A stretch of DNA of 25,009 nucleotides from the IMG/VR virus record IMGVR_UViG_3300038336_000023, positions 1 through 25,009 of that record; one strand, 5' to 3'. Below are positions 1 to 25,009 of the stretch, piece by piece; positions within the stretch are counted from its first letter, which is position 1; every line of letters starts with the position of its first letter. The notes under the pieces are model-generated. The model saw only the letters and a list, made by a program, of their open reading frames with translations. It was not told the origin of the DNA and searched no databases. The stretch is from a virus (lineage: Duplodnaviria; Caudoviricetes). A program made the position numbers and the translations under genes.

Positions 1-1
1 C

Positions 2-1447
2 TTTAATATCGCTTTTACCAAAAACCATCACAATGCCGACGGAACGCTTACGATTGACGTTGAATGCGAGCATGTGAGTTATGATTTATTGGGCGACGAA
101 AACGATCCTGCCGACACGATGATAGTAGACTATTATGCAGATGCCGGCACTCCTGAAACATTAATGACCAATCTGCTTGCGGGTACAGGCTTTACGGTTG
201 GGGCGGTCGAATTTACCGATCCTGAGACTTTAGCGATTAATGAGAGGGTTAGTAAAAAGGGGATACTACTGACCTTGGCGGCTCAGGTTGGTGGCGAGCT
301 AAAGTTTGACAAGTACGAGGTATCTTTGTTAACTCGCAGGGGCGCGGATAATGGTGTAAGTTTTAGATATCGCCGAAATATTATCAGTATGTCAAAAATC
401 GTAGACAACCGTAATAGAGTGTCAGGCTTGCCAACGGTAACATACGACACGGACGTTGTCGAGCTAGAATTTGCCGAAGGGCATGGGGTTGACGATCATT
501 ACGAATTAGGCGATACGGTTTATCTTTTTGACGATCAGTTAGGCATCGCTAATTTACCAGTTCGAATCATTAAGGAATCACATGATCCCATGCAGCGGAT
601 GAAGGGTAATGTGACCATATCAAATGCGACAGATGCCTTTATAGGCGATATAAGTAATACGGTATCTAATCTGCAGCAAACGTCAGTCCAAAAAGATGCA
701 TCATACTATGGGTCGAGGATAGGGCCAACGATTGGGTTTGAAAGTACCAGGGCCGACAACTTGGCAAGGGCTTTTTTTAATGCCGATGCTTTTAAAATGC
801 AGGCAAGAGCTGCCGCCATAGATGAGTGGTTAGATAAAGTTTATTATGATGCCGCCAATGGCGAGTATACCCTTGATGGTAGGTTTATCCTTAAATATTT
901 AGGTAAGCTTTTGGCTGAAATTTATAAGGATGAATATGGCGGCAGAATGAAGCTTTATGACGCTGACGGAAACTTAAATATCATCATGGGGGTTGAAGCT
1001 GGCACTGGCACCAATACTGGCGGCACATTAATTTTCCTTAAAGATGTTCCCGAAGGGGAAGATTATCGAGACTACCGTAGAGTTGAGATAGGGATAGTAA
1101 AAGCGACGGATTCAGGAGTAATAAATCTACGCGACACTAATAATAAGGCTAGAGTCTCAATTGAGGCTGATTCGGCCATTGGGCCCTATATCGCAGTAAG
1201 GGACACAAACGAAGTAATCAAGACATTTTTGACAGTTAGTAAGTTGGATTTAGGCAAGCTTTGTGTAGATACCGAAGATTTAACCCTTGGCGTGCCTGCT
1301 TTCGTTGTCAAGACTGCTGCGGGTGTGGTAAAATCCTATCTTGCCGAATCAAGTGGGCAGATAAATAATAAAGAGATTGCCACGCAGGAATATGTTGACC
1401 AAGCAATAGCCGATCATGTAGCAGCATATGTCCATACACCTGTATAA
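2..1447 (+). CDS. Phage tail protein (prophage tail endopeptidase / tail-spike family), 5'-truncated by the window
   Basis: The frame is open from position 2 (FNIAFTKNH...VECEHVSYDL), upstream of the ORF-track start at 74. HVSYDL, RRGADNGVSFRYRRNI and LGDTVYL motifs are typical of siphophage Tal/endopeptidase tail proteins. It lies just before the lysis genes. Confidence 0.75.
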   Translation, partial: FNIAFTKNHHNADGTLTIDVECEHVSYDLLGDENDPADTMIVDYYADAGTPETLMTNLLAGTGFTVGAVEFTDPETLAINERVSKKGILLTLAAQVGGELKFDKYEVSLLTRRGADNGVSFRYRRNIISMSKIVDNRNRVSGLPTVTYDTDVVELEFAEGHGVDDHYELGDTVYLFDDQLGIANLPVRIIKESHDPMQRMKGNVTISNATDAFIGDISNTVSNLQQTSVQKDASYYGSRIGPTIGFESTRADNLARAFFNADAFKMQARAAAIDEWLDKVYYDAANGEYTLDGRFILKYLGKLLAEIYKDEYGGRMKLYDADGNLNIIMGVEAGTGTNTGGTLIFLKDVPEGEDYRDYRRVEIGIVKATDSGVINLRDTNNKARVSIEADSAIGPYIAVRDTNEVIKTFLTVSKLDLGKLCVDTEDLTLGVPAFVVKTAAGVVKSYLAESSGQINNKEIATQEYVDQAIADHVAAYVHTPV

Positions 1448-1469
1448 GCGCCAAAGAGTGTTATTTTTA

Positions 1470-1498
1470 TTGCCAAAAATCATAATTAAAAGTAAACT
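1470..1498 (+). promoter_or_regulatory. Putative sigma-A promoter for the structured RNA
   Basis: TTGCCA-17 nt-TAAACT immediately upstream of the structured element at 1505. Confidence 0.4.
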
Positions 1499-1504
1499 AA
1501 AAAG

Positions 1505-1607
1505 GCCGGAGGCTTGGCAAGGGTAGCTCCCTTGTGACGAATGTACTTGCCCAGTACAGCCCTGGCACATTTGGGCATACCCTATAGGGGCAATGGGGTG
1601 CTATAGG
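1505..1607 (+). ncRNA. Structured RNA, three-way junction with pseudoknot potential (copy 1)
   Basis: P1 1505-1513/1559-1566; P2 GCAAGGG-TAGCT-CCCTTGT; P3 TGTACT-TGCCC-AGTACA; complements of the P3 loop (GGGCA) at 1573 and 1588. Same architecture as 24030-24126. Confidence 0.6.
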
Positions 1608-1616
1608 CACACCGCA

Positions 1617-1646
1617 GAGGACTTGGATTTATTCCGAGTCCTTTTT
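1617..1646 (+). terminator. Intrinsic terminator
   Basis: GAGGACTTGGA/TCCGAGTCCTT hairpin followed by a T run. Confidence 0.7.
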
Positions 1647-1672
1647 GTATTACATATTGGAGGTGTGTTTTA

Positions 1673-1870
1673 TTGAATGAACAATGCTTATCTGACAATC
1701 CATGCGTAGCTGTAGCTCGTTTGGAACAAAGGCAAAATAATACGGACTCAGACATCAAGGATATAAAAGACTGCCTCAAAGCCTTACAGAGTCGCCTACC
1801 ACTCTGGGCAACATTGGCCTTTACTGCTGCCGGTACAACTATTGGGATACTGGCATCACATTTAAAATGA
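1673..1870 (+). CDS. Holin-like / XhlA-like lysis protein
   Basis: GGAGGTG RBS, N-terminal coiled coil plus one C-terminal TM helix, directly upstream of the endolysin. Confidence 0.65.
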   Translation: MNEQCLSDNPCVAVARLEQRQNNTDSDIKDIKDCLKALQSRLPLWATLAFTAAGTTIGILASHLK

Positions 1871-1883
1871 AAGGAGTTTAATC

Positions 1884-2534
1884 ATGCCGATAATCTGTAT
1901 TGACCCAGGCCACAACAATAAAGATGCCGACACTGGCGCGCAAGCCAATGGACTCAGGGAAGAATTGCTGACCTTGGATATTTGCCAGAGGATTAAGCCC
2001 TTGTTGGAGTTTAATGGATTTACCGTCGTAATGACCCGGGATGGCGATTTTGTTAACGGGGCCCATAACACACTTATCGAGTCCCTGCAAACCCGTTGCT
2101 ATATTGCCAATAAAGCACAGGCTAATTTATTTATATCAGTCCATATAAACGCCGGAGGTGGCTCCGGAGTAGAGGTCTTTGCTCTCCCCGGGGGTCAGGC
2201 CGAGAAGGCTGCAAAGATTGCCTTATATTACTTAGTACAACAAACCGGATTGACTGACAGAGGCGTAAAAAGCGATAGTTTTTATGTGCTTAAAAATACC
2301 AACATGCCCGCAATCCTGACAGAGAATGGCTTTATTGATAACCATTCGGATGCCCAAAAACTTGCCAATCCTGATTTTAGGCAAAGGATTGCCATAGCCC
2401 ATGCGAAGGCCGTATGTGATTACTTTGGGCAGGAGTACAAAGAGCAGGGTACGACAGAGCAACAACAGCCTGACAAAGTACAGGAAACTCTGAAACTGGC
2501 AAAACAGATAGTATCTATTTGGGAAAGCAAATGA
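1884..2534 (+). CDS. Endolysin, N-acetylmuramoyl-L-alanine amidase (Amidase_3)
   Basis: IDPGH, E, FISVHIN and PAILTENGF zinc-amidase motifs; AAGGAG RBS; no obvious cell-wall-binding domain. Confidence 0.95.
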   Translation: MPIICIDPGHNNKDADTGAQANGLREELLTLDICQRIKPLLEFNGFTVVMTRDGDFVNGAHNTLIESLQTRCYIANKAQANLFISVHINAGGGSGVEVFALPGGQAEKAAKIALYYLVQQTGLTDRGVKSDSFYVLKNTNMPAILTENGFIDNHSDAQKLANPDFRQRIAIAHAKAVCDYFGQEYKEQGTTEQQQPDKVQETLKLAKQIVSIWESK

Positions 2535-2755
2535 AGTACGATGGGAGGATGATTTTTTTGAAAAGCTGGTACGAATCAAGGACAATACTTTCGGCAATAG
2601 TGGTTATCTTAGCGACTATCTTTGGGCTTTTTGGGTATGTCGTTGACGATGGCAGTCAGGGGCAAGTAGTTGATTTGGTTACAAGCATAATTACCGGGAT
2701 TGCTGGATTAAGCGCGATTGTTTATCGGATTAAATCTACTAAGCAGATAAAGTAA
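2531..2755 (+). CDS. Holin (2 TM); start may be TTG 2558
   Basis: KSWYESRTI start, two hydrophobic helices, basic C-terminus; follows the amidase; GGGAGG RBS lies upstream of TTG 2558. Confidence 0.7.
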   Translation: MKYDGRMIFLKSWYESRTILSAIVVILATIFGLFGYVVDDGSQGQVVDLVTSIITGIAGLSAIVYRIKSTKQIK

Positions 2756-2779
2756 GCTGTCAAGTAATCCTTGACAGCT
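2755..2779. repeat. Perfect 10-bp inverted repeat
   Basis: AGCTGTCAAG-TAATC-CTTGACAGCT. Confidence 0.7.
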
Positions 2780-2787
2780 CAATATTT

Positions 2788-2820
2788 TAACCCCCTCCAA
2801 ACGGAGGGGTTATTTTTTTT
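2788..2820 (+). terminator. Terminator of the late/lysis operon
   Basis: CCCCTCC-AAAC-GGAGGGG hairpin followed by a long T tract. Confidence 0.85.
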
Positions 2821-2862
2821 GATCTTTTTTAATTAAATTGATAAAAATATACTAAAATCATG

Positions 2863-2901
2863 TTGACATATCTCTTGATTAATGGTATACTAATATCAAG
2901 A
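2863..2901 (+). promoter_or_regulatory. Strong sigma-A promoter with operator-like inverted repeat
   Basis: TTGACA-17-TATACT with extended TG; TCTTGAT (2873) and ATCAAGA (2895) flank the -10. Confidence 0.8.
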
Positions 2902-2927
2902 TAAAGAAACGAAAGGGGTTAAGAAAA

Positions 2928-3260
2928 ATGGTAAAGGCTACTAAAGCAACTAGACAAAGACTCAAAAAACTAAAAAATATAAATAACACATTAGCTGAAA
3001 TATTAATCGAACGTATAGAAATTGCTGAAAATATAGAAGCTTGCATTAATGATGGATTTACACTTACACAGGATGATTATAGCAAAGGATTTTACTCTAA
3101 TGATAATCTATATATCAAAGCTCAACCTTGGGAAAAGCCTTATTTTAGTGGATTTTATACCAAATATCCTTCCTTAATTTCTACAACATTCACGCATGGA
3201 TTAAACGAAGTGCAAATACCAGATATAAACAAAATGGTCAAAGCAATGTTAAGGAACTGA
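2928..3260 (+). CDS. Hypothetical protein (AT-rich accessory gene)
   Basis: 110-aa ORF with AAAGGGG RBS, first gene behind the promoter at 2863. Confidence 0.75.
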   Translation: MVKATKATRQRLKKLKNINNTLAEILIERIEIAENIEACINDGFTLTQDDYSKGFYSNDNLYIKAQPWEKPYFSGFYTKYPSLISTTFTHGLNEVQIPDINKMVKAMLRN

Positions 3261-3320
3261 TAAATTCAAACCGAGCCGGGCGGTTAATCCCGGCGTTAAG
3301 GGGGGAGGGAGAAAGGATAA

Positions 3321-3482
3321 ATGAAAGCAAAAGACATTAAAGGATGCGATAACTGTCCATTATATAAAAATGATTGCAAAGGTGGATGGTCTTCGGATGG
3401 CAGGGGGACACCCGTAGAGCCTCCTTGCACTGGATGGGATGATGATAATGACATATATGAAGGTATGTATGAAGAATATTAA
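3321..3482 (+). CDS. Small acidic Cys-containing protein (53 aa)
   Basis: Manual translation MKAKDIKGCDNCPLYKNDC...PPCTGWDDDNDIYEGMYEEY; AAAGGA RBS; below the ORF-track cutoff. Confidence 0.7.
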   Translation: MKAKDIKGCDNCPLYKNDCKGGWSSDGRGTPVEPPCTGWDDDNDIYEGMYEEY

Positions 3483-3500
3483 AAAAATAAAGAGGTTAAA

Positions 3501-3656
3501 ATGAACATCAAAAAACAACACGGCGGCCGACGCGAAGGCGCTGGTCGCAAGCCAAGCCCAAGCCCCAAAAAGACATTCTCTGTCAAGTTGACGGAGAATG
3601 AAAAGCTAAAAGTCCAGGAGTTTATTAAGGAAATGAGGGGTAAAAATGAAAGCTAA
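3501..3656 (+). CDS. Small DNA-binding protein (GGRREGAGRK basic arm plus RHH-like segment)
   Basis: Manual translation MNIKKQHGGRREGAGRKPSPSPKKTFSVKLTENEKLKVQEFIKEMRGKNES; GAGGT RBS. Confidence 0.7.
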   Translation: MNIKKQHGGRREGAGRKPSPSPKKTFSVKLTENEKLKVQEFIKEMRGKNES

Positions 3657-3807
3657 ATATCCAGAATTAACTTGTACCTGCGGAATGACCGCAAAAAATA
3701 TAAAATCAAACAAAAATATTACTTGCCCAAAATGCAAAAGAGAATATTACCTTGCCGAAGCCCTTGGTAAATGGTTGTTTACGGGCAGACAAAAACCCGC
3801 CAACTAA
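3646..3807 (+). CDS. Small zinc-ribbon protein (53 aa)
   Basis: Manual translation MKAKYPELTCTCG...ITCPKCKREYY...; GAGGGG RBS; overlaps the previous stop. Confidence 0.65.
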   Translation: MKAKYPELTCTCGMTAKNIKSNKNITCPKCKREYYLAEALGKWLFTGRQKPAN

Positions 3808-3814
3808 GGCGGGT
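3795..3814. terminator. Hairpin between convergent transcription units
   Basis: ACCCGCC-AACTAA-GGCGGGT; T run on the minus strand. Confidence 0.65.
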
Positions 3815-3827
3815 CCTACTATCTTAT

Positions 3828-4301
3828 TTACTTTAAGCCATACTGGGCCTTATTTTCTAATCTATCTCCCTGAAACATCAGATTAGCGTTAGCCCCTAAG
3901 CCTCCCTCACCTTTATACTGATACATAACCGTATGGTACTGATCGCCGGGGGTTCCACTTTCAGATAGTATCTCGCCTGGTCCTCCGATAATCGCAGTGG
4001 TATCCTCGTATGACATTCCGCTTTTTAGCTGCTCGAATTCGGACTTGCTTATAGTTGGTTTATTTTTAACCGGCTCTGGTGTAGGAGTAGGTGTCGGTTC
4101 CGTTGTAGGAGTCTGGGCGGGCGTCGAAGTCTGCGCAACAGGTGGAGTAGTATTTACCGGGGTAGATGTTGCGCTTGTCGGAGCTTGCGATCCTCCACCT
4201 TTTGCCGCACTTAATATGACTACAATAATTAAAAAGTATCCAAAAATTGCAACGATTTCCTTCCATGTTTTACCTGATCTAAATCCTGGGATTTTACTCA
4301 T
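3828..4301 (-). CDS. Membrane-anchored protein with Pro/Thr linker and DUF3862/BLIP-like domain (possible superinfection-exclusion / lysogenic-conversion protein)
   Basis: N-terminal TM helix, TPTPTPEP linker, C-terminal ISKSEFEQLKSGMSY...GANANLMFQ...KAQYGLK; AAAGGAG RBS. Confidence 0.7.
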   Translation of the reverse strand: MSKIPGFRSGKTWKEIVAIFGYFLIIVVILSAAKGGGSQAPTSATSTPVNTTPPVAQTSTPAQTPTTEPTPTPTPEPVKNKPTISKSEFEQLKSGMSYEDTTAIIGGPGEILSESGTPGDQYHTVMYQYKGEGGLGANANLMFQGDRLENKAQYGLK

Positions 4302-4394
4302 TAAAACATCTCCTTTTTGTTTTTAGAATACTACTATTTGATTATTTTTCCAAGACAAATATTTAACACTACAACAACGACAATACGACAAGCC

Positions 4395-4871
4395 CTACTT
4401 ATTGCCAAAAGGCCACTTAAAAAACTTCTTTTTTTCTTGTTGTTGATCTTGCTTTAGTCTGATTAACTTGGTTAATTTTTCGTCATGGGATTTATTATCG
4501 TTAAGTACATCATCTAATTTACCCTCCAATCTCTGCATTTCTTCCTTAAAAATATTTCTCATAGCCTCCATAAATTCGGCCTGCTGATTTGTTATTGAAG
4601 TATCACAGCTGTGTTGGTCTTGAACAATTAACTCAGCAACAGCCCCATATTTCGATTCCAAGACCTCTTTTATTTCTTCCTGTGACTTTCTCTGCTTAAT
4701 AAGTTTAACAATGTCAATAAGTACGTCTACGCTTCTCTCTGAGTATTTGGGATGCCTGCCGGTCTGCTCGTATTCAAAATATTGTAGATACTCATCTCTA
4801 TAATTATTACTGGTGGACATAGGTATTTTAAGGCCGGACTTCTTAACGATGTCTTTCCATGTGTAAAACAT
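4395..4871 (-). CDS. MerR-like HTH plus coiled-coil protein with C-terminal amphipathic tail (pSK1 Par / DUF3967-like)
   Basis: Start MFYTWKD behind GGGAGG; winged-HTH-like N-terminus (GRHPKYSERSVDVL), coiled coil, ends KKKFFKWPFGNK. Confidence 0.6.
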   Translation of the reverse strand: MFYTWKDIVKKSGLKIPMSTSNNYRDEYLQYFEYEQTGRHPKYSERSVDVLIDIVKLIKQRKSQEEIKEVLESKYGAVAELIVQDQHSCDTSITNQQAEFMEAMRNIFKEEMQRLEGKLDDVLNDNKSHDEKLTKLIRLKQDQQQEKKKFFKWPFGNK

Positions 4872-4882
4872 AGCGATCCTCC

Positions 4883-5356
4883 CTAAAGATAAAATTCCTC
4901 CCATTTGGACTCCTGTTCCGGTTTCCGTTTTTCTTTTTTATTTTTAATTTTTTTATTAAAATTGTTATTTTTAAGATTGTTATTATTAGTGTCTCCATTT
5001 TGGGTATCCCCATTTTCCGTATCCCCAAAACAGGTACACGGTGAGATTTCTAAATTTAATGTATAGATATTATGTCCGAATTTATTTTTGTCACCTATAA
5101 CTTGTTCAACACTTATGTATCCATACTTAATCAAAAGGTTAAAATGCTTGTAGTATCTATTTTTACCCATTACCAAATCATAAATAATTTTTGATACGGT
5201 GGGAAAAGCCGTATTTCCTGAACCAGCATAAGAGCAAAAGTAAGCATAGATTGCCTTTGCTTCCGGCGTTAGTCTCCGATCCTGGGCAACAAGCTTTGGA
5301 TACAAGCCATAACCTTTTGAGTTTATGCCTATTACTTTTAAAAAGTCTGATTGCAT
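4883..5356 (-). CDS. Winged-HTH (HTH_36-like) replication-initiator-like protein
   Basis: YGLYPKLVAQDRRLTPEAKAIYAYFCSYAG...AFPTVSKI...LIKYGYI, then a GDTENGDTQNGDT repeat and Asn/Lys-rich linker as in phage replisome organizers; GAGGGG RBS before ATG 5356. Confidence 0.7.
   Translation of the reverse strand: MQSDFLKVIGINSKGYGLYPKLVAQDRRLTPEAKAIYAYFCSYAGSGNTAFPTVSKIIYDLVMGKNRYYKHFNLLIKYGYISVEQVIGDKNKFGHNIYTLNLEISPCTCFGDTENGDTQNGDTNNNNLKNNNFNKKIKNKKEKRKPEQESKWEEFYL
4929..5031. repeat. Candidate origin 1: three 15-bp-period iterons beside an AT-rich tract
   Basis: GTGTCTCCATTTT / GTATCCCCATTTT / GTATCCCCAAAAC at about 4989-5031, next to a ~60-bp nearly pure AT stretch (4929-4988). Confidence 0.55.
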
Positions 5357-5391
5357 AAAAAATATTCCCCTCTTTTCCAGCAAATTCCTAC

Positions 5392-5420
5392 TTGCGAAGG
5401 GAACTCTCATGTGCTAAAAT
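5392..5420 (+). promoter_or_regulatory. Promoter of counter-transcribed RNA
   Basis: TTGCGA-17-TAAAAT with TG extension, antisense to the leader of the 4883-5356 gene. Confidence 0.65.
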
Positions 5421-5426
5421 AATACC

Positions 5427-5501
5427 ACAAATTGAAAGTTTCCTTCGGATGGGCCCTCTGAAAGTGTTGAGCGACCAAACTAAGCACTTCAGGGGGTTTT
5501 G
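5427..5501 (+). ncRNA. Putative ~75-nt antisense (ctRNA-like) RNA to the rep leader
   Basis: Own promoter, no ORF, ends in long hairpin CCCTCTGAAAGTG...CACTTCAGGGGG followed by TTTT. Confidence 0.6.
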
Positions 5502-5553
5502 CTATTTTTATCTATAATATCCTAAATTTCATGTTTTTTAAATAAAAAGTTTT

Positions 5554-5580
5554 ATCCCTCGCGATTTGCGAGGGATTTTT
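5554..5580 (+). terminator. Terminator-like hairpin
   Basis: ATCCCTCGC-GATTT-GCGAGGGAT followed by TTTT. Confidence 0.6.
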
Positions 5581-5745
5581 GTTATAGGTATTTAGTACCA
5601 ATTGTATAGGCTAAATAGTTCAATTATATAATAATAGCCCCGTAATTAAACAAATAATTACATATTGTATATATATAGAGGGGTAATTATCCAAGATACA
5701 TAATACTTCGAAGAAGGGAGGAGTAATCGTTAAGCAAAAAAACAC

Positions 5746-5904
5746 TCACGATTTTTTGCGAGTGCTTGCGAAATCCTTAAGAACTTTAACAATTAAATTA
5801 TTAAGGCTCCTATTATCTTTAGCGGCGATTTGTTCAAGGTCTTGCTTTAGTGTCTTAGGTAACGTGGTGACATATCTTGTATTTTCTTCTGAAATTTTAC
5901 CCAA
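5746..5904 (-). CDS. Ribbon-helix-helix (CopG/Arc-like) regulator
   Basis: TRYVTTLPKTLKQDLEQIAAKDNRSLNNLIVKVL pattern; TTG start at 5904 behind AGGAGGGTG. Confidence 0.8.
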   Translation of the reverse strand: MGKISEENTRYVTTLPKTLKQDLEQIAAKDNRSLNNLIVKVLKDFASTRKKS

Positions 5905-5940
5905 CTTTATCACCCTCCTTAGGTCAATCATAACAGATTA

Positions 5941-5978
5941 ATCAACTATTGACAAGTATCGCATCAACTTGATATAAT
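5941..5978 (+). promoter_or_regulatory. Consensus sigma-A promoter of the agr-like operon, with repeats
   Basis: TTGACA (5949)-18-TATAAT (5973) with TG extension; ATCAACT at 5941 and 5963; ATCAA-C-TTGAT palindrome over the spacer and -10. Confidence 0.75.
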
Positions 5979-6030
5979 AAGGTAAAGTTTAAATGTTAAA
6001 GTAATATAAGGGTAAGGAGGGTAAATTTAC

Positions 6031-6396
6031 TTGAAGAGGATACTGGACTTAAAGAGTATAGTCTTTGCTTGTGTAACATCGGCAGCTTTACTTTATTACT
6101 TAAAGTTAATATTCGATAATGGTAGTTTTACAGTAGATAGCAAGTGGTTGTTTTTAGCATTTGTAATTATGGTTATGTTTTGCTTTGCTTATATGATAGT
6201 TTACATACGAAGGCTGAATAAAACTGTAGATGATATGAAGTTAATGGTTGAAACAATAGTTGAAAATCAACTTGAAGACAGGATAGCGGCAGAGAAATTA
6301 CATAGGAATACCAGGGTTTTGCTTTTAGAGGCAATAGCCGAGGGAGGTTCGAATGGGGGTAACAAAAAAAGAATTAAAGTTATGGGAAGAAAGTAA
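6031..6396 (+). CDS. Two-TM membrane protein with cytoplasmic helical tail
   Basis: AAGGAGG RBS, two hydrophobic helices, then a coiled-coil-like segment; first gene of the agr-like operon. Confidence 0.7.
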   Translation: MKRILDLKSIVFACVTSAALLYYLKLIFDNGSFTVDSKWLFLAFVIMVMFCFAYMIVYIRRLNKTVDDMKLMVETIVENQLEDRIAAEKLHRNTRVLLLEAIAEGGSNGGNKKRIKVMGRK

Positions 6397-6739
6397 TAGA
6401 TTAAATGATTCAACTTTAGCCTATGTGAAAACTTTAGCAAAACAGAAAAAATTAAAATTAATAGAAACCGTACATCACGGATATGATGCTATACTTCTTA
6501 CAAGTGGACTTGAAGTTTACAAGATAGTAGTAAATACAAATGAGTTTAAACTTAACGTATTAGGCAAAAATATGGTTGGAAACGACAAGGATCATTTTCA
6601 CCATATCAAGGACTTCTTTTATAAAGAAGATTCGTGGCTAGAGGCAATCCAATTTGTGGGAGAAATAGTCCAAAAGAAAAGGAGTGAATACCTTTGTCTT
6701 GGCAAACGGTTCTACAGGAAAGCGCGAGAATATGGTTAG
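6353..6739 (+). CDS. Hypothetical soluble protein
   Basis: GGAGGT RBS; 128 aa; overlaps both neighbours. Confidence 0.7.
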   Translation: MGVTKKELKLWEESNRLNDSTLAYVKTLAKQKKLKLIETVHHGYDAILLTSGLEVYKIVVNTNEFKLNVLGKNMVGNDKDHFHHIKDFFYKEDSWLEAIQFVGEIVQKKRSEYLCLGKRFYRKAREYG

Positions 6740-7215
6740 TAAACAGTTGGCTAACAACTTTAACTTATCTAATATGGGTTAAAACAAGTAGTAATATTAA
6801 ATTATCAAAAGGTAAATTGATAATAATTTTTCTTTCATTATCGATTACTCATGCTATATTGAAAACAATAATTCCCGGTATAGCTTTTATATTTTTAATA
6901 TTATTATTTATTTTAATTTCAGTCGCTTCATATAAATTAACAATACTTAAAACTTTAAAAAGCATTTTAAAATTAATGGGCATAATGCTAGTATCTGAAG
7001 TGGTTTTGCATGTTATTGCATTTAAGATTCTAGTCATGCAGGGGAATATTGATAGTGATATAATATTAATAATATCTGGCGTTTTAAACTTATTATTAGT
7101 TTTGATAATTAAAAGAAAGGAGCTGTTAAAAATGGGATTTTTCATATTTGGCGAACCTCAAACAAACACAAAGAAACCTGAAAAGCCAGAAACCGCTACT
7201 AACACCGAGAAGTAA
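6694..7215 (+). CDS. Multi-pass membrane protein (AgrC-sensor-domain-like) with in-frame AgrD-like C-terminus
   Basis: AAGGAGTGA RBS plus TTG; about 4-5 TM helices; no kinase domain. Confidence 0.6.
   Translation: MSWQTVLQESARIWLVNSWLTTLTYLIWVKTSSNIKLSKGKLIIIFLSLSITHAILKTIIPGIAFIFLILLFILISVASYKLTILKTLKSILKLMGIMLVSEVVLHVIAFKILVMQGNIDSDIILIISGVLNLLLVLIIKRKELLKMGFFIFGEPQTNTKKPEKPETATNTEK
7132..7215 (+). CDS. Nested AgrD-like peptide MGFFIFGEPQTNTKKPEKPETATNTEK
   Basis: Internal SD AAAGGAG (7116-7122) 9 nt before ATG; hydrophobic pentamer plus GEP plus charged tail, like clostridial AgrD C-x4-(H/Y/G)(Q/E)P; upstream of the agrB-like gene. Confidence 0.55.
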   Translation: MGFFIFGEPQTNTKKPEKPETATNTEK

Positions 7216-7224
7216 AGTCAACAA

Positions 7225-7255
7225 GATAGGGGCCGTTTCATAGCGGTCCTTTATC
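7225..7255 (+). terminator. Intra-operon stem-loop after the peptide ORF
   Basis: GATAGGGGCCGT...GCGGTCCTTTATC imperfect hairpin with a weak U tract. Confidence 0.55.
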
Positions 7256-7277
7256 ATATCCAAGAAAGGAATAAGTA

Positions 7278-7640
7278 TTGTACGATACAATTTCCAACTG
7301 GATGCTTATAAAATTAATAAAGGTTAAATATGAAAATTATGATAAATATGATTTTTTAATAAGAGAGATTCTGTGCGAAGGCATTACGGCCATTCTTTGT
7401 ACAGTTATAGCCCTTACGATGGGTACTGTAATCGAAACAATCACGGCAGCAGTAATAATCGTCATTATCGGACAGTTAACTCCACGTAAGCACGCTCACA
7501 GCCTTGAAAGGTGTACTATATACTCTACCTTCGCCATAAGCGGAATAGCCTACATTGCAGTATACTTGCAGAACTATATCACGGTAGCTCTGGCAATGGT
7601 ATTTGCCGGAATAATATCTTTAATATTTATTGAACATTAA
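7278..7640 (+). CDS. agrB: AgrB-like membrane cysteine protease (short, 120 aa)
   Basis: HAHSLERCTIYS matches the AgrB H-A-x-S-x3-C catalytic motif (His and Cys 7 apart, as in S. aureus H77/C84); several TM helices; AAAGGA RBS. Confidence 0.7.
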   Translation: MYDTISNWMLIKLIKVKYENYDKYDFLIREILCEGITAILCTVIALTMGTVIETITAAVIIVIIGQLTPRKHAHSLERCTIYSTFAISGIAYIAVYLQNYITVALAMVFAGIISLIFIEH

Positions 7641-7666
7641 AAATAAACAATCATTATAACAAATAC

Positions 7667-7706
7667 TGTCGAAGTTATTGCCACTTGTAGTATTAGTTTG
7701 TAAAAT
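7667..7706 (+). promoter_or_regulatory. Promoter with adjacent Spo0A box
   Basis: TGTCGAA (7667-7673) 4 nt upstream of TTGCCA-17-TAAAAT. Confidence 0.5.
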
Positions 7707-7746
7707 TATATTATATTAATAAGATTTATAATAAAGAAAGGGTGAT

Positions 7747-7968
7747 TTGCTTGAACATGAAATAAAAAAGGAGAAAGAGAAAATGAAAATTAATTTAGAT
7801 ATGGTCAGGCTGGCAAAAGGATTTACCCTGGATGACGTGTCAAAACAATGCAATATTCCGGTTAATATTATTGTGGAAGCAGAGAAAAATCCTGGCGAGG
7901 CCAAGATTAGTATTGTTAAAAAAATGTTACGACTGTATTCAGTCCCGGCAGATATTATATCGTGGTAA
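7747..7968 (+). CDS. XRE-family HTH protein
   Basis: LDMVRLAKGFTLDDVSKQCNIP...EKNPG...LRLYSVP; the start may be the downstream ATG (MKINLD). Confidence 0.8.
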   Translation: MLEHEIKKEKEKMKINLDMVRLAKGFTLDDVSKQCNIPVNIIVEAEKNPGEAKISIVKKMLRLYSVPADIISW

Positions 7969-7973
7969 TAAGT

Positions 7974-8003
7974 AAAAGCACCGTTAATGGTGCTTTATTT
8001 TTT
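7974..8003. terminator. Bidirectional terminator between convergent XRE genes
   Basis: AAAGCACC-GTTAAT-GGTGCTTT with A/T tracts on both sides. Confidence 0.7.
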
Positions 8004-8318
8004 TCTCATAGCTTTTATTAAGTTTTTTATTGTTTCCTTATCTCCGCTATCTAGTAATCTATATTCATCTTCGGTCAAAAGCGATTCTCTGTATTCACTT
8101 TCCCCGATTAACCAATCGAGGGATACGTTAAAAAATCTAGCAAGCTTATACGATGCTCTCATTCCCGGTTCGGATTTACCTTGCTCATATGCATGTATTA
8201 GAGATTTACCAGCGCCAATTACATTACCAATTTCTTCGAGAGACAAGCCTTTTTCTTTCCTTAATACCTTTAATCTTTCCCCAAAAATGTTATCACCTAA
8301 GCTATCTGACGTTTTCAT
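7995..8318 (-). CDS. CI-like XRE repressor (no S24 peptidase domain)
   Basis: FGERLKVLRKEKGLSLEE...YEQGKSEP...LARFFNVSLDWLIG; divergent from the cro-like gene. Confidence 0.88.
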   Translation of the reverse strand: MKTSDSLGDNIFGERLKVLRKEKGLSLEEIGNVIGAGKSLIHAYEQGKSEPGMRASYKLARFFNVSLDWLIGESEYRESLLTEDEYRLLDSGDKETIKNLIKAMRKK

Positions 8319-8357
8319 GCTCTACTCCTTTAAATTTGTAAATATAACTTATGATTA

Positions 8358-8386
8358 ATTATACTAATATATGCATAGCTTTTCAA
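8358..8386 (-). promoter_or_regulatory. Repressor promoter
   Basis: Minus strand TTGAAA-17-TATAAT. Confidence 0.75.
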
Positions 8387-8402
8387 TAGAATTTTAATAA
8401 AA

Positions 8403-8478
8403 AAGTTAAAAATATTTAACTTTATGCTTGCGTGTTAAAAGTAAATGTGCTAATGTAAAAGTATAAAATAGTGAACTT
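8403..8478. promoter_or_regulatory. Lytic promoter with two operator sites
   Basis: AAGTT-N10-AACTT at 8403-8422 and AAGTA-N10-AACTT at 8459-8478 flank TTGCGT-17-TAATGT (8428-8456). Confidence 0.65.
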
Positions 8479-8502
8479 TATAAAAAGGAGGATAGAGAAA
8501 TT

Positions 8503-8706
8503 TTGGACAAAGTAATTAACGCAGGCATCAAGGCTTTAAGGGCAGAGTACGGACTCTCGCAGGCTGACATGGCTAATATTATAGGATGCAGCCTGACAAC
8601 ATACCAATTTAAAGAGACTGGTAAATTGGTATTTAGCATTGATGATGCCAAGATAATTAAAAAACATTTTAAACTCGAAACAATTGAGCCAGTATTTTTT
8701 GATTAA
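8503..8706 (+). CDS. Cro-like XRE regulator
   Basis: IKALRAEYGLSQADMANIIGCSLTTYQFKETG; AAGGAGG RBS. Confidence 0.88.
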   Translation: MDKVINAGIKALRAEYGLSQADMANIIGCSLTTYQFKETGKLVFSIDDAKIIKKHFKLETIEPVFFD

Positions 8707-8721
8707 TTTTTTTTAACAAGA

Positions 8722-8741
8722 AAGTTCAAAATTTTGAACTT
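8722..8741. promoter_or_regulatory. Third operator (perfect 20-bp palindrome)
   Basis: AAGTTCAAAATTTTGAACTT between cro and rha. Confidence 0.7.
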
Positions 8742-8762
8742 ATAAGGAAGTGAGGTGATTCA

Positions 8763-9428
8763 ATGTCCAAGTTAATGCTTAACCCTGAATTCAATCTTTA
8801 TGAACGTAACGGACTGGCTTTCTGTAGTAGTCGGCAGGTGGCGGGGGAATTTAACAAGCAACACAAAAACGTTCTTCAATCAATTGACGCCATCACTGAC
8901 CCCACAAATGGGGCGAGTGAAGATTTTACTCGGCTTAATTTTCAGCCTAGTAGCTACTCGGATTCAAGTGGTAAAAAGAACCGCGAATACTTAATGACTA
9001 AAGATGGCTTTGCAATATTGACTATGGGCTTTACAGGAAAGAAAGCAATGAGGTTCAAAGAAGCCTACATCAATCGCTTCAACCAAATGGAATCTTTCAT
9101 CCGCAATCTGGCAGAAGCCAAAGCCGACTTCCCCGAATTCACCCAGGCGATTATGTTAACCCACGATGAACCAAAGCATTATCACTTTAGCTCAGAGTTA
9201 GACATGATTAACCGCATAGTAACCGGCATGTCGGCAAAGCAATTCAAGGAAGCTCACGGACTGGGCAAAGTCAACTCAATCAGACCATATTTGACACCAG
9301 GGCAGGCCGAAGCAGTCAAGGCACTCCAAAGGATTGACATAGGACTGATACACGCCATCCCAGGCTTCCAAGAACGAAAGCAAATTCTAACAGCACAGTA
9401 TAACCGCAGGCTGAGTATAGCCGGTTAA
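8763..9428 (+). CDS. Rha-family phage regulatory protein
   Basis: SSRQVAGEFNKQHKNVL...YLMTKDGFAILTMGFTGKKAMRFKEAYINRFNQME. Confidence 0.92.
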   Translation: MSKLMLNPEFNLYERNGLAFCSSRQVAGEFNKQHKNVLQSIDAITDPTNGASEDFTRLNFQPSSYSDSSGKKNREYLMTKDGFAILTMGFTGKKAMRFKEAYINRFNQMESFIRNLAEAKADFPEFTQAIMLTHDEPKHYHFSSELDMINRIVTGMSAKQFKEAHGLGKVNSIRPYLTPGQAEAVKALQRIDIGLIHAIPGFQERKQILTAQYNRRLSIAG

Positions 9429-9465
9429 TCCGGCTCCCTTGTACGGGTAGAAAGGAGGAAAATAG

Positions 9466-9651
9466 TTGAAAATTAAATATCTGCTTTGGCGACTATTTGC
9501 AAAGAAACGTAAGCAATGCCGTAGTTGTAAAAAGACTTTTTATGACCTCGAAAGAGGCACTAAGGAAGAAGAATTATTATTTGAAACTATTACTTATGGC
9601 TATATTGGCTGTCCGCATTGCCATACGGGCAATAGCTACATTCAAGTTTAG
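9466..9651 (+). CDS. Small zinc-finger protein
   Basis: CRSC...CPHC; AAAGGAGG RBS. Confidence 0.7.
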   Translation: MKIKYLLWRLFAKKRKQCRSCKKTFYDLERGTKEEELLFETITYGYIGCPHCHTGNSYIQV

Positions 9652-9665
9652 AAAGGAGAAAACAA

Positions 9666-9809
9666 ATGGAACCAATCGAAGTTTTTAAAAAACTCAGGGA
9701 TGTCAGCAATGAAATCGTTGAAGCATTGGAAACCGAGGACGCAGAAAAAACCGAGACAGCAATAGGAAAATTTATGTACTTAATGGTGCAAATTAATGCC
9801 TTGAAGTAA
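9666..9809 (+). CDS. Hypothetical protein (47 aa)
   Basis: Manual translation MEPIEVFKKLRDVSNEIVEALETED...; AAAGGAG RBS. Confidence 0.7.
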   Translation: MEPIEVFKKLRDVSNEIVEALETEDAEKTETAIGKFMYLMVQINALK

Positions 9810-9821
9810 AGGAGGAATTTA

Positions 9822-10172
9822 ATGTCAAGGGAGATTAAGTTTAGAGGCAAAGACTCAATAAAAGTTATTAATATTGACTCTAAGGATTATGACCAATACA
9901 CCGGTCTTAAAGATAAAAACGGTGTGGAGATTTATGAGGGGGATATTTTATCCGTAATAAATCCAAATGGCGAAGAAGATAATCTATGCATTGTTGAGTG
10001 GGATGAAGCCGGATGTTGTTATTCTTACGAACCTTGCGGTGGATATGGGGATTTTGACAAATCATCTATCGGATGGGCAATGGAGATGGAGTTTAAATTT
10101 ACGATTATCGGCAATGTTCACGAAAATACAGAACTTTTAAAGGAGGAATCCCATGAAAAACCTACTCCTTAA
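9822..10172 (+). CDS. YopX-family protein
   Basis: MSREIKFRG, QYTGLKDKNGVEIYEGDI, IIGNVHEN. Confidence 0.92.
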   Translation: MSREIKFRGKDSIKVINIDSKDYDQYTGLKDKNGVEIYEGDILSVINPNGEEDNLCIVEWDEAGCCYSYEPCGGYGDFDKSSIGWAMEMEFKFTIIGNVHENTELLKEESHEKPTP

Positions 10173-10281
10173 CTGGCCTTGGTTCAAACGCCAGGTCAAA
10201 GAATATCACGAACGCAAGCGGGCAGAAAGGTTCCGCAGCCGGTGGAGGTGGATACTCAAGGGAGGGATGGTGAGATTGTAA
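10153..10281 (+). CDS. Small basic protein (42 aa)
   Basis: Manual translation MKNLLLNWPWFKRQVKEYHERKR...; AAGGAGG RBS. Confidence 0.55.
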   Translation: MKNLLLNWPWFKRQVKEYHERKRAERFRSRWRWILKGGMVRL

Positions 10282-11045
10282 TATTAGTTGCAAGTTATGG
10301 CGTAGGCATAGATTCTACAGCGATGTTAGTGGAATTTGAAAAACGAGGTATAATTCCAGATTTAATTCTTTTTGCTGATACAGGAGCAGAACGATCCGAA
10401 ACTTATCAATACTTAGAGTATTTTAATAAATGGCTTTTGTCTCATAATATGCCAATTGTCGAAATCGTTAAATATGTTGATAAAAACGGGGAGGTTATGA
10501 CGCTAGAAAGAAATTGCTTAGAACAAAAAACATTACCCTCTTTAGCTTTTGGCTTTAAAACATGTTCCCAAAAATTCAAAAGTGCGCCACAAGAAAAATT
10601 TTGTAATCATTATAAGCCTTGTATTAAAACATGGGCCAAGGGAAGAAAAGTCATTAAGGCCATTGGATTTGATGCAGATGAAGAAAGAAGGGCCAAAAAA
10701 TATAGTGATAAAAAATATGTAAGTTGGTATCCAATGGTTGAATGGAACTATGGACGTTCGGATTGCGAACGCATTATCACAGAAGCAGGTCTTTTAATAC
10801 CAGGGAAAAGTAGTTGTTTCTTTTGCCCATCCATGAAAAAACATGAAATATTCGAATTGAAAAAAAATAATCCTGATTTGCTGAAACGAGCCTTAAAAAT
10901 AGAAGCAAATGCAAAAGCAACACTGAAAATAATACCTGGACTTGGCAGAAGTTACGCTTGGAAAGATTTAATCTCGGCAGAAGAAAGTCAAATAAAAATG
11001 TTTTGCGATGTGGTCGATCAGACTTGTGGATGTTATGACGGATAG
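10275..11045 (+). CDS. PAPS-reductase-like adenine nucleotide alpha-hydrolase (possible DNA modification)
   Basis: PP-loop SYGVGIDSTAM, FADTGAE, CSQKFK, IGFDADEERR, KSSCFFCP, terminal CGC. Probable non-canonical ATT start at 10275 behind GGAGG; the track start at 10179 has no RBS. Confidence 0.8.
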   Translation: MVILVASYGVGIDSTAMLVEFEKRGIIPDLILFADTGAERSETYQYLEYFNKWLLSHNMPIVEIVKYVDKNGEVMTLERNCLEQKTLPSLAFGFKTCSQKFKSAPQEKFCNHYKPCIKTWAKGRKVIKAIGFDADEERRAKKYSDKKYVSWYPMVEWNYGRSDCERIITEAGLLIPGKSSCFFCPSMKKHEIFELKKNNPDLLKRALKIEANAKATLKIIPGLGRSYAWKDLISAEESQIKMFCDVVDQTCGCYDG

Positions 11046-11265
11046 GGATGAGGATGGTGAGGCTGTGAGTAATGTCAAACAATTTACTAAAAAGAAAACC
11101 AACAAACTTAATCTTGATGCAACAGAAATAAAAGGTTTGGAATCCTGGGATTGGAACGATTTTAGAACTGCATGGCTGTTAATAGCTCAGCAGGCCGATG
11201 AAAACGCAGCATGGCAAGCAATATTCGATCTTTGGCAAGTTAGGGCGGGGGAGGTGAATAAGTGA
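11008..11265 (+). CDS. Hypothetical protein (true start probably further downstream)
   Basis: ORF coupled to the next gene by a GTGA overlap. Confidence 0.55.
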   Translation: MWSIRLVDVMTDRDEDGEAVSNVKQFTKKKTNKLNLDATEIKGLESWDWNDFRTAWLLIAQQADENAAWQAIFDLWQVRAGEVNK

Positions 11266-11807
11266 GCTGGTACGTCACACCAGAGCAGTATCAACAAGCC
11301 CAAGCAAACGGCATCAATCCCGAGCGACTTACTGAGCGTGTACGAAGGTTAGGCTGGCCCATAGAAAAGGCGATAACTCAACCTATCCAAGCCCAAAGGA
11401 CGCACGGCAGCTTATCCGAGTGGGTTAAAATTGCTGAACAAAACGGAATTTGTCGCAAGACATTTTATGACCGGATTAATCAAATGGGATGGACGGAAGA
11501 AAAAGCATCGACCCAACCAGTAAGTGACAGGAGGGAATTGTTGGCGAGGAATCGTGAAAAGCAACGCAAAATTCCTAAATGCTATCACGATTTGGCAAAG
11601 AAGAATGGGATTAAGCGAACTACTTTTATCAATCGAGTGAGGCAGCATGGTTGGTCTTTTGAAATGGCAGCTATAACGCCAGTTATAACGCGAAGCGAGG
11701 CTGGAAAGAAGGGAGGAATGGTCAATGCTGAGAAAACTTTTGCGGGCCGAAATCAAGAGTTTGAGCGAGGAAGAGTTTGCGTTAGTGCTGGATCTGGCGA
11801 AGGATGA
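11262..11807 (+). CDS. Phage DNA-binding protein with three tandem A-x2-NGI...R...GW-x2-E-x-A repeats
   Basis: Three internal repeats are visible in the translation; GGAGGTGA RBS. Confidence 0.75.
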   Translation: MSWYVTPEQYQQAQANGINPERLTERVRRLGWPIEKAITQPIQAQRTHGSLSEWVKIAEQNGICRKTFYDRINQMGWTEEKASTQPVSDRRELLARNREKQRKIPKCYHDLAKKNGIKRTTFINRVRQHGWSFEMAAITPVITRSEAGKKGGMVNAEKTFAGRNQEFERGRVCVSAGSGEG

Positions 11808-11919
11808 TATTCGGGTAAACCGTCTACTTACTAAAAAGCGAACAAGCATTAAATATCTGGTTTATGTGGCGAAAACAAGCATTGAAGCTTTGCAGAGGGG
11901 AATAAAAAAGACGGCATGA
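11725..11919 (+). CDS. Hypothetical protein
   Basis: GGGAGG RBS; overlaps the 3' end of the previous gene. Confidence 0.55.
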   Translation: MLRKLLRAEIKSLSEEEFALVLDLAKDDIRVNRLLTKKRTSIKYLVYVAKTSIEALQRGIKKTA

Positions 11920-11932
11920 AAGGAGGTCAAAA

Positions 11933-12589
11933 TTGTTAGAGCTTAATGGCTTTTACAATATGGATTGTATGGACGGGATGAAAGAATTTTCTGATAAATA
12001 TTTTGAGTTGGCTATTGTTGACCCTCCGTATGGGATAGGTAAGGACTGGAAAAAAAGAAACAATAACAGAGACAGATATATTGACACAACATACACAAAT
12101 AATTCAATTCCGGATGAGGAATATTTCAACGAATTGAAGAGGATAGCTAAAAATCAAATAATTTGGGGATGGAATTATTACACTGAGTATTTAGGCCCGA
12201 CAAATTACCTGATATTTTGGGACAAAGTAACAAATGGAAGTTTTTATAGCGAAGGAGAAATTGCATACACATCCTTCAGGCAACCATTAAAAATATTTAG
12301 GTATCCGTGGGATGGATACCGCATGGGAAAAGAAACAGGAACAAAAAAAATTCATCCACACCAAAAACCAATTGAACTTTACAAATGGTTGCTCGTCAAC
12401 TACGCAAAAAAGGGCGACAGAATCCTTGATACTCATGCCGGTTCTGCATCATCCCTTATAGCCTGCCACGAATTAGGTTTTGATTATGTCGGATTTGAAT
12501 TAGATAAAGACTATTTTGGCAAAGCAATATATCGCCTTGAAACGATAAAGGCACAAATGGATATATTCGATTTTGTTGAACGGCAATAA
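11933..12589 (+). CDS. DNA N6-adenine/N4-cytosine methyltransferase (beta class, orphan)
   Basis: DPPY, then HPHQKP, then ILDTHAGSAS SAM-binding motif. Confidence 0.93.
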   Translation: MLELNGFYNMDCMDGMKEFSDKYFELAIVDPPYGIGKDWKKRNNNRDRYIDTTYTNNSIPDEEYFNELKRIAKNQIIWGWNYYTEYLGPTNYLIFWDKVTNGSFYSEGEIAYTSFRQPLKIFRYPWDGYRMGKETGTKKIHPHQKPIELYKWLLVNYAKKGDRILDTHAGSASSLIACHELGFDYVGFELDKDYFGKAIYRLETIKAQMDIFDFVERQ

Positions 12590-12662
12590 AAAAAGCGACC
12601 TAAAAGACCGCTAAGGTTGTGAAACAATATCATTAATATTATAGCACAAAGGAGGGGTAAAC

Positions 12663-12908
12663 ATGCAACAACTCCTACCAACTTGCCTATGTGGGCGAAC
12701 GATGACCGATAAAGACAGATGCCCGGCCTGTGGACTCAATTGGGAGCATGACAAGGACGGACACCTGGCATATGGATTTAGGTCGTGGATATTTACTCCA
12801 TTAAAACTGAAACTTAATCATTATCAAAAATATATGAGGTGGAGGGATAGCGTATCAAGAATCCCAAAAATCCCACGCGGAAGCAAAAGGAACGGATCAA
12901 GGCGTTAG
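12663..12908 (+). CDS. Small zinc-finger protein
   Basis: CLCG...CPAC; AAGGAGG RBS. Confidence 0.65.
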   Translation: MQQLLPTCLCGRTMTDKDRCPACGLNWEHDKDGHLAYGFRSWIFTPLKLKLNHYQKYMRWRDSVSRIPKIPRGSKRNGSRR

Positions 12909-13045
12909 GGTTTAATTCGAAGGAATATTTGGTTAGTAAGGATTGTTCGGAAGTGTTCGAGATAGTGCATAAGGAAACAAGGGTGGTGAGAAGAATTGAA
13001 ACTTACACAGGTGCAGGTACAAATACAGGAAAAACCAGTGGGTAG
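12854..13045 (+). CDS. Small phage protein (DUF6906-like), ATC start
   Basis: Manual translation (M)KNPKNPTRKQKERIKALGFNSKEYLVSKD...EIVHKETRVVRRI; GGAGG RBS before ATC; missed by the ORF track. Confidence 0.6.
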   Translation: MKNPKNPTRKQKERIKALGFNSKEYLVSKDCSEVFEIVHKETRVVRRIETYTGAGTNTGKTSG

Positions 13046-13244
13046 GCCACGATCCGTTGACTATGCTGAAATGGAAAGGCTTTACAATCTTGTTTATACG
13101 GATGATGAAATTAAAAAGGTCCTTGGATGCTCGAAGAAAACTGTCATGGATTGGCGCAAGGCCGAAGAAGCCGCGCCAAATGCTGAGTTAAGAAGATGGA
13201 TGGAAAGACGAGGATTGATTAGGAGGGAAATAGTTGGATATTAA
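12996..13244 (+). CDS. Small HTH protein
   Basis: GRPRS arm then TDDEIKKVLGCSKKTVMDWR HTH. Confidence 0.7.
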   Translation: MKLTQVQVQIQEKPVGRPRSVDYAEMERLYNLVYTDDEIKKVLGCSKKTVMDWRKAEEAAPNAELRRWMERRGLIRREIVGY

Positions 13245-15189
13245 ATTAATCAGTTTATCCCTGAAAAACTTCAAAGGAATGAAAGAGTATAAATTAGAGC
13301 CAAACGGTCAAAATGTTTCCGTATTTGGCGAAAATGCCACAGGAAAAACTACACTAGTAGACGCAAGAGATTGGCTACTTTTTGACAAAGATTCGACCAA
13401 TCGCAAGGACTTTTCTGTAAAGCCGCAGGACGAGGATGGAAACGATATTCACTTTTTAGAAACCGAAGTCGAGGGAATATTTGCTGTGGATGGTCAAGAA
13501 TTGAAACTCAGAAAAATGCTCTGTGAAAAATGGGTGAAGAAGCGCGGGCAGCAGGAGCAGGAATTCGCAGGACATGAAACATCGTACTGGATTGACGACG
13601 TGCCGGTTAAAAAGAATCAGTATGTTAAACGAATTGAAGAATTGGCACCGGAAAGCCTGTTTAAAATGCTGACAAATCCATATTATTTTAACACTCAGGT
13701 AAGCTGGCAGGATCGGCGCAAACAACTCATGGCGATATGTGGCGACGTTTCGGACGCTGAAGTTATTCAATCCGATGAAAATTTGTACAAGCTGACAGCA
13801 ATATTAAACGGCAAGTCAATCGACGGTTACAAATTGATTATTGCCGAACGGATTAAGAAACTGAATCAAGAAATCGGCAAGATTCCAGTCAGGATTGACG
13901 AACTGAACACGACGATGCTAAGTAGTCAAATAGTTGATTATACCACAGCAGAAACGGGGCTGGCTGATTTTAAGGCCGAGTTGAACGCCATCGAGCAGGA
14001 ACTGGCCGGGGCCAATGACATTGCCAACAAGGCGAGAGAAAAGCAGCAACAACTTTTTAAACTGGAAAGGGACATCAAATCCCGAAAGAAGGAGCTTGAA
14101 ACCGAGGCCAATGCCGGAAATATCAAACTACTGGAAGAAAAGCAAAAGTTGGAAATGAAGTTGTTGGAACTGAAGAACGAGCAGGAAGTTAACGAATCCA
14201 CCCGGGAACTAAAAGAGATTGAAATTGGTGTCCTTAATACCGAAATGGAGGCAATGAGGCAGAAATATAAAGAGATTTTTGTTACAACCTTTATCGAGCC
14301 GGACGAAAGTAATTTTGTTTGCCCGACTTGTAAACGAGAGCTCCCGACAGAGGATATCGAACGGCAGATCAAGGAAATGAAACTCGGTTTTGATACCGAT
14401 AAAATGAAAAAACTCACAAAGATTAATGTCGAGGGCAAGGTTAAAAAAGAACGGAAAATACAACTGGGAAAAGAGTCCTTTATCCTTGTAAATAAGTCGC
14501 TTGATTATGAAGCTGTTGGCCGTGAGATTAACGAGCGCCTTGCTGAAATTAAACAAGAATTAACCGGCATGGTTGAGGCCGAAATCAATTACAAGGACGA
14601 TCACGAATATCGCAGATTATTCAACGAGGCGGTTAATTTAAAAATCGAACTGGACAAGCCTGTCGAAAATCAAAGCACGGAACTCCTGCAGAAAAAGCAA
14701 GAGATCACAGCTCATATTGAGGATCTTAACCGAGTCTTAAATCAGCGCGATGTTACAGAAAAAACCAGGGCCAGGATTGAGGAGTTGAAGGCCGAGGAAA
14801 AACGGCTTGCACAGCAGATTAGTGAGGCTGAGGGGCAAAGATTTTTGATCGAGAAATTTATCAAGGCGAAGGTTAATTTGCTAGAAGGCAGTATTAACAG
14901 CCGGTTTAAGATGGTCAAATTCCGGCTCTTTGAAACACAGATCAACGGAGGCATTGCCGAGTGTTGTGAGGCTCTTATTGGCGGCGTGCCTTTCCAGGAT
15001 GCAAATCACGCGGCGCAGGTTAATGGCGGGATTGATATTATTAATGTTTTGTCAGGGCACTACGGCGTTATGGCTCCTATCTTTATCGACAACCGAGAGT
15101 CGGTAAACAAATTAATTGAGACTGGAAGCCAGGTTATTAATTTATTGGTTAGTTATGATAAAGAATTGAAAGTGGAGGTAAATAAATAA
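13234..15189 (+). CDS. SbcC/Rad50-like AAA ATPase (phage recombination module)
   Basis: LKNFKG, Walker A GENATGKT, long coiled coils with CPTC zinc hook, Walker B PIFIDN. Confidence 0.9.
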   Translation: MDIKLISLSLKNFKGMKEYKLEPNGQNVSVFGENATGKTTLVDARDWLLFDKDSTNRKDFSVKPQDEDGNDIHFLETEVEGIFAVDGQELKLRKMLCEKWVKKRGQQEQEFAGHETSYWIDDVPVKKNQYVKRIEELAPESLFKMLTNPYYFNTQVSWQDRRKQLMAICGDVSDAEVIQSDENLYKLTAILNGKSIDGYKLIIAERIKKLNQEIGKIPVRIDELNTTMLSSQIVDYTTAETGLADFKAELNAIEQELAGANDIANKAREKQQQLFKLERDIKSRKKELETEANAGNIKLLEEKQKLEMKLLELKNEQEVNESTRELKEIEIGVLNTEMEAMRQKYKEIFVTTFIEPDESNFVCPTCKRELPTEDIERQIKEMKLGFDTDKMKKLTKINVEGKVKKERKIQLGKESFILVNKSLDYEAVGREINERLAEIKQELTGMVEAEINYKDDHEYRRLFNEAVNLKIELDKPVENQSTELLQKKQEITAHIEDLNRVLNQRDVTEKTRARIEELKAEEKRLAQQISEAEGQRFLIEKFIKAKVNLLEGSINSRFKMVKFRLFETQINGGIAECCEALIGGVPFQDANHAAQVNGGIDIINVLSGHYGVMAPIFIDNRESVNKLIETGSQVINLLVSYDKELKVEVNK

Positions 15190-16208
15190 TGGCAGAACAA
15201 GCACTGGTAAAACAAGAACCAACAATGGCCGAAAGGTTTACAAGTAAGGTTTTAACTGAATTCCAATCCAGTACCGGCAGCGCGATTGCTTTAACTAACT
15301 TCCAGAAACGATTAGCACAGAATTACTTTATAGCTGCTGATATGGCGCTGAAAGTAGCCGAGGAAAAACGGAAGAAGAAAAGGCAGAATCAAGACCCTAT
15401 TCCCGTTATCTGGGCTAATATTGACATGGAGGCATTATCTCAAAGTGTAGTCTCTGCCGCCAGGATCGGTTGGGATCCGATGCAAAACAATCATGTAAGC
15501 TTGATACCTTTTAAAAATAACGCCACCGGCAAATACGGCATAACTTTTATGCCAGGGTACCGGGGGATCGAACTGAAATCAACTAAGTATGGGCTGGATA
15601 TCCCCGACTATGTAATTGTTGAGTTGGTCTATACCAACGACAAATTTAAGTCCATCAAAAAGGATCAGAATAACCCGGTTGAGGGATTTACCTTTGAGAT
15701 AGTGGACGACTTTGACAGGGGGGAAATACGGGGTGGATTTTACTATCACGGTTTTAATGACATCCCGAGTAAAAATAAACTCGTTGTATTCTCCAAAAAG
15801 GATATCGAAAAAAGAAAGCCGCGTTATGCATCTGCTGAGTTTTGGGGTGGAATGAAAGATGTCTGGGAAAACGGTAAAAAAGTAGGGCAGGAAGAGTCCG
15901 AAGGATGGTACGAAAAGATGTGTTACAAGACCATTTACCGGGCGGCCTATAATGATATAACCATCGATAGTCAAAAGATTGACGATGATTACCTGAAGTT
16001 AAAACAGTCCGAAAATGAGTACAAGGAAGCCGAGGTTCAGCAGACCATTGCCGAGAATGGAAATAAGACTGTGATTGACATAACGCCGCCCGAAGACGAA
16101 AACAAGCCAGATCAAAGCCCGCCGGAAGATGAACAGCCAGGACAAAACGATTCTCCAAAAGAAGATCCGCAGCACGAACAAATGGCGCTTGATGGACCGG
16201 AGTTTTAG
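15189..16208 (+). CDS. recT: RecT-family single-strand annealing protein
   Basis: GYRGIE, VELVYTNDKF, FDRGEIRGGF, WYEKMCYKTIYR; located between the ATPase and the MBL hydrolase. Confidence 0.8.
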   Translation: MAEQALVKQEPTMAERFTSKVLTEFQSSTGSAIALTNFQKRLAQNYFIAADMALKVAEEKRKKKRQNQDPIPVIWANIDMEALSQSVVSAARIGWDPMQNNHVSLIPFKNNATGKYGITFMPGYRGIELKSTKYGLDIPDYVIVELVYTNDKFKSIKKDQNNPVEGFTFEIVDDFDRGEIRGGFYYHGFNDIPSKNKLVVFSKKDIEKRKPRYASAEFWGGMKDVWENGKKVGQEESEGWYEKMCYKTIYRAAYNDITIDSQKIDDDYLKLKQSENEYKEAEVQQTIAENGNKTVIDITPPEDENKPDQSPPEDEQPGQNDSPKEDPQHEQMALDGPEF

Positions 16209-16210
16209 GG

Positions 16211-16954
16211 ATGAAGTTGAAAGTGATTGGAAGTAATTCCAAAGGGAACGCCTATTTCCTCGAGACAAAAACAGGAGGCTTGCTACTTGACGCAGGCCTC
16301 CGTCTCCGGGATATTCAGAAGGCACTTGGATTTGATTTTAATTCAATTCTCGGTTGCCTTATCACGCACGAGCACCAAGATCATTGTAAGGGAGTAAGAG
16401 CGCTTACGTTCTTGGGTATTGACTGTTACATGTCCATGGGGACACTGAAAACAATGCAATCCTTAAACACTCATAGATTAATGCCTATTATATCAGGTAT
16501 GCAGTTTGACATCGGAGATTTCACTATCTTGCCTTTTGATACAGAACATGATAGTGCTCAACCTTTGGGTTTTTTCATCCAATATCGACCAACAGGCGAA
16601 AGATTAGTTTATCTAACTGACAGTTATTACTGCAAATACAAATTTCCCAGACTTAATTATATCCTCATCGAATGCAACTACTGCCTCGACATCCTCAAGT
16701 CCAACATCGAAGCTGGACTTATCCCTGAAGCCCTTAAAAACCGCCTTTTAGAGTCTCATTTTTCCCTAGATAATGTGAAGGATTTCCTGCAAGCCAACGA
16801 CTTGTCAGAGGTGCGGAAAATCGTTTTAATTCATCTTTCGGACGGCAATTCTGATGCAGAAAGAATGGTCCGAGAGATCAAGGAGTTAACCGGGAAAGAT
16901 GTTGAAGTCGCGGAGAATGGCAAGGAAATTGCTTTGGAATTATTCGAGTTTTAA
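16211..16954 (+). CDS. MBL-fold metallo-hydrolase (nuclease)
   Basis: GSNSKGN, ITHEHQDH, HD, TD, IECNY, HLS motifs. Confidence 0.92.
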   Translation: MKLKVIGSNSKGNAYFLETKTGGLLLDAGLRLRDIQKALGFDFNSILGCLITHEHQDHCKGVRALTFLGIDCYMSMGTLKTMQSLNTHRLMPIISGMQFDIGDFTILPFDTEHDSAQPLGFFIQYRPTGERLVYLTDSYYCKYKFPRLNYILIECNYCLDILKSNIEAGLIPEALKNRLLESHFSLDNVKDFLQANDLSEVRKIVLIHLSDGNSDAERMVREIKELTGKDVEVAENGKEIALELFEF

Positions 16955-17004
16955 ATTAAAGTTTAACGTTTAGTTTAAATAATCTTTTATAAGTGAGGTT
17001 AAAA

Positions 17005-17187
17005 ATGTTAGTTAAAATTAAACATCCTGTTTTGCAAATGTTATGTAAACATAATTATCAAAATTTTAAAACACCAGATGATGAACGGAAAAAGAAAAAT
17101 CCTTATGGCTTTGTATCGCTTAATAGCGGGTGGGAAGATAAAGGAATATGGGTTTGTGTTAAATGCGGAAAGCGTAGGTATAAATAA
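17005..17187 (+). CDS. Small hypothetical protein
   Basis: CKH...CVKC; GAGGT RBS before the ATG; TAATG coupling to ssb. Confidence 0.6.
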
Positions 17188-17606
17188 TGCTTAACCGAGT
17201 GGTATTGATTGGAAGGCTTACCCGAGATCCCGAATTAATTTATACTCCTTCAGGCGTTGCAGTAAGCAAATTTACCTTAGCCTGTGACCGCAAATTCAAA
17301 AACGCACAAGGAGAAAGAGAAGCCGACTTTATTCCGTGTGTAGTTTATCGGCAACTTGCGGAGTTGGTGGCCAATTACCTGGCTAAAGGCAAGCTCTGTG
17401 CTGTGGATGGCAGAATTCAAACGCGAAACTATACCAACAACGACGGACAGAAGGTTTGGGTTACTGAGATCATCGCTGAAGATGTTAGATTTTTATCTCC
17501 CAAAGAACATACCGAAGCTAGCAACAGTGGGGCTGAGAGGACTTATGGACCGGATAATAGGACGTATGGGAATGAGGTTAGTTTGGATGACGATATTCCG
17601 TTTTAG
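17187..17606 (+). CDS. ssb: Single-stranded DNA-binding protein
   Basis: [17 protein letters not shown]...DDDIPF. Confidence 0.97.
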
Positions 17607-17611
17607 GAGGT

Positions 17612-18025
17612 TTGGTGATGAGTTTTTGCAGAGAGACAGAGCGAACCGCTAGAAAAGAGTATAAGTGCAATCTTTGCCACAAGGTTATTCAAGTTGGTGA
17701 GAGATATATTGACCATGTTGATAATATTTGTGATGAATCAAATATTGTTGTGGCAAAGGAATGTCTTGATTGTCAGATGGTTAAGAAAGAATTTCTCGCT
17801 GACCCTGAAGCGTATAACGAAGATGGATATTGTGATGACGGTTTATATGAGTGGTGGCGCAATAAAAAGTGTTGGGAATGTGGTAATAGCCATCCTGTAT
17901 GTAGTCCAGACGTAAGCTGCCAAAAACCTTGCCTTGACTTAAAAAATGGCAGATGCACCGCAGATTATTGTAGTGATATGACGCATCACTGCCGATGTGA
18001 GAATTTTAAGCAAATCGAAAATTAA
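17612..18025 (+). CDS. Cys-rich hypothetical protein
   Basis: RTARKEYKCNLC...GERY and multiple CxxC motifs; AGGAGG RBS. Confidence 0.7.
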   Translation: MVMSFCRETERTARKEYKCNLCHKVIQVGERYIDHVDNICDESNIVVAKECLDCQMVKKEFLADPEAYNEDGYCDDGLYEWWRNKKCWECGNSHPVCSPDVSCQKPCLDLKNGRCTADYCSDMTHHCRCENFKQIEN

Positions 18026-18096
18026 AACTTCCCCGACATCAAAGCGCCAACAGACAGAATTTTAGGGCGCTAATCTTTTTAAGGGAGGATAACCCT

Positions 18097-18261
18097 ATGA
18101 CCGAACCTAAAAACTGCGGAAACTGTATGAATTATATCCCTGACAACACGGGCGTTGAACGGATCCGCAAAAAGCAACGAATCTTTATTGACAACGGTAA
18201 GTGCCTGTTAAATGGCAGGAAAATGAATCCCTTACTTGTCGGGTGTCTGATGTGGAAATAA
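18097..18261 (+). CDS. Small Cys-containing protein (54 aa)
   Basis: Manual translation MTEPKNCGNCMNY...GCLMWK; GGGAGG RBS. Confidence 0.6.
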   Translation: MTEPKNCGNCMNYIPDNTGVERIRKKQRIFIDNGKCLLNGRKMNPLLVGCLMWK

Positions 18262-18275
18262 TCGAAGGTGATTAA

Positions 18276-19055
18276 ATGGCAGAAGGTTGGATAAAATTAT
18301 ATCGCCAAATATGGGACAGCGAACTCTGGAAAGAAAGACCTTTTGACAGGGCAAGAGCATGGATCGACTTGATTATGCTTGCCAATTTTGAAAGTAGAAA
18401 TATACTGCTTGGAAATGAAATAATATTTGTCGAGAGGGGCAGTTTTGTCACATCAGAACACAAATTGATGGCTCGTTGGGGATGGTCAAAAACCAAGGTT
18501 CGCTCATTTTTAAACCTTTTACAAAATGATTCAATGATCGTTAAAAAAACCGACCACAAAAAGACCATCGTAGAGGTGCTTAACTACTGCGTTTTTCAGG
18601 ATTTTGAAACCACAGAAGAACCAGAGAAAGACCAGAGAAAGACCAGTAAAAGACCAGTAAAAGACCCAACTAATAATGTAAAGAATATAAAGAATGAAAA
18701 GAATATAGTATCGTCGAACGTTTTCGCCGATGATTCTCTTGAAATAATTTTAGCAAGCGAACTTTTTAATTTAATCCTTGTAAACAATCCAAAGGCAAAA
18801 AAACCAAACCTGCAAACGTGGGCAAAACAATTTGACTTAATTATTAGGATTGATAAGAGAGATATCGACGAAATCAGAACGGTTATAAATTGGACCCAAA
18901 GGGACAGTTTTTGGATGGGGAATATCTTATCGCCAAAAACGCTAAGAAAACAGTTTGATAAACTGACAATCCAAATGCAAAAACAAAAACCAAACGGACA
19001 AGCCAAACCCGAACAAAAAACCTCACCCGACAAATACGAAAACTTTTATCTGTGA
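18276..19055 (+). CDS. Phage replication initiator (replisome organizer)
   Basis: GWIKLYRQI, AWIDLIMLAN, RGSFVTSEHKL; C-terminal FWMGNILSPKTLRKQFDKL as in lambda-O-like C-domains; internal iterons. Confidence 0.88.
   Translation: MAEGWIKLYRQIWDSELWKERPFDRARAWIDLIMLANFESRNILLGNEIIFVERGSFVTSEHKLMARWGWSKTKVRSFLNLLQNDSMIVKKTDHKKTIVEVLNYCVFQDFETTEEPEKDQRKTSKRPVKDPTNNVKNIKNEKNIVSSNVFADDSLEIILASELFNLILVNNPKAKKPNLQTWAKQFDLIIRIDKRDIDEIRTVINWTQRDSFWMGNILSPKTLRKQFDKLTIQMQKQKPNGQAKPEQKTSPDKYENFYL
18616..18707. repeat. Candidate origin 2: five 11-bp iterons plus AT-rich 9-mers
   Basis: AAGAACCAGAG, AAAGACCAGAG, AAAGACCAGTA x2, AAAGACCCAAC (18616-18670), then AAAGAAT(AT/GA) x3. Confidence 0.75.
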
Positions 19056-19065
19056 GGCGAAAGCT

Positions 19066-19293
19066 ATGGCAATCCACTACAATAAAGTCCTTAACCCCCA
19101 ACAATGCGAAGAAATGCACAAATTTTTAATTCTACTCAAAACCTGCTATAAAAAAGCAAATCAATTAGAAATTAAGCCTGATATAGAAAAATACATGAAA
19201 GAATATCGCGGATATAAAACGACGGAACAAAACAGAAAAGCAAATCGTGAAAGCGTGAGAAAACGCAGAGAGAGGATGAAAAACAATGTATGA
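19066..19293 (+). CDS. Hypothetical basic protein
   Basis: ORF with GAGG RBS, in the operon. Confidence 0.65.
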   Translation: MAIHYNKVLNPQQCEEMHKFLILLKTCYKKANQLEIKPDIEKYMKEYRGYKTTEQNRKANRESVRKRRERMKNNV

Positions 19294-19380
19294 GATTTTT
19301 GTAATATCCGGTGATGTAGTTATAAAAGTGTGTTTTGGTGCCTTGCTACTGTCAATCGCATGGAGAATTGTGGGGTGGAA

Positions 19381-19587
19381 ATGATCGTGAAGGAATATTA
19401 TGTTAGCTTCCAATACACGGCAAAGGATAGTTGGGGAATAGGTAATAGTGCCTTACAGTTAAAAAATCCTATTACCTCAATAGAGAATATACGCTTAATC
19501 GAACAAGGCATAAAAAGCAAAACCTCATATGATTCAGTTATAGTAATTAATTGGAAAATATTTAAACGAGGATTTATTTCATGGTAA
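19381..19587 (+). CDS. Hypothetical protein
   Basis: MIVKEYYVSF...; ATGA-coupled to a 32-aa hydrophobic ORF (19286-19384). Confidence 0.6.
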   Translation: MIVKEYYVSFQYTAKDSWGIGNSALQLKNPITSIENIRLIEQGIKSKTSYDSVIVINWKIFKRGFISW

Positions 19588-19934
19588 ATAGCAGGAGTAA
19601 ATATCACTCAATTAAAACCGCAATTGGTGGCAGGGTTTTTGATTCCAAGGCTGAAGCTAACCGATTTGCCGAACTTCGCCTGCTAATGAGGGCCGGAGAA
19701 GTAAAAAACATCGAATGCCAGCCAAAATTCCTCCTCCAAGACAGTTTTAAAAAAAATGGTAAGACATACAGAAAGATTGAGTATATAGCAGACTTTAAAA
19801 TTACTTATGCAGATGGCCGGATAGAAATCGAAGATGTGAAATCTAAAGGAACAAAAACAGAGGCTTATAAAATCAAAAAGAAATTATTCGAGTTAAAATA
19901 TCCAGACTTAACAATCGTTGAAGTTTTTATGTAG
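19581..19934 (+). CDS. DUF1064-family PD-(D/E)XK endonuclease (probable resolvase)
   Basis: SKYH, FDSKAEA, QPKFLL, YIADF, IEDVKS, YKIKKKLF. Confidence 0.9.
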   Translation: MVNSRSKYHSIKTAIGGRVFDSKAEANRFAELRLLMRAGEVKNIECQPKFLLQDSFKKNGKTYRKIEYIADFKITYADGRIEIEDVKSKGTKTEAYKIKKKLFELKYPDLTIVEVFM

Positions 19935-20042
19935 GAGCAAGGCAGAATGATCTTATATGTCCAACTTGGAGTATCGACACTAATTTTGATTGTAAATTTT
20001 ATGCAATGGGTGGAGATTAGGAGAAATAGGAGGGGAAGATAA

Positions 20043-20318
20043 GTGATTAAATTTTGTCCAATCAGAGGTAAATACTGCGACGAAGAATTATGTGCCTTAT
20101 GGGTTTCCTCATCCCAACGATGCACGTTTAAAGATTTGGCCCATTCGGTGAAACAACTTATTCCAGTTAAAAATGAGGAAACCAAGGAAATTGAGATCGG
20201 ATTTGAGAAAGATTGTGCAAATTGCAAACATATGAAAACGCTCGAGATTGAGGAGCCGTGTAAAACCTGCAACGAAGCAGATGCGCCGTTTATAAAATGG
20301 GAATCCAACGGGAGGTAA
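20043..20318 (+). CDS. Cys-rich hypothetical protein
   Basis: KFCPI...C...CALW and CANCKH...PCKTC. Confidence 0.7.
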   Translation: MIKFCPIRGKYCDEELCALWVSSSQRCTFKDLAHSVKQLIPVKNEETKEIEIGFEKDCANCKHMKTLEIEEPCKTCNEADAPFIKWESNGR

Positions 20319-20322
20319 AACC

Positions 20323-20581
20323 ATGAAAAAAGATTGTCATTTGTGCCCTTATGAAAACCGCAATAACTGGCAAAAACCCTGCCGGGAATGTCTGCAAAGT
20401 GATTGTAGGGTGTGGGGAGAAGAGGAAAAGCTGAAAATATCCGAGGAAGATCTTTGGTGCAAAGATGAATGGTATGGCAATATATATACTTGCCCCAACT
20501 GTAAAAAAAGATACTATTTGGAGAAATTTTAAGTTTTGTTCGTTGTGCGGCAAGGAACTGGAATGGGAGGAATCCGAATGA
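20323..20581 (+). pseudogene. Zinc-ribbon gene with a one-base frameshift at an A7 run
   Basis: Removing one A at 20503-20509 gives CPNCKKDTIWRNFKFCSLCGKELEWEESE, ending in an ATGA overlap with the next ORF. Confidence 0.6.
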
Positions 20582-20676
20582 ACGATACCTGCCCAAACTG
20601 CGAATCTGACGTAATCATCAAAGTTGGCACGTGCACCCAATGCCAAGTATGTGGATTAGCTTTAGGTTGTGGGTAA
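20578..20676 (+). CDS. 32-aa zinc-ribbon peptide
   Basis: MNDTCPNCESDVIIKVGTCTQCQVCGLALGCG; GGGAGG RBS. Confidence 0.6.
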   Translation: MNDTCPNCESDVIIKVGTCTQCQVCGLALGCG

Positions 20677-20847
20677 ATGAAAAAAATGTCAGATTATAAA
20701 GCTCAAATAACTTTGTTAAAAAAGCAAAACCAAGAAGCTTTCAACAAAGGCAGAGAAGAAGGCTTTATTGAGGATAAAAAAGATAGTTTTATGTTAGCTA
20801 AGGAGATAATAAGACGGCAGCGCAGTGGGGGAGGTAAGGGAGAATGA
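20677..20847 (+). CDS. Hypothetical protein (56 aa)
   Basis: Fills the operon; ends in an ATGA overlap. Confidence 0.5.
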   Translation: MKKMSDYKAQITLLKKQNQEAFNKGREEGFIEDKKDSFMLAKEIIRRQRSGGGKGE

Positions 20848-20999
20848 AGCCAACAACAACAATAGCAATTGCGTGGATAGCAACAAGTTTGGCGGTATCA
20901 GTAGCGATATATATAACCCATAGTGCATGGTGTTTATGGGTGTTTATATTACCAGGGTCACTGAGCTACACTTCAGGCGGGGGAGGTAAGGGAGAATGA
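20844..20999 (+). CDS. Small membrane protein (51 aa) between 21-bp direct repeats
   Basis: MKPTTTIAIAWIATSLAVSVAIYITHSAWCLWVFILP...; GGAGGT RBS. Confidence 0.65.
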   Translation: MKPTTTIAIAWIATSLAVSVAIYITHSAWCLWVFILPGSLSYTSGGGGKGE

Positions 21000-21205
21000 C
21001 AGGCAAAGAGAAGTTGATTGAGTGGATTAAAAATGCGGATGCAAAAACAATATTAAATAAAATAAACGAATATTGCATTAGAGACATTAGATGCCCTGAT
21101 GATTTTGGATTACAAGATCACAGACATTGCGGAAGCGGTATCGATTGTGTAACAAAATGCTGGCAGCAAGCCTTAGAAAAGGAGTATGCGGAGGTAGAAA
21201 AATGA
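20996..21205 (+). CDS. Hypothetical Cys-containing protein
   Basis: GGAGGT RBS; ATGA overlaps at both ends. Confidence 0.7.
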   Translation: MTGKEKLIEWIKNADAKTILNKINEYCIRDIRCPDDFGLQDHRHCGSGIDCVTKCWQQALEKEYAEVEK

Positions 21206-21564
21206 CATTAAAATATGCTGAAGTGGCTAAAATGTTTAATCTTATTAACAAGATTGACGAAGAAAATTCAGAATATTATTTAAAAGTAAAATATTTATTA
21301 AATTTTGTTTACAAATTGCCAGCAAGTAAATATAAAACAAAAAGCAACGGATGGCTAAATGCTTTTTATTATTACCTTAGTTATGGCTATCAACCTGAAA
21401 AGGCTGAAGAAATGACAGAGAAAATTCCTATAAATATTCATGCAAGCATGATGTCATTTAATAAAAATGATTATATGGAAAATTTTAATAAAGCAATAAG
21501 GGGTAGAATGAATAATTGGCGCAAACTGCATGGACTCCCGATGAGAAGAAAAGTGCGGAGGTAG
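21202..21564 (+). CDS. Hypothetical protein
   Basis: Start MTLKYAE behind GGAGGT; ends NNWRKLHGLPMRRK. Confidence 0.7.
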   Translation: MTLKYAEVAKMFNLINKIDEENSEYYLKVKYLLNFVYKLPASKYKTKSNGWLNAFYYYLSYGYQPEKAEEMTEKIPINIHASMMSFNKNDYMENFNKAIRGRMNNWRKLHGLPMRRKVRR

Positions 21565-21568
21565 ATAA

Positions 21569-21721
21569 GTGAACTTTAAAAATAATGTTTTATTAGTAGC
21601 TATCATATGTGATTTGCTTGCAGCCGTACTCACGCTTACAGGGATAATTAAACCAAGCAAAACAGTGACCTTTTTATTGTGTATTGCACTTGCAATGGGC
21701 ATGGCAAGTACATGGAGGTAG
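21569..21721 (+). CDS. Small two-TM protein (50 aa)
   Basis: GGAGGT RBS plus GTG; hydrophobic translation. Confidence 0.55.
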   Translation: MNFKNNVLLVAIICDLLAAVLTLTGIIKPSKTVTFLLCIALAMGMASTWR

Positions 21722-21725
21722 AAGA

Positions 21726-22151
21726 TTGAGTGAAGAAAGGATCGACCGCCACATATATCAATATGTTGAGGCTGAATTGCGAAATTATAAAACATACCAA
21801 AAATTAATCGCCGAATACCAAAAAGAGTACGCCGGAGTAAAATCAAGCATGGGCAATGATATTACAGGGAGGTTTAGCCAGGGAGCGACGTCGGATAGTG
21901 TTTATAATGAGGTAAACAGGGTAATTAATTGCGATGTCCGAATAGTCAGGGCAATCCATATGGTAATGTGTATTGAGGATATATTGTTTGATTTGTCAGA
22001 CCAGGATAGGCAACTTATTGAGATTAAATATTTTCAAGGATGGCTTACGGATTGGGGAGTTAGTCGGGAATTACACATGTCGAGGAAAACATATTACAAA
22101 CATAGGAATAGAATTATAAACAAATTCGCCTTAAGGATGCGTTTATTATAG
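21726..22151 (+). CDS. ArpU/RinA-family late transcriptional activator
   Basis: YVEAELRNY...LSDQDRQLIEIKYF...RELHMSRKTYYKHRNRIINKFA; last early gene; TTG start behind GGAGGT. Confidence 0.85.
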   Translation: MSEERIDRHIYQYVEAELRNYKTYQKLIAEYQKEYAGVKSSMGNDITGRFSQGATSDSVYNEVNRVINCDVRIVRAIHMVMCIEDILFDLSDQDRQLIEIKYFQGWLTDWGVSRELHMSRKTYYKHRNRIINKFALRMRLL

Positions 22152-22152
22152 G

Positions 22153-22196
22153 GGTGACAATAACGACACTTTTAGTACGCTTTTATGTGATATGAT
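22153..22196 (+). promoter_or_regulatory. Putative activator-dependent late promoter
   Basis: GTGACAATAACGACAC repeat upstream of TG-A-TATGAT extended -10; no consensus -35; directly after the activator gene. Confidence 0.5.
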
Positions 22197-22224
22197 GTCA
22201 GTAATCAATAAAGTCAATCTCCTG

Positions 22225-22251
22225 AAGCGTCTGGCATTTGTCGGGCGCTTT
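22225..22251 (+). terminator. Hairpin / possible terminator
   Basis: AAGCGTCTGGC-ATTT-GTCGGGCGCTTT. Confidence 0.5.
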
Positions 22252-22374
22252 GTTCGTATATCTTTCCCTTATTTTCACCCCTTTCTCTGGGCTCCAAAAG
22301 GGGCCTGACTCTTTTTATTTGAGGCTAATACTACAAGGTTATTAACATAGTTGACATTTGAAGGAGGCGACTCA

Positions 22375-22518
22375 GTGGAAGAAGTCCGGTGTCCAAAATG
22401 CAACAAATTACTCATTGAGGCATCAGGGGAAGTTAGAAAGATATGTCCTAGATGCAAAACAATAATCCATATAGTTACAACTTCAAAAGGAATTATTAAT
22501 TTAAGCACACCAAAGTAA
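22375..22518 (+). CDS. Mu Com-like zinc-ribbon protein (47 aa)
   Basis: Manual translation MEEVRCPKCNKLLIEASGEVRKICPRCKTI...; AAGGAGG RBS. Confidence 0.75.
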   Translation: MEEVRCPKCNKLLIEASGEVRKICPRCKTIIHIVTTSKGIINLSTPK

Positions 22519-22531
22519 AGGAGCGTGTCAA

Positions 22532-23176
22532 ATGCAAACAGAATTAATTACAAAAAATGTTTTTAATTATTTTAGTTCTTTAACAAAAACAATGACAAAT
22601 GAAGAGAAGGAAAAATTAGCCGAAATTACCCTTGATGCAATATTTAAACAAGAAGCAAAAGTGGAAATGATGCCAGTTTTAAGTTTAAAAGAAATTGCGG
22701 AACAACAACGAAAAAAGCAAATAGAACAGAAAGAAAAAGGGAAATATCCGGAAATAAGCAAAGAAAAAAACGATAGCAGTTATGAAGATATTGTTTGGAC
22801 AAAAAATAGAATAAGAGGCAGAGAAAAATATGAAGGCAACGAAATTAAAATAAGAACTCCGAAAACTCAAACTATACTGGGCAATGAATTGGTTATGGGT
22901 GAAAAATTGATTAATTTTATAGGTAATCCCATAAAATGTTCGATATGTTTTAAAAAAGATGGTTCCCTGATTATTTATCCAGATGAGGAAAATGGAATGC
23001 TTGTGCAAAATAGAAATAATAAAAATAAAGCTAAGGTCATCAATATTAACAAGGAAGCAGGAGAAATAATTTTAAAAAATAAAAACAAATATCAACTTAA
23101 TCAAACAATCACAGCTATTAAAAAAGAATCAAATAATATATTGCCGAGACACATTGTTATTGAGACAATAAAATAA
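22532..23176 (+). CDS. Hypothetical AT-rich protein
   Basis: 214-aa ORF; AAGGAG RBS; visibly lower GC than its flanks. Confidence 0.75.
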   Translation: MQTELITKNVFNYFSSLTKTMTNEEKEKLAEITLDAIFKQEAKVEMMPVLSLKEIAEQQRKKQIEQKEKGKYPEISKEKNDSSYEDIVWTKNRIRGREKYEGNEIKIRTPKTQTILGNELVMGEKLINFIGNPIKCSICFKKDGSLIIYPDEENGMLVQNRNNKNKAKVININKEAGEIILKNKNKYQLNQTITAIKKESNNILPRHIVIETIK

Positions 23177-23194
23177 ATAATTTTAGCGCTACTA

Positions 23195-23241
23195 GAGAGC
23201 CACTTGATCCTTTAATAGGATTGGGTGGCTCTTTTTTTATT
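23195..23241 (+). terminator. Intrinsic terminator
   Basis: AGAGCCACTTGATCCT-TTAAT-AGGATTGGGTGGCTCT followed by a T run. Confidence 0.8.
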
Positions 23242-23254
23242 TGAGGTGAGAAAT

Positions 23255-23452
23255 ATGCCAAAATCAAGTAAATGTTGGCATTATGAATATATCAATATAG
23301 CCGAGACAGCCAACTGCACGAACTGCCAGCATTGGGATCCGAAGAAGAACAGGTGCAAGGACGAAGCTTTGATTATTGCGGAGTATGATAAACGACACCG
23401 GAGTTACGAATTAATGATGCAGAGTAATAAGGGGTTGAGATTAAATGGCTGA
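23255..23452 (+). CDS. Small Cys-containing protein
   Basis: MPKSSKCW...CTNCQHW; GAGGTGA RBS. Confidence 0.65.
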   Translation: MPKSSKCWHYEYINIAETANCTNCQHWDPKKNRCKDEALIIAEYDKRHRSYELMMQSNKGLRLNG

Positions 23453-23660
23453 CGTAAAAGGATTAACAGTAAATATACGAATAAGAGATATGGAGTGGTT
23501 TAAAGAGTTTAAGGATATTGTTGTCAATATGCTTGATGATAAAAGAATACAGGAAAATATCAGAAAAGAATATCATGGAGAAATGATGGCTGTGTTTGAT
23601 AAGTACCATAGTGATACCCCTGAAAATGTGGAGGTTGGAGATGCCATCGAGACCGCTTAG
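23445..23660 (+). CDS. Hypothetical protein
   Basis: ORF overlapping both neighbours; AAGGGG RBS. Confidence 0.65.
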   Translation: MADVKGLTVNIRIRDMEWFKEFKDIVVNMLDDKRIQENIRKEYHGEMMAVFDKYHSDTPENVEVGDAIETA

Positions 23661-24000
23661 ATGCTGCAGCTATCCAGGATGCCCCAATCTTGTGGTGAGT
23701 GGCAAGTGTGCGGAACATAGCAAGCAAGACAGGCAAAGACAAGATAGGCAACGAGGCAGTTTTAGGGAGCGAGGATATACATCTAATTGGGATAAACCAG
23801 GTGGCATAAGGGAAACAAAATTGAGGCGCGATCCTATTTGTCAACGCTGTGAGAGCAGAGGAACAATTAAGCCAGCTAAACTTGTCCATCATATAGTATC
23901 ATTAAGCAAAGGTGGATCTTTATCAGATATGAATAATCTATTAAGTCTTTGTGTTAAGTGTCATGATGAGATACACAGAGAGCAGGGGGATAAATGGTAA
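23641..24000 (+). CDS. Packaging-associated HNH endonuclease (HK97 gp74-like)
   Basis: MPSRPLRCCSYPGCPNL...RGY...W...PICQRC...VHHIV...GG...NLLSLCVKCHDEIH; typical of cos-phage terminase-adjacent HNH. Confidence 0.88.
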   Translation: MPSRPLRCCSYPGCPNLVVSGKCAEHSKQDRQRQDRQRGSFRERGYTSNWDKPGGIRETKLRRDPICQRCESRGTIKPAKLVHHIVSLSKGGSLSDMNNLLSLCVKCHDEIHREQGDKW

Positions 24001-24029
24001 AAGTTAAATAAATATAGTATAATTAAAAG

Positions 24030-24126
24030 TGTGGGATAGCCCCGAGTTAGCTACTTGGCGCGACAAGGTATCCGCGTACCTTCCCACAAAATAACAAATT
24101 CGCGGGAAAATAACTACTTATGCGGA
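24030..24126 (+). ncRNA. Structured RNA leader, three-way junction (copy 2)
   Basis: TATAAT at 24018; P1 TGTGGGA/TCCCACA; P2 CCGAGT-TAGCT-ACTTGG; P3 AGGTA-TCCGCG-TACCT; loop complements CGCGGG (24101) and TGCGGA (24121, at the RBS). Confidence 0.65.
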
Positions 24127-24140
24127 AGGTGGTTTTTGTT

Positions 24141-25009
24141 ATGTTTAAAAATAATGAACCAACAATTATATGTACAAAATGTAAAAGAACATTACCAGCG
24201 ACACACAATTATTTTCATCGTGATAAAAAATCAAAACATGGGTTATATCATGTGTGCCGCGAATGTAGAGGATATAAATTTGGGGAAATACTTAGATTAA
24301 CAAATCAAGGCAACTGCAATGTCGGAGGATGCAATAAGAAAGCAATAAAAAATGGATATTGTAACGCCCATAATCTAAAATATAAAAAATATGGAGACCC
24401 TCTCTTTAATGGCAGAAGGGAAAAATACAAACCAAAACCACGCAAATGTTTAGAGTGCGATGTTGAATTTATACCTAAAAAAGAGCAAGAGACTAAGCCT
24501 GTTAAATATTGTTCTAAAAAATGCAAAATAATTGCTCATAAAAAGTTAATGACAAAACCTAAACCAAAGTGTGTTGTATGTGATAAAGAAATGAGACGGT
24601 TCGATAATAAGCATTGTTCGGATAAATGCTACAAAGTGTCGCTAGAAAAGCAAAAAGAACAAACAAGAGTTAATAGTTTAATAACTTGTAGTGTGTGTGG
24701 AAAAGAATATGAATCAAGAAAAAATAGGGATAGTAAATATTGTTCCAGAGAATGTTATAACTTAATTCATAAGATATGCCAACATTGTGGGAAAGAGTTT
24801 AGTGGTAATGAACATAGCAAGTATTGTAGTGAAAAGTGTCAAAGAAATGCCTATAATAAAATAAATCCATGGCGCAACAGGGAGTCTGCACATAGAAGAA
24901 AAGCAAGGATAAAAAAGGTAAGAGTTGGGCATGTAAGTGGTAATGTTATATACCAAAGAGATAATGGGAAATGTCAAATATGCAGAAAGATGGTAGATAT
25001 AACATTGAG
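24141..25009 (+). CDS. Multi-zinc-finger HNH (homing-type) endonuclease, 3'-truncated
   Basis: Manual translation MFKNNEPTIICTKCKR...; four CxxC...(Y/H)CSxxC repeats, then HRRKARIK...IYQRDNGKCQIC (start of an HNH domain); open to the window end, so absent from the ORF track. Confidence 0.8.
   Translation, partial: MFKNNEPTIICTKCKRTLPATHNYFHRDKKSKHGLYHVCRECRGYKFGEILRLTNQGNCNVGGCNKKAIKNGYCNAHNLKYKKYGDPLFNGRREKYKPKPRKCLECDVEFIPKKEQETKPVKYCSKKCKIIAHKKLMTKPKPKCVVCDKEMRRFDNKHCSDKCYKVSLEKQKEQTRVNSLITCSVCGKEYESRKNRDSKYCSRECYNLIHKICQHCGKEFSGNEHSKYCSEKCQRNAYNKINPWRNRESAHRRKARIKKVRVGHVSGNVIYQRDNGKCQICRKMVDITL

Follow-up and report, generated by a model that had tools for sequence, protein, structure and literature searches.

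The agrBDCA system of S. aureus is characterized by an AgrB-family enzyme with a His-x6-Cys pair, by a precursor with a 24-25-residue amphipathic leader, a ring Cys in a five-residue hydrophobic core and a charged follower, and by an AgrC kinase and an AgrA regulator (PMC10482373, PMC10196373). There, the leader helix of AgrD is described as essential, AgrB R70G is reported to be without peptidase activity and K129-131 mutants to yield no signal (PMC10196373, PMC10482373). The lysines are reported to be needed for ring formation and not for cutting (PMC10196373). In clostridia, mature signals can be amide rings, for instance Rc-AIP1 of Ruminiclostridium cellulolyticum, whose route needs a Cys and proceeds by way of a thiolactone, removal of the leader and an S-to-N shift (PMC8251862). 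Agr genes without a response regulator are also borne by the Clostridioides difficile phage phiCDHM1, whose agr3 locus encodes a 453-aa AgrC with HATPase_c, a 197-aa AgrB and a 45-aa AgrD (PMC3901668).

In the Bacillota chromosomes examined here, AgrC-type receptors can be split between a five-helix protein beside agrBD and a 2-TM GHKL kinase with a His in its soluble tail. Phage communication by small peptides is known from arbitrium, the AimP-AimR-AimX system, in which a cytoplasmic receptor of the RRNPP/TPR type stands beside a secreted pro-peptide. To our knowledge, every AgrB substrate described so far depends on a leader and on a Cys or Ser.

The locus described here lies in a window, i.e. 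the whole stretch of DNA that was analysed, which is a complete virus record of 25,009 bases. The same proteins are also present on contigs of 39.7 and 40.4 kb, so that the window leaves out about 15 kb of what is a phage of roughly 40 kb. The stretch is present in four groundwater runs of one study, and no RNA run is among its listed holders. Tail, amidase, Rha, RecT, SSB and HNH families were recognized together with cI/cro-like HTH genes, and no integrase family matched among the 36 window ORFs scanned. These gene families indicate a temperate phage, probably of Bacillota, and the replication-initiator-like gene along with the Arc/CopG-like gene would fit a plasmid-like prophage. A search with the amidase at a very strict cut-off matched 0 of 251 genomes. 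The family scan of the flanking genes agrees with an earlier note on this DNA, made from the letters alone, which had placed the module between a plasmid-like replicon and cI/cro. The features are the following.

4883-5410, minus strand: replication-initiator-like gene (Pfam/ORF scan), reading away from the module and outside the common module
5746-5931, minus strand: Arc/CopG-like RHH gene, reading away from the module and outside the common module
5949..5978, plus strand: promoter-like site TTGACA-18-TATAAT with TG extension, 12/12 sigma-70 match
6031..6396, plus strand: ORF1, 121 aa, with two membrane helices, then a soluble tail carrying EKLHRNTR (His91)
6353..6739, plus strand: ORF2, 128 aa, soluble alpha/beta protein, L063 homologue at E 6e-11, candidate output protein
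6694..7215, plus strand: ORF3, five-helix membrane protein of about 143 aa, reading through in frame into the peptide gene
7117..7122, plus strand: RBS AAGGAG of the peptide gene, inside ORF3 and spelled by invariant K-E codons
7132..7215, plus strand: leaderless Cys-free AgrD-like gene, 27 aa, MGFFIF followed by GEPQTNTKKPEKP..., predicted core GFFIF
7225..7254, plus strand: stem-loop between the peptide gene and agrB, z -3.6, 0/200 shuffles
7278..7640, plus strand: ORF4, 120-aa AgrB catalytic part with His72/Cys79, without the C-terminal third
7783-7968, plus strand: small HTH gene directly behind agrB, outside the common module
7995-8318, minus strand: cI-like gene, outside the common module
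8503-8706, plus strand: cro-like gene, outside the common module
8402, 8458 and 8721, in the region 7783..8744: three 22-bp operator-like sites

The module resembles S. aureus agrBDCA in its AgrB-family enzyme with His-x6-Cys, in its five-residue hydrophobic core with a charged follower and, likely, in an AgrC-type membrane sensor part. On the contrary, it has neither leader nor ring Cys, so that neither a thiolactone nor a second protease step would be expected; it encodes no kinase domain and no AgrA, its AgrB is shortened in the window clade and two genes are extra. The module would be agr-like, yet it departs from agrBDCA in leader, ring residue, kinase and regulator. Its predicted product is, like Rc-AIP1, an amide-closed pentapeptide ring without tail, but one made by direct amine attack. 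With phiCDHM1 it shares phage-borne agr genes without a response regulator, whereas it lacks an ATPase domain and its 27-aa precursor is leaderless. The split receptors of Bacillota likewise pair a five-helix protein with one that has two helices and a His-bearing soluble tail, but ORF1 lacks an ATPase domain and does not significantly resemble the front of the 2-TM kinases. The module and arbitrium both involve a phage-encoded small peptide of phage-specific sequence, but the precursor has no signal peptide, no TPR/RRNPP family was found among the module proteins (all under 175 aa), the receptor would be a membrane one and there is no conserved link with a lysogeny switch. No description of a leaderless Cys-free AgrD was found in a search that covered literature titles and abstract openings and passages of the papers cited here, PMC11953309 and PMC9388083 among them. 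New here are the five-gene unit, its second lineage and the varying cores.

Evidence that these genes form a unit comes from a distant phage record, L063, in which a TTGACA-18-TATAAT site, ORF1, ORF2, ORF3, a free-standing peptide gene, a hairpin and agrB follow each other in the order of the window. The proteins are 28, 29, 29 and 31% identical to their window counterparts, with BLASTP E-values of 1e-9 to 1e-20. When the window was compared by tblastx with the 12-kb locus of this second lineage, six of the eight segments fell in the module and the other two were 12-residue scraps. Records L058, L059, L063, L112, L113 and L115 form one lineage, L112 and L113 being identical to L115 over 12 kb, so that there are two lineages in all and only one with DNA besides the window. 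In pattern searches, GGFYF was present at nine viral loci, three of which (one lineage) hold the module with AgrB and ORF2/ORF3 homologues while six do not, and EKLHRNTR gave four matches, the same three records and a chance match. A strict peptide pattern had no viral match, a looser one had 13 with AgrB nearby in none, and none of 45 metagenome matches to a peptide pattern was accompanied by AgrB. Related DNA was not found by single-protein or alignment searches in IMG/VR, JGI metagenomes, GTDB contigs, annotated phages or plasmids. Among close relatives, P0007, P0013 and P0016 share a longest contig of 11,166 bases, and this points indirectly to linkage of the module genes in close relatives. 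Apart from the two scraps, the lineages have nothing but the module in common over 12 kb. The module thus travels as one block and does not keep its position next to cI/cro. As judged from sequence comparison, the five-gene module is real, conserved and mobile, and common to two unrelated uncultured phage lineages.

ORF4 matches the Pfam family AgrB (PF04647) with an E-value of 1.6e-8 and 34.6 bits for a cut-off of 23, over profile positions 4-118 of 185. Its H72-x6-C79 pair is intact, and neither residue varies in an alignment of AgrB-like sequences (12 of 12). A homologue search among 1.84 billion representatives gave nine matches, its own clade and eight AgrBs of 125-209 aa with 22-33% identity. 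The AgrB of L063 is whole (187 aa, 79.8 bits) and contains the motif LRIFSGGVH; window-clade AgrB is short by about 65 residues. The R-x3-GG-x-H motif, corresponding to R70 and G75 of S. aureus, is missing in the three window-clade AgrBs tested. It is present in L063, in three of the eight distant matches and in 33 of 33 chromosomal AgrBs, a non-random set made of three from one genome and the 30 best loci (matches in 97 of 401 genomes). The end at 119-120 aa, the His and the Cys are kept in four of four close sequences at 73-76% identity, which speaks against decay. Together with the S. aureus results on R70G, K129-131 and the leader, the absence of the last third and of the R-x3-GG motif is the main doubt about the peptide chemistry proposed below.

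These results bear directly on what had been read from the letters. The earlier note had proposed a short AgrB-like protein with an H-x6-C pair, and the Pfam match upholds this, although the loss of the R-x3-GG motif had been overlooked. It had also suggested that neighbourhoods be checked in other phages, and in L063 the module genes do co-occur in the same order. Taken together, the Pfam match and the gene order in a distant phage sustain its view of a kinase-free, agr-derived phage module: of the three outcomes that it had listed as contrary, two (a protein that is not AgrB, genes that do not co-occur) were looked for and neither was found.

The peptide gene begins at its own ATG (7132) behind its own AAGGAG (7117-7122). 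In L063 it stands alone as AAAGGAGG, 27 codons that start with MGGFYF and continue with GKP..., with an in-frame stop 13 codons upstream; the only other possible start, a GTG three codons up, falls inside the RBS. Six of the first nine residues are identical between L063 and the window, and the precursors of both lineages begin M-G-x-F-x-F-G-(E/K)-P. In four relatives of ORF3 (55-62% identity; six matches including two to itself, among 212 candidates), the proteins agree through R-K-E and then diverge, and the peptide frame is +1 in all four. Their +1-frame tails, examined on the protein sequences of the relatives (Logan contigs), are compatible with the peptide at 18/21, 12/15, 10/15 and 10/21 positions, and 0, 0, 2 and 13 of 2000 shuffles did as well. 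All four permit an ATG or GTG at the same place behind AAGGAG. The in-frame fusion of ORF3 and peptide is thus peculiar to the window among five close sequences, and it is consistent with a single base having been lost from the RBS spacer. In three runs of one study, possibly the source, contigs that span this spacer show no indel. The multi-TM protein that was earlier said to end in an AgrD-like peptide is hence better described as two genes, given the separate RBS and ATG, the +1 frame in the four relatives and the free-standing gene of L063.

That this peptide is AgrD-like had been rightly seen, yet its missing leader and missing Cys had escaped attention. Beside agrB, a hydrophobic core of five residues precedes x-(Q/E)-P and a charged tail (GFFIF/GEP, the slash marking the predicted cut), and chromosomal precursors share this register of core then x-Q/E-P; one of them, from locus L012, reads SILWF/GEP and is identical to the window at the start of the follower. 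The P-x-x-P of the window precursor (PEKP) is placed later than usual. Whereas 18 chromosomal precursors have 23-52 residues ahead of the core, the window precursor has no leader and its core begins at residue 2. These 18 were chosen by a C/S filter, so that they say nothing on Cys/Ser frequency; among 24 plausible chromosomal precursors judged by eye, 23 have Cys or Ser at the ring position. In both sequenced precursors, from the window and L063, the ring position is Gly, and residues 1-6 contain no Cys, Ser, Thr or Lys. In the four relatives, Cys at position 2 is impossible, Ser is possible in one and a small residue is permitted at the ring position in all. G-E-P after the core is permitted in three, and P0013 cannot encode E-P there. 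Across relatives the core varies and the follower is kept, as in AgrD.

The remaining proteins include several hydrophobic stretches in ORF3, two in ORF1 and none in ORF2, as expected from the earlier description of a multi-TM, a 2-TM and a soluble protein. In ORF1, EKLHRNTR is identical in L063 despite an overall identity of 28-30%, and its His lies about 32 residues past the two helices, which is the layout of a 2-TM kinase half. The similarity of ORF1 to 2-TM kinase fronts is not significant, since 215 of 2000 block shuffles score as well; we infer that it may be the partner half of a split receptor. The model of ORF2 (pLDDT 77) has two helices, then a five-strand sheet and a further helix. 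Fold searches with it gave no named family, the best being PsiB at Z 7.4, within the range of common arrangements, and a likeness to uncharacterised phage proteins at TM 0.5-0.6. In four of four relatives, the end of ORF2 overlaps with the start of an ORF3-type gene (0-7 of 1000 shuffles).

For ORF3, the comparison with chromosomal loci is informative. A stand-alone membrane protein of 130-170 aa is present beside agrB in 19 of the 33 loci of the non-random set, often before a 2-TM GHKL kinase. The profile of these proteins corresponds to residues 4-154 of two full-length GHKL kinases (E 2e-37 and 8e-28), which carry SPOB_a and HATPase_c in their later part. Against this five-helix profile, ORF3 of L063 scored 15.3 bits, a value reached by none of 2000 shuffles, and the alignment of a six-sequence ORF3 family to it spans 100 columns and places a Glu in register (none of 100 column shuffles did as well, though the hhalign probability is only 7%). 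Taken alone, the window ORF3 did not exceed shuffles, with -4.8 bits against the sensor-type profile. Its model shows five helices at low confidence (pTM 0.27), the ESM Atlas gave unnamed Bacillota clusters of 147-153 aa at 0.90-0.91 with a recognition value below the bar, and an ORF3 profile run over 251 Bacillota genomes found two weak matches, neither of them a convincing homologue. ORF3 is likely, from these profile comparisons, to derive from the five-helix N-terminal sensor part of AgrC-type kinases. A predicted complex of ORF3 and ORF1 had a score of 0.00 and counts neither way. ORF1 or ORF3 was also considered as the missing half of AgrB and set aside, as neither has profile likeness to the AgrB C-terminal part.

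A histidine-kinase ATPase domain and a LytTR regulator had both been reported as absent, and the family scan concurs: neither HATPase nor LytTR families matched in the four window ORFs, and no HATPase family was found in the L063 module proteins, where control kinases were detected by the scan. An AgrA-type receiver-LytTR protein had no Pfam match among the 36 window ORFs (25 kb of the phage of about 40 kb) or in the L063 module, and family scans of the five module genes gave no recognised DNA-binding domain.

The module ORFs overlap or sit close together, each with a good RBS, behind the site at 5949-5978, which is the best of 24 promoter-like sites in the window for 21.5 expected by chance. 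It overlaps a divergent promoter-like site of the RHH gene and, at 5941 and 5963, two quasi-palindromes led by ATCAAC, so that in this phage the module promoter may have a link to the repressor of the replicon. An equivalent of the hairpin at 7225-7254 is present in L063 (z -4.6); it shares the AGGGGC...GTCCTT base and differs in the upper pairs, the covariation of the stem being judged by eye. The hairpin could act as an attenuator or mRNA stabiliser by which precursor output exceeds that of the enzyme. The strong promoter of the earlier note (as a sequence match) and its hairpin are both confirmed, as is its operon, which nonetheless comprises five genes instead of four.

Our preferred reading, held tentatively and at a little under an even chance, is that AgrB and a leaderless Cys-free precursor, with no kinase, make a head-to-tail cyclic pentapeptide that is sensed by the module's own membrane proteins. 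Translation of the precursor would start at its own RBS, and the hairpin would keep its amount above that of AgrB. Initiator Met is removed by methionine aminopeptidase where residue 2 is small, and its removal is proposed here on that ground. AgrB would then cut between the fifth residue of the core and G-(E/K)-P, through an acyl-enzyme on Cys79; the cut is placed there because the register matches that of chromosomal precursors. As the core has no side-chain nucleophile, ring closure by AgrB would have to use the N-terminal amine, and the freed Gly amine would close cyclo(GFFIF). Direct amine closure of a pentapeptide is strained. The amide ring would be obtained in one step, whereas clostridial signals need a thiolactone, leader removal and an S-to-N shift. 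The hydrophobic ring would exit the cell and bind ORF3, the partner of ORF1 in what would be a split AgrC-like receptor lacking an ATPase domain. The EKLHRNTR tail of ORF1 might relay the state of this receptor through binding to, or release of, ORF2 or a host protein. A host or carriage function (e.g. sporulation, defence or replication) would be the likely target, and not cI directly. The broader claim of a phosphorylation-free phage communication, combining one-step AgrB macrocyclisation, a five-plus-two-helix receptor for phage-specific rings and a new soluble relay, is more doubtful.

Several other readings, which overlap in part, have to be weighed. AgrB might merely trim the follower and release linear fMGFFIF or GFFIF to the same sensors, which would make an arbitrium-like signal from agr parts. 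The lack of Cys, Ser, Thr and Lys in residues 1-6 of both precursors is in line with this, as is the loss in window AgrB of the region whose lysines serve ring formation, and not cutting, in S. aureus (PMC10196373). It is nevertheless unlikely, as both lineages keep the five-residue register and the ring-position Gly, all four relatives permit a small residue there, and L063 has a full-length AgrB with the canonical motif. The same doubts about the enzyme could mean that the window lineage is a decaying copy, with a truncated and inactive AgrB and a functionless slip that fused ORF3 to the peptide; the lost motif, a fusion seen in the window alone and the altered follower of P0013 would agree. 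Such decay appears very unlikely, because AgrB keeps its end, His and Cys in the four close sequences at an identity above that of ORF3, and reading frames, RBSs, promoter and hairpin are all intact. ORF3 could also be a helper of AgrB that stands in for the leader or helices, or exports the peptide, given that it directly precedes the peptide gene in both lineages and that the precursor has no membrane-targeting leader. We hold this to be equally improbable: neither ORF3 nor ORF1 resembles the AgrB C-terminal part, ORF3 also accompanies the full-length AgrB of L063, and its relatives are kinase fronts.

Other alternatives concern the host. The peptide might be a mimic or inhibitor of host agr receptors, with ORF1-ORF3 as decoy or dominant-negative halves of host split kinases. 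Split AgrC-type receptors are indeed common in Bacillota (the 19 of 33 non-random loci above), host cores (CWWFF or CIFIV, for example) have a similar aromatic character, and a 2-TM protein that lacks the kinase part could disable a host kinase dimer. Yet cores vary among phage relatives and ORF3 is far from host sensors, which leaves host jamming rather unlikely; the joint conservation of membrane and soluble genes speaks more for a self-contained circuit than for a jammer that only produces the peptide. A direct setting of the lysis-lysogeny choice, in keeping with the role in the lifestyle decision that the earlier note had proposed for the module, draws on its place between replicon and cI/cro and on the small HTH gene directly behind agrB. 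On the contrary, in L063 and L115 the module sits among tail genes and a homing-endonuclease-like ORF (as read from ORFs), no homologue of the window cI was found in these records (66% and 22% complete), and the neighbour genes (4883..5931; 7783..8744) have no counterpart in the L115 locus. The module promoter has no cI-type operator, the best other site scoring 8.9 against 24.6-29.5, and the five genes are without recognised DNA-binding domain. The slot between lysin and cI is, moreover, a common site of accessory genes, which counts against this reading as well. Direct control of lysogeny is quite unlikely, and because the place beside cI/cro is not conserved, the proposed role is unsupported.

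If the preferred reading is true, AgrB would act directly on a leaderless peptide of 27 residues as a head-to-tail macrocyclase, which would be useful for making small cyclic peptides. Under the broader and more doubtful claim, the module would represent a new route to cyclic ribosomal peptides together with a phage signalling family apart from arbitrium. It poses the question of whether a 120-residue AgrB suffices, offers a compact model for the readout of agr-type signals where no kinase or AgrA is encoded, and bears on what phages gain from agr genes.

The G+C content of the module is 0.32, as compared with 0.38 in the rest of the phage, and a lower G+C is also a feature of the agr genes of phiCDHM1.

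The promoter of the agr-like module is overlapped by operator-like repeats, and a further set of palindromes surrounds the cI/cro genes:

5941-5973: a pair of quasi-palindromes, each led by ATCAAC, at a spacing of 22 bases; they overlap the module promoter in its -35 element and spacer, and also the divergent RHH promoter
8402-8423, 8458-8479 and 8721-8742: three operator-like palindromes of 22 bp each, located around the cI and cro genes

The quasi-palindromes are candidate operators of the Arc/CopG-like RHH protein. In the window, none of the 22-bp cI/cro sites lies close to the module promoter. Between the module and cI lies a further small gene:

7678-7706: promoter-like site of the small HTH gene
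7783-7968 (+): small HTH gene with its own RBS

This gene and cI converge on a two-way terminator (7975-7996), and its counterpart was not found in L115, a locus of the second phage lineage carrying module homologues. In L063, from the same lineage, a 150-aa soluble ORF without Pfam match (1317-1769) lies immediately upstream of the module promoter; judged by eye, its helix-strand pattern is somewhat ORF2-like.

The RHH gene also opens a replicon-like region:

4395-5931 (-): RHH gene, AT-rich leader, then replication-initiator-like gene
5554-5576: two-way terminator-like hairpin within this leader

This arrangement is reminiscent of copG/antisense-controlled plasmid replicons. A second initiator-like ORF (18276-19055) is without Pfam match. 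The phage is possibly a phage-plasmid. Two other genes of the window are:

3828-4301 (-): codes for a membrane-anchored protein that carries a DUF3862/BLIP-like domain; possibly a superinfection-exclusion or accessory gene
10179-11045 (+): 288-aa ORF upstream of the DNA methylase gene (11933-12589), with no Pfam match at E 0.001, resembling PAPS-reductase-like phage DNA-modification proteins

Among chromosomal agrB loci of Bacillota, split AgrC-type receptors (a stand-alone five-helix protein and a 2-TM kinase) are present at 19 of 33. Several precursors from these agrB loci (L016-L042) use Ser; in the L019 precursor the ring position is occupied by Asn, and Ser follows one place later. Shortened AgrBs of 154 aa each occur at the chromosomal loci L035 and L041, with no precursor listed at either locus, and another AgrB-like protein, P0031, is shortened to 125 aa and has the canonical R-x3-GG motif.

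Follow-up and report, generated by a model that had tools for sequence, protein, structure and literature searches.

We describe a phage-borne gene of 27 codons that appears to encode a leaderless peptide precursor, located upstream of a gene for an AgrB-family protein. Judged from sequence conservation, the arrangement is a real, conserved variant of agr peptide biosynthesis on phages, and it is apparently undescribed. The genetic case is strong; the chemical case, in which the peptide would be closed head to tail to cyclo(GFFIF), is plausible.

The window, by which we mean the whole stretch of 25,009 nucleotides analyzed, is a linear 25-kb virus record that is 44% complete and encodes a lysis amidase, a repressor/Cro-like pair and Rha. 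Its sequence was found in four groundwater metagenome runs from one study, and no RNA dataset was listed among the runs containing it. The style of its promoter and ribosome-binding sites, together with Atlas neighbours, points to a Bacillota host.

The precursor gene and its relatives

The features of the window that enter the analysis are as follows.

5746..5904, - strand: small divergent ORF, ribbon-helix-helix-like (RHH_5, E 4.5e-4; 20.3 bits, below the curated cut-off of 26)
5949..5978, + strand: consensus sigma-70-type promoter at the head of the module (TTGACA-18-TATAAT, with TG; of 18 sites, no other scored 12/12)
6031..6396, + strand: ORF A (121 aa), carrying two hydrophobic segments plus a soluble tail (no named family; the genes at this position in loci L011 and L013 are 27% and 24% identical)
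6353..6739, + strand: ORF B, 128-aa soluble protein (no named family, no LytTR match)
6694..7215, + strand: ORF C, multi-pass membrane protein (146 aa) with the peptide fused in frame, a fusion seen in the window genome only; candidate receptor or exporter
7116..7122, + strand: Shine-Dalgarno (SD) sequence AAAGGAG of the internal start; its RKE codons are invariant in the close homologues P0006-P0009
7128..7132, + strand: A-run with a one-base frame difference from close relatives that puts ORF C and the peptide in frame (frame comparison and junction check)
7132..7215, + strand: putative gene for a 27-aa precursor without leader (Met, then the core GFFIF at 7135-7149 and the follower GEP...TEK at 7150-7212)
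7225..7255, + strand: conserved hairpin between precursor and agrB (-20.8 kcal/mol, z -3.56, 0 of 200 shuffles as good)
7278..7640, + strand: short AgrB-family protein, 120 aa (PF04647, 34.6 bits against a cut-off of 23; His72 at 7491-7493, Cys79 at 7512-7514)

The ATG at 7132-7134 opens MGFFIFGEPQTNTKKPEKPETATNTEK, with a stop at 7213-7215. The anatomy given in the initial annotation is correct in its elements, as the ATG, M-GFFIF-GEP, a charged tail, the hairpin and a downstream agrB-like gene are all present in the sequence; it overlooked that this ATG is codon 147 of a 173-aa membrane ORF (6694-7215) in the same frame, the peptide in the window genome being also the C-terminus of the ORF C protein. 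The internal SD had been called strong. The AAAGGAG is indeed there and is a good site, but at -8.2 kcal/mol it is unexceptional: 25 of 538 plus-strand ATGs equal or better it, and it is the weakest among the seven loci described below (the others range from -11.5 to -13.1 kcal/mol). It is similar to the SD of ORF C itself (-8.4 kcal/mol). Taken from the window alone, the peptide could be merely the C-terminal tail of a membrane ORF.

We searched for relatives using a DNA motif built from AgrB residues only, the peptide not being part of the query. The motif matched 3 viral, 18 metagenome and 1 species-genome stretch. From these 22 matches and the window, 11 were AgrB-like by score, and they represent seven distinct loci (window included). 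Chance accounted for 11 of the 18 metagenome matches, which were removed by profile score; the single match among 185,579 species genomes was likewise rejected as chance, having internal stops. The AgrBs of the seven loci form five lineages at 29-39% identity, two of which are pairs (94% and 83%).

All seven loci carry an SD-led ORF of 23-28 aa of the form M-G-x3-F-(L)G plus a charged tail, followed by a hairpin and agrB, with the precursor 62-138 nt upstream of agrB. The cores are GFFIF, GGFYF, GGWFF, GFLFF, GIWIF (twice) and GCWYF, each followed by G or LG. Met1, Gly2 and Phe6 are invariant (7/7), and so is Gly7 with a one-residue insertion in two loci, L017 and L023, where ring size is ambiguous (GIWIF before LG or GIWIFL before G). 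Three synonymous codons encode Gly2, and core positions 2-4 differ between loci. Ser, Thr and Lys are absent from every core, and the sole Cys (position 2 in L018) is Gly in its 94%-identical sister; as far as these sequences indicate, no side-chain nucleophile is conserved in the core. The hydrophobic core and charged follower beside agrB (tail hydropathy -1.2 to -2.2) are as in AgrD, and ring position 1 is Gly in 7/7 and not the Cys or Ser of AgrD. Pro occupies follower position 3 in two of the seven, and PxxP occurs in the window peptide only.

An amphipathic N-terminal leader was found in none of the loci. The peptide frame closes 6-16 codons upstream in all six other loci and the peptide is unfused there, so no leader is possible in these; in the window only the ORF C fusion lies upstream. 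Three of the six lack any upstream start, and the other three have one inside or just before the SD, 9 or 21 nt upstream. The relation of peptide to ORF C also varies: fused in the window, separate from the membrane ORF in L011, L013 and L018, overlapping it in the +2 frame in L014, L017 and L023, and probably in the +1 frame in P0006-P0009. We conclude that the peptide is evidently a gene of its own, leaderless by design, and that the 27-codon ORF is, on comparative grounds, a conserved precursor gene with its own ribosome-binding site; conservation speaks for the proposed start at 7132.

The leaderless, Cys-less M-G form that the initial annotation had expected beside agrB-like genes is therefore kept in 7/7 distinct loci, and the alternative it had allowed for, a degenerate copy of a Cys/Ser AgrD, finds no support, since no homologue has a leader. 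Two of its expectations failed. None of the 6 other sequenced loci has the follower motif [GHY][EQ]P (they read GKP, GLV, GKA or LGK), and short agrB homologues are not the general context, the short form being restricted to the window lineage (others 170-190 and 197 aa). Overall, the genetic premises of the initial annotation hold. It had listed as fatal a lack of initiation at 7132, a motif not conserved next to agrB homologues, and homologues that all retain Cys/Ser and a leader; two of these three, as examined, do not refute it, and its chemistry belongs with the proposals discussed below.

The N-terminal peptide motif alone is not diagnostic and returns mostly noise: an agrB-like neighbour was present for 2 among the 120 viral matches listed (about 210 estimated), and the stricter GEP pattern gave 0 of 8 viral matches. 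None of six peptides matched TIGR04223 at E <= 5, a model for which two of three canonical controls passed the cut-off, and none of three relatives' peptides nor the window peptide matched PF05931; for both models the short length lowers sensitivity. Protein-seeded locus searches recovered no relatives in viral contigs, metagenomes or species genomes, and a second AgrB motif and an ORF C motif each recovered only the same phage. No close relative turned up among GenBank phages and plasmids; the weak AgrB matches were Brevibacillus phages and canonical controls. At the search sensitivity used, species genomes yielded no member of the clade.

The fusion, the enzyme and the five-gene module

Four Logan homologues of ORF C (55-62% identity) terminate in another frame. 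At the junction, the +1 frame of the window reads NGIFHIWRT and resembles the tails of these relatives, which places the frame difference in the A-run at 7128-7132. The junction is gapless and letter-identical in contigs from three of the four runs (the fourth is without cover; all belong to one study, and one run is possibly the source). Given this agreement, an assembly error was considered unlikely; the fusion is thus probably a local frameshift and a real local allele. We also considered ORF C as the leader of the peptide and rejected it because the peptide is unfused in the six other loci. In P0006-P0008 the +1 frame is compatible with M-G-x4-GEPQANTKK, and in P0009 with M-(S/N)-x4-x-(K/R), that is, with Ser or Asn and not Gly after Met; these residues are those that the protein sequences of the relatives would permit.

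In a fused copy the N-terminus would be blocked and ring closure would be impossible. Alternatively, the family could be functional and the window allele broken or rewired, yielding little free precursor, with the tail serving chiefly as a ligand or substrate tethered to the membrane protein. The in-frame fusion, the weakest SD of the set, a hairpin without a full U-run and an AgrB of only 120 aa are all in keeping with such a loss. We nevertheless regard it as improbable: P0002 and P0003, about 75% identical, also have the short AgrB, the SD is on a par with that of ORF C, none of the five genes is disrupted, and three runs contain the allele.

PF04647 was detected at E <= 0.01 in all 13 clade members, and H72 and C79 are invariant in the 13 sequences (H-x6-C, with spacing x5 in P0015). 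On the basis of this profile and the His/Cys dyad, we assign the window enzyme to the AgrB family. It spans profile positions 4-118 of 185 and has four predicted helices, and it is thus not a full-length AgrB of about 185 aa with the six helices described for S. aureus; the AgrBs of the six other loci are 170-197 aa. Another clade member, P0016 (Logan, 125 aa), is also short and has 25% identity to the window enzyme. Truncation to the catalytic half may have occurred more than once. Among viral models, the fold matched best was that of a phage AgrB (prob 0.98, TMq 0.67, E 0.87), and a comparison of the window AgrB model with the PDB gave no match. The seven AgrBs may have a single origin, but the branch joining them lacks firm support (48/78 in one tree, 89/97 in another).

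The hairpin shows two-sided changes at 5 of 10 consensus pairs across the seven loci. The hairpin likely sets a high ratio of precursor to enzyme. A search of Rfam returned nothing over threshold. Where the membrane gene and the precursor are separate, another hairpin stands between them (L011 3168-3189, and similarly in L013 and L018), so that the precursor mRNA there is flanked by two stems.

A 12/12 promoter site also precedes the ORF A counterpart in L011. In that locus a perfect 11-nt inverted repeat, CCTCCTTTCTT and AAGAAAGGAGG (2002-2040), flanks the -10 box, one arm lying inside the promoter spacer and the other forming the ORF A SD; it is a possible operator. In the window, the SD of the ribbon-helix-helix-like ORF is about 30 nt upstream of the -35 box of the module promoter, which this protein possibly regulates.

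The window, L011 and L013 each have the full order ORF A, ORF B, ORF C, precursor, hairpin, agrB, and the other loci agree with it to the extent of their contigs. This kinase-free five-gene module was seen only in viral or phage-like contigs. PF14501 (AgrC-type kinase) and PF04397 (LytTR) matched in 0 of 2 phage records, which are 44% and 66% complete. No convincing Pfam, NCBIfam, PHROG or PDB match was obtained for ORFs A-C, and profile comparison of ORF C with two AgrC-type sensor regions and with the membrane proteins of phage Davies revealed no similarity. Six ORF C residues are invariant across 11 sequences (S18, K39, H53, F65, F67 and E102); its predicted fold is poor (pLDDT 53.6) and its Atlas neighbours are unnamed Bacillota clusters. 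Upstream of the module, L011 (1380-1968) and L013 (2145-2715) carry a second pair consisting of a one-helix membrane ORF and a distant ORF B paralogue, which suggests that proteins of the ORF A and ORF B types work in pairs.

The neighbourhood of the module varies. In the window it adjoins a repressor switch, and in other loci it lies next to what we take to be tail-like and recombinase-like genes. Between the lysis genes and the module, the window has two overlapping ORFs (4395-5410, - strand), one HTH_36 replication-initiator-like and one with a weak MerR-like coiled-coil; the HTH_36 ORF ends in WEEFYL, resembling the phage replication protein at 18276-19055 (YENFYL). An additional HTH gene follows agrB (7747-7968, + strand) with its own promoter-like site at 7678-7706, and converges with the repressor across a bidirectional terminator at 7975-7996.

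Proposed maturation of the peptide

We propose that the 27-codon ORF would be translated separately from its own ribosome-binding site, and that the host would remove the formyl group and then the initiator Met to leave a free Gly amine. The AgrB-family protein would cut the precursor after Phe6, the predicted cleavage site, via an enzyme thioester, and the Gly amine would attack this thioester directly to give cyclo(GFFIF) without a thiolactone. The exported product would serve as a phage-to-phage signal read by the kinase-free ORF A/B/C proteins. For the core of this proposal (Met removal, AgrB cleavage after Phe and direct attack by the Gly amine), the sequences tip our judgement slightly in favour.

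The peptides are in the same register as leader-bearing AgrD controls (C-AYIF before HQP and C-IWYL before YQE); in this register Gly aligns with the Cys, and Phe with the residue at which the follower is cut off. Because no side-chain nucleophile is conserved, the N-terminal amine is the only nucleophile shared by the family. Gly specifically is a favoured context for MetAP after Met. More generally, MetAP is described as taking off Met before small uncharged residues (PMC3154147). AgrB removes the follower with a His/Cys dyad via a thioester acyl-enzyme that is normally released by the AgrD Cys (PMC10482373), and the invariant His72 and Cys79 correspond to the His77/Cys84 dyad given in that source. 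Molloy 2021 named a direct-lactam route (ii) and rejected it for clostridial AIPs on account of the conserved Cys and late leader removal (PMC8251862); neither objection appears to apply to the phage family, which lacks both the Cys and the leader. For PatG, PCY1 and AEP it is established that an amine attacks the acyl-enzyme of a protease (PMC4979651).

Several observations count against the ring. An amine attacks more slowly than a thiol, and a ring of five residues is strained, so hydrolysis may win. The short four-helix AgrB, the weakest SD, the fused copy, the ring ambiguity of L017 and L023, and the Ser or Asn of P0009 also weigh on this side. Processing in S. aureus needs an amphipathic leader and the follower residues E34 and L41 (PMC10482373), and the phage precursor has no leader and a Lys-rich tail. 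Deformylation is described as co-translational (PMC13515050), and a chain of 23-28 residues may escape it.

If hydrolysis did win, the AgrB-like protein would be a plain protease or exporter, and the signal would be linear GFFIF or formyl-MGFFIF released by the cut after Phe6. AgrB products slowly hydrolyse to linear forms and formylated N-terminal AgrD fragments exist (PMC10482373), the precursor offers no thiol for fast trapping of the acyl-enzyme, and such very short chains may evade co-translational processing. A linear or formylated product is the foremost rival and a serious one, but we consider it less likely than the ring, as the invariant Gly at the Cys position and the five-residue spacing to Phe (7/7) are less simply explained by it, unless the receptor demands them, and a thioester-forming cyclase would be an odd choice for mere release. 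Alternatively, Met could be deformylated and retained, its amine closing the six-residue cyclo(MGFFIF). A six-residue clostridial ring, CWFWSY, is known (PMC8251862), L017 and L023 indicate that core length may vary, and the larger ring would be less strained. We give this little credence, because the invariant Gly fits selection for Met removal and the Met-Gly start falls within the MetAP preference noted above (PMC3154147 for small residues). The peptide might also not be an AgrB substrate and function in its full-length form, for instance by binding the membrane and inhibiting ORF C or AgrB, in line with the lack of an AgrD model match and a Pro at follower position 3 in only two of seven peptides. 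Its fixed place beside agrB, the AgrD-like core-follower layout, the invariant Phe-Gly junction and the intact dyad make this highly improbable.

Returning to direct lactam formation, we put forward a broader reading, tentatively and at somewhat less than even confidence: the phage AgrB clade may be a true head-to-tail macrolactam cyclase that needs no leader, leader peptidase or cysteine, Met excision by the host alone priming the substrate, with each lineage's cyclo(G-x-x-x-F) dialect read by a kinase-free three-protein membrane unit. If so, it would offer cyclic-peptide phage communication and a two-gene route to cyclic pentapeptide libraries. Direct lactam formation by AgrB was set aside in the clostridial AIP work for want of a Cys-free, early-unblocked substrate (PMC8251862), and the family described here offers six natural core sequences of this type with cognate enzymes. 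Should the proposed chemistry be true, it would add a maturation route for RiPPs and a compact means of making strained cyclic pentapeptides, and would point to a phage signalling system with a kinase-free readout. Were the product linear, the family would still contain an AgrB working without leader or ring.

Comparison with known systems

Our literature search covered open sources and found no report of a leaderless Gly-type AgrD; the accessible parts of PMC10885120 and PMC11953309 describe none. In the literature searched, the direct head-to-tail route for AgrB is proposed and never shown. The phage peptide appears to be AgrD-like in role, yet it is without the defining features of AgrD, namely the leader, the Cys or Ser and a TIGR04223 match.

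The clostridial cAIPs, represented by Rc-AIP1 of Ruminiclostridium cellulolyticum (PMC8251862), share with the phage family an AgrB-family enzyme, a short aromatic core before a charged follower and, as predicted for the phages, a homodetic ring product. Rc-AIP1 is described with a leader, a conserved Cys, a thiolactone and an S-to-N shift, whereas the phage family has neither leader nor conserved Cys and has Gly after Met. The phage arrangement would fit route (ii), which the Rc-AIP1 authors rejected. The staphylococcal agrBDCA system (PMC10482373) has the same His/Cys dyad and a five-residue core with a bulky hydrophobic end. In contrast to it, the phage loci have no amphipathic leader or thiolactone Cys, the window AgrB is 120 aa, and no AgrC kinase or AgrA/LytTR is found on the two incomplete phage records.

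Among phage-borne systems, agr3 of the Clostridioides difficile phage phiCDHM1 (PMC3901668) also combines agrB with a small precursor gene. It has a 45-aa AgrD and an HATPase-containing AgrC, whereas the window has a 27-aa precursor and three unrelated small proteins. The same source mentions agr-like cassettes of the Brevibacillus phages Davies (gp44-48) and Emery (gp53-57). These resemble the module described here in being kinase-free phage cassettes with orphan membrane proteins, an AgrB and a Cys-free precursor whose follower starts with G-x-P. Unlike it, their precursors are 38-39 aa, keep an N-terminal leader and lie 3' of agrB. They also have a weak LytTR-like gene (E 0.0074), the Davies membrane proteins have no similarity to ORF C, and their AgrBs form a branch separate from those of the seven loci. 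In the Davies (L155 4019-4138) and Emery (L156 3470-3586) precursors, ring position 1 is Ala by the Pro+3 register.

PatG, PCY1 and AEP (PMC4979651) provide a chemical parallel to the predicted step, in that an N-terminal amine attacks an acyl-enzyme after follower cleavage. As enzymes they are not related to the AgrB family, and it is proteolysis of a leader that frees their N-termini, whereas in the phage family Met excision would serve that purpose.
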